A stretch of DNA of 64,000 nt from Phallusia mammillata (GCA_965637545.1 OZ281494.1:7812001-7876000), one strand, 5' to 3'. Shown: positions 1 to 64,000, counted from the stretch's first letter. The notes: a model not told the origin generated them from the letters alone. Numbers and translations are program-made.

Positions 1-659
1 AAACTATAGCGCACAGACGAAAAGGTCACCTTCGCCTTGTTTACCACTAGCATTTCGCGGAAGAAAACGGTCATTGTGTCGTCACAATGCTCGTGCAGGC
101 AACGGCTGAGGTTATGTGCTGGTTAGCGTTGGTCTGACAAACAATACGAAAATCTCATCTCTTCAGTCAAACATGACGCTACTTCCTGTATGACGTCACA
201 CAGCTGTTTACGCCTTTTATCGATAGTAACAGCACGCGTGTTTCTCTACAAAGCTTTACCGTGTCATAAGCCTGTGTGTTCATCGAAATGTAAGATTGCT
301 TGTGATGCTTCAACTGTAGAAATTGTTTCAATCCGAATGTAAACCGTGTCCATTGCTGTGTCCCATGCACGTGGTGTTTACACTTTACTTTATGAGCTGG
401 TTTATGAATTTCGTTTACTAAACCAAAGGTCACCAACCATTTGACTTTTTTTTGTAACAGAACAAAATACTTTTGTACTCATTCAAACAGTTTTCCACGT
501 TAAGTATATTTGGTTAAAGAAAGAGTTTTCTAATCGAAAGGTTGGCGACTTTGAACCAAACCCTTTCACCAGGCCGTATGAACCGTATTGGGTAGTTTGA
601 AACAACTCGTCAAGATTCGATTTGGATACATTCACTAACGCCAGTGCAAACAAGAGCAG

Positions 660-2411
660 CTAGGAGGAACAACTAACTAACAATTTGCGAGCCCATTTCG
701 GCGGTCTGTTGGCATAACCACTGTACTCAGCCGGTGCTTGTTCTTCAAAGGGTCGCTGCAGCACCATATGTATGCGCCAAGCCTCGGAGTAATCACCATT
801 CTCAGCCATTCGTATCGCCGATTCGGCCATCCAGTTCCTCAAGATATAACGGGGGTTAACTGCGTAAAGCCTTGTGCTTCGTTGCTGATCGGTCAAGGAC
901 GGTTCGGCACCTAAGATGCGTTTATAGTAAGCCGAGCACCAACTGGAGAATAGAGAATGCTTGCTAAGGTCAGCTAAGGCCCATAGATGATTTGGAATTA
1001 TCGCCGTAGCGATTTCGTTTAAACGCCACGCACCGAGCTGACGAAAGGTCATCGTAAAGTCAGCTTGGGTTTCGTTCATGAGATGCAAAAGTGACGCAAC
1101 AAGCATGACGTCGCCGCGGTCGTCGCCAACAAGGCCCAGTTTTTGTCTGAATGCAGACACCAGTTTTGTTTGATATTCCTCGTTAAACGCTTTTAACTTA
1201 GTTTTTATAATAGATTTTTGTGTTGAGTTTAGCAACGGCGAAATAGCGTAAAAGAGCTTGCGAAGGTTAAACAGTGCAACGCTTGGCTGGCGGTGCAAAG
1301 CATAGCGGCCGCCATCGTCGGACAAGTTTGGGATAAACAAAGGGTCGTATGAGTCCAGAAAACCGAACGGACCATAATCGATCGTAATGGACATTAGGCT
1401 GAAGTTGTCGGTGTTACAAACACCGTGCGCAAACCCGAATTTCATCCACTTTACGACCATGTCGATCGTTTCACGCTGCACGAGCTCGAACAATTGCAAA
1501 TATCGATCAGGGTGGTGAACGTCCACCGACGCCGCAAAGTGATTTCGCATGATGAAATCCAACACCGTGGAGAGAAGATTAATTTCGCCACTTTTCGAGA
1601 GAATCTCTAAGCTACCGAACCGAAACCAACTGGGAGCTAACCTTAGCACAATGGCTGTTTTCTCTTCGACAACGGTGCCGTTATAGAGTGGGTCGCGCTT
1701 TACAACGTCATCGGACACAACAAGGCTGACAGCTCGTGAAGTAGGGACACCTAAATGGTGCATAGCTTCACTGCTAAGAAACTCGCGAATCGATGACCGC
1801 AAGACAGCTCGACCATCGCCGTGGCGTGAATATGGCGTACGGCCTGATCCTTTAAGCTGCAATTCCCAACGTTCACCTTGCTGGCTGAAGTATTCGCCCA
1901 GCAGATGCGCCCTGCCATCACCAAGTTGCCCAGCCCATTCGCCGAATTGGTGCCCGCCATATCTAAAACATCATAGAAAAGAAATGGAAGGAATATATTA
2001 ACAAATCATTGTAATGTGCCATCACCTTTTGTGTTTTAAACATGTTTACCTGTGTGCATGACTTTCGTTCAACAAGAGGCGGCCATTTGCAAAATCTAGA
2101 AACTTTTTGCTGGAGCGAGCATCAGTAAAGTCAATGTCAAGGCAGGATTCCAAGGCATTGCGGGACAGAAGTTTGAGCTGCACGCCCTTCTGTAATGGTG
2201 TTGGCCTCACATGAGAAAACACACAGTTGTGAACCTGACGCACAAAGTTTCCTTCGTAATCCTCTACCGGCAGTTGGTGCAATAAATGACTGTTGAAACT
2301 CCAACTTGAAAACGGTTTATTGTGTAGGTAACTTGATTTTTCACCACCAATGGGTTCCAAACATAAAAACAGAGAAATCAGTGCTTGTAGTTTAATTGTA
2401 TACCGACTCAT
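660..2411 (-). CDS. SELENOO: SelO-family protein adenylyltransferase, Cys-type; 2 exons (2411-2050, 1962-660), ~554 aa
   Basis: Spliced translation gives YGGHQFGEWAGQLGDGRA, QLKGSGRTPYSRHGDGRAVLRSSIREFL, HGVCNTDN, IDYGPFGF and C-terminal VSCSS-stop; GT-AG intron 2049-1963 joins HR|YGGHQ in frame. Confidence 0.9.
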
Positions 2412-2810
2412 TTAACTTGTTAAAGTATTTGCATGTACAGTTTAAATCTAGAAATAAACATGCACAAATATTAAATGCACACATAAATATAGAGTATTTT
2501 TTACAAATGAAATGAAAAATTTGTGTCATACAATCAATATGTACAACACTAGAATTAACACATTCCAAGCTTGACAGGTACAATTTCGACAGGGCAATTA
2601 TTTTGTCAACCTGCTGTCTCACAATCTCACCAGGCTGGTTGAAACCACAAAGGATACCCTACAGCAAAACTATTTTATATACCACCAAAATATATGTATG
2701 TACAACTAAAACACATACGTGTAATCGAAAAACAAAATTAAAATTGACATTCTGAACAGACAGGTTTTATACACTTAACTACACAGCAATTAGTATTATT
2801 GCATTTTTTG

Positions 2811-3546
2811 TTAGTCAAGATCATATCCCATAAAGTGAAACATAGAGGAATTGAAGAGATTTCCTTGCAGATTGATGTTATCCATTCCACCAAGTTGGCT
2901 TGGTAGAACTGATTCGAAGCTCATAAAACGGAAAGATGTGATCAAATTTTTAATATCTGGATTGCTCCTTTCAATGCAAACAATCACTCGTTTGACTGAT
3001 AATGATTCCTCAGCATAATCCAACAACTCAATAAAGCTATCCTTGGACAGATCTAGTGGTACACGGACAAACAATTGATCTTGAAGCTGTACCTAAAAAA
3101 GTTGTGTTTTATGATAGGTTCCCTTTACAATATATTTAATGATACAAATTCTATACATACTGTATCATAAGATATAATGGTGTGTTCTGCTTTTTGGCGA
3201 AGGAAGGTTTTAAGCTGAATATCTTGACAGTTTTTTGTGACCGACATACACTCTTTGGACAACACATCACAAGCAAACTTCACAGACTCTGAGGCTCCAT
3301 TTCTCACATACACCCTGTACAACAAAAACAACCCAGTATAAGTCAGTTGGTCTTAAAGGGTTGAGCGCATTAACTTACTTATTAGGGACGTCAGGAGCAC
3401 TGCCGAGGCCCTGCGGCCAGTTTGAAGTTACAGTGGAAAACTGTTGAAAGAGGCATGGAGGAGGAAAGAATGGTGAAGTAGCCTTCTTTTTCCTCTTTTT
3501 CTTCATGTTGATTGACTGAATTGGACACAAAATTCTCTGTATGCAT
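2811..3546 (-). CDS. OAZ: Ornithine decarboxylase antizyme: ORF1 3546-3391 (51 aa, ends GPRQCS-UGA), +1 frameshift into ORF2 (3392-3379, 3314-3161, 3092-2811)
   Basis: TGC TCC TGA site; ORF1 has EKEG, SMPL and GPRxCS like vertebrate OAZ1; ORF2 has SKDSFIELLDYAEESL..VIVCIERSNPD..LITSFRFMSFE; introns of 64 and 68 nt keep the +1 frame. Confidence 0.92.
3391..3396 (-). promoter_or_regulatory. Programmed +1 ribosomal frameshift site UCC-UGA
   Basis: Minus strand CCT CGG CAG TGC TCC TGA C; antizyme homology continues only in the +1 frame. Confidence 0.9.
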
Positions 3547-4114
3547 GACAATTTAACAACAGCTTTTGTATGTCTTATGCTCACTGAAAAACTTCAACAG
3601 AAAGAAATTTTAGTAGTGAAAAAAGGCAAGAATGTATTTTTCATGTAAAAAATCACAGGCATATGTTTTACAGTTGTATATATTCATTAAAACCTTGGTC
3701 ATAAATGGCAAAGTAAGCAACTGGCAACACATTGTCTTCTCTTCAACATATTTTCAAACCATTAAAAACAGCACAACTAAAAAATAATTGCACCGAAATG
3801 TCCATTGCCCATCTGTGTACAAACCCTTGTCATACATTGGTAAAGTAAAATAAGACACTGTATACATACAACCAATACTTGGGAATAATTATACAAGAAA
3901 CTTCTCTATTTTGCTGTTTAAATCAATTCAAGTTTGTGTTTAAATCAATGCAAGTTTAGCAGCCTTGATATAATCAAACACAAGACTTTACCAATGCTTT
4001 CAGACTTTTTGGGAAAAAGCACTGCACAACAACATAATTAGTTTCATTCAATGGCCTAAGCAGACACATAGAAATAGTCAAAATTTTGTACATTTAATTT
4101 TTGAATCCAGTTTC

Positions 4115-4531
4115 TAGTGATGGGAAGGGTACCCGGTATCGAACGATTTCAGTGGTATCGATACTCGTACTCTGTATCATATTTTGTCTCAGTTTTCAAT
4201 ACCAACGTGCGAGTACCGAAGGTCCATTTACACCATAAGAATACGGGCAACTATATGCCAATATTTGCTTCGGGCAGCACAATATTGGAAAAAAGTTCCG
4301 CCAGGTTACATATTTTTTTTCCGCTATCGTATGGAGATTACTTTTTTCTGCATGTGTGTGTGTACACGCCTGTACCCCGACCATGGCAGATAAATTAGCC
4401 AGTGCTATACAACTAAGTACAACACTGTACTTAAGTACTCGGTAACCGTACTCGGTATCGAAGGTATATACATGTGGTACTCGTACTCGGTATCAGTACT
4501 CGCTTCAAAACCTGGTATCGTCCCATCACTA
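4115..4531. mobile_element. hAT-type MITE, TIR TAGTGATGGGA, upstream of/intronic to antizyme
   Basis: TIRs tagtgatggga/tcccatcacta; perfect 8-bp TSD ccagtttc; same family as 16744-17137. Confidence 0.9.
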
Positions 4532-5434
4532 CCAGTTTCCCTTCTTGAAAATGTATAAAAAACAAGTAATGATGACTTCATGAAATACAACACTACCCAT
4601 GCACATGCCTTAAAACACTTAATTCATTGTTTTTGAACAGTATAAATATTTGTAATGCACTGAACCCACACTGAATGTACAGAATTTAAATTTCAGGAGT
4701 CAGCATTACTACTGAAAGTTAGACCCTATACAAATCAGCAACCTGGTTTATGCTGTAGTATATGACAACCAAATGTGACTATCAGCTTCAAACCTTAGAA
4801 AGTTAAGCAAGCAGGAACAGTTTAAACAAGCGTTCGAGCATTAATAATCGCAAATTTAAGAATAAAACTAGACAATGAGTTTTAAATTGTGCTCCGGGAG
4901 CAATATGAAATGCTATGCATGCATTATAAGGTAAGGTTTTAATACCTATACATTTTCTACAGGTTATGTTATTTCCCACAAAAAAAGTTAAGTTTGTTAC
5001 TAAAAAATCAAAAATGGTCTGAGGTTACACTTTCTGATAATTTAAGAAGCAAAATATACATCTTTTGCAATTTCATTAGTCTTATAATTTTATTTTACTT
5101 GACATTAGTGCTATTGTCACTATGCTTTCTTTCACCAAGCAAAAAAAACTCTAATCGATTACAGAAATATGCGTTCAATGTTGCCTTATATATTTCATAA
5201 TTCAGACAATAATGAAACAAATAATTGTTATAATACGCTTAAGCCTGATATAATAACATATATTGCGAAACACAATCAGTATGAGCGAAACCAAATAAAG
5301 AAATGTATTAGATATATTGCATTGTAATAGCATGTAACCCAACGTATTAAAACAAGCACTGATAAGTAGGAGGTTAAACAAATACTACACAAAAGTTCAA
5401 ACAAAGCCATTTTATGACCGATTTTCAAACATAC

Positions 5435-5486
5435 CAAGTCGCAGCAACATGCTGCAAGACACCATTACATCGAGTTGCAGATACAT
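5435..5486 (-). other. Candidate upstream antizyme exon (coding part MYLQLDVMVSCSMLLRL)
   Basis: Strong donor G|GTATGT at 5434, matching acceptor TTTTTCAG at 3584; three in-frame AUGs at 5486, 5465, 5450; splice not demonstrated. Confidence 0.4.
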
Positions 5487-5649
5487 CTCCTTCGGCAGAA
5501 TTTTGCTTTCGCAATAAAATTGCTTCGCGAGTCGCGACCTTTTTTCTTTGTGACCAAACAAACAAGTGTACTGTATCTCAACTCAGCCGTAGAAATACAA
5601 CACAGTAATTGGAAATCACAATGGAACTTCACGAACAAAGTTACCGACA

Positions 5650-6140
5650 AACAGTTACAATTTTTTTAGATTGTGCTGAAATTTTCGTCCGGCGGTATTG
5701 TATCTTTGGGGCAAATTCTAAAGTTTTTAAAATTTCATGTAGCTGCAGAAAAAAATGCAGTAGATTTTGTTGTATTTTTAAAATCAAAGAATTATTTTGC
5801 CCAGTCTAGTAAATGCAACATTCTCTTAATCCGCAAATATTTCATAGCGAAGTGTTTTTGGGCATTTTATGTTTTCTTTGTGTTGCTTCTAAACCACGTG
5901 ACCAGTTTTAGCGATGATTTAGCAATTGTAAAAGTGGCGAGTGGTGACGAAGCTTTCTTTTTGATTTCTTGGGTACATAATTACATATCTATTATAATAT
6001 TTAGCTGTCACTTGCTTTGATATAGAAATGAGGTTTTATACAATTTAAAACCAAATTGTTCTAAAAACTGGGGGCGATAACACTTTAAGGTTATTATAAA
6101 AAGTATATTTTTGTTTTTATTGTAAACTCGTTGTCGTACT
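5650..6140. promoter_or_regulatory. Putative bidirectional promoter region between antizyme (-) and SELENOT (+)
   Basis: Head-to-head gene geometry only. Confidence 0.35.
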
Positions 6141-6165
6141 TTTGTCAGATTTGTGTAATAAAAAT

Positions 6166-6783
6166 ATGGCTAACTATGGTATGTATGCCATAGTTGGCAT
6201 TCTTGCCATCATGATAACTTGGAGGGACCTGTCAGGAAACACAGAAGTTGATGCGAAAATGGATAATGATGATTCTCCTGTTCCAAAGCTTAAAAGTCAA
6301 TTCACTGTTCCTGTTGTAAAATTCCTCATTTGTCAATCCTGAGGTTACAAGCGGGCCTTTGAGGAATACGCTCACATCATTCAGCAGCGTTACTCAGGGG
6401 TCAAGATCGACGGGGGTAACTACCCACCTCCTCAGATCAACCAAGCCATTGCTTCATTTTTGTCTCTTGCGAAATTTATTTTAATTGGTTGTATTTTGAC
6501 TGGAGTAAATCCATTCGAACGATTTGGATTGGACACCCCTCAGATCTATATTTGGTGTCGTGAAAATATGATATATGCCTGTTTTATGCTGTTTTTCCTT
6601 ACCAATGCCATAGAAACTCAACTTACATCAACTGGTGCATTTGAAATATCATTGAACGATGTCACCATTTGGTCAAAGCTTCAATCTGGAAGAGTTCCAA
6701 GAGTAGATGAACTGATGCAGATCATTGACTCTCACATCAGTGGTGGAAATATCAATGCCAACGAGCAGTTCAAAGTGCAATAA
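6166..6783 (+). CDS. SELENOT: Selenoprotein T, intronless, 205 aa, Sec UGA at 6340-6342
   Basis: The two ORF-track pieces are one frame separated only by TGA: FLICQS-U-GYKRAFEEY (CxxU), YPPP, hydrophobic middle, AFEISLNDVTIWSKLQSGRVP. Confidence 0.95.
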
Positions 6784-7204
6784 ACCTTTCCTCAACTTTT
6801 ACATTCATTTAGTGGTGTTGCGTTTTTGGTATTACGTTTGTGGTACCTTGGTTACACATTTTCATTTCACCTTTAGGAGTTCAATTTTTCATGGTGTTTG
6901 GTTTGTTACACCAGGTTTCACTGTCTTGACAAAACAGACTGTATACACAAAGTTAGTTTTTGAAACAATTTATGCTTAAACTTATTTATGTTTTGTGTTA
7001 AAACTCTGCAGCTGGCCGTGTTGACGAAACCCATTTAAAAAGCATAAAAAGGCTAAGTGTACTTTTTAAAGATGTGATGTACAGTAATTGTAATGAAGTT
7101 TTTTTGCAATGCACAACTTTTTGTCTATTGATTTGTGCTGGAAGTATTTATTGTATGCTAAGTTAAGTGTTATACATTTTCATTCAATGGATCTGCAGAG
7201 CAAA

Positions 7205-7270
7205 ACTACGATGAAGACATTCTTCAAAAGGCCATGCCAGAAAATGTCTGATATGTTCATTTCGGGTAGT
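7205..7270 (+). promoter_or_regulatory. SECIS element (type II) in SELENOT 3' UTR
   Basis: ATGAA 7211 / TGAT 7249 core; helix GACATT/AATGTC; AAAA at 7226; mini-stem GGC-CAT-GCC; lower helix ACTAC/GTAGT. Confidence 0.85.
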
Positions 7271-7383
7271 AATGGACAAGTTTTTTTTCTGTATTTACTA
7301 TTGTTTGCGTGCATAACATCTGTCTTGCAATGATCATTAGTAATTTATCATTGGTGTTTTGATGCATTTTGTGGTTGGATCAG

Positions 7384-7430
7384 AATAAATGACTAGTTTA
7401 ATGAAGCATTAATGTGTGTTTTATCAATAG
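7384..7430 (+). promoter_or_regulatory. AATAAA poly(A) signal followed by a splice acceptor AG (7429-7430) for EXOSC4
   Basis: AATAAA 7384-7389; tgtgtgttttatcaatAG; ATG 50 nt downstream. Confidence 0.55.
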
Positions 7431-7479
7431 GGTCTCTGCCTACAATGTTGTTTGTTTTGTAACCTACACAAAAACTACA

Positions 7480-9204
7480 ATGGCTGGCCTGGAACTAATT
7501 TCTGATCAAGGTTATCGAATTGACGGAAGGAAACCCACTGAGCTTCGACAAATTCGATGTCGTTTAGGAGTTTTTACACAAGCAGATGGTTCCTCTTATG
7601 TTGAACAAGGCAACACAAAGGTCCGTTTTTTTAAATTGGCAATTTGTTGGTTTTAATACTTTTGAGTGGTTAGAACTAAGGGGTTTGGTTTTTATTTAGT
7701 TTTATAATGAAGTATACTTTTTAGGTGCTAGCATCTATATATGGACCACATGAGCCTTCATCAAATATGAGAAGCAAGGTTTGAGGCTACATCCATATTG
7801 TTCTCCTAAACTTGTTTTAAGCTCAACTGTCAAAAATGATGTCATTCGACCACCTTTTCTAAATGTTTCAGTATAAAAGAAGCTTACCTCTTACAGATTT
7901 CACATGACAAGTGCATTATCAATTGTGAATACAGTCAAGCCTCCTTCAGTTCTGCTGAAAGAAAACACCGTCCTCGCGGGGATAGGAAAAGCCTCGATAT
8001 GGCTGCACACATAAAACAAACATTTGAATCATGCATTCATACTACGTTGTATCCAAGGTTTGTGTAATTTGCAATAAAATAATTCAATAAAAATATATTT
8101 TATTGTGAAAATTTTCTCCCATTTGCAATTTCAAAGTTTAAACAGGTTTACCTTTGAATACTTGTGAAGTTCCTACACTTATAGTCTTGTCTGTATTCTT
8201 TACAAGTTATTTACCAAATTTCATGCCCAGTATTTTAATTGTAAACATTTTTCTGAATGTGGCAAATTTAAATCATGAAACTTCTAACCACTTCTAATTG
8301 GTAGTTGATTGGTCAGTGATGCCAATTAAAGTTGATTTTGCATTTCAGATCCCAAATTGACATATTTTTGCAAATCCTCCAATCAGATGGAAGCAATTAC
8401 TGTGCTTGTGTTAATGCTGCTACCCTTGCAATTGTCGATGCTGGGATTGCAATGAAGGCAAGATATTCATCAGCTGCACCTTTTTAAAAAAAAATTATTG
8501 CAAAAAATATTTTTTGTGTGATGTTCTTTACATTTGTATTGTTGTAATCGTAAATTCTTTTTCTAGGATTATGTTTGTGCTTGTTCAGCGAGCTTAGCCA
8601 AAGGAACAACTCTAGTTGATATCAATCATGTTGAAGAATCCGCTGGGTGTGCTGAATTGTCAGCTGCTGTTATGCCTAAGTTAAACAAGATTGTTTATTC
8701 TGAACTTAATGGAAGGTAATACCATTGTATTAAGTAATAATTGCTGGATCTATACAATTATGTCCCACCAAAATGACACTTAATTTGGGAATTAAAATCG
8801 TTCTGTGAGTAATCAATGAAGCACACTTTTATTCCGACTATTTCTTTTCCCATATTTAATTAAGTTTTGTTATTGCCACTCTGAGTTTAATTTATTTCGC
8901 TAAGTGAAAGAAATGGTAGCAACAAGTTGCACTACAACAGTAAATAAATGAAACTAAAGTTTTAACTTCTGACTCTTAAACTACGATGCATTTTTTTAAG
9001 TGAAAAAAACTTTTTTACCATTAAGTGACATTGTCAAAAAAGGCTCCATTATAAAGGTACCATTTTTGTTGCAGGTTGCATGAAGATGAAATTGGAAAAG
9101 TTCTAGACTCTGTTGTACTGGGTTGCAATGATATGTTTGCAGTAATGGAAAGGACAGTTCGTGAACATGTTGAAGAAACTGTTTCAAACTTTACCCACTC
9201 ATAA
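7480..9204 (+). CDS. EXOSC4: Exosome component RRP41; exons 7480-7620, 7725-7778, 7897-8057, 8349-8457, 8567-8715, 9075-9204
   Basis: MAGLELISDQGYRIDGRKPTELR, GSSYVEQGNTKV, YPRSQIDIFLQILQSDGS, DAGIAMKDYVCACSA; exon phases consistent. Confidence 0.93.
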
Positions 9205-10085
9205 ATTTTTGTTTTTGATACATCACTGCCGTGCCCTTTTTCAATAAAATTGCAAAAATATTCATGTATTTTTAAACTTTCTCACTAAAAAGTTTGTGTG
9301 AAGTCAAAGACTATGGTTTGGTATGATGAGAAAAATAGCATTTCAAACTGTAAACCATAGTGGTTGAGTTTTAGTTGATGTACCCAATTATTCTGTAGAT
9401 CAATCTAAATTAGAGCAGTCACTTATAATAACTTATTGCCGAAAACGCATGACAATTCAAGCATGTAGCTTTTTAACGGACATGTGGGCCAGGATGTTGA
9501 TAATTATCAACCGATTATAATCGGTCGTCAAATCACGTTGCATCGCTTTGTCGCTGCAAACTATTAAAATGCACATTTTCGGTGTCATAGTTCAAAGGTG
9601 CACAGCACTGGTCCCTATTGGCCCAAACATTTAATTTAAAGTAGCCTTTGCTTTAACTGCGTGTGTGTGTTACGTTAAGTAGGCAAAAGCGTTCAGCAGT
9701 GGTGATTTAGGGTTTTTGAAACTGTGTGGCGCGCGTAATGTATTTGTTTGTTGTTATGACACAATCAAAAATTGGTTGAGTAAATGCAGTGTTTAACATT
9801 TCATAAACTGGCCAAGGAAACACTATTTGCTTAAACGATCAATACCGGTAGAGGGTTTAACTTGTTACTAAAACGATGCGTTGGCACTTGGTACTAAACA
9901 AAAGCAACAACGAAAAACTAAACGAGATGAATCAAGCAATTTCTTGAATGGCGTGGTGCGGAACAAGATTTCTCAAAAAAACTTTTCAAGCTAGTGGACA
10001 TTCAAATCATGCACTTCAAGTTTAATTTGAGCTAGAGTCACTTGGTAAAATTACCTCCGCGTACTTTAAAATGAAAAAGGAAGAC

Positions 10086-10157
10086 TGCGTCGACCGGGAG
10101 TCGAACCCGGAACTAGTGCTTGGAAGGCACCAATGCTAACCGTTACACCATCGACGC
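10086..10157 (-). tRNA. tRNA-Gly(TCC)
   Basis: GCGTCGA/TCGACGC acceptor stem, TGGTGTAACGG A box, anticodon arm GGTGC-CTTCCAA-GCACT, CCGGG-TTCGACT-CCCGG T arm, T5 terminator just downstream. Confidence 0.95.
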
Positions 10158-10533
10158 GGACGATAGAGTGCGCCTGAAACTCAATTATAAACTATACTCT
10201 TAGTGACTCACAACCTGGTACAATGTTTTTGTTGTTTTCCATTTTTGCATTTACATTTGTTTGTTAATTCTAATAATTATAAGTGAAAAAAACATACTTT
10301 GATCGCGCAATTCACGTCATTTTCAACGGTTTTCCAATTTATGCTTCGTCATTTGTTTTTCGACGCAACGTGATCGAAACTTGCTTAAATAAATGCTTAA
10401 TCATGGAACGGAAAGTTTTAACCTGAGAAATTGGAAAAGATCATTCACCGTAATAATAGACTATGGAAGTTTAAGTAACACGTTTTGTCTACTCTAGTCT
10501 TTGTAAATTCTGGCTAACTGCATAATACATAGG

Positions 10534-11322
10534 ATGGGAGATCGAAAAAAATCACCAATTGAAGAAAGAAAACAACAATACAAGGATTATTTGGACAAAA
10601 CTGACGTGACATCTCAAGTGCGAGAAGCGTTACTAAAGTTAATTGAAAACCAACCAAAAGATCCGATGTTGTTTTTGGCAAACTATTTTGACAACATTTC
10701 GACCAGTGATAAGTCCGACAAAATTACAACAGTGCATCAGATTTTGCAGTTAACACATCATTCGCAACAGTCTTTTCAAACAAACTTAATTGTTGCCTAC
10801 GATGCAGCGAGCCTGGCGAAAAATCCAAATTCCAAAAAGGCGTCGATGAATAGACCTGGGCTGACTGGGAGTGTGTTTGAGGAGCTACTTGCTACAATTT
10901 TGTCAAACGTTCCAAAGAATTTACATGCAACACTGTTAGAACGTATTGGATGCAGAGCTAGTGAAATGGTGCCTTTTGATGTTTTTAGATATTGTATCAC
11001 TGTGTGTTATGTATTTGTTGATTTCGTTAAGTTGTGTGGTAGCATTTTTAGTGTTTTGTGTGGTAAACAGTCTGGCAAGGTCACAGACAAAGACATTTGT
11101 GAGATTGTTATTTCTTCACTTAAAGATGCACTTGATAGTTTACAGGATGATAATTCGCCTTGTTCTATTTTAGAGGCAGCGTATGTTCTCAGGCCAGATA
11201 AATTGGCTTCAAGTTTGTTATCTAACAAAAGTTCAAAAACTGACAAATCAACAATGAATGAAGACGATTTTATGAAAGAAATGATTGATGTGTTTACAAG
11301 CAAAATAAAAGTGCTTAAATGA
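10534..11322 (+). CDS. TPGS1: Tubulin polyglutamylase complex subunit 1-like, single exon, 262 aa
   Basis: N-terminal YL....V...VREALLKLIENQPKDPMLFLANYF dimerisation-like motif and overall size match TPGS1 from memory. Confidence 0.75.
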   Translation: MGDRKKSPIEERKQQYKDYLDKTDVTSQVREALLKLIENQPKDPMLFLANYFDNISTSDKSDKITTVHQILQLTHHSQQSFQTNLIVAYDAASLAKNPNSKKASMNRPGLTGSVFEELLATILSNVPKNLHATLLERIGCRASEMVPFDVFRYCITVCYVFVDFVKLCGSIFSVLCGKQSGKVTDKDICEIVISSLKDALDSLQDDNSPCSILEAAYVLRPDKLASSLLSNKSSKTDKSTMNEDDFMKEMIDVFTSKIKVLK

Positions 11323-11505
11323 TGTTCAATAGACCAAACTAACTCAACCATGGTTAAAATTGTGACATGCGTAGCTGATTTCTGATTTTTTTCCATATAT
11401 TTTGTGTTTAGAATTGCCTGATTTTTTATCCAGTCTTAGTCTTACATATATTTTCTTTTTTTATATTTTTAGGCAAAATACACAATTTTTTAAACAATAA
11501 TAATC

Positions 11506-13426
11506 ATGCTTTCTAGTAATTCTAATTGTGATTCTTCATTTTCATGGAAACATGCAGTGTGTGCTGCTGCCTTTGCAGGTATGTATAACACTTTTCAGTT
11601 AATTATGAACATATATAAATGCCAAAAAAATCATTGCCTGGTTTGTATTTTCCCTAGGTGGTGCTGTGGCAGTTTATAAGTTCTCAAAAGACAGATTGAA
11701 GAATCGCTTGCAGCCTAAGACAAAAGGGGAAACTGATAATCCATACGAGTCTGTCGCCCTTCTTAATCAGTACTTGGCATTTAACTATGGTGGTCCATCA
11801 GTAAATTGTCTTTTTGATGGTCCAAAGGATGGATTTGACTTTCCAAAAGCAACTGCAGATATTTGTGTCAAATACTTCAATCGTGATGTAAGATATTGTT
11901 TATATTTCAATGTTTTGATTTCAATGCCATTTTCAAAATGACAACTCATTATTATTTTGTAGGCATCAATTCCAAGTCGTGCATTAGATATTGGCTGTGC
12001 AGTTGGAAGAGCCTCATTTGAACTTGCACGTGAGTTCCAAGAGGTAATCGGAATAGATTACAGCCATGGTTTTGTGAAAACCTGTGATGTGCTAAAGCAA
12101 GCTGGAAGTATGGAGTATGAAGCACCAGTAGAGGGGGACCTTACTGAAAAACACACAGCAGTGGTACCTAGTGACATTGTAAGTTAATTGTTTGCATTTT
12201 ACTTTCTACATGCGGGGCAAGAAATTTTTATTCCTTCTGTGATCAGAAAATTTGGAATTACCAAAACAAACTGACATTCTGAATGTTAATCTTTGACAAT
12301 TTAGGTATATATGTTTGTTTTATATATGGTGTCATTAAATAGTTTTTCTAAAAAGAAAACATATTGCCCTAAACAAATAATAATACTTTACTAATATATG
12401 TAACAATTTTTGCAAAACTGTTGTGAATAAAATGATTTTTCATCCTAGCTAAAAATCTTTTATTTTTAATCGTAATACTTTGTACATTATGTGTAGGATC
12501 GAACTCGCTGCCATTTTCAAACTGGTGATGCTTGCAATCTTCCTTTAAACTTGGGAAAGTTCGGTTGTGTCCTTGCAGCCAACCTTATCTGTAGATTGCC
12601 TTCTCCAACAGATTTTCTTTTACGTCTGGGAAATCTTGTTGAAACAGGAGGCATATGTGTTATAACAAGTCCATACACATTTATGGATACTTTTACCCCA
12701 AAGGTATGAAACTTCCATGTCCTTAACTGCCATTTTTTAACAAGCTTTTCGGTGTTCGGTAAAAAAAGTCTAAAATTTACATGTTTACCAACATTTGTGT
12801 AACACCAATTTAAAAAAGGGCCAATTTTAGTGTACGGTTAAGATGAAATATATTTATAATGGAATCAGCCCAGAAGTATGCATACAGACCAGCGATCCTG
12901 GCATACTCATTCATAAATCATAGTACCAGGCCCCAGAAGGTGTTATACCGAATCATTTCCGTATGGCAAGACACAGATTAGAAATATGTGGCCAGCAGTG
13001 GGATTCGAACCCACGACAGGTGTCTTCCCTGGACTAGTGTCTACCAAACTGAGCTACACAGGCCGAGTGGTAAACTCACCCAAAGTCTAATTACAGGCAC
13101 CCTGTCTGGTATGTTGTACATTCATAGCAGGGGATCGACAGTTTCCACCATTCATTTTTTTGTTTCAATAAAGGTTATGTGTTTTATAGATATGTTGGTG
13201 ATGTTGAACGTTTTTCTAAACTATGTTTTATGTTTTACAGAACAAGTGGCTTGGTGGTTATGTGGACAAAAATGGGCAAGAAGTTCGAGCCATTGACACC
13301 ATGAAAAGAGTTCTCAGCCCACAATTTGATTTAGTTGATTGCATTGATTTGCCTTTTCTAATTCGGGAAACCGCAAGAAAGCATCAATGGACTGTGGCCC
13401 ATGTTTCAATTTGGAAGCGCAAGTAA
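11506..13426 (+). CDS. Class I SAM methyltransferase resembling the OvoA C-terminal (thiohistidine N-methyltransferase) domain; exons 11506-11578, 11658-11887, 11963-12178, 12497-12703, 13241-13426; 303 aa
   Basis: NPYES..LLNQYLAFNYG, FPKATA, RALDIGCAVGRASFELAR, GIDYS, GDACNL, LAANLICRL, SPYTF, KWLGGY, LPFLIRETARKHQW. Confidence 0.8.
12850..13064 (-). mobile_element. tRNA-derived SINE-like element or tRNA pseudogene in methyltransferase intron 4
   Basis: Head 13064-12989: TAGCTCAGTTTGGT A box, GTGGG-TTCGAAT-CCCAC T arm; anticodon arm does not pair; 3' extent approximate. Confidence 0.55.
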
Positions 13427-14048
13427 AATTATATGAAGTTAAAGCCTGAAGTACAACATTAAAATAATATTATATCTACAGTTGTGTTAATCATCACTTG
13501 AGTAATTTGTGTCAACATCTAGGTAACTGTGCTGTTTAACATGAGATATTACTTAGCTAATCAGATATTGTGTTGTCTTTGATATTACCCAGATGATGTT
13601 TTTGTTTGTGTCAAACCACTCCCTTTTGTGTTGGTAAATAGTTCAAAATTTGTCATGGCAAGGTTAAAGTTGCATATACTGATCTTTACTTTTTCGTTTC
13701 TTACATTTTTGATATAACTCATCAGCAAATTATCTTCATTTTTGTGTGGTGCAATGCAATTGCAGCTATATTTGGTGCTTTTGAATGTATGTTTGGCATT
13801 TTTCGACTATTTAAGATTTTGTTTTGAAATGTTGCAATATACAAAAACTGTTGCGAATAAAAGAAAAACAATGCATGGACAGGTCTCAGTGCAATCTTTG
13901 CAGTAATTGTAGAAACGGCAAAAAATATGAAGAAAAGCTAGGTACACAACGCACGGTATTAAATATTCTAAGTGTCACAAATGTTTTAGACCGCCCCATG
14001 ACAACATCCAGTTGCAACGCATTACGGGCAATTTGTGTCCGTCTAGGA

Positions 14049-14509
14049 CAGGGGTGTCCAACTCGAAAACACCGCCGTGCCAATTTTGGTTTTGAAATAT
14101 GCTTGCGTGCCAACGTTTTGTACTTTTTCCAAACCATGCCTTAAACGTCTTAACGGTATGGGCTCAATCCGAAAATTTTGCCAATATGTAAAACCCTTTT
14201 AAGTAATTAGAAAAAAAATATGACGTCCAATGCGAGTAAACTTGTTTATGATACTCCAGAAACCTTTCATTCCGTTTATGCGACACAAGATACAAATAGT
14301 TTGCAACGGAGCTCAAAAAACGAGCAATTTAATTAGTGGGTTTGTGTAACTTTGATACTGATATCTTTACTGAATTTAAAATAAAGGCCAAGAAGAATCA
14401 ATAGAAAAAAAATTAATTGCCTGACAAATCCTACTGTTTACCACCAGAATGTGCAAAAGCTTGCGTGCCATTTTCAAATGCTCTGCGTGCCACGTGTTGG
14501 ACACCCCTG
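14049..14509. mobile_element. hAT/Buster(Charlie)-like MITE
   Basis: TIR caggggtgtccaac/gttggacacccctg; partial TSD gtctagga/gtctatat. Confidence 0.8.
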
Positions 14510-14562
14510 GTCTATATAGGCTCTAATGCTGCAGACGCTATTGTGTTGTTATTGTTCTAGTG

Positions 14563-14630
14563 CAGGGGTGGGAAACCTTGGTCACTGTGGGGCCAGATAC
14601 ACTTGCGATAAATAGATCGCGGGCCGCACC
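14563..14630. mobile_element. One end of a second Charlie-like MITE
   Basis: caggggtgggaaacctt followed by gcgggccgca, a motif also inside 37304-37777; other end not found. Confidence 0.35.
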
Positions 14631-15123
14631 TTTATATAACACAAGGTGATTTTACTTCGTTGCATACCAAAAATGCCTTACTACAAGTAAAATTCGCATT
14701 TGATTCTAACAGCATATTGTCAGGTCGTCGCTACAATATAGTATTTTTTAATGGAGTACAGTAATTAAAAATAGGTCTTGGTTATTTTGTAATGCAAAAT
14801 GGTTTCTTGCATGTTGTATACATCCACTAAAAAGAAATTAAATATATAAAAGTTAAATTATTGATGTTAAATAGGAATCTGTTCTGTGTTACTATACTAG
14901 ATTCCAGAATGCAATTTTTTTTTTTTTTACTTGTTGTGGTTAATTATTAACATTTTATCGCTCAGCTGGTGTAGTACCAGACAAATTACTCGTCTTTTGT
15001 TATAAAACTAGCTAATTATTATGTCTATGACTTATGTTTTAAAAGAAGTAAAAAAGTTTTAAAAGACGTGTCCACTCAAGCGTTACATTGGATTGTGACG
15101 TCGGTCCGCTTTCACTGGGGCGC

Positions 15124-15139
15124 GGCGGCAAATTTTGAA
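15124..15139 (+). promoter_or_regulatory. CDE/CHR-like cell-cycle promoter element upstream of BUB1
   Basis: GGCGGC-aaat-TTTGAA with 4-nt spacer, ~230 nt before the ATG; second TTTGAA at 15308-15313. Confidence 0.55.
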
Positions 15140-15370
15140 AAAAAGTCTTAGCTGTGTTTCTCGGCAAACCTTTTTAGGGGTAGATTACACCAAAGTTACC
15201 GATGTTAAAGGTTTTGTGTTGTTTTATGTAAAATAAGTTAGCCATTCAGATTAGGCCAGCGGCCTAAAAAAGTGCGTACTGCAAGCAACGTATTGCAAGT
15301 CACGTTTTGAAGAGAAGCTTCCACAATTGATTATATAGACAGCTTTGAAGTTTTTTGAACATTGTGTGCA

Positions 15371-18300
15371 ATGGAGTACGATGAACAAGCTGATGTTATG
15401 TTGGAAGCAAGCAAAGAGAATGTTCAGCCATTGAGAACTGGACGGAACATGAATTGCTTGAAAGCAGCTTTAAAGGTATTTTATAGTTTAAAGTCTTTGA
15501 ATTTGAACCTAGCATATTTGCTGACTATATTTTATCATAGACATATTCAGATTTATCATTGTGCATTTTCTTTTTTTAAATTCCACTGTCTATTTTGCTG
15601 ACATAGTTACACTTACTCAAAAGTATTGACTGAAAATACTGTTACAGCCAAGTGAAGAAGACCTGCAAGTTTTAAGGAAAGAACACCAAAGGTTTGAAGA
15701 AGATATATTGGCTGGCGAAAATTCTACAGACCCTATTGATGCCTGGGATAAGTATGTGTTGCATAAACTGTACAGTTTTTGTATGAATTTAAAGTTGTTT
15801 TTTGGCATGCAATGTGTTGATGTTGAAGGAGTATGTTAAGATCTCATTAATCATGTTTATAAACACAGATACTTAAAATGGACAAAACAGCACCTGACCA
15901 CTGGAGAAAACACAAAAACCTACGAACAACTTTTGCAGAAATACATCAACAAATTTTTTCGTGTTGAAAGATACAAGTATGCTGTAATTTTTATGTAGTC
16001 AGTGGAAATTTTTAATACAGGATAGCAACTATAAATTGTATAAATAACCTATCTTATGCATATGAAGTGTTAAATGCCTTCTACAAGCAAATACACAAAA
16101 CAACTTTGTTTGACAGAAATGACTCTAGATATGTCAGTGCATGGCTTAACATGGCCCAACTCCAAAATGAGACCAAAAGTTATTTTCGAGCTATGCTAAG
16201 TGAAGGGATTGGAACCACCTATGCACCATTGTACGTTATCTGGGCAGAAGAGAATGAAAAAAATGGAAAGTTTAAAAGTGCTGATCAAATTTACAACCTA
16301 GCAGAAAAGAATGGTGCTGAACCAAAGGAGTATCTTCAAAAAATGAGAAAGTTAGTAAATATGTTAATTGCTACCTATTAACCAGTAATTCTTAACATGT
16401 GAACCACAGCACACTAGCGCTAAGAGATTTCCAAGCATGTTGTAAAATATTTAATATTATAAAGGATAATTCTGGTATTTTTTTACTATGTGTCAAAATG
16501 GGAACATGCATAACAACTTATAAAACACTGTTTTTCCTTGTTTTTGTTTTTTTAAAAAGCAGTCTTACACATAAAGTTGCAAATTAACTTTTGTATAGTT
16601 AGCATACAAAGAATGTTACAAAACGAAAACAAAGAAAGCAAATTTTGTAACAAATTAATTTCTCAAAACTGTTCAAAAACAAAGCCTTGATAAGTTCCTT
16701 GTCAGTGTACTTGTTGTTGCTAGTGTGTGTGTGTATGGCACTGTAGTGATGGGACGGGTACTCGGTATCGATGATATCAAACGATTTCAGTGGTATCGAT
16801 ACTCGTACTCTGTATCAAAATATTTTGTCTCAGTTTTCAATACACACATGTGAATACTGAAGGTCGGTTTACACCATAAGAATACAGGCAACTTTTTGCC
16901 CATATTTGCTTCGTATAGCACAAAATGGGAAAAAAGTTCTGCCGAGTTACTTATATTTTTTCCCTATCGTATTGAGATTACATTTTTCTGCATGTGTGTG
17001 TGCACACCTGCACCCCGACCATGGCAGATAAATTAGCCAATGATATACAACTTAGTACAACACTGTACTTAAGTACTTGGTATCGAAGGTATATACATGT
17101 TGTACTCGCTTCAAAACCTGGTATCGTCCCATCACTATGGCATTGTAAAAGTAATTTGGACAACAGTAGGTGCATTGCATTTCATCTCAAAACTACATTT
17201 TTACCTTAGTTAACTTTAAGTTAAAAACCTCTGACTTGGTCCTTAACAGCTTTTTTTTCTCTTTTAGTGCTTTCCAAATGAGAGTAGCTCGTGCTTCATC
17301 TAAGCAACTGGAGCAGATGCAAAACCTTGATGAGCCAGAAACCATGACGCAACAAAGAGGGTTTGTTTTACTTTTGCTACTATTTTTACTCTTTAACTTT
17401 AAACTCATCCACAAAATGATTTAAATTGTAATAAAATACCTGCTACACTGTGGGCATTTTTGTGATAATATTTTGCAAATTAGAAATGACCAACGAAAGG
17501 CCCTTGGCACATTGTCTGGCCGAGGAACAAGAAAAGCAGTTGGGACCACAAGAACTGGACATGTAGTAGCAGGTAGTGTGTGAAACCTTGTCTGTAGAAC
17601 ATGTTTATACATGTAAACCACTGACAATGTGAACTGTTTCAGCCTATAAAAACTTATTAGTGCAGCTGGTGAAATTGGATGTATTTGCTTGCAGACATTG
17701 GTCATATAAGTCAATACTAGCAGGGCATATAGGATCCTTTCAGTTTAAACAGTGTGCACTCACTGCAGCTTACTTATAATGCAATTGCCCAATGCTTTCA
17801 TGCCCATTCATACAAAATTGCTTTGTTGTAAATAGGACCAACATCAGTTAAGCAGACGACACAGTTGCAGCAGCCCAAAGCACAGAAGAACTCAAAACTG
17901 CTCATATACAATGATGCTAATGAGGAAACAGATCAAATCACTGGTGGTTCTGGTTGGGCTGAATTGCCGGACAAAAAGAGGGCTGCAAAAGAAAACCTGA
18001 TCAATGACCCAAAAATGTGGAAAGGGGAAAAGGTACAGAAGATTGCCTAACTTTGTTATATTATAGATGCAAGTAAAGGAAGTTTGTGGGTATTATATAT
18101 TACAGGTTAAGCAAAAACCTAGGTCAACAGCATTAACTGTAAAGGTTCCACCTCCTGTTGCTTCCACTTCATTTGCAATTTATCAAGAAGAAACACCAGA
18201 GAATAGTGCCACAGGTGGGATATTAAAACAACAAGCAACCCTTGAGATTTTGGACTTGGTCACTTAAATGTTTATACATTTTTTTGGAATTTTAGGTGAA

Positions 18301-21300
18301 AATCTTTGCCCACCATCTGCTCGTAAAGTTTGTCCTAACGTTGAAAAGATTCTAACTGACCGAAAAATTAATCCTTTTGAGGAATCAGATTTCCACAAAA
18401 GAATCAGAGAGAGTTATGGCGATAAAGATTCTAATGTGGTGAGTTGCTTTTCTTATTCTGTACAAGGCTTGTTGGTAGGAATTCAATGGGAAATTGTGTT
18501 GTAAGATGTACCTAATTTTCGCTGTTTGATTTTTTTGTCAGATCCGTATGTATCCTGTGGACAAAGTTTATTCTGTAATGGGGGAATTTTCGCCTGAAGA
18601 GATCATGGCAGCAAAGTGGAGAAAGCGGAAGAGAGAACGCGAGGAAAAAGAGAAAATTGAAAGTAGGTCTTTAAACTTGTTACGTGGTTGACATTATCAG
18701 GTCCGTATCAGTTTTTCTCATCCAGGAAGGTGCTTTTCGGGGGGCCACAAGTGTAGGCACTCATCATAATAGTATAAATCTACAGACTTGAGCACCTTTA
18801 GGTTGTCCAAATTACTTTCTTGGGCATTCTCATGTTTTATCTTTCAATTCCTTTGTAGGAGAATTGGAAGAGAAACGGAGACAGGAAGAGCAAACAAGGC
18901 GAGAAAAAGAGATGCTAGAGGAAAAGCTTTTAAGAAGAGAAGATCAATTAAAACAGCTTATTCAACTGGTTGAAGAAAAAGTAAATTCAAGAAATCTTTT
19001 ACACTGACATCACATCACCAACTTTGGATTTCATGTTGAAAGTAGTCAACAATACAAAAACTATTCACCAAATTGCTTACAGTGGTCAATAAAAATATAT
19101 ACAGCCCAATTTTCCTTGTCACTAAATTCTTTTTTAACTGTCTACATTTATTTTAGTCCCCCCTCTCATTTGCTTATTTCTATTCTTGTGGCGCCAACGC
19201 CCTTATTTTTTCCATGGGGTGTTTCAATTGTCTGAATGTTTTTCTTTTTTTAGGATCTTATGGAAACAGATGAACCCATTGCAGACACGAATACTGAGAT
19301 GACTGTTAAGTTGAACAGTGTCTATTCAAAAGTTTTGCAAAGAAAGAATCTACAGCTACAAAATAGGCCAATGCCACAACAAATCAAAGGAGAAATGGAA
19401 CTAGCACACGAAGAAGTTGCTGAAGAGGTGGAATTTATGAATGGTATGTCACAGAATGCAAGTGTTAAGTTTTGTCTTAAATGCTAAGTAAATGAAAAGT
19501 ATTTGTCTATTTTGTGCCTCATACTAAGATTATTATGCACCCCGTGTTTTGTACCAGTTTGATACACTTTTTATAGGAGTTCACATTTCAATGTGTTCAA
19601 TACTTTCCAAGGGTGGGGAAATAATTTTTGCTGTTGCTAAAACTTGAAATAAGCATTACAATGCGGCAACTTTTGGTTTTGTATGCAGATGATGTAAAAG
19701 TGTTGCCACTACCCGAAGCAGAAGAGATTGCAATGCGAGATTACAGTCAAACATCACTAAGTAACTCTCTAAATCGTTCGAAACTCACCCAACCATCACC
19801 AACTATCTTCACCAAGGAGGCAATTGGTAAGTTATACTTATTCTTGTAAGGCTACAAAATTAAACAGAAAATATGTTTTGTAGTGACAAGCATTTGAATT
19901 AGTGATGGGCCGAGCCGAGCCCGAACCCGAGTACTAGGTACCGAGCATCGCTGTTTTTAATGCTCGGTGCTCGACCAAACAGTTTTGGCACATCCCTAAT
20001 TTGAATATCATGATTATAAGTTTTGGCATTGTGCAAGTACTAGATACAGATGGTTCTTTAAATGTGGTAACTGATTTGAGCTTCATGTATAACCTTTAAA
20101 AACTCTTTATAGAGGCTTGTTGTCATACCTTATTTTCCGACTAAGCATCAAATACAGTAATGTTGTTCTGGAAACAAATCAAAATTATCTAATGTCGACT
20201 ACAACAAACTTATGTCAAAACTTGTATCTTTATGTCATTTAACTACTGAATACTGTGTTAAAAAACTGTACTAATCCGACTTTCTGACATTTTTTGCAGG
20301 TGAAATTAATGGCATGTTTCAAATGCCGCTAACAAACACTGGAGCATCAGTTTTGACTGATTCTGTGTACGGTGGTGACAATGAAGTAAGTATGATGCCA
20401 CTGGCAGAACCAGTTGACAAACCAGCCTTTGAAATCTTCTGTGACGATGAAACTGATGAGCAACAGATGCCATTGAAGTTCAACATATTCAAAGACGACG
20501 ACAAATCAGAAGATTCTGAAAACATGTAAATACTTTTTGTTGAACTTTAAAGGAAGTGTTGTTTGAAGCTGATTTTAATTGTACAAACAATACCATTACT
20601 TGTTGTTGTTAAGAAAGCCTGTTGAAGTTATGTTTAAAAACATATCACAGTATCCCAGACCAAGGGCAAGTGTTTGATATTTTCCAAATTCTAAATTACC
20701 GTGTTTGGCAAGTGTGTAAGAATTTACATCTCGATAGGTTTATTAATTGCAACTTTCTGACTCTTATTCATTTCGAATTATGTTTAATCACAAGAAAATC
20801 ACAAGAAAAACAACCACCTTCCTAAAATAATGAAACACAATACAGAAAGCAACTGTTTAAACTCCAACACTTTAGCAAATGGTCTTGATAGGGTGTTGTT
20901 TATGGAAAATAAACTAATATTGGTGGGATATATTTTTGCAGCCCAACTCCCGGTTATGTGTCTCCACCAAAGCGACATAATTTGTCAGGAATCTTGCAAC
21001 CTGCTGTCGGATTTGAGCTAGCTGACCCTGATGAAGATAGCCAGGAAGAAGTAAGTTCGGTCTGTGTATTTTGAAACCAACTCGTACTGCAAACTAAACA
21101 AAGTTGCAATGTAAAAAGGAAATCGAATTGACTAGTTAACATTCTCAGGAATTTTATTAAGACTTGGTGGAGCAAAGGCTTTGTTTTTGGCAGGAGTCAG
21201 AGTCAGTTTACGCAAAATTAGGTAGAGTCTGCCTGTCTGAGTCTTTTTTCCTTTTTCACCTAAATCAAATTACTATCCTGTTCAAAACCTTTGTAGGCGT

Positions 21301-24300
21301 ATGCCTCTTTTCTATCATAACGGCATGCCCCAGTTGCAAAAATAGAAACAAAACATTGTTTTCATGGGTCAAGCAAGAGACAGCTTTGATCGGATAATGA
21401 AACCAGCGGCAACCATAACCCAACATAATTTGTGAACAGGGTTTACTTTTTGTCATGATTTCCCACGTAATATCTCACAGTAAAGTCATTAGGAACTGCT
21501 ACCATTGTCCTTGTGGTTACAGGAAGATGACAACATTGTAGGCGTCGAACCACTTCTCACCGTAGAACCTGCTCCAACTTTTCTTGATGATGTTACAATT
21601 GCTGCGGGCCAAAATCTACTGGGAGAAACTAATCTACCCCTAAATCAACTGCAAGGTACAGAAAAGTTTTAAACCACGATTGCAACCCATTACAAAATGA
21701 CAAACAGCACAAGTGTTATTTACCATGCAATAAAATTGATATGCTCAGTTTGTACATATAACTTAGGTGCACAACTCAAAACTTTTTTTACACTATGCTT
21801 TATTTTATCATACAATTGTCATATGTTTCAAAACAATGAAAGAAAATAAGAAAAGCATTCGACTGAAGGGCAAGTTCATGAACTGTTTAGTCACAGTACC
21901 TGTTTTTACAGAGGCTATTTCAGACCAGTGGAGGCCAATATTTTGCCTGTGGGTCCCATGTGGTCACCCTTTAAGGATACCAATTTGTGAAAATGTTTAG
22001 TAATTGTTTCTCACATATATGGTATTTGCATGCAGACATTCCATGCACTTCATCCAACAATTTGACCAACTCATACCAAGCCAACAGGTCGGCAATGTCA
22101 ACAACCAACAAGTTTGACGACTCAATACAAATTAACTTTGGAAACAGGAACAAAATTTCGGCAGAAAGCACTACATATTGGCAGGTACAGTGTTCTTCTC
22201 ATTATTATTTTACAAAACAGAGCTGATGGTTTCTTAACTTATTTTACACGCACATTCCAGGGTTCTGCCATACACGATGTTACGAAACAAGATGTAATTG
22301 AAAAGACTGTAAATCAGCCGCAAGAGGTCACCAGTGAGGCAAACTGCACGGAAATTGGTAACCAGCAGCAGGGTGTAAAGAAATTAAGGTTGGTTTAATC
22401 TAAATGAACAAAAATGTTTTGCTCATGCTATAATACAGTGCGTGGCTAAGTGTGTTATGACGTCATTAGCATACGTAACGAGTGTAGTGGTTGGTATTCT
22501 TTGAAAGTATAATCAAAATACCAGAGTGCTGGTATATGGTTAAGCCATTTTGTTGCAGACGTTTTACCAATTGCTGTTGTTTCTTTAAGTGCCAGGTAAT
22601 TTTCAAATGTATGCAACATTATGTATTTTCGACATAGCCTCCCGAAAATTTTGACTTTTTGTAAGATAGCTTTCCAGCGCATGACCAGTGTTTCTAAAAA
22701 GAAAAAAACGTCTTCTCTAAGCAATTTGGCTGAGATGAAGTTACTGATGTCTAGAACTCCAACGAAAAATATCGTCACTGACCAAATTACTAACCTATAC
22801 AAGTCCAAGCGATTTTGAATCCTTCATTATTGTGTTTAGTCCCATTCTGGAGGCAAGTTACGAATACGAGAAGTCGGTCCAATCCAGATCCCGCTTGACG
22901 TCTTCCGAAACGGACGGACAGGCCAGCGTTGCCATAACAACCACCGGCAAGTCATTCATTCACCCGCCCACCATTAATCGCAAGCCATTAGGCGAGCTGT
23001 CAGCAATCACATATGACCCTATGAAAACTTCCACGGCACCGACCATGTACGAGATGGGTAAGTTGATTCTCGTTTAGCTGTGATATTGGCTACATTATCT
23101 TTTGACTGGTGACCGTTATAGTTTCAAAGGAAAGTTGCTGAGAAGTCGGTGTAAAATTTGAACACATACAAATGATAACTATATGTGGATAGAGATTGTA
23201 AACGGATCCAAAATTAGAGCCCGAGGCCCTTCCCAGACCTCGTTTTTATTAAGCCGAAAGTTTTATTGACAGGCCTATAATAAAAAGATACACAATGTAC
23301 AACAAGAGGCAATGGCTTAAACAAGACGTTTAAATGCTGTTGGTCATTAGGTTTAGTCCAAACTAGGGATGTGCCAAAACCGCAAATGTTCTGTTTGGTC
23401 GAGCACCGAGCATCTCACTTTAATGCTCGGTGCATTATGACGTCACAAAATCCCCTTTCTACGTTTTAGCTCTACGAGGCCTCTTACGTCACCGGCGGTG
23501 TTTTATTAAGCTGTATGTCCATAAAGTACGTGTTTTTTCATCATCTAGTGCATTTGAAAAATCATTCGTTTTTGTTCATAGATGCCCTTTAGAACACTAG
23601 TTACCTATGTTAGCAGGGCATGAATATGCAAATTTAACGCTCGGGTCAGTTTGTGCAACTGTTCGGCCGAGCACCGAGCATTAAAAACAGCGATGCTCGG
23701 TACCGAGTACTCGGGTTCTGGCTCGGCTCGGCGCATCCCTAGTCCAAACAACAACTAGCTACAAAGATAGAAGTTTATATTGTGCCTTAGTTATCATATT
23801 CAATGCCTATCGTATTGATTGGACTATATTTTTTTCGACATCATATACTAAACGCATACATGACAAATCCTTACAATGCCTTTTTCATGACATTTGTCGG
23901 CGAAAAATTACTAAGCGAACGAAGAGATTAAAGAAAAAGCTGTACCATGATGTATACTATAAACATGCACAGTCGTCCCAAACAGTGATACTATTACACT
24001 ATTACAGCTATTATAAAAACCACATCCTGCATTTTTCGATACAGAGCCCGAGTTTTCTTCGTTTATGCCTCATCAAGGGATTAGCAAACTTCAGTTACAT
24101 AATGACAACGACGAAACAACAACGGCATATTCCCCTATGTTTTTCCCAGTGCTGAATAACACAAGTATTCACCCAATTGAACTCAACCCTGATGCCATCA
24201 TGGAAGACGAGCTATGCGATCAGATGTCAACTAGTAAGTTAAAAAATTGTTAAAACGGCTGTTTCTCATTCTCAAATATGTTGAATACCTTGTTTGGGTA

Positions 24301-27300
24301 CCTATATTAAAGTAAGTTTGTGCAATGGAATACACATATGTGTTTTATTTTATAACGTAATAAAGTAGCATCGTAATGTTAACACAAAATGTGCTGGCAA
24401 AAACTGTTTGCACATACGTTAAACATAAGCCTTCTTTGCATCGGTATGACTAGTGCTCTATGGAACACCGGTCGAAAATGGCTGGTTTAACACAATGGGT
24501 TTAAACAGCAAATAAGAATGTAATTGCGTGGGCCTGTTGCTCACAAAACAGTAGTTAAGTATGAGATTGGTGGTTCATTGCATCAATACAAAATTTCGTT
24601 GTTTCGCAAGAATATTTTTATGCGCAAAGTGTTCCGCTGCACAAAAAATGTGTAGAAAAACACTAGTGTAACTAAATTCATGCATTAATCCAAGGTCTAC
24701 AAATCGCCCCGCCTCCCGACCACAGTGTGTTCGACGTGACAACGTTTTTGTCTGAAACCAACAATCTGACGGTGAGCGGCCGTCTCACTATAGTAGAGGA
24801 TCCCTGGGATGAAGAACTCCTCAACCGCTTACTACCTCCACAGTTTGCTAAGAACCTGCATGTCATACACGGCAAAACCCCAGTGGCGAGAAAGGGCAGT
24901 ACGCTAAACCTCGGTGAGTCAAAAGCATTTTTTATCTTTTTCGCTTGTGTTTAAATAAGCGTTGTAAGTCGGCTCGGTCTTAAGTGTAAATAAAACAGGT
25001 TTGGTTAGGGTTTGGCTTCACACAATTTGTGTCTTAATTTTACGTTGGAAAGTCTAAAAAGATACTATCGGGCTTTTTTATTTGGTATAAATATCAGTTA
25101 TGGCCCGATACGTTTGATACAGTTTTTTTCAATACAGGATACAGTTTAAGTTAACGGTGTGTTTTAAACCTGTTTTAATAGTGCAAAGCTGTTTAATGTC
25201 AAGCAGAACTTGAAACGCTTTAAACTGATACACAGTTTTTCTCTGTAGTTTAAGTGAACGCCGCACTTCAAAGCCTTAAGCTGTCAAGTTGTAATGCTAT
25301 AGAAACGTTTAAGGCGGTTTGCTTAACATTCACTTGTCATTACAGGAGATACGACTTACCATTTAGCAGACATGCTTGGACGTGGTGGGTTTGCTAAAGT
25401 CTACAAGGCAACGGTTGAAGGCAAAAGCAACACAATTGCCGCTGTCAAGGTACGGAAACCACATGTTACTGATATTTCCCCTCAATGAGTAAATGTACAG
25501 TGAGCCAATCTTGATTTTAAGTGGTTAGCTAGGGCACGTGATCCGCAACAACGTTTTGATTGGTCAGAGCATTTGAGTTGCGGCTGAAACTAGACACAAC
25601 TAAAGCTAAAATAGTCGATCAGAACGTTCCTAAGGCCAAGATGTTGGACATGTTTTTAATAGTTTCTCTTATATTTTCTTGACCTGGGATAAGCAGTTTC
25701 AAAGACGGCGAATTATTACGTCATATAGCCCTTTGTTATGTTTTATTACGTCGCAGATTCAGTCTCCACCCCATATATGGGAGAGCTACATCGTATCAGA
25801 GGCAAAAAGAAGATGCAATTCCGACAGTTTTCGATCTTCTCTCCTGCAAATCCACGCAACAAGTGTCTTCCCCGAAGCTTCGTTTATCGTCAGCGAGTTT
25901 TTGTCGGGAGGAACTCTTCTGGTAAGCTTATTGATGAAATTAGGCCGTGTTTGTACTTGTTTAGAGCTACTTGTGCACTGTTAACTTCATAGCACGAAAA
26001 ACAGAAATTGTACTATTACAATACTTGCGATATAAAGTATGGGTCAACAACTGCACTGCGGACCGTTTTAAAACTGAAATTTTATCGCGGAACGACCTCT
26101 AAAAAAACAACAAATGTTCAGAAATCAGAATTTAATTCATAACTTTCATTCAACGACAACGTTGAACGTCCCCTCACGTCTAGTCTGGTGCAATTTGCCC
26201 ATATAATTTCTAAGCATTATACTTACACTTTAGTGAATATTTCTTGTGGACAAACTGTTACCAATCGTTACCTGCAAATGTAATGTGTTGTATAGTTTGA
26301 TTTCAACATTTTGATCAGAGACATTGGTGCTATATCTAGTTGTTAAAACACATACAAAATATATCACTTTGTGGCTGTTAACATTGATTTTTGAATGCAG
26401 GAGTTCGTGAGGGATTGCGCTGTTCATTCACGTGTCATTGACGACATTGACATCACCTTCAAGGTCATGAAGATCGTGAATTCGCTTCACGAAGCTGGGA
26501 TTATTCACGGTGATATCAAACCCGATAACTTTATGGTGGTCTCAGAAAGAGAGTAAGTGGCGAAATGAGTTTGTTTTTTGTATGTAAACCTGCTCATAAG
26601 TCACGTGATAAAAATACTTTAGTTTAAATCGTTTCTGTAATTGTGTTAATTTTCCGTTTTCTGTGGCTGATACCATATTCAGTGATGAGTTTTTTGCATA
26701 ATTTTTCCTAAAACTACCGTCGCGTACTCGGTGGTATAGCATTTTGAAAAGTTTGGTCGTCTTTTTTGCGACTGTTTTGGATCGTGATTTTTTTTTTTGA
26801 GGACTTAGCCATTTTTGTTAAAAACGCAATAAATTATCCAATGGCAACATAAAGGCTATGTTTTAAACGAAGTCGGATAATTTGTTACCGACCCCACAGC
26901 CTTGTTTCAACAGCATATACAACCACATGTATATCCACACGTTTCAACACAACAACCTGAATAACACGGTCTTATGTTTTCATTTCTAGTCCTTGCAAAG
27001 GAAGGCTCGGTCCTCTCGCTCCTGTGCTGAAACTGATAGATTTCGGAAGAGCTATCGACATGAAAGCTTTTCCTGCAGGGACCGCATTCAAGAAGAATTG
27101 CGGCACTAGTGGATTCGTCTGTTCCCAAATGATGGACAAACTGCCGTGGAATTATCACGTAAGTATAAATGAGTTCCTATTTTTATCTTCGAGTCAATGT
27201 GGAAACTGCATGTTATCTGTACTTAATGCTTAAAGTTGTGAGTTGAGTTTTCATGACAAGTTTTACAGAATTGAAACTATTACATCGCTTGTTTTCAGTT

Positions 27301-28391
27301 AAATCGTACAAAAAGCGCTGACTACACATACGAATATAGTTGCTTTCCAATTATTTTGCAAATCATCTGGTACAAACCACTATAACACACAGTAACGTTG
27401 GCACGATATAAGCCAATATCATTTAGACATCACAAGTAAAGAGGCGCGGTGTTTAGAAGATTGCCGACCCATGGGTTACACCAATTAAGATGCTTTTCGG
27501 CCATCGTGTTCGTTAACGATACAACCTGAAATGTTAACATCCAGTTGCAGTAAATTGCTTCAAGCCAAATAACCACCAAACTTGTACACAGTTTTCATTT
27601 GTTTGGAAACATTAACCAAGCCTTGCATTAACCCTTGTACTCTTGTCCATAGACTGATTTCCATGGCCTGGCTGGTACTATTCATGTCGTTCTTTACAAC
27701 TGCTATATGACGATCATTAAACAAAATAGCGGAGAGTGGAGCATTACGAAGAGTTTTCCCAGGTATGTGTTATTAACGCTGAATTCTGGTAGAGGGTGCG
27801 AAAAGTTTGACCAAGATGGGGGTGTGAATTATTATGTAAAGTTGATAGTATTGAGCAATCCAGTATTGGCAATCAATACATTTTTTGTATTAGGCAATTT
27901 TTTGTACACATTTAAAACAACAGACAACCTTGAACTGATTTGTTTTGACCTAGAACCCTTTGCTGTACGTATATCGATTCTAAAAGTGGTAAAAACGAAT
28001 TTGGATGTGTCCAGCTTGCATACTTTTTTGGGGCACATTCATGACACAACATAAGCCACGGACTAAAAGGAACTGCTAAATCTAATCTCAGTCTTTGTAA
28101 TAAAACCATAGCTACATTGGTTTATTTTTGGCACGAAACGCCGTTTGAGCCTAGTTTGCTAATAAACGGTGTATGATATGCCTGTTTTCTCAAAAAAGCG
28201 GATTGTACTTGTTGAATACTCTTGCCATTTGCGGGTGTATTTATGGTTCTATGTTTTGCAGGGGAAACCGTCACCTGTGGTCAAGTTTTTTCAAATCGCT
28301 GCTCAACGTTTCAACCCCAACAGACGAAAATCCATTTGTTGAGTCACCTCTACCCAATCTACTTCAACTGTTTGGTGAAGCGGCCACTTAA
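15371..28391 (+). CDS. BUB1: Spindle checkpoint kinase BUB1/BUBR1 (MadBub), multi-exon
   Basis: KEN1 SKENVQPLRTGR (15413), TPR region DPIDAWDKYLKW, KEN2 (17988), FAIYQ/FEIFCD ABBA-like, GLEBS EFSPEEIMA, PSPTIFTKEA, kinase LGRGGFAKVY, AVK, HGDIKPDN (26506), DFG (27039); not every internal exon boundary resolved. Confidence 0.9.
16744..17137. mobile_element. hAT-type MITE (family of 4115-4531) in BUB1 intron
   Basis: TIR tagtgatggga/tcccatcacta; TSD tggcactg/tggcattg (7/8); long near-identical internal sequence. Confidence 0.9.
19900..19998. mobile_element. 99-bp hAT-type MITE
   Basis: Ends tagtgatg/catcccta; perfect TSD atttgaat; matches both ends of 23364-23741 in reverse orientation. Confidence 0.85.
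23364..23741. mobile_element. hAT-type MITE in BUB1 intron
   Basis: TIR tagggatg/catcccta; perfect TSD gtccaaac. Confidence 0.9.
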
Positions 28392-29119
28392 AAGCACTTT
28401 GTGCCAAAGGTTTTCTATCAGTAGAAAGACGCTTGAATATTACACCGCTGCCAAATTTTTACGGTTCTTCGTCATGTAAGGTTTATATACTTTTCTGCTT
28501 GTACAAACCCTATTGGCGCTGTTCTTTACTTTGTGAATACCTTGTCTGTATCATTTTATCCATGTATTTCTTACAGCTGTTTACTTGCGTAATTTACGTG
28601 AAGTACAAGTGTTGCAGGTTATTTGACCTTGTTTTTAACTATTGGTGACTGTTGGAAAATGTACACTACTTGCAAAAGTAGTTTGTGCCTAAAACTAGAA
28701 AATATTAGCATTTTCCACAACTCGTACCAGTGTAGAACAGTTTGAAACTGTTTCTGACGACTACAAAGAAACCCATATTGAATACAGATTTTTGCACTAA
28801 ATTATGAAATGATAAGGCAGTTTTTTCGATAGTCGTATGTTCTTGTCAAACGAAGTACGAATATAATCAAGGGAGCAACATATAGCAAACAAAGGACCAG
28901 GCTCCACTGAGATAACTACACTCTTTATTTAGTGGTTTCCTAGAAGCGTTTAATTAAAAACAGGCCTGGTTTATCACCAATTAGTAGTGGTTAACTTCAA
29001 AACCATTAAATCACAACGCAAGTACAAAATCAGCGTTGAAACCACACCTAATTTACACAAGTTGTTAATAATTAATCTGCGGTGGGCCCGTGGTTCATTT
29101 AGTTCAAACGACATGGTTC

Positions 29120-29533
29120 ATTATATTAACTGTTCAAACATGCACTGTGAAAGGACGTTGGTCTTTACTTTCGTTGTAGATATGTATCCGTATTACATAC
29201 ACAACTGCTACCTGGACGAAAATTCCTTTGTGTATACGACAAAAAATTTCGACATGCATTTGTCAGTAGATAAATTTTTAATGACTGGATTTTAAATCAC
29301 CTTCTTCTTGTGACGTTAATGTGACGATAGCTGCCGGAAAATGTTTTCCCATTTACCTGTTGTATATCATCAAGTTACAGTTGTTAATATTTATGGGTAA
29401 TTTGATCGCCTTACGTTCATTTGAATTCAGAACAAAACTAGTCGAAGTACTGGTGCAGGAACACAGAGCGATACCACATCCATATTAATGTAACGTAGGC
29501 GGTGATAATCCTTCCTCTGGGGTATCAAATATT
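29120..29533 (-). pseudogene. Decayed Rho-family small GTPase remnant
   Basis: With frameshifts: IFDTP-EE-DYHRLR-YINMDVVSLC (cf. LFDTAGQEDYDRLRPLSY..TDV.L.C), later KHFPAAIV and MFEQL; multiple stops. Confidence 0.5.
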
Positions 29534-30210
29534 CTGTTAAATCAGGAATCGTATCGGTGTTCTAATGTTTTTCATTCGACACAAAATGACCTGTTCTAGC
29601 AAATCAAAAATTAATCGCACGCGCTAAAGTCGCCTGAAGCCTTCGTCTTGGGATTAACGCAAATCCGGATATTTACTTCAAAGACGGATTTTTCACCTCG
29701 ACAAGCGCTAATCAGTTTTCGGCAGCAACGTTGCAAAGTGTAGATATCTCTTGGATCAGTTCACACTTCGAAAAAGCAAAACCCATACTAAATTGGCGCT
29801 GGAAAAATATACACTTAGAAAGGTTTACCACAAAACAATGTTTGTTAAACGTGTTGCAACGCGTCGTGTTTAACACCACACCACAAAGACTATTATGGTA
29901 TCAATTATTTAGTTCGTGTGATTAGGCCTAATTTTGCACAGTGTTTTGGTTAATTGAAAGCACAGATTTAAAGAGATTTAGTTTCGTTAAAGTGAAAAAC
30001 TACTAGTGTTATTACACCAACGTACACTTATTCGCCATGATTTGATATTAGAAAACCTAAGGGTTCCTTTTCAACACAAGAATCGTGACACAATTAAAAT
30101 GTCTTTTCGTAGTTTCTTTTTCGCTTGGCTTTGCTCATAAAGAAGTTGAACAACATGTTTTTGTGGCTTTGAGCATAATGTGTACTTTTACACAAAATGA
30201 ATTAACACAA

Positions 30211-30515
30211 GCCGTCAGGTTGGCCGAGTGGTTAGCGCAACCGCCTTGTGATCACAAGGTCATCGGTTCTAATCCTATCTCGGTCGCTTGTGTTTCCTTG
30301 AGCAAGAAACTTAAACGGCATTGCTCCAAACCAGTGGTTCCCGATGGGTTGAACTAAATTGAAGTCACCGACTGCCTAAAAACCGAAAAAATCAAATACA
30401 AAATGATCAACGGACGTGCAATAAAAACAGGCATCTCGAAGGCGGACTCATTGTGAGCATAACGCATTCAGGCGTGGCCCGCCCACCGATGATAAAAATG
30501 AAACAAACAACAACT
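30211..30515 (+). mobile_element. tRNA-derived SINE
   Basis: A box TGGCCGAGTGGTTAG, B-box-like GGTTCTAATCC, body gcttgtgtttccttgagcaagaaacttaa..ttgctcc, A/C-rich tail. Confidence 0.65.
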
Positions 30516-32475
30516 TACCGGCACAGCTCTTTTGCCGGCACAAGGCCTAATTTGGCATTTAACACCCTTAGCAAACATGAAATCGTCCATTACAGAACCT
30601 TATAAGTTCTCGATAAACTTTACGACATTTGACGCAACTATGCCAACATAAATGATCAAATAAATATCTGGACACAGCGCGGGCAGTGTAAACCAAAGTC
30701 TATATGTAAACGACAGGCAGCGACGTCAAATTAAACAGCTTCAAGTCGAGGCGGCATCGGACTTGAGTTGAATAAAACGGGTTCGATTTGGGCTTGACTT
30801 ACTCTCAACCTCAGGACTTTGTTTTAAAAATGTGTGGAGCCGAGTTTAGGGCGGTTCTGTGGGAAACTAAGCAAAACAAAGCTTGGATTATTTGTTACTA
30901 ACTTTGTCAATATTATGTGGCTGGCGTTCGTAACATTGTGAAAGCGATATAAATCAAATCATGTTTATCTCCCAAAAATATTAAACATTTCCCACATTAC
31001 CAAAATTTACTGCCGTTTGGAAACCTGGAGTTAAGGATACTAAGCGATTTCGGGTAACCCGCTTATCCACCTGTATACAGTATACTTAAAGTAGCCCTTC
31101 AAACTTTTAATATCGGCGCTCATGCTCCTCCAGTCGTGGCGGATTCAAGTTCTAACGCAGTTAAGTTTTCACCACGTCTTCAAGATTACGCCACCCGTCG
31201 TAGCTAATTTGACTCTTGCGAACCTGCGGTTTCAACCACAAAAGACTAAATTATTGTTATCGTTGTAAAACGCTGTTTCCGTTATTGTTCCATTATTTTC
31301 AGAGGGAATAGCGACATAGGTTTCACAAATTTGTATTTTCACAATTTTGTGCTGTATTTTGTGCTGTTTACCGCAACATACAAACCAGCCGTTATTGGTT
31401 ATGTGTATCAATACAACAAACAAACTACAAATATACCAATTAACAATCCATTGTTCAGAGGTATTTGCGGTCATCAAGAATCACGGCTTTTTGTGCAAAC
31501 GTCATAGTTGGTTGCCATAGACTACGTAAACATAGCGGGCATCATGTGCTCGTCTGGTGACTTTGTTTGTGAACACATTCGCCTTGACGTCAGAGTTGAC
31601 GTCGCACGTACAGCTCAGCTAAAGAACACTTTGTGTTGACGACAGGGTGAGGTTTGTACCAGATTTCAAAAGAATATGGAAACCCCGCCACACCTTATTT
31701 GGAAGGTGATGAATGGTGTAAAATCGTTTTTGTCATTGTGCACAAGCAACTTCATTCACTGGTATAACTGAGCGTCCATTTTCTCACATTTTTTGTCAAT
31801 TGTTCAGCCACAGGTTGTCTAGTACAAAGAAACTTTGTCATCATCAAAGTCTCACCATTTGTTGTGCATGTGATATTGCATCATCGATAATAATTGGTAC
31901 AAGTCGTTAGGGCAAAATCCCTCATCTATCAAACCATACAATACTGACTATACAAACAAAGTGTCCAGCATGTGCCAACCTTTTGATGGTTATGTTATTG
32001 AAAACAAATATGCCTTGACGTCAAAGGTACTGGCGTAAAGTTTAAACACAATTTTTTGATAAAAGTTTGGTAGTTGATGGCATTATCACATTTGTTAGCC
32101 CTTATCTGTAAACGTAAAGCTCTTCATCCGGCGACACATCGATGCGTCTAGGTGGATTTGCGTAAGTTTTGTAATCACAAGATTAGAGAGGGTCGACATG
32201 GCAATAATTCGGACGTGTGTAACGCAATGTGTATATCTCAGTTTCAGGTTTCGCTTTTCAAAGCATCCTATTGTGATTTTCAACTTTCAGAAACCGACTA
32301 ACATAACGTATACGAAAAACGATTTTAAAACTGGGCTGATTGCTTTACATACAGCCAACAAAGGGATATTATTAAACCAATCTGCCCAGGTCAACAAAAC
32401 TCATCCGTCAAAATGCACACACCGGCACCCAACAACCGGGAAATTTAGCCCAAAATACCCGCTGCACTTGCTTTG

Positions 32476-33246
32476 ATGGCTGAACCCAATCTAGCACAAG
32501 TTCAAACTGGTACAGCATCTTACCAACAACCTGTGGTACCCCCGCCAAGTGTTACAGCTTCTACACGCGCCATCAAACGCTTTCGTGGCGACTTAAAGGT
32601 TTCAAACTATACTGATAATACCACCAGCACACCACAAAGTCATCATTACCTTGTGTTGGCCCGATCAACTGCCACAAGCAAAGTGACCGATTGCGAACGT
32701 TTCGAAGGAATCGCCTCAATTGGCCGTCACACAGAATTATTGCAAGTCTCCGTCAGTTTGCCGAGGCAGGACTTTATTATCCAGGAATGGACCTGTTGCG
32801 AAAACAAAGGTGATGTTAGTTTACACAATGTATGCCATGAAGCAAACAAAAACAAAGGTAATATTATTTATTTATGCAGGATATCCGGATACATGGGCGC
32901 CGCCACGTAGGGGCAAGAGGGGGCACTTGCCCCCCCTTGGAATTTCAGTGTACCTCAATGTAACATATTTAGCAGCAAACCTAATTAAATTGGCAGCGCG
33001 GGGATTTGTGACATCGTTCAATGCTTTAACTTTTAGGCAACTCAATTGTGAAGTACACGATTTATGACCTCATATGTAACAAATTCTTGATGCAGTAAAG
33101 TATCAGCCAAAATTTGCCCCCTCTTGCAAAATTTTCTGCCGGCGCCCATGTCCGGAGAGAGTCAAGTACTGGTATTGTAACGGAGGACTGCAAAACTGGC
33201 AACAAAATGACGACCCATGGTTCGAACACTCAAAGTGGTTTCCGTC
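32476..33246 (+). pseudogene. BIR-domain (IAP-like) pseudogene
   Basis: DRLRTF..NWP..IAS..QFAEAGLYYPG then [33 protein letters not shown] after removing a MITE; frameshift, GA in place of GT donor at 32785, Tyr at a Zn-ligand Cys position. Confidence 0.85.
32892..33150. mobile_element. hAT-type MITE inserted in the BIR exon
   Basis: TIR catgggcgcc/ggcgcccatg; TSD tccggata/tccggaga. Confidence 0.85.
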
Positions 33247-35429
33247 GTAAGTTATTTTTTCTACCTTCTTGACAACATTTTTCAATGTCTTTTGTAAAAT
33301 CCTATTAATTGCGAGTATTTGTTACAAAATAAAGGAGTCGTTTTGTATACGAAATTGTACACAAATTTCCAAAATTAAACCGCGTAGTTTCTCGCTGTGG
33401 TTCCTTTCTACTTTCACATACAACGCAAGCTTGACGCTGTCGTTCAAGAGCGCTGTCTAGTTAAGTTGAGTGTATTTCCCGCATTGTTGAGTATATTTCC
33501 CGCTTTCCATATGATAAAAAACAAAGTAAGATGCCACATTAAAAGCGTTGCCAAAAACATAAGGGTACAAAGCGAAGGTTCCTCTCGGTAAAACCGCCGT
33601 TTATTGATGAAAGTGAGCTAACATTCATTCCGATTTCCAGTAAACAATGTAAAGCAGAAAGATAATGGACAGAGAAAAGTGCGTCATATCGTTACACTAT
33701 AGCCTGGTATGACATTGTGGCTCGTAGAGGTCATCAAAGTCATGCACTGTGCAAACGTCATAGTTGGTTGTCATTGACTACGCAAACGTAACGGACATCA
33801 TATGCCCGTTTTTTGTTGGTTTTGATGTCAGAGTTGGTGGCGTAAAGTTTTAACACCAACGGACCAAGAAAGAGGCTACATTACAAGTAAGGCTTACCGA
33901 AAGACCACTGTATGTTGACGACAGAGTGATGTTTGTATCAGATTTCGAAATCATATGGAAACCCCGTGACACCTAATTGGAAGTTGCTGAATCGCGTAAC
34001 GCTAGTCGTTCTTGTCATTATGCAACTGTAGCTTCGTCCATTGGTAGATGAAGGGGAATGTTTTCCTCAACTTTGGTCATTGGTTTAACCACGTGTTAGA
34101 CACACTCACAGACACATTAACGAAAATCTAGAAAAACGCATTTTTTTGCAAACGGTGAAAGAATTGTGAGCTCGGACATATTCACACCATTTTTCTGCTT
34201 CAGTTATTTTTAAGCTGCTCGCTAGCCATAGAGAAGGTTCCATACAGTTCCATACCTTATTTACTGTTTGTTAAACAAATACGCCCTCCTCATTACCTTG
34301 TAAAGCAGAAAGATAATCGACAGAGCAAAGTGCACCATATCGTTACACTATAACCTGGTAGGACATTGTGGCTCGTAGAGGTCATCAAGAATCACGTCAT
34401 TCATTGTGCAAACGTCATACAGGCCCAGTAGCCATTGGCTATAGAAAACATAGCAGACATCATACGATCGTCTTTTGTTGGTTTGGTGTTGAAACACAGA
34501 CGCCTTGACGTCAGAGGTGATGGCGTATAGCTTTCACACAAATGTTTGTGATGAACAGGCAAACAAAAACATGTTTATTATTCGAGAAAGAAGGCTACGT
34601 TACACGTATGGCTCGGTCAAAAGCCACTTTATGTTGACGTCAGGGGGACAGTTGTATCAGATTTCAAAGTATTCAGAAAACCCACAACACCTTCATTGGA
34701 AGGTATTGAACATTGTGTCCAAATCTTTTAACCACTTTGGGACTCGTAAAGTTGGATACAAACCAAGATTACGGACCTGATAAAAAATGTTTGACATTTA
34801 ATAATAACAAGAAACTAACGGCGTTATCACTGTTGTTTGCCCTTATCTGTTAACGTGAGCTCTTCATCCGGCGTTACACTGAAACGTCGAGTTTGATTTG
34901 CGTAAGTTTTGTAATCATGAGATAAGAGAGGGTCGGTATGGCAATGAATCGGACGTATGTGAAGCAATGTGTATGTCTCGGTTTGAGGTTCCGCTTTCGA
35001 AAGCATCCTAACCCGATTTCACCTTTCAAAAAAATGACAAATATGTTGTAGAATACAGTGTTAGTTTTGACACAATGCCACCTATAGTTCTTGACAAACA
35101 AAAACAACTTGGATATTTTTCATAAAACCGTTCTTCGCCGTTTTGCGACAGCCATTGACACGTAGTTTACCCAAACAATGATCTCTTTGTATGGTCCATT
35201 TGTACATATGTTTATCAATATTTTTTGTCATTTCTTGTCTGGAAAGCAAACTGTGCACTATGACAAAGACCGAGATTCCAAGTGACTAAAACAAACCAAT
35301 AGCAGCAGGTTGATGTATAACGCGATCACTCTATGATCATGTCGCGTTATCCAAAAAACGTAATGCAAACCTAGCGAAAAATCTTTTTGTGCATCGACAT
35401 TGAAAAGAAAACAAAACATTTAAAAAAGG

Positions 35430-35690
35430 GGTGTGTCTTGGTGCTAAGGGGCGCGACCATATTCGGACGCTGATTGGTTGGCCACCGTAAAAAGGAAAAT
35501 AAAACATTTGAAAACACGAACCGCGGCAGTTGAAGTCAAAGTCCAATGAAACGCCGTTACAGTCACGGTATTATTCAACCAATCAGCGTTAGAATACCAC
35601 CCCCTCTGCACGCAACCAATGACCCATAATATAATTTTCTGCCTGAAAAGTTACAACACCCCTTGCGCCCAGCCAATCAGATCAAGACAC
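35430..35690. promoter_or_regulatory. CCAAT-box cluster with CACACCC element
   Basis: ATTGG at ~35473; CCAAT at 35579, 35616, 35673; related modules at ~39810-39860 and ~40605-40650. Confidence 0.4.
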
Positions 35691-37303
35691 GTGCCAAGCT
35701 TACAAAAAAAACGGCTACCCCAGCTCTAAGTGTAACCCCCTCACGCCGGGTATTATTTTGGCAAATGGTGCAACAATTTTGTGTTAAGCCTAAATATTTC
35801 CAGCCCAATCAAATATGTGGCTCACTCCAAACTAACGTAGGCCTATTACCGACAAAAATGACAAAAAAATTTACAAAATGGCAGCCCACGCGAAACGAAC
35901 AAAGTTACCCTTAACATTAAAACCTACGCTAGATAAAAGTAAGGCTCCTGCAAACGTACATAGCGTGTTTGTGAGTGTGTTGCAAAGACATGGTAGTAAT
36001 TCAGTCACGCGTAAACACAGTGTCAGAAGAGCTTTAAGCACCGATATTATCCCACCCGCTTTCAAGCTTATCCTACCCGTTCCGCTTTCGAAAGCAAAAC
36101 CAATTCCTTTTTTGATTTCTGCGGAAACGATCTGTCCTGATCAATTGATAGTCGTGCAATTAATCCCTTTAAAGACAAGTGCCGTTAACAACGCATGCGT
36201 AAAAGCGAACCACAATACTTCAGGTATAAGAGCGTAAGTTACGGTCTTTGGCTCAATTCACCACAAACAAACGAAGTAACACCTACAAAGTTTTATGTCC
36301 CAACAACTTGCAATAAACTGAATGTTTGACAATTTTTGCCACATTCAATCACAATTGATATAAACACGTTTCAGTAAAAGGTAAACATTGTGGCAGAGAA
36401 CTATTTCATCCAAATTCTTATAAGGTGCAATTATTTCGTGTGGTTCGTTGGTATTTTTACCAATGTGTTTGTTCCTTTTATTATTTGGGTAACACCATTT
36501 GGACATTCCAGACACGCTGAGCATTCAGAAGTCCTAAACCACACATTCTCTGGTCTGAACTAAACATCGCAACAGCTTCACGTCACGGTACAACGGATGC
36601 GGAATCACTTTTGTCGACCAATTTTGCTTCAGCTCACGCGAGTTCGCAAATTTGTTCTCTTTCTACTTTCGGGGCAAAGTAGGCGCGTGGTCCTCTCGAC
36701 GAATCACAGGTAGCGAAGGGAATCGAAAAAGTTTCTTTGCGACTATATTATTCTTTTGTAGATTGGACACCTACCAACGACAGTTGGTGTTTGTTTGTGC
36801 AATAGTTTCTGGTATAGATTTTTTAAACGCTGCCAGAGGTTTATAAGGACCCTGGTTTAAAGTCACTGACCCAAAAGAACTTTGGAACGTATCGTTACAT
36901 ATCACATATTTCGCAAAGCTGACCTCGAAACCAACATTAACATGCACATAAAGTCAAATCTGGCAATATACTTATTTTACTGGTTAGAGAGCCCAAAATT
37001 GTTGACCGAGCAGTCTAGTTAAATGCCTTGTTGTCATGCATACAAAAGCATAGAGACCTGTACACCTCAGTGTTTAAAATCGCAACGATCGGCCTGTTTG
37101 CTTTCAAGCGTGCAAGAAAAAGGCGACACATGTACTTTCATCATTGTTGTAACAGAACGTCTGCACTCTGGAGTTTATTTGCTATAATAGTCAGCACTCA
37201 GCGTATACTTATTCCTGTGTTGTGCTTTCGTGTCAAATAATCGTGAATTTGAGCCGCTCATTGTTAAACCACCAGTTTTTTTGAATTTAGGCTGCATTTA
37301 AAC

Positions 37304-37777
37304 CAGGGGTCTCAAACTCAAACTTCCTTGAGGGCCAAAAAAAAATTGTTAAGTTAGTCGAGGGCCGCACTATTGGAACTTTTCTTCGAGTAATAGCAAC
37401 AAAAATATTATGTGCTTGAAAACATTTTTATGTGATAAACAAGAAACGTATAAACAGTGTAGCAAAGTGAAAGAACCAACTGTACTTTACTAACTATACG
37501 TGAAAACAATGGCATACAATGACGAAACAATCGAAAAATATGAATCAACAATGGGAATTGCTAATTCTTAACTGGACGAACCATTTCGATCATACTCCTA
37601 AACGTTTCATTAATTTTTAGCTATCACTAATTTCGAATGACTGTTTCTTGTAATCGGTGGTCTGACAAGGTATTCCACCTGAGTTAAACACTTATATTTT
37701 AAAAATTGGTTCGCGGGCCGCACAAAAACCCTTGGAGGGCCGCATGCGGCCCGCGGGCCGCGTGTTTGAGACCCCTG
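37304..37777. mobile_element. hAT/Buster(Charlie)-like MITE
   Basis: TIR caggggtctcaaac/gtttgagacccctg; perfect TSD atttaaac. Confidence 0.92.
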
Positions 37778-38826
37778 ATTTAAACGATGTGTTTAAAGTT
37801 TAGTATTTAGGCTAATATATAGCTAGTCTTTGAAGTAACATATTTTGTTAAACTATGCCTATAAGTGGAACTGGGTGAGAATTCAGCGAAAGGCTAAAAA
37901 TGTTTCGTCTCAGTTTGCACAGTTAGGAAGCAGATTTTCGTAGTTAAGGAAATTGTTCTAATATTAGGCGTTTCTTATTACAGCATAGAATAATGACTGT
38001 ACCCGCACCCCACACTGTTCTTCTGTTGTTGTAGCCGATTTCGAAAACGCAAATACGCCTAAATTTCCATTAATTCTACTCCATTAGCTGGAACTCAGCC
38101 TAACGTTCGTTTTGAAGCACGGAAATTTACCAAGAAAAATCTAGACAGTTGAGGCAATTTGGCTGCTTATAGTCACGTAATGACCAAGTGTATTTTTTAT
38201 CGAACCTTTATTACACGTTAAGCACCGCACAGTGCCACTGGTCAAATCCTAGTAACGCAATTTACATACCAACCTAGCGTGTAAAAATTACTTCGGCTGC
38301 TCATCTTTAGAGTGACAGAGGTACATATGGACTGTTTTGTAGTTTTTGTCAAGCAAAATGGAATTATATGTATTGGATTTGTGCCTATATTCAATTTTAC
38401 CAAAGAAGGCATAACAATAACCATCATTTAGGGTTGTAGGTCGGACGCATTTGTTAAGGTCGGGTTCGGGTTTAAGTTTAAATAAACCAGGCCTCGTGCC
38501 TAGTTCAGGTTCAGGCATTGTATTTTCGAGGTCGGACTCCCAACTCAAGCCTGTTTTCATCTTTAACCTATCAATATGACTTCCTCAGTAAGCAAATTGC
38601 AATTAAATATTGGTAACGTTAACTGGGTTGATAAAAACTTTAATGGATTTATATTTCATGGTTGTACCACAAATAATTTAAGAACCAAAAGTATTGGACT
38701 GTCAAGGTCCGTGGATACGGCGGCGACACATCAGTCCCGTATATGACTTTATCGATCCCAGAGGTCATCAAAAATCACGTCATTTTTTGTGTAAACGTCA
38801 TAATGTCCGTTAACCATCGTGTAACG

Positions 38827-39157
38827 CAGGGGTTCTTAACCAGGGGTACGTGTACCCCTTGGGGGTACGAAGCATCAAAGCAGGGGGTACGACATGCATG
38901 GTGAAATTATATGCTATTTAGGCGTATTTGTGAAGAATGGGTAACAAGTTCTTTTGTTACATACAGTATCCAGAACGGGTTAGTTTTGTACTACTTACAA
39001 TACTGTTTTCATGCATGCATTCAACACCCAAGTTATAAATACACTGAGTTTGATTGTTACAGTTTATTTACTCCCGTCGGCCATTTTAGACAGGGGGTAC
39101 GAGAAAATTTTATGAAAGCTCAAAGGGTACGAGCGCAAAAAAGGTTAAGAAACACTG
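38827..39157. mobile_element. hAT/Buster-like MITE inserted in a family A copy
   Basis: TIR caggggttcttaacc/ggttaagaaacactg; perfect TSD gtgtaacg. Confidence 0.9.
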
Positions 39158-42100
39158 GTGTAACGCAAACAGAAGTGGCGTGATGTGGCAATATTATGTT
39201 GGCTTTGTAATCGGTAGTCGGATAAACGATAAGTTGGTATATTGCCTTTACGTCAGAGTTGATGGCGTAATATTTTACTGCATTGGTAAAAGTGCTCATC
39301 AAACAAAAAACCTATGCTCCAAACGACCTGCTCGAAAATTGCGACAAGATGCAGTATACATGTGTTTACATCTGTAAAACACCTCCCATGACGTGCTAAA
39401 ACGCGGATAAAGAATTGCGTGAATTATACAATAGTGTTTTGTATGGAAACTGCACGGGAGTGTAATCAATGCAATGGAAATTCCCTCTGCGCATTGGAGT
39501 ATAACCAGCATTTACTTTTACAATGTCTTGTTAAAAGGACATGTCGACAAACATTAATATTATATTATTATATTTTATATACAACATTGCATGCTGCTGC
39601 AAACATATAACTTGTTTGTAAAAATGTTCAGTAAAATATGTGACATTCAAGTAAATTTGACAAAGAAATAGAAAAAAATGACGCCATAAACGCGTATAGC
39701 AACAATATTTAGGTTTGTGAAACTCGTAGCCTTTGTAAGCATGACATAGCATTTCCGCCCACGCGGCGTTGCCAATGGATGCCTTATGACGTCAAAGCGT
39801 TCAGGTGTTTGGCCAACAAATAAAAGAGTGCCGCCCTTTGACACACCCCTTTACGTCATAGCTAATGAAGTTGCAAAAAGAGGAACTTCCGCAGGTGTCA
39901 GATTTCATCGAAATAAACAGGAAATAAAGCCCAACATCCAAATGTCAAGCATAAGTTAGTTCAAAGTCTGATACCATAAAAAGATAAAGTTATGTGTAAA
40001 TAGATGCACAACTTCCACGTTGGGTTGATGTACATGATTTGTCTCAGATTAAAACAAAGGTTCAACATTTTAGTTATCGATTACTGCCGACCTGCAAAGA
40101 TGCGAGAAAATGCAGCGTATGTTGTTCACATTTGTAAAACACCCCCCATTCAATGCCTAAACACTGATAACGAAATCGAATATTATACATGACTCTTTGT
40201 GTGGGAGCCTCACTGAGGTAACATAATCGAAAGACCTGAATACAATGGAATTTCCCTCTCTGTACATATAATATTCACGTTTACGTCGTCTTGTTGAAGA
40301 GCATTGCGACAAAGTTTTAGCTTGTAACCATACATTACGTATGCAACATTGCGCACTGCTGCAAACATACAACGTGTTTGTAAAAAGATTGTTTAAAGCT
40401 TCCATAAAATATGGTAACGATGTGACATCTAAAAGTGGCCAAGCGGATTGGATAAAATAATTGAAAAAAAATGACACGGGAAACGCGTATTAACAATATT
40501 TAATCTTTCTGCAAAGTTTTGGGCTAAGAAACCGCAGCATTCCCATTTCCACCCACGCGTCGTTGCCACTGGATACCGAATGACGTCCGAGCTCTCAGGT
40601 GTTTGCTCAACCAATAAAAAAGCGACGCCCCTAGACACACCCCCTTTACGTAATCACTAATGACGTGGCGAATAGAGGAAGTTGCACAAGTGGCAACTTT
40701 CGCCGGACGAAACAAGAAACGACGCCCATAAGCAAGATCAAAGTCTCATATTGAAAAAAAAAACGTTTAAAAGTCAGGTTATGTGTATAGAGATGCACAG
40801 ATTTCTTGTGAAAAGTGCAATTAATTTCCACATCGAAACTAGGCAACAATATGCCAAATTATTTGAAAAATGATTATGCTCTTCTTACTTGTGGGACAAA
40901 GATAATAACAAACCTTTATCAATAAGTGTTGTGTACTAATAAACGTTAGGTATTGATTATAGAAAGCTTTTATCGGAGTTGCTATTAATACATCCCGATT
41001 TGACATAAACGCCGCGCATAAAGTGACGGTAAGCCTTGTCTGGGAGATAAGAGAGCGTTGTCATGGCAATGAATCAGCCACGCGTTAAGCAGCTTTGGTC
41101 TACTGAGCCCGAAGCTTCGAGCAAATCTCATTTAGGAAATCATTTATCAAACCGAGGAGTTCCGCTTTCGAAAGCTGCACCAATTTCTGGTTTGTGATGT
41201 ACCGACTACCGAAGTTTCGGTTACCAACACATTTCGGCTGAATATGCAGTTATGGCGATGTTTCGGTTTCGGCCCAAACTTGTTTGTTGTGTGAAACCAA
41301 AAGTTCAGCAACCGACCATTTAAATCGTAACATTTTTTTTATAAAAGCCCCTTTTCACAAAAAATACAAATAAAACAGTATGTTTTGGGCCCAGGGTATG
41401 TGGAGCTTATACAACATAACAGATTTTTTGGTATATCCCAAACGAGTTCACTAGCACAACTAATAACACAACGTTTAAAAGCGTAGGTTACGATTTAAAC
41501 TTTGATACAACCCACCACAGGCAAACCAACTCACACCGCGAACTTTTACTTCGCAACGACCTGCAATAAACCTATTGTGTGACAATGTATAACATTCATT
41601 CACAAATCGACATTGGAAAACGGTACAATTTCGTGAAGCAAAATCAAACTTGCTGCGCCAGTCATAAATTTCCAAACCAAGCATCGCAACAGAACGGCGG
41701 TGGCCGAAGATAACCCAAGGCGTCTGGCGCTTACCTGTGCTCTAGTGTTTGCTCCAAGTTTAGCTCTTTTTAGTGAATGTCTGCGCACCTCCAGCAAATC
41801 ACAGGGCGTAAAAACTAACACGCCACTCTGGCGTCACTGTGATGACCTCACGTAGCTTCTGGTGACGCGATATTGCATCATGCTTGCGCAATTCAGGTTG
41901 TTCCCGACTTTTCCGGTAGTCTTCAGGTTTCCTTTTTTTGCTGGACGTCGCTACTGGCATGTTTCCTTTGCAGATCTATTGCAGACCAACAGCTTTGAAA
42001 GTCTAAAGGTGTCGGAATTGTGTTTGTGCAATGCATTCGGGTTGCAAAAATAAAGGTTTGAATGTCGAAAAACTGCTGCATGTTGCACCAATTAAAATGA

Positions 42101-43471
42101 CAAATTTGCAGACATATATTACCCAAGTTATATCGACAACGTGCGACTGTACAGTGAAAGCTACAGGGCATGCCCGGGCACGAATTGGCCGCTTGTTCGA
42201 AGCCTATTTTCGTAGTGTAGAACTGTAGCTACTCAGTGCCCTGGCGTTACAATAGCTTTGTGATTGTAACTGTGTATTGAAAGAAGTTGATTTAGCACCT
42301 GTGCTACACGAAATGTGTTTAGCATTGTGTATTTTACATTTTTGTGTGTTATTTAATTTAGCGGCATATCAGACACGTCAAGGCTATTTTGTCTTTCCTT
42401 TCAAGTCTAGCGGCCTTAGATGTTACGTTTTCTGAAACCACACGCCCTAGCACTACACATGTTTCACCATTAGTTGTCCTTATCGTTTTGATCAACAAGT
42501 TTTCGCATTAGTTAATAACTGTCAATCTATGTAGGGTTTGAGCAGCTTCTTGGTTTTAGTTATGAGTCACGTGCAATCAACAGCGGATGTAATTGGTCTG
42601 ATGCCCGAGCCATTACGTGTGCGTGAAGGGAACTGTTTTGGTAAATTTCCATTACGCATTTTATGTTTGACAAAAATGCATCCAGTACTAGAATCAACAA
42701 GTTAACAGGTGACGTGTCGAAGTTCACTGTAAAATCTACCTTGAAGCGATTATCGGGTCCGTATTGGTTTTGTTGTGAAGTTCGAATTTACAGTCGTTGT
42801 TGTGTGATTTACAAGCGCGTTTATCTTTCGAAAGAAACGACAGCGTTTCAAATCACTTTAATTTAAAGGTATCTGTCTTTCATAAAGCTGCTACTGTTTT
42901 TCAGTTCGTGTATTGTGAGAATTACAGCATATTTGCACATGCTTACTTCTGCAGGTCATAGCGAAACAAAAACACAAGAACAATCTAGTTTAAGCAGGAA
43001 AAAGGCATGTGACACGCAGCTTGATCGTGTGGTAATCAACCCGCATTGTGTTACATGTATCCGGAATTGAAGGAGCGTGTGTCGCTTGGAAGTAGTTGTT
43101 GCTTGTTGTGGAAAGTTTTGGTCAATTTTTCTTTCCAAGGTAATTTGAGTGGGTCATTGGGGCAGGCCACTTGCTTACACGCAGCTGTTACCGTTATGCA
43201 GTATCAAGTCTTCGTCAGTTGTTTCTTTTGTCTCATGTACGGTGTCGGTGCTTACTTTATTTAGTTTTGTTGTGATTGTTTAATATCGGAAGATCAGTTT
43301 TGCTTTTTTCGTAACGCGGAGTGTGTTAATTTAAAGCACTGCTTTTTGTTTAAGGTAATAAACCCCACTTTTCTACATGTCATTGACCGAAGCATACTAA
43401 ATTTGGATCAACGAATGAACCCATACTTGCATTTGTTTTAATGTCAAACCTAAGTCCCAAATGTTGTTATG

Positions 43472-43738
43472 CAGGGGTGACCAAAATTTTTTTGATGGGG
43501 CCCAATTTTTATCAGGTGGTGTTTTACAATTAGAACAAAATTATAAGGGATTTAAGGAAATTGTGGAATTTTGTTTCGTTAGCACCATGTATGCTTTTTT
43601 ACCGGTAAATAAAGTTACATCTAAAGCTTTTGCCGGAAGTCGCAAGTGGCCACAATTCAAACATAATCCAAACTATGGGGGCCACATGCAACACAGTTTG
43701 AAACAATTGGCCCGCGGGCCGCAATTTGAACAGCCCTG
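43472..43738. mobile_element. Degenerate Charlie-like MITE
   Basis: caggggtgaccaaa .. tttgaacagccctg ends with internal ggcccgcgggccgca; no TSD recovered. Confidence 0.45.
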
Positions 43739-44759
43739 ACCAAGCTGATAAGAGAAATGTCCAGTTAACAGACCCTTTCAAGAAAGCGTTGCCTAACACC
43801 GGTTGTTGAATGTTTTCTTTTAGGCTATCAACATTTGTCTGGCCACATAACAAGCACCGTTTCTGGGGAGTTATCTTTCTTCAAGGGCCTAATAGGAGAT
43901 AAGCTGCTTTCGTACTTCGGCCACATCAGGAAAGGAGTGGGTATGACGTCACTCACAAGCGCGGCGAACTGCTCTTAAATGTAGCGAGCCTGGATGTTAA
44001 AGTCTTTGCTAAGCTTGGAACATCCCTGGTTTATTGCTTAATCGAGTTTAAAAGAAACAATACAAATCAATAGGTCGATTGCCGCAGCACGTAAATAAAA
44101 CAACCATAATGTCCAAAAGTTTAGTTATTGCTTTTCGGTGACGCACATTTTTTATCCTGAGAATTACCGGTAATACCGTCCGTAATTTATAGGGTTTGGT
44201 CCGTCTCAACTGGCTGAGCAACGTTCCATCTATTGCTAGACTATGACAAATTGTCATCCATAGAGCAAAGTCGTTTGCTTATTGCCCAAAACGTACTTAT
44301 ACTTGCTATTTATAAAACATACCGGTGGTGCAACGAAGTACGTGACGAACACATATGTGTACCGATGAATGCGGAAGACAAGGCAAATATGGGGGAGATA
44401 AGGATTGATTTGATAACCGTTGCTTAAACATTCGCAGCAACTTTGTTGGGGAATATGTACATGATTCTTGTGTTCTGTGTTTGTTGATCGTACAGTCAAG
44501 GGCAGTTGTACGAAACCTTGAGCAGTTTAACAGTCAAATTAAGGTACATTTGTAGTTTCACCAAACGAAAGATTACAACTTAACGATTGGAGATATGAGT
44601 GGACATCGAAAACGCAAGTGTCTGATGACAGGCACAACGAACAAGTGAGTGTCATAAACGTTTGTTTATCTTGCTGTGGATCATTCGGATAATCAAGCTA
44701 AACACTTCAAAGTCTTTATTACAACACACCGCCACAGGTCATACAGTGGACATTATCGT

Positions 44760-47560
44760 TGTGGCGACAATACATGGTCTTCATAGTAACCTACGCAAAA
44801 TGATTCTAAAAAAGAAACGTTTTGTAATCTGCTGCCTATGACAGTGTAAGGTTTCAGTAACAATACGGACTGGCATCCAAAATAGCGACATAACTTCAGG
44901 GGCGGTGCTTGTGGTATTTGAAAAATCCGCCCATGGCACAACAGAAATGTTTGACGAATTTTAGGCATTTTTCAAATAGGCAAACTTGATCAATAGTACG
45001 TCAAGCTAAATATACACGTTTTAACACTGGGTAAAAAGTAGAATCGATTGCCATTGTTAGCAAATGACGTCGAACCGTAACGGCGATTTTTGTATTCTTT
45101 GTTACCTGTTCGGTAGCGCAAATCCTTTGTCGGATCATCGACGATTTTATTTTTGGACTGGATCGTATCACTTGGTTTATTCACGTCAAAGGTTAAACAT
45201 TCACATTGTTAAGGCCAAAATAGCTCACAAATGTCGGTGGTTGCCAAAAATATATACTTGTTACGGTAGCAGATATGAGTTGACATCGATAAAACTGTGT
45301 AACAAACAAACAAGTGAAGTGTGTATTAAACGTTTCACACATCACTTTAGTTGATGTAAAGTCGTGAAGGTAGTCTAAGTCTACGCCTTTAAATGAAACT
45401 TGTTTTACAATCTTTTCATGGCAATACGGATTCAATAACAATAGGGGCAGGCATGTAAAATCTTTTGGAAAGTTCGACCACGAACCTTGTCGGTATTTCA
45501 AAAATTCTCGCATGGAACAATAGGGACAGGCATGGTGCAACAGAAATATTAGATGAATTTTGACTTAGCAGTTACATCATACGGTGTCGCTTGGGCAAAT
45601 TTGATCAACATTTCCTCAAGGTAAATACACGACCAAACGTATTAGAGCGCTTAACAACAAACTACATGGCGCAATGATTTTGAAACTTCCACAATTTTAC
45701 AATCTGCTGTTTGTGGCAGTATAGGGTTTTAGTAACAGGGACTGGCACATAACATCCTTACGTAGTTCCGACTACGAACCTTGTCGGTATTTCAAAAATC
45801 CGCGCATGGTGCAACAAAAATATTTGATTTTTTTCACATGACATTTCACAGCAATCATGTTTAATGATCAAATATAGTTCGATGAACTCGATACGGTCTC
45901 AAACAGACGCATCAATATTACCTCAAATCAAATACACATCCAGTCACATGTCGTAGAGAGTCAAATTAATAATTACATTATGTCGCAAGAATTTTGAACT
46001 ACCATAAAATGTAATGGTTTTCGCGTTAAGTGTTTGTTCATCGCTTCACACGAACTTCAAAAGCGTTGTTCTTAACTAAGTTGGCAATATTTGTGGTTCT
46101 ACGTCCCTCGTCACGTTTGGGTTGGCGCTGCTTTTGCCTTTGAAATTACTTTCGGTTTGTGTAGTGTGCTTACGGTGATAACCAAGTGTAAACAAAACAG
46201 ACGGTTCCGGAAAACTTCAATCAACTAAACAACGGCGTTCGATAAAACTTACGGATTTCAGTTTTCCTGTTTTATCCTCCTTGAACTTTATGTGATCTCA
46301 GTTTTTGAACGCAACGTTACGAGGATTAGGCATTTTCAGCTGATGTACGTTGTTTATTTTCAACGGAATATTAAAGATCAATGGCACATAAGCGGGCTTG
46401 GGGTTTTGACTGAGGATTCGCTTCGTGACCGCCAACTTGGGGTTTAAGGTTGATTTACTTTACGATTTTTTGCGACTGTAAGGAAATCAAATAAATGTGA
46501 AAAAAATATTCGACGAATTTTGAGCATTTTTTAAATATGCAAACTTGACCAATATTACCTCAAGCTAAATATACACGTTTAAACACTAGTTCAAAAATAG
46601 AATCGATTGCCATTGTAAGCAAATGTCCGCAACGGTGATCTTTTTATTTATTGCCTGTCCTTTGTCAGATTACCGCCCATTTATTTTTGAACAAGCTCTT
46701 TTTATCAATTGGTTGAATCATGGCAAAGGTATTGCTTTGTTAAACACTCATATTGTTTCGGCCAAAAATAGACCACAGATGTATATTATTGCCAAAAACA
46801 AACCCTTATACTTGCTACGGTGGTAGATATGAGTGGGCATTAAAATGACCTTTTTATCAATCACAAAGTGTGTGTAATGAACGTTTTACACCACACGTTA
46901 GTTGATACACTGTCGTATGCAACTCCCGGTTGCAAATGAAGCCTATTTTATAATCTGCCTGCTGTTTATGGCAATATATAGGATTTCGATAACATTGAGG
47001 GACAGGCAGGTACAATCTTTACGTAATTCCGACCACGAACCTTGATGGTATTTGAAAAATCCGCACATGGCGCAACAGAAATACTTGATGAATTTGAACG
47101 TGGCATTCACACCATACGGTGTCGATAGGGCAAATTCTATCAACATTACATCAAGGTAAATACACGTCTAGGCACATGTCGTAGAGCGCCTGATTAATAA
47201 TTAAATTTGTCGCATGGATTTTTATATTCTCATTAAAAATTGCAGTTTCCTCGTTGGGCAGTATTTGTTCATTGCTACATTCGCACTTCAAAAGTCTTTT
47301 TTAAACTAAGTTGGTGATATTTGTGGTTCTACTTGCCCCGTCACGTTTGGCGCTGCCTTTGAAGTTACTCTCGGCTTGTGTAATGTACTTACGGCGATAA
47401 CTAAGTGTAAACAATACGCGCGGTTCCGGCAAACTTCAATCAACTGAGCAACGCCGTTTTGTGCGGTTTAGAAAGTTTGGTAAAACTTACGGATGTCGGT
47501 TTTCTTGTTTCATCCTCTTTGAACTTTATATGATCCATTTTTGGAACGCAAGCGTTTCGT
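44760..47560 (-). pseudogene. Family C decayed tandem paralogs (3-4 partial copies), Rho-like
   Basis: 47152-47015: DVMLIEFALSTP..KFIKYFC..GSWSELRKD, spacing matching RhoA DVILMCFSIDSP..EVKHFC..GNKKDLRND; short first exon MDHIKFKEDETRKPTS|gtaagt duplicated near 47.5 and 46.3 kb. Confidence 0.5.
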
Positions 47561-47619
47561 TGCACGACTTGTACAAAACACAATAAGTAGATTTCACACA
47601 GTATAACGTTGTATTTTTA

Positions 47620-50600
47620 TTCACTGTCGAAAAGATTTCGGTATTAAACGGGATTTCGAATCTTATAGTTCCGTTTCGTTATATGTTAACCATAGAGCAG
47701 TGATGTCATTCATTAAAATACATGCCTTAACATATAAAATTGTACGTACAGGTTTTAAATTCATCGGCAAATTTGTTACGGTATGGCGTTACCCTTGCAC
47801 GACTCTCGTTTGCGGCCGTCGTGGTGACTATTTACGACCAAATCTTGGACTTGAGATTGAGACGCAGTCAATAAACATTTTTGCGCAAAGGGCGGTGGTG
47901 AAACTTCATTTTTTCAGTGAACACAGTGTTTTGAACACTCCGTAAACAGCTATACCACATGGTCCCAATCGTACTTATATGACAATTTTAAACATATTGG
48001 TTTCTTTCCGATATAATCCAAATTGCATAGAAGGCGTTGAATATAACAATCATCGTTTCGACTTCTAGGGCCCGGTGTCGAACTGAATTCAGTGGTAGAT
48101 GGGCCTGTGGTGAACCTTTTTTTTAACAATCGAAGTGGTAACTTGAGTGTCCGATTAACATTAACACGAGCTAGTCATGCTCCCATACCAGGAAACAGTT
48201 TACACCGGTGATTTTTCGAACTTGATTGCCAACGCCCCACCTAATAATCGAAATGCTAATGTCCCACATGATACATGTCGGCAATATATGCAACTTAATG
48301 TATAGAGGAACTTGCATTGTGCTAAACTTCAACAACATGGTTTTACAAGCTATCAAAAATACACCATAAACCTAAGATCCAGAAACTGTAATACACAAGC
48401 TTTGAGCAAAACCGCAAAAAAATCGAATTTTCCGCAACAGGCTGCTGCTGTCCGCCACACGTTGAAAATCGCTGATTTTAAACACAACTTACTACCACCT
48501 GCGGGTAGTAATTCAATGTTGCCAACGCACGTTTATGAGAAAATTCCTCGTAAACACAAACGCCTTTAGTTCCAGTTAAAAGAGAGGGTGGTCTCTTCCT
48601 CGTCCCTCACACACCCCTCATTGTTGCGTCAGTCATTGGACTTTCATCCCAAAGAACCAAGAGAAACTTCGAGAACAGTCTTTGCGTACCTTACGTTTGT
48701 CAGGTTTTCCGTCCTTTCACTTTAGCCAATCATAATCGGCAATGAACTCCATAGCAGTTGACCGTGCAGGTGAAGGCAATATCAGTTGTAACTTTTGCTG
48801 TAGTACAAATGAATGCTGAAAGTAAGACGTACAACAGAATATCTGGGATAGATATGCTTCTTTTGTAGTTTTCCTTCAGGAGACAAGTTATAAGTATGCC
48901 AAATTTACTAGTGTCGTCTGTGCGGTTTTCGGAAACGCATTTGCGCATGGGTATACAGGTAATGGAAAACAGCTAAATTGCGTTCAGGTCTTTTTGCGTG
49001 GTTTTTAATTGATCGCCAAACCTAATGATAAGAAAAAAGATCTTAAGCATAATGCTTGTTGCTCTGTTTTTGTTTACAGAGGCAAGGCAAGGCAAGGTAC
49101 CAGCGTAGGGCGTTTTTTGTGTGTTATTGGGTATAATGTGTTTTATGTGTATTTGTGTATTGGGTATGATGTGATTAAATGGTTTTTCAGGTGGCGTGAC
49201 AATTTTTGCCGTAAATTCTGCCTTAAAAACGATTCATTAAAAGTTGATTTCGAAGCATAGTTTGCCGACGACGGAAACTTTTTGTCAAAACGTTTCAAAA
49301 CAAAAAAATAACGTTTCACGCTACCTTATTTGCATTTCTGTATTAATAAAACCACCAGGCAAGATATGACCACAAGGAGCTGTTTGTTTCCATGTGCTTA
49401 CCTCATCACTGAACAGTAATATACAATCCAGACATTTTAAGCGGAGAAAATACCTTAGATTTATACAGTTCGACTAAGCGGCAATGAACTCGAATGGCGT
49501 TACATGTATCCGATATTGTAGTAGCGTGTGTCGCTTGGAAGTTGTTGTTGCTTGTTGTGGAAAGTTTTGGTCAATTTTCCCTTCCAAGGTAATTTGAGAG
49601 GGCCGTTGGGCTTGGTCGCTTTACTACACGTAGATGTATACAGTCCAAAGACTTTCATGTCTTTTATATCAAGAGAGAGGTAAGGGGAAAAGGTAGTTGA
49701 AGTTATCGAATATTTCGTTTCCAATAAAGCTTTGCTAACACTTCTAGGTAATTGTTTGTTCCACACTAACAACGGATGTCTGATATCTGGACGCTTAAAA
49801 AATCACCTTATGCTCATTTAAGAAGTTGTGCTTCTGGTAAAGCAAACTAGGTGATAAGCTGCTTTTATTCTAAGGGAGGACAAAAACACAACGGCTCTTT
49901 TAAATGCCTTGTCGGATTACTGCCAATTTTTCGAACTGGCTAGTATCAAATGAATCATGTCAAAGGTATTGCTTGGTTAAACACCAACACTAAAGATAAC
50001 TTTTAAATGAAATTCGTTTACAATCGCTGTTTATGGCAGTATATAAAAGGTTTTCAGTAACAGTAGGAACTGGCAATGGCATCTAAAGTCTCTCTCCGTA
50101 ATCGCGACAACAAACCTTAACGGTATTTCAACAATATAAAATTATTCGAAGAATTCTGACTCAACATTTAACGATCTTGTTTAAAGAACGATAAGACACT
50201 CCGGTAAACTCGATACGGCCTCAATCAATATTAACTCAAGGTAAATACACATCCAGTCACGTTTCAAACACCGCCTGATCAATAATTACATTATGTCGCA
50301 AGGATTTTCAAACTCCCATAAAATGTAATTTTGCGTTGAGTTGTATTTTTTTATCACCACATACGAACTTCAAAGGGGTTAATTGAGGTCATTAAAGTGT
50401 TTCTGTTAAATCATAACTGAAATCCTGTTTGTTTATCGCTACATACGAACTTCAAACCTTTTTTATCCAGCAAGTTGGATATATTAACTGTCGAAAAGGT
50501 GTTGGTATTTAACAAGGCTTTCGAATCTCGTACTTGTGTTTAGCAACATGTTTAGTGTCAGACGATGGTTTTAAATTTATGAGCCAATTTATTGGCGGTT

Positions 50601-52940
50601 GGGAATTAACCTTGTTCGCACGCCCCTCGTTTGTGGTCTTTGTGGTGACTATTACGACGAAATCTGGGACTTGAGATTAAGACACAGTCAATAAACATTT
50701 CTGCGTACGGCGACAGCGGTGAAACAAGTATTTTAAAAAGCAGAGTATGTAACAAGTAAAAGATCGTCTAGCACAATGCAAATGACCCGTAAAACAGCTA
50801 GACAATTGGTTACCAACCTTTTTGGCGAGTACCTCGTAGATTTTTTCCTCATATATGCCTCAAATTAAATAGCCGACAGTCAATCAAACACGATTTCTGA
50901 TTAGGTATACCACATCAACCATACGAAAACCCCGCTGCCAAAGCTAAGGTGAACATCTTTTAAAGTAGAATACCTTGTTAAAACTTACTGAGGATGAATT
51001 CCTCCTTCGTTGGGAAGCAGAATTTTGTCAAACGTTCTGAACCGGGCGGATGCAACAAGGGGTATTCCGTATCTGCCGCGCCGGAGATTGTGACTCAAAA
51101 AGTGCAAACAAAGTGTACGTGACCACTAGTTGCACCATGTGTTAGTCACCATGAAGCTATGCGTCTGGGTGATAAGTAAAAATGAACTTTAATGTGGCGT
51201 TTATCCTGCAAAGTCTTGATTGTTGTTGGCCCTTGCTTTTTGAAGGCACAAAACTAACTTTAGGACGACGTGATGTTCTGTTGTTTGGTTGCGGGCGTAA
51301 TTAAGGTCATTATTTTTTAAATTGATTGTGTTGAGTCGTAACCTCTAAATTAGTGATTCTCACACTGAGTCCCTCGAAACCTTGAGGTTTTTCGAAAATC
51401 GGGTCAAAATTTCGGGTTTTTGATTTCGGTTTAAACCGGTTTGGAGGTTCGGTAGGAGGCTAAAACCGGCTAGAAACAGTTCGAAACTAGAATATTGCGG
51501 CAAAAACTCACCGAAAACCGGATTCTTCTTTGACTTTTTGACCCCAGAAAATCAACAAAAGAAAAAATCTATGGCCTTAGGTTTTTTTCGAAAATCGAGT
51601 TAAAATTTCGGGTTTATGATTCCGGTTTCAACCGGTTAGGAAGTTTTGTGGGAGGCTAAAACCGCCTAGAACCAGTTTGAAACTGGAATATTCCGGCGAA
51701 AACCTATCGAAAATCGAATTTTTTTTCGTTTTTTTTTGGTCCCCCAATAATCGAAATAAGGAAAAGGCTAATATAGATCAACCGCCAACTTTGTCTTGAT
51801 GGTTGATTTACTTTACGACTTTAGCAACTGTAAGTAAATCAAACAATATGACATATAGATTCGTCACACATATTTATTAACTGTCGAAAAGATTGGTATT
51901 CAACAAGGGTTTCGAATCTCGTACTCGTGTTTCGTCACGTGTTTACCCAGCGTAGTGTCAGACGATGTCCTATAACGAATAAAATTTTATCCAAAGGTTT
52001 TAAATCGATGAGCCAATTCGTGAGCGGCTGGCAGTTAACCTTGTTCGCACGCTTGTCGTTTGTGGTTTTTGCGGTGACTATTACGACGAAATCTGGGACT
52101 TGAGATTGAGACACAGTCAATAAACATTTCTGCGTAAGGCGACGGTGGTGAAACTCGTTAAGTCTTCAGAGAAAACAAAGTATTTTAAAAAGCAGAGTAT
52201 GCAACAAATACAAGATCGCCTGGTGCACAATAAAATTGACCCTTAAACAACTAGAACATTGGTTACCAAGCTTTTTGGTGGGTACCTTGTTAAAGTCACC
52301 GTGAAGCTACTACGTGTCTGCGGCTGGGTGATAAGTAAAAATTGCACTTTAATGTGGCGTTTACCTGGCAAAGTCTAGATTGTGATTTCCTTTGAGGTAC
52401 TAATTCCTTTGAGTGATTCTATTCTTGATTTGCAGATCAAAAGGCCTTTGCTTTTTGAAGGCACAAAACTGACTTTGAGGCGACGTAACGTTCTGTTGTT
52501 TGGTTGCGGACGTAATTCAGGTCAATATTTTTTAAATTGATTGTGTTGAGTCTTAACCTCTTGATCAGTAATTCTCAAACTGAGTGCCGCGAAATATGCC
52601 CTATTTTGAAGTGCAAACACGAAATACTGGTGTACATGACAACGTTTAAAAGACCATATTTTGGTGATTTGTAATCAAAAGCATGTAAAAAAGTATTCCA
52701 CGAATTTTAAGCATTTTTCAAATAGGAAAACTTAACCAATATTACGTCGTACCTGTATTTCGCAACATGTTTACCCAGCGTAGTGTTAGACGATATCCTT
52801 AACGCTTAAAATTTTATACATAGGTTTCAAATTTAATTTATTAGCGGTTGGGAGTTACCTTTGTTCGCACGCCTCTCGTTTGTGGTCTTTGTGGTGACTA
52901 TTAACTTACGAAAAAATCTGGGACTTAAGGTTGAGAGGCG
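47620..52940 (+). pseudogene. Family D decayed paralogs (copies near 47.6-47.9, 50.5-51.4, 51.9-52.6, 52.8-52.9 kb), small-GTPase-like
   Basis: Near-identical gactattacgacgaaatctgggacttgagatt blocks; P-loop remnant INISAYGDSG--ETSIL (50691-50735), GDGG--ET..F.ENK.F..EY (52138-52200), G4-like PLLFEGTKLTLR (52444-52480). Confidence 0.5.
51382..51771. repeat. Two-copy tandem repeat, period ~195 bp
   Basis: Units start 51382 and 51577: ggttttt(t)cgaaaatcg..aaaatttcgggttt..ggaggctaaaaccg. Confidence 0.85.
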
Positions 52941-53397
52941 AAATAAATTAGACGGCGCCCATTTCACCAAACACCATAAACGATTAGTATATCGCAACGA
53001 CTACAAGAGCTCGGTTGCCGAAACTGAAAACCTATTTCCAGTATAAAAGACTTCCCTGAACTTCCAGCTGAAGAGGAATTCCTTTCGAGGTTGTGAAGTA
53101 AAAACGTTCTTAGAACCTCCATAGGAATTCGGTTCGGGGTTGCCAAACGTTGCAAGAAGCTTAATACGATGCTATTGTATATGGCTTGTGGTGTGAATGA
53201 CAGCTTTGGCGCAAATCGTGTCGGTCGGCTGCAACGGGGTAGCTCGCATTCGCCGCGCCGGGGAATATGACTAAAACCAAGCTTAGGCTACGTGACCGCT
53301 CTTGCACCGTGTTAGTCACCGTTGTGATATGTTGGTCAGCGTCTGGTCTGGCGTCTATCCTGCAAAGTCGTGACCGTGAAACTAGTTCCATTTAGGT

Positions 53398-53817
53398 CAG
53401 CGGTTCCCAAACTGGGGTCCACGGTCCTTTAGGGGTCCGTGAGGCAATTTTGGGGGACCGCGAAGCGGTTGAAGTAATTCTATAATCTTATTTGGCGTCA
53501 GTTTGTGCCACTAAATAAGTTTAAATCAAAGTAGAATTGAGAATCGACTGTCTCCATTGCTAAACAATGGCCTTTATTAAATGACAACTATCAAAAATGC
53601 AATTGTTCGCGCACAATCGTAATGGTTTTTGTCCTGTTTGTGATGTCACATGCTGTCTTTGGATAATTGTTATGCGCAATTTTGCATAACTAGCTAAAAT
53701 CATGCAATCAACTTTCGTTTTTATGTAATACACATTTAGGTTTAAGGACCGCGAGCCCTCGAAAAAATGGCAAAGGGACCGTTTTGAAAAAAATATGAAA
53801 AAGTTTGGGAACCACTG
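53398..53817. mobile_element. hAT/Buster-like MITE
   Basis: TIR cagcggttcccaaact/agtttgggaaccactg; perfect TSD atttaggt. Confidence 0.92.
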
Positions 53818-54429
53818 ATTTAGGTGGTTTTATTTTTAATTAGCAAATCAAAAGATTTTAGGGAATACATTTTGAAGATCATACATGTTTCATGTAGGCT
53901 ATGTTTGTCGCTTTAAATCATACACTGTCCCTTGACTACATTTTAGAGTGTTTTACGACTGTAAATTGAATGCGTAAATAGCATCCCGTGAATTTACACG
54001 ACGAAACATATGAATCTGATGTTTTGGGGTCACAGTGATGGCCACAAACTAACAAGTATTTGGAAAACACGAGCACGTTTTTGTTTATATCATTTCTTTA
54101 CCTGGGAATCTGGAGTAAATACAAAAATATACAGAGCATTTATTAAGCACTAGTAATACTAATATTAGGCGATCAGTTCGTTATGTGATTCAATAAAACA
54201 TCGCACTTGTAACCAGGCTTCGAGCTAAGGGAAGTCACCTGCTGAAACGGCCCGATTCAATTCATTGTAGAGGCGAACAAAGGAGTTGTTATACACACAG
54301 ACACGCCCCCAACACACCTTCCTGATATTGAGCACTCAATTGGACTTTCCACGTGCACACACACCCCTGTATACGCCCTGTTTTGTTCGACCAATCATAC
54401 AGCTGGAACTTGTTTATCGTTCGTCAGTT

Positions 54430-57400
54430 ATCCAACACTAGTTCTTCTATTGCTACAGTGCAAGTGATAACGAAAGCTGAGGTGTAAGATTTTGTTGCCT
54501 AATTATTACCACTGGTCATAATCCGATAAAGCGTGATAACTATTATTTTGGGCTTATTATACCACGAGGCATAAAGTAAAAAACGTCGTCGTTTTATGTT
54601 GTCCAAAAAGTGTTGGTTTTTGACAAAGTCTTATTCTGTTGAAGTTATAAGTTAGATACATTTATCAGTCGAAAGAGCATCTTTGTATATGGGCATGCAA
54701 ATTGAATACGTTAGTTGGCGACAAGTACTTTTCAATTCAGGTTCCTGTTTCATAGCTAATAAGTTGATTGGGTTCCTAATTTTTTAAATTTATGATCCAA
54801 CCCTAATTATGTGCTTACGGCAGTTCGAGTGTGTAGTACTGGTTATCGTATGTCACATAATGCTGTGTTCTGTTGAGAATAAGGACAGCGCGTCTATTGT
54901 CACAAAAAGTAATTATATTCGCAAGACCAACTCGGATTCAAAGTGTTAAGTAGCGCAAGTCTTTTAATGGTGTATCTGGTTAGGTTACAAGTCATCATAA
55001 ACTAATCACGTTCTTTCCTCTTTGTTAACGCATCGCATCATACGAGTTTTCCCCACACTAGAAAATGAAACTAACACTGGAAAAATTACACAGTCTCCAC
55101 GCTATAGTGGTGTTTGCTTTCGTAACTTTTTACAAGGGCGGGCTTTATTTTCATCCCGACGTTTACCTTGCACAAACATTAGTTTATTGCTACAATGAAG
55201 TGATCGCGAAAATTGAGGTGTAAGATTCAGTTGCCCAATTATCACCACTGGCCACGATCTCATAAAGCGTGTGATAACTGTTATTTCAGGTATATTAAAC
55301 TACGAGCCATAAATTAAAAAACGTCGTCGTTTTAAGTTTTCCAAAAGTGTTGATTTTTGACAAAGCCTATTCTTTTAAAGTTACAAGTTAGTTACATCTA
55401 TTAGTCGAAAGAGCTCTTTGTATATGGGCATGCACATTGAATACATTAGTTGGCAGTTAGTACTTTTCACTTCAGTTCTCCGTTTCACATCGGATAAGTT
55501 GACTGTGTTTTTTTTTTATTATTAGAAAAATATTACCAAATCAACATTACTTAATCGTATATAGACAAGGCAAATTACGTCCTAATTGCAGGTTATCGGA
55601 TTTCACATAATGCGTTGTAAAGGGCGAGGAAAGCGCGACGGCAACACAATGGGTAATTGTATTCGCAAGACCAACTTGGTGATAAGTAGTGCAAGTCATC
55701 CAGGTGTTGCAACGTACATACCAAGTGATATCTAGTTGCAAGTCATCATGATATCGATGTTCTCCCCTCTTTGTATACCCATCGCATATTACGAGTTTTT
55801 CTTACACTTTTACTGGAATAATGACACAGTCTCAACGGTAGTGTTTGCTTTGCTTTTGTACGTTTTACAATTTACCGTAAGTCGGTGGCCGCTTTTGTTA
55901 AAGGTCGGAAGTTAAATGAAAAATATATATTTAGGTAGTAAAACAGATAGTAAAGAGTTTTAAAACGGTGCTATGAAGTGTACTTGGGAAGAAGGTTTTG
56001 TATTACAACCTAACGCGAGGCAGGGGCCGTGGTTGTAAGTTAAATAAAAATATATTAAGGTAATAAAACAGATATTTGAGAGTTTTGTAACAGTGCTGTG
56101 AAGTGTATGTGGAATAATGGTTTCATGCCTTTTGCGTTTTCGAATCAGGCACTTGACTTGAAGGCATAGCATAAGCGGCCAAAAGTAAGAAAATTCCAGT
56201 TTAAAGCAAGTTTTAAACCAGTTACAGACAGGCTACAACGCAACCTATTTTTAGAATCGCACCGACAATGTGAAGAAAGGTTCGACACCAAGCACGTTGT
56301 CAAAAGGCATTTCTCCTCGCGCGCAATCAAACAAACGCACTGAAGCGTGTTAGCTGACGTGCGTCGCGAAGTCTCGACTCATGGGGGGCAAAATATCTTA
56401 AATCCACCGGACGTAGTTGTTTTGGGGATTTACCTTGTACCACCGAAAAAAAAATATATTGGTAAAGTACTTCGAAAATCTCATTTTTGCTTAAAGTGGT
56501 CCACTGATAGAAAATAGAGAATAAGTAAAAGTAGCGCTTTTATTGGGTACCATACAGATGTGCCGAATTTGTCTGCGTAGTGACACCTGGACTTTGTTAC
56601 TTTGCCCTTTGAATTTCTGGAAATCGTTAATACAAATTTCGTTACCATTAATGTATTGTTTTATTTAGGAGTAGGAACGTGCGCAATTTAAGTATGACAA
56701 AGGCCAAAATCGAAATACCAACTCCGTTTCAAAGCGTTTGGTAGTGAAAGTAAAGTCATAACGCACATACATCAAGGTGTTTTAAATGCAAGTCATCATG
56801 ATAATTATCCCCTCCTTCCTGATTCTCTTGTTATTGACAAACATCATCTGTTACAAGTTGCTCTCACACTAACATTTCACAAAATATCAGTTTCAACGCT
56901 ATTGTTTGCTTTTGAGCGTTTTACAATTTACGGCGAGACCTAGACCGATTTCGTAGGAGGTTGAAGGTTAAATTAAAAAAAAAGTAATAAAACAGACAGT
57001 TGGGAGTTATATAATAATTAGTGTTTGGAAATGTAACTAGAACGATGATTTCGTGCTTTGTCAGAAACTTGGGAATCAGTTTTCATGAGCACTTGAAGGC
57101 ATATCATTAGTGGCGAGAGGAGGAAAGTTTCAATTTGAAACAAGTTTTTAAACTGGCTCCAGGTAGACTATTATGCGAAACCCTTTTTTTAGAATCGCAC
57201 AAGCGTTGTCAAACTGAGGAGAAATGTTCTGCTCCGAACGCAAGGCAACAAACCGTTCTTCTCACTGCAATTAAACAAACGCACTGAAGCGTGTTTGCTG
57301 ACGTGCGACACGTCGCAAAGTCCCGTGACCAACGGGGGGCTAAATATCCTAAAATCCACCGGCCGTAGTTGTTTGGGGGATTTACCTCGTGCCGCCGACA

Positions 57401-57520
57401 AATATTAATGGTAAATTACGAAAATCTGAGTATTGCAAAAAGCTGTCCACTTGAGCGCTTTTATAGGGTATGAAACAGGTTCCAAATTTGTCTGCGCACG
57501 GATCCTGGGACTTCGAATAT
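54430..57520 (+). repeat. Family E decayed tandem duplicates (54.4-55.1 vs 55.2-55.8; 55.7-56.6 vs 56.7-57.5 kb)
   Basis: Shared aaaaaacgtcgtcgtttta, tttgtatatgggcatgca, aaacaaacgcactgaagcgtgtt, aaatccaccgg.cgtagttgtt; weak GTPase-like words KNVVVL..VG, PDVVVLG, AFIGYHTDV. Confidence 0.75.
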
Positions 57521-60500
57521 CGGGAAAGCGGTATTTTTTATTTACTGGTGACGCATCATCCATATTAATGATAGAATTCAAAGGGTCGTTTCTTTTGAGT
57601 CGTGTGTTAGGTAAACGGATGTAGTACATAATAAAACAGAAAAATAACAACATCATAAAATCTGCTTGCGGGATGTGAGAAGAGCCCGAAATCATAAAAT
57701 AAATATACGTCACAATATAGGCATTCTTTCTGTGTATGATGTAACAATACAACAAAAACACTGTACCTCAAATAGCACATTTTTCAAATCCTTTCCAAAT
57801 GGGGGTCGAGCGTTGTTTGCCACTCAGAATCTCCCTATTGACAAGTCGCTACAAGTTCTTAACTATTGGTGACATGTCTTCAAGGTTACCCCAATCTGAT
57901 TTGAAACCCAAAATTTGATTAAATTTTTTTGTCAAGCCCCATTTTGTTCATGTTGTTTGTCTGTAGGTGCACATTTCACAGTTTAAAGATTCTGACAAGA
58001 ACCACACATGCCAATATATTTAAAAATACAAAACGTTTTGGAAATTCTTATGTCATTCCAAATAAAAAACGCTTTCAAGCTGACATGCCTTAGATGCCTC
58101 TATCTTACTTTTTTGTTTCTTCGGGAGAATAAAAGGATGTATTTGTAGACAATATAAACACTAATACCTTAAAGCTTGCTTGTGTAATGTGAATAACGTG
58201 GACTATAAAAGCTTCAACGTCCAAATATGCTATCTATTTACGATGATATGTTCCTGCATAAAAATCAGGGAATTAAATTGGTCAAAAATAACACAGGTAA
58301 TGATTAACTTCCGTACGTCAGACAGGACGTCCAACTTAACAAGTCACGAGGAAGCTAAGCCATTTTAAACGCGAATCCCCGATTTATTTAATGTTTAGCG
58401 GGGTTGACGGTATCGAAATGTCCCTGCTAACAGGTTTCCAAGCTGTGCAAACAGTTGTCCGCGTACATTGGACTTGACGGTCAATTGTAAACCGACGAAC
58501 CTTTTCAAGAGTTCATAAACCCAACTACGTACGCAAGAAAAGAGGTAATCATTAAAATTGGGACGTTAAAACAAACTATACAACCTAAGAACACGTCACA
58601 AAAAAAACAATTCTGAACTGGTAATACGAAAGCGATTGTTGTTTATTTTAGGTTACAGATGCGACCTTAATAAATCTTTGGACATGTGTGTTAGCGGTGG
58701 TGTCGAAAAATTTAAAATGTTGCTATAAATACCGTTTCAGGTACAATGAGGGGAAAATTTAAGGAACATAATGTCCATGTCGCAAGGTAGTCACATTGAA
58801 TAGCTACACACGTATGAATGATGTAAATGGCTCGCTCAAAGTTTCGACATTTGTTGAGCCTTGTCACCTTACTGCGTCATTCCGTGGGTAGCGTTGGACG
58901 CTTGGACAACTGTCAATCAAAACCGACAAAAGCCGCGACATTTCACCGAATACTATTGTGATAAAAATAACACGAAAACAAACAAATTTTATAAATCCGT
59001 TGAGACCGCAATTGCTCAGTTGAGGCGCGACGAAGTATAGAATTAGTGAAGCAGCAAACAAATTTAGGTGTGTCTTAGGAAATTGGCCATAGTTTTAAGA
59101 GAAGTTAAGCTGGGCGTTGGTGTCGTTCATTTCAGGATTACCCACTGTCTTCCTTATGTCTCGCCATGTTTCGGTTTTGTTTTGCCACATTGAAAAAGGT
59201 GTGGTGCAAATTAGGGATTTGCGACTTTTGTTGGGTGAAGGTCAGCCGCCCCAGTTAGGCATTATTAATAGCTATCACGACCGTCAACGTTTTGCTAACA
59301 CACGCCCCATTAAACACAAATTATACCTTGTATGGCGACACATTATCACGTGTGTTAAACATTGCCTAAGTCTGCAGACACAGTGCAGCGAACTTATCGA
59401 AACTTTTAAAACATTCCTCATTGTGCCGGGTACTTCTTTCAGGCGTCATTTCAGCGCCGCTTGACGTCAGAGCCAAGGCGATTGATGCGAGCGGCGCTCG
59501 GTAAACCTCACTTTTACAAACCGCTGACGCGCCCCGTGCGATAACAATTATCGCAATCTCCGCTTAAATCTTTAAATCCGACTCGAGGTACATACGTCAC
59601 ATAACCAGTATTACGTACTGGGGAATACGGTCGAAGCGAGTTTCGCCATCTAAAACGCAAGTAATACCTACCGTTGTAAAACTTTTTGTTAGATAAAATG
59701 TCTTAATGTCCTACATAGGGTGTGCTTGAATCCAAACAGGCATCATTAGCGGCGTGTACAGAAAGTTACAGTAGCATGTTTGAGTTATATTTCGAAAATG
59801 CTAATCGAAACTTCGTTGTGTTTCAAAGCAATGCAGAGTCATAACACATTGACTTCAAGACGGTAGTATTAGTAACAAATTAGACTGCATCATTTCGTCA
59901 ATTGACAAACTTAAAATTAAAGATAATAATGCGATTGTGGAAATTTTGCAAAGTTTTGAACTTTGAAAGACATGAGGAATTATATTTCGACCATAATCTT
60001 CCGTTGCCCAATATGTCTCACTCTGCAATTGTTTAGTGCGTTTTTTTGTTTCATTGGTATTTCTGCACGGTTGTTACAACTTCCCTGGTCAGAGTTACGC
60101 ACAGCTAAAAGTCAAAGAAAATCACGAAACGAACAAGCCAGCACAAGACATTGTAGGATAGAGTCCCTAACTTTGTAATGCTATATGCCAGGACACGAAA
60201 GATATATAAGTCGTTTAAAGGGGCGCCGTTGTGGACACAAATTTGAAAACAGAGTTAGGGAGAAAATATTACCTATGCGACCATACTTTTCAAAATCCTA
60301 AAAGGGTGAATCATCGACAGCGTTGCGATAGACTGGAGAAATTGTGGTTTTCAGGTTGACATCCGCAGTCAGGAAGAATGAGCAAGCAGCGTATAGCGGT
60401 TGCTAGGAAACGGGATTTTGACAGGGAGAATCGCCAGGAAGTGTAAGCTGGAAGCGGATAAAGTAATTCCGGTTAGCAATAATAAGGGATGAGTCAATTT

Positions 60501-61147
60501 GTGTGGTGGGCTAATTTTAAGTGAGGAGCTATTTAAAGGTGTGGGCAGCTATTCCGTATTTACCAAATAGTGGAGTATTAGTCACACGGTTTAAAGGGCG
60601 TTTAATACCATAAGCGCTTCGCTTTAAGGCATCGCACCCCACAGCTGCGCGTAATATCCTGTCCTGAGCCCTTAACCGCTGTTGTTATCGAAGTGGTTTT
60701 GTCTCAAAATTGTGCAGAGCAAAGCGTGGATTGCACGTCTGCAAAAACAAGCCTTCGTTTATGGATTTGTTTGTGATATGTGCTGTACTTTGAACCAAAA
60801 CACATATCATCAGCCCCTTGCATAACAGACGTCAATATCTTGTTGAATGCGTGGGTGGCGAATTGAGGAAAACATGACGTCCCAATCGCTTCTTACCACG
60901 TGACCATTTTCCTGGTTTTCCTATTCAAGGAATTGAGAGGAAAGTCGCTCTGCACCGGACGATAGTACGCGATTGTTTTGCCATGCAAGCGTGGGAAACG
61001 CAGTTAATGCGACGAATTGCAGAGCTTTTCGTCTTGTGCGTCTCCAGGGGCCTGACTGCGTAATTGTCCAACGATGATCAAGTCCTCGACCTGATTCGAT
61101 TGCATCCGGATAGGGTATTGCGACACGATTGCGTTATGTTGAGATGC

Positions 61148-61345
61148 TGTTTTGGTGGAATTCATTCGTTCAATAGCTCGGGAAGCACAGTTCTTTGTTG
61201 TCTTTCTTTCGAAGTCATTTACTTTATTAACTTGATGTGGTAAAACGTCTTAATTTTGATTGTTTTTTTCGCGAAGCCGTTTTGGTGGAATTCATTTGTT
61301 CATAGGCTTAGGAAGCATGGTTCTTTGTTGTCTCCGTTTCAACGA
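61148..61345. repeat. Short direct repeat (~65 bp, period ~130)
   Basis: gttttggtggaattcatt.gtt..ggaagca..gttctttgttgtct at 61148 and 61278. Confidence 0.7.
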
Positions 61346-64000
61346 CAGTTATGTTTAAACTTTAGTTGTGTGTTTCCTTCGCGGAAAGGTACTGTGCTTT
61401 AGGTAGTAAAGGTTTTATTTTTTTCTTTTATAGTAAGTGGAGTGACCACGAGATCCCAGACCCTAAGCATGTTATTTTTAACCCATCGCGTCAACTGCAG
61501 AAAAATTTAATTTGTAAATTTAAAAACTGATTCTTGGTGCAACCATTGTGTTTTTGGTTCGTCGCTTGTTTTAGTTCGATCAAGAATTTGATTCTCCGAA
61601 TACAAAAAAACATTTACCCACATCAAAAACCTTATTAGAATTAATGCTCTAATGCTAATCGCTCGGTTATGCTTAGCCGACAAAATCTATATTTGGTAAT
61701 CATAAAGTTACCATTTATAAACATTGTGGTCACGTTTTAATTGTACAAAACCTGTTAAAGCACGTAGAGTTAGTCGCTACTTATGGGAAGTTTTTAACTT
61801 TACCGAAAGGGGAATTACCGGGTAAAGCCTCAGTTACCTCAAAGAGTCAAACTGGTATGAGCCGAACGCCTTTTTCACTCGCTTTCAGACTCGCTAGAAA
61901 GCGGTCGTGTTCGGCTTTGTTAGTCCTATTACTTGTTGTTGTGTCTGGGAAAAGGTTGAATCGCTGTTCAGGTTATTTGAAAGTAGCTGTCAATTTGCAA
62001 TATTTGTGAAGGTATCTCAAATAGTGTTACTTCCGAATTGTTGCAGTAGTCTTGTCAGTCAGGCCTGAAGTTTGGAGATGTTGGCAAGCAACATGATTGT
62101 GGATTGTGTGGTAACACTCAGCAGAGGGTTAGGTATGAAAGTTCAGTTGGTTTGGGCGGAAAAATATTTGCCATTCCAAATTTTAAAATGTTACGAATAG
62201 CCAAGAATGAAATAGTAATATTTTGGTCCAGAGTCTTTTTAAAACATGATTGTACTAATTTAACCAGCAGTGTAAACAAGCACGATTCACAAAGGTACCT
62301 TCACGCTTCTTGTGTATACTACATGGCATTTAAATTCGCGAACAATAGGCCTGAATGACTTGAATAGGCCGTTTTCATTTTCACGGTTTTTCGCGTTTGC
62401 TGTCATCAAATTTTTATGTGACGATAAAAAATATTTTTAAATCTTAAGTAAACGTAATTTAATAAACAGACATGTATATTAGGCAGTTATAAGTGTTTTC
62501 GAATATGAAATGCGACTATCGTATTTTAAAGCTTTTGCCGGGTTAAGCACTAATAATACTGATTATAATCAGTCTAACGCTAAGCTAATTTCTGGTCAGT
62601 TTCCCGGCCAGAAGGCCTAAACACGTGCAGCATGCAGGTCAGCGGATTTAATAACTTCCTGGATTTAGTAACAACGCCGCAGCGATATAAGGAGCGGCCA
62701 ACTGGTTTGAACTGGTCGAAGGCTGGATCGGCGGCAGGCGCGCCAAGATTTGGTAACAATAATGTTTCGCAATCAGCGACATGGCAGACAAGACGTGACT
62801 CGATAAGCAAACAAGTAAATCATGTGTTGTTTGCCGAAATACGCGAGCGGTTTATTACCCGGTTTGAGGTTGTTGTTCGTGCACAAGAGTTTGTGAATTA
62901 TGTTTATTTGGCGCTTAACTTACATTAAAGGTTGGATTTTCTACATTTGCGAAAATTACGTATTAATTAATGTTTAACCGGTTCGTTTGTTTTTCAGGTT
63001 TTTCCTTGTTAGCAGTTGCATTAAACCATTTTGTAGGGAAAGTAGCATTAATTTCCACAAAAAATTGCTACTTACATAAGCCTTCTCAGTTCCTAATGCC
63101 TAAACTGAATAAAAAACTATTTTGCTGAATCATTCATGCTGACGTGATCCCACTGGCGGAGTGAAGCTGATACTTGATCTTTTACGTGGGAACTGAAAAC
63201 GTCCGGTGAATCAGCAGAAACCACAAAAAACGACCTTGCGGGCACATGGCATTTTGCAGATTGTTTGTCCTTCTGCTTGTAAAATCAGTAATAGCATCAC
63301 AAAACACAACATAAAATCACCGGACAAAAAACTGAAAATTTACTGCGGGATAAGCATTTAATGTTATTTGAGCTGTCAACAGTATTTTACAAATTAGAGG
63401 TTCCCTAAATGCTAAACAAAATCGCTACGCAAGGTCAAAGTTAACGGTATTAATGGGATTACAGAGTTGAAAGCCAGGGAGACTCCGAAAAGTGTTTTTT
63501 GTCTATGTTGTTTGTAAGTTGTTGGCAACTGTGTGTCTTTGTCGCAAGACTCCCTGTAGCGCTGTTGTTTGTACGGTATTAAGCACTCAATCGCGGCGGG
63601 CGCCCGGCGTGGAAAACATGTTATTTATAGCTGTAAGCGGTCGCGCAGACGACTGGGTGTTATTGCCGCTTAAACCAATATTAGACGGACTTCAAAAACA
63701 AGTTGCGCAAATTCAGATTTCGTCACATTGCCAAGTCATATTTATCAGCCGTGGAAATGGTTGCGTATAAGTAACTGCATGACGCGTATGGTTGGAATAA
63801 AGGGTCATGTTTAATTTTGTAGCAGCGTTTTTGGTAAAAACTTGTGGCAACCTTAAAACCGTGCTGGTTGTTGTTCGTGGGGTCATCGGCATTAAATTAA
63901 CATGCTTTGTCTGCATCAAAACTTGGTTTCTCTTCAGTTGTCGATAATTTTAATTAAGTAGACAAAACATATGAGATGGCTTTGTTAACAAAGGAGAAAT

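What the first reader, a model, noticed from the sequence alone, without database searches (positions are those of the whole stretch)
3379..3583. Antizyme +1 frame is open across the whole exon and has its own AUG (MKKKRKKK)
Seen: the ORF2 frame has no stop from 3583 to the shift site, overlapping all of ORF1. It contains an AUG at 3506 (A at -3), 40 nt after the ORF1 AUG, beginning a basic NLS-like MKKKRKKK. Established: antizyme ORF2 normally has no usable start and needs polyamine-induced +1 frameshifting. Inference: leaky scanning could produce a polyamine-independent, possibly nuclear antizyme from a dual-coding exon.
Basis: partly seen in the sequence, partly recalled or inferred. Interest (0 to 1): 0.7.

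Follow-up and report, generated by a model that had tools for sequence, protein, structure and literature searches.

The report
Conserved second start codon in antizyme
In this sea-squirt gene for antizyme, the brake on polyamine synthesis that normally needs a ribosomal frameshift, a second start codon in the shifted frame is conserved across sea squirts, echinoderms and acorn worms, so these animals probably also make a frameshift-free antizyme with a nuclear-import-like tag.

Summary
The window (Phallusia mammillata) carries a three-exon ornithine decarboxylase antizyme gene on the minus strand. ORF1 starts at AUG 3546 and ends at the UCC-UGA shift site (3396-3391). The +1 (ORF2) frame is open from 3593 and has an AUG at 3506 with A at -3, encoding MKKKRKKK. 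Transcript contigs from four studies confirm the exons and show no indel.

In this one sequence the open frame is not significant: 31% of codon shuffles give it. Comparison changes the picture. Nine tunicate lineages seen as DNA, one starfish, and the database proteins of Ciona, nine echinoderms and hemichordates all begin at this AUG, followed by a K/R run. The frame stays open to the shift site in every one.

Within the run, changes are silent in ORF2 but swap E and K in ORF1. ORF1-silent sites are almost fixed. The starfish keeps the basic run with CGT and CGC codons where the ORF1 motif has decayed. About 17 protostome transcripts have the purine tract but no AUG at its head.

Best reading (about 0.55): leaky scanning to a selected second AUG gives a frameshift-independent, NLS-like antizyme proteoform. 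Translation from it is untested. I found no published description.

The parts
3379..3591 (-). Antizyme exon 1: 5' UTR, ORF1, the overlapping ORF2-frame stretch and the shift site
   Evidence: Contigs of 4 runs cover 3378-3590/3594 (one to 3611) and join 3379 to 3314. Sequence.
3592..3593 (-). Probable spliced-leader trans-splice acceptor (AG after a pyrimidine tract)
   Evidence: Contig ends cluster at 3590-3594, and contig X5 carries 20 further unmatched letters. Neighbouring genes show the leader ...ATTCTATTTGAATA at their 5' ends (table 7). A relative's antizyme mRNA, L010, starts with ATTCTATTTGAATAAG. The leader on this particular mRNA was not displayed, so this part is inferred.
3391..3546 (-). 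ORF1: 51 codons plus UGA, MHTENFVSNSVNQHEEKEEKEGYFTILSSSMPL...PRQCS*
   Evidence: ORF1 is homologous to ORF1 of Ciona, other tunicates, a starfish and protostomes. Its AUG context is G at -3 and C at +4.
3504..3506 (-). ORF2-frame AUG (AUG2), the second AUG on the mRNA, with A at -3 and A at +4
   Evidence: Conserved in 9 tunicate DNA lineages and a starfish. It is also the first residue of the database proteins of Ciona, Phallusia, echinoderms and hemichordates.
3483..3503 (-). Purine tract read as KKKRKKK in the ORF2 frame and as EEKEEKE in ORF1
   Evidence: The tract is also present in protostomes without an AUG at its head.
3379..3482 (-). ORF2-frame linker from the K-run to the exon end: open, but poorly conserved as ORF2 peptide
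   Evidence: Substitutions concentrate at ORF1 third positions.
3391..3396 (-). UCC-UGA +1 frameshift site, preceded by the conserved CAGTGC
   Evidence: Invariant at nucleotide level in all tunicate sequences.
3161..3314 (-). Exon 2, ORF2 frame
   Evidence: Splice joints in 4 runs. Identical to residues of P0001.
2811..3092 (-). Coding part of exon 3 with the ODC_AZ domain and stop codon. The 3' UTR continues to about 2475-2050.
   Evidence: Pfam PF02100, E = 1e-11. Contigs.

Best explanation
The Phallusia antizyme mRNA has two routes into the antizyme reading frame.

Route 1 is the classical one. Ribosomes start at AUG 3546, translate the 51-codon ORF1 and shift +1 at UCC-UGA. The site and the ORF1 stop are conserved to the nucleotide.

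Route 2 is a second AUG (3506), 40 nt downstream and in the +1 frame. It has the better -3 base (A, against G at AUG1). Ribosomes that scan past AUG1 can start there and read straight through the shift site as ...GSAPDV.... This yields a full-length antizyme of 187 aa whose N-terminus is MKKKRKK instead of the ORF1 peptide. That tag matches the core of the SV40 T-antigen nuclear import signal (KKKRK; from my own knowledge). The proteoform is therefore probably sorted differently, perhaps to the nucleus, and does not depend on the polyamine-sensing frameshift.

Shown: the anatomy, the expression of the exon, the conservation of the AUG, the basic run and the open frame across invertebrate deuterostomes, and constraint at ORF1-silent sites.

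Inferred: initiation at AUG2 by leaky scanning, polyamine independence, and nuclear targeting.
For: 1. Every relative examined has the feature.
- Nine tunicate lineages were seen as DNA: the window, L013, Ciona L011, L001, L007, L010, L002, L004 and L009. All have AUG2 as the next AUG after the ORF1 AUG(s). All have A at -3 and A at +4, then MKKK[R/K]KK, and a frame open to UCC-UGA 98-113 nt downstream.
- Starfish L014 has the same layout.
- The database proteins of Ciona, Phallusia, Diadema, Amphiura, Patiria, Asterias, Acanthaster, Anneissia, Antedon, Ptychodera and Glandiceps all begin M[KR]K[KR]R[KR]K and read through the shift site.

2. The constraint is not ORF1's.
- The ORF1 codon that supplies the 'AT' of AUG2 is CAT, TAT, GAT or AAT (H, Y, D or N). 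It is never NAC.
- In the K-run, 4 of the 5 variable sites are ORF2 third positions. These changes are E<->K charge swaps in ORF1. The chance of that distribution is p = 0.02.
- The ORF1-silent sites keep the pattern A,A,A,G,A,A in 8 of 9 lineages, although these genes use GAA and GAG about equally.
- Resampling synonymous ORF1 codons keeps the ATG together with an open frame in only 0.22-0.40 of trials per lineage. The product over 8 lineages is about 4e-5.

3. The starfish keeps the basic run using CGT and CGC codons, while ORF1 there reads HEEETSQRG.

4. Contrast group. In a sample of metatranscriptome contigs not filtered by ORF calling, about 17 protostome transcripts carry the same purine tract. 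None has an AUG at its head, and most have no ORF2-frame AUG at all.

5. No conserved RNA structure covers the tract.

6. The exon is expressed, and no indel is seen in 4 studies.
Against: - There is no direct evidence of initiation at AUG2. Only assembled contigs were available, with no ribosome profiling and no peptides.
- AUG1 has a purine at -3, and two lineages have two upstream ORF1 AUGs, so leakage may be small.
- The purine tract and ORF1's E/K motif are bilaterian-wide. They give a K/R run in the +1 frame automatically, even where no AUG exists.
- The linker between the K-run and the shift site shows no ORF2-frame constraint.
- Open +1 frames are common given ORF1 codon content.
- Lineages are related, so the product of probabilities overstates independence.
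- A constitutive antizyme would blunt the polyamine feedback unless it is kept apart from the cytosolic pool.
Confidence: 0.55

Rival explanations
1. By-product. AUG2, the K-run and the open frame are side effects of an ancient ORF1 motif (..ENF..[HY]EEKEE..MP..) or of a purine-rich RNA element. AUG2 is reached too rarely to matter, and the database proteins starting at MKKKRKK are annotation artefacts of pipelines that pick the longest ORF.
For: - The ORF1 motif and the purine tract occur across Bilateria, and the +1 reading is K/R-rich even without an AUG.
- In the single-sequence shuffle the +1 frame is open in 31% of trials.
- The linker evolves under ORF1 constraint only.
- Ivanov & Atkins describe frequent mis-annotation of antizymes.
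- AUG1 has a purine at -3.
Against: - This reading does not explain why the silent T of NAT is fixed while the amino acid varies among H, Y, D and N.
- It does not explain why ORF1-silent sites in the run are fixed while ORF1 tolerates E<->K swaps.
- It does not explain why the starfish preserves basic residues with CGY codons after the ORF1 motif has decayed.
- It does not explain why protostomes with the tract lack the AUG while every invertebrate deuterostome has it.
Confidence: 0.27
2. Regulatory start-site choice. AUG2 is used, but its role is quantitative control. ORF1 acts as an overlapping upstream ORF that limits access to AUG2. The split between AUG1 and AUG2 (for example polyamine-sensitive initiation, or queuing behind ribosomes paused at the shift site) adds a second layer of regulation. 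The basic tag would be secondary.
For: - Polyamine-responsive start selection and uORF control are common in this pathway (PMC2811004).
- The AUG1 context G..AUGC is conserved and suboptimal in 8 of 9 tunicates.
- The distance from AUG2 to the UGA is 110 nt in five lineages.
Against: - The spacing is not constant: 98, 104 and 113 nt in other tunicates and 137 nt in the starfish.
- The basic run itself is under ORF2-frame constraint, which a pure start-site switch does not need.
- There are no data on polyamine response.
Confidence: 0.15
3. Artefact. An assembly indel or a pseudogene makes the +1 frame look open.
For: None found.
Against: - Spliced contigs from 4 independent studies match exon 1 base for base.
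- UniProt A0A6F9DNJ1 has the same protein.
- The layout recurs in many species.
Confidence: 0.01

Closest known systems
Canonical metazoan antizyme (for example mammalian OAZ1): ORF1, then a polyamine-stimulated +1 shift at UCC-UGA into ORF2
   Same: Same family (Pfam ODC_AZ). Same two overlapping ORFs and the same UCC-UGA site, with conserved upstream nucleotides. ORF1 is homologous.
   Different: [quoted passage not shown] Here a conserved AUG sits in the ORF2 frame inside ORF1, with nothing between it and the antizyme body.
Two in-frame ORF1 AUGs of vertebrate antizyme 1, giving mitochondrial and cytosolic isoforms by context-dependent leaky scanning (PMC1874602, section on alternative start codons)
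   Same: Alternative N-termini with different targeting from one antizyme mRNA, through leaky scanning. The homologous second ORF1 AUG (MPL) is also present here, at 3456.
   Different: Those AUGs are both in the ORF1 frame, so both products still need the frameshift. AUG 3506 is in the ORF2 frame and bypasses it.
Tetrahymena thermophila antizyme, and possibly Capsaspora, with no ORF1 and so no frameshift (PMC1874602)
   Same: Antizyme that can be made without frameshifting.
   Different: There the frameshift arrangement is absent. Here it is fully retained, and the frameshift-free route is an addition to it.
Cellular and viral dual- or triple-coding by initiation at nearby AUGs in different frames (for example human SRD5A1, PMC13352861)
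   Same: Closely spaced AUGs in different frames on one mRNA, with overlapping reading frames.
   Different: In those cases the frames give unrelated proteins. Here the second frame merges into the same protein body that the first frame reaches by frameshifting.

Membership tests
Ornithine decarboxylase antizyme (ODC_AZ, PF02100) | C-terminal ODC_AZ domain | tested here: met
   Exon 3 translation hits PF02100 at E = 1e-11, 45 bits against a cut-off of 24. Homologues are named antizymes.
Ornithine decarboxylase antizyme (ODC_AZ, PF02100) | A short ORF1 ending in a stop at a shift-prone codon (UCC-UGA), with ORF2 in the +1 frame | tested here: met
   TCC TGA at 3396-3391. The +1 frame continues through exons 2 and 3.
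Ornithine decarboxylase antizyme (ODC_AZ, PF02100) | Polyamine-stimulated +1 frameshifting, and ODC binding and degradation | not testable with these tools
   Inferred from nucleotide-level conservation of the site.
Canonical rule: ORF2 has no start of its own | No AUG in the ORF2 frame upstream of the shift site that scanning ribosomes could reach | tested here: not met
   AUG 3506 is the second AUG of the mRNA and has A at -3. The rule does hold for most protostome transcripts sampled.
Leaky-scanning dual start (alternative-frame initiation) | The second AUG is the next AUG downstream, and the first AUG is in a less than optimal context | tested here: inconclusive
   There is no intervening AUG in any of 10 sequences. 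AUG1 has G at -3 and C at +4, which is adequate but not weak. AUG2 has A at -3.
Leaky-scanning dual start (alternative-frame initiation) | Purifying selection detectable in the second frame | tested here: met
   Met for the AUG and the K/R run. Not met for the linker, where only ORF1 constraint is seen.
Leaky-scanning dual start (alternative-frame initiation) | Initiation at the second AUG observed (footprints, peptides or reporter) | not testable with these tools
   Only assembled contigs were available.
Classical monopartite nuclear localisation signal | A basic cluster fitting K-K/R-X-K/R | tested here: met
   KKKRKKK at residues 2-8. The motif definition and the SV40 comparison are from my own knowledge.
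Classical monopartite nuclear localisation signal | Importin-dependent nuclear import | not testable with these tools
   No data.

The most novel reading that the evidence does not exclude
Antizyme of the ancestral deuterostome had two entries into ORF2: the polyamine-sensing frameshift, and a conserved +1-frame AUG that makes a constitutive antizyme tagged with an SV40-type nuclear import signal. Tunicates, echinoderms and hemichordates keep both. Amphioxus has a variant of the arrangement, and vertebrates lost the AUG. The purine tract itself is older, dating to the bilaterian ancestor. If so, the textbook statement that all animal antizymes require frameshifting would need qualifying, and a nuclear, polyamine-independent role of antizyme would become testable in Ciona.
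Probability: 0.4. Interest if true: 0.85.

Novelty: new variant of a known kind. Interest (0 to 1): 0.72.

Why it matters
Antizyme is the classic case of regulatory frameshifting in cellular genes. The standard view is that ORF2 can be reached only through ORF1, which is what makes the frameshift both the sensor and the effector of polyamine homeostasis.

A start codon in the ORF2 frame that is conserved across tunicates, echinoderms and hemichordates would mean that a whole branch of animals also makes antizyme without the sensor. That product would carry a different and probably differently targeted N-terminus.

This bears on three points:
- how tight the feedback loop is;
- whether antizyme has nuclear functions;
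- how RefSeq and UniProt models that start at MKKKRKK should be annotated. They are currently neither flagged as slippage products nor recognised as an alternative proteoform.

The question can be tested directly by electroporating reporters into Ciona or Phallusia embryos.

Tried and rejected
- The word-index protein search with exon 3 found nothing, because the full proteins lie outside its length window. The HMMER search of the representative library was used instead.
- DNA for P0005 and P0007 is not on record. Ciona DNA was obtained through cluster member P0094.
- The genome contig L012 (P0002) shows no exon 1 within 4 kb upstream, so it gave no information.
- P0090 and P0091 start at a later Met and looked like counter-examples. 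L007 shows MKKKRKK in frame upstream, so the gene caller had simply cut the ORF. L008 is truncated at its 5' end.
- P0012 (a Tara Oceans transcript) lacks both the tag and the SAPDV motif, and its DNA was not obtainable. It remains unexplained.
- A single-sequence shuffle test of the open frame was not significant.
- I considered that the 110-nt distance from AUG2 to the UGA reflects ribosome queuing. It is not constant (98-137 nt), so I did not pursue it.
- I looked for a conserved RNA structure over the purine tract and found none, with 0 predicted pairs. A Phallusia-only hairpin exists.
- The supplementary alignments of Ivanov & Atkins 2007 are not held.
- Literature searches for a prior description found none. 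The library is incomplete, so this is not proof of novelty.
- Only one ambulacrarian was seen as DNA (L014).

Full report
WHAT IS THERE

The stretch lies in exon 1 of a minus-strand ornithine decarboxylase antizyme gene. Exon 3 carries the ODC_AZ domain (Pfam PF02100, E = 1e-11).

ORF1 starts at AUG 3546 and runs for 51 codons. It ends in ...CAG TGC TCC TGA at 3402-3391, which is the classical UCC-UGA +1 shift site.

The +1 (ORF2) frame is closed by a TGA at 3596-3594 and is then open from 3593 to the exon end at 3379. It contains one ATG, at 3506. That is 40 nt after the ORF1 AUG, with A at -3 and A at +4, and it begins MKKKRKKKATSP....

Assembled transcript contigs from four runs of four different studies confirm the two short introns, 3378-3315 and 3160-3093, with GT..AG ends. 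They match exon 1 without any base change or indel.

The contigs run to 3590-3594, and one reaches 3611. Two neighbouring plus-strand genes show the ascidian spliced leader (...ATTCTATTTGAATA) at their 5' ends (table 7). The AG at 3593-3592 is the likely trans-splice acceptor for antizyme. One contig has 20 unmatched letters beyond 3594, but the tool did not print them, so this step is inferred.

Between 3611 and the shift site the only ATGs are 3546 (ORF1), 3506 (ORF2 frame) and 3456 (ORF1 frame). AUG 3506 is therefore the second AUG on the mRNA.

The organism is Phallusia mammillata. The protein that starts at AUG 3506 and runs through the three exons is identical to UniProt A0A6F9DNJ1, 187 aa (P0001).

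IS IT MORE THAN CHANCE IN THIS ONE SEQUENCE?

No. Shuffling the ORF1 codons leaves the +1 frame open in 31% of trials, and open with an ATG in 25%. The basic run is the automatic +1 reading of ORF1's E/K-rich HEEKEEKE. Any run of GAR and AAR codons reads as AAR or AGR one base later.

RELATIVES

An HMMER search of the 1.84-billion-protein representative library with exon 3 (given by reference) returned P0001. It also returned five other cluster representatives, each 43-47% identical to the exon-3 query, that begin MKKKRKK (or MGKKKRKK) and read through ..SAPDV... That motif is the shift site read in the ORF2 frame.

One of these is the Ciona intestinalis RefSeq and UniProt antizyme (XP_026691049, F6UKH7).

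I fetched DNA for nine tunicate lineages:
- the window itself;
- a closer relative's genome contig, L013;
- Ciona, L011, where the gene is intronless;
- six transcript lineages from marine metatranscriptomes: L001, L007, L010, L002, L004 and L009.
One of the transcripts, L010, still carries the spliced leader at its 5' end.

All nine share the following layout:
- an ORF1 with its AUG 31-61 nt upstream of AUG2; eight of the nine have G at -3 and C at +4;
- no other AUG between the two;
- AUG2 with A at -3 and A at +4;
- MKKK[R/K]KK;
- an ORF2 frame open down to an invariant CAGTGCTCCTGA-type site 98-113 nt further on.

Two apparent counter-examples, P0090 and P0091, were a gene-caller truncation and a 5'-truncated contig.

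A second profile search showed the same start in other phyla. The RefSeq antizymes of Diadema, Amphiura, Patiria, Asterias, Acanthaster, Anneissia, Antedon, Ptychodera and Glandiceps all begin M[KR]K[KR]RRK in the ORF2 frame and read through ..GIPDV or ..SAPDV. Amphioxus has an internal KKKRKKK with Met codons further upstream.

One starfish sequence seen as DNA, L014, has the same layout: AUG1, then 49 nt, then AUG2 with A at -3.

WHICH FRAME IS CONSTRAINED?

1. The ORF1 codon that supplies the A and T of AUG2 is CAT, TAT, GAT or AAT in the ten DNA sequences. The amino acid varies (H, Y, D, N), but the ORF1-silent T is never C.

2. In the 18 nt after AUG2, five sites vary among the tunicates.
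- Four of them are ORF2 third positions. These changes are silent in ORF2 and are E<->K charge swaps in ORF1.
- The fifth is a K/R exchange in one Ciona assembly.
- The chance of that distribution is p = 0.02.
- The ORF1-silent positions keep the pattern A,A,A,G,A,A in eight of nine lineages, although these genes use GAA and GAG, and AAA and AAG, about equally.

3. I held each ORF1 protein fixed and resampled synonymous codons. The ATG together with an open frame survives in 0.22-0.40 of trials per lineage. The product over eight lineages is about 4e-5. This overstates independence, but silent sites are saturated at these distances.

4. In the starfish the ORF1 motif has decayed to HEEETSQRG, yet ORF2 still reads MKKRRRK. 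It uses CGT and CGC arginine codons, which a purine tract cannot explain.

5. The linker between the basic run and the shift site behaves the opposite way.
- Substitutions pile up at ORF1 third positions.
- ORF1 identity exceeds ORF2 identity, for example 25/28 against 17/27.
- The two Ciona proteins P0005 and P0094, which differ by a few residues, show 5 differences in 37 positions there, against 7 in 136 elsewhere.
ORF1 is therefore a real, selected ORF. The ORF2 frame in the linker is merely kept open.

6. No conserved RNA structure covers the tract.

CONTRAST GROUP

A scan of metagenome contigs gave 80 antizyme transcripts chosen by their C-terminal domain, and so not filtered by ORF calling. 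Most are of protostome type.

Their ORF1 is clearly homologous (..ENFGPK..EEKE..MPS..GPGPRWCS*). About 17 carry the same purine tract, which reads RKRKKKK in the +1 frame. None has an AUG at its head, and most have no ORF2-frame AUG at all. Some protostome ORFs in the protein database do have a Met a few codons upstream of the run, at varying positions.

The tract is therefore ancient and by itself says nothing about ORF2-frame translation. The AUG fixed at its head is specific to invertebrate deuterostomes.

INTERPRETATION

The frameshift apparatus is intact and conserved, so route 1 is still used.

The most economical reading of the extra constraint is that AUG2 is a real start codon, reached by leaky scanning. 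It would give a frameshift-independent antizyme with an N-terminal basic tag. The tag matches the SV40-type nuclear import motif (my own knowledge).

Frameshifting is typically inefficient, which is general knowledge and was not measured here. Even a few per cent of leakage could therefore contribute a sizeable share of antizyme. Sorting that share to another compartment would stop it short-circuiting the cytosolic feedback loop.

I put about 0.85 on the AUG and basic run being under selection beyond ORF1. I put about 0.55 on productive initiation at AUG2, and about 0.35-0.4 on nuclear targeting.

The main rival is a by-product of ORF1 or of the purine tract, with negligible initiation at AUG2. 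It keeps about 0.27, because nothing here shows translation. A purely regulatory role for start-site choice gets about 0.15. An assembly artefact is excluded.

WHAT IS KNOWN

Ivanov & Atkins 2007 (PMC1874602) analysed close to 300 antizymes, including C. intestinalis, C. savignyi, Molgula and echinoderms. [quoted passage not shown] The only exceptions they name are Tetrahymena and perhaps Capsaspora.

Their section on alternative start codons deals only with ORF1-frame AUGs. Ivanov et al. 2009 (PMC2811004) say the same.

The 2016 recoding review and the OAF paper do not mention tunicates or an ORF2-frame start. Other full-text searches found nothing.

Public databases already hold the AUG2-initiated proteins as automatic models, but without any interpretation.

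LIMITS

- No typed or joined protein model of the window's gene was used. Searches were made exon by exon, by reference, and then with database proteins.
- Only contigs, not raw reads, were available. Transcript starts, strand and translation therefore could not be observed.

Noticed in passing
window 6147-7430 (+); in-frame TGA at 6340-6342: The neighbouring single-exon gene is a selenoprotein T-like gene. The reading frame runs ...VVKFLICQS-TGA-GYKRAFEEY..., and the ORF continues through the TGA, giving a CxxU motif. A second recoding gene therefore lies 2.6 kb from antizyme. Its 5' end carries the spliced leader.
   Followed up: partly
window 7429-8000 (+): A second gene receives the spliced leader at 7429, exactly where the SelT transcript contigs end (7430). 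This is an operon-like, gap-less arrangement of the kind known from Ciona. Its introns are 7619-7722 and 7777-7894.
   Followed up: no
window 4128-4532: Transcript depth is 10-20 times that of antizyme, with many different loose ends on both sides in all four runs. This looks like a multi-copy transcribed repeat or mobile element, about 0.5 kb upstream of antizyme exon 1.
   Followed up: no
window 5435-5486 (-): The candidate upstream exon of the companion note s1-405532 (a frameshift-free 230-aa antizyme made by cis-splicing) has no support in these data. Depth is 0 at 5401-5600 in all four runs, and no contig joins it to 3591 or 3583.
   Followed up: partly
L011:3971-4522 (Ciona intestinalis) against window 2811-3546: The Ciona antizyme gene is intronless, while Phallusia has two introns of 64 and 68 nt. 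One Ciona assembly reads MKKKKKK where the other reads MKKKRKK. That change is silent in ORF1 (GAG to GAA).
   Followed up: partly
L039 and L040 (protostome metatranscriptome contigs), about 120 nt upstream of the shift site: In these transcripts the conserved ORF1 is cut by a TAA right after ..IENFGP. The first part thus becomes a separate upstream ORF, and ORF1 proper starts at the conserved MPS Met. The purine tract then lies between the two ORFs.
   Followed up: no
window about 3495-3458 (-): In Phallusia only, the purine tract can pair with the downstream pyrimidine tract (ORF1 ..FTILSSS), forming a hairpin that starts 11 nt after AUG2. The whole-exon z-score is -2.4. The pairing is not conserved in other tunicates.
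   Followed up: partly
P0012 (Tara Oceans transcript, 179 aa): This is a group-A-like antizyme ORF that lacks both MKKKRKK and the SAPDV shift-site motif, and has an insertion there. It could be a paralogue, a splice variant or a mis-assembly. Its DNA was not obtainable.
   Followed up: no
RefSeq and UniProt entries: P0001, P0005/P0094, P0030, P0124-P0131, P0139, P0143: The public models for Phallusia, Ciona, amphioxus, echinoderm and hemichordate antizymes are all the ORF2-frame ORF, without a ribosomal-slippage annotation. The ORF1-plus-frameshift product is missing from these records.
   Followed up: partly
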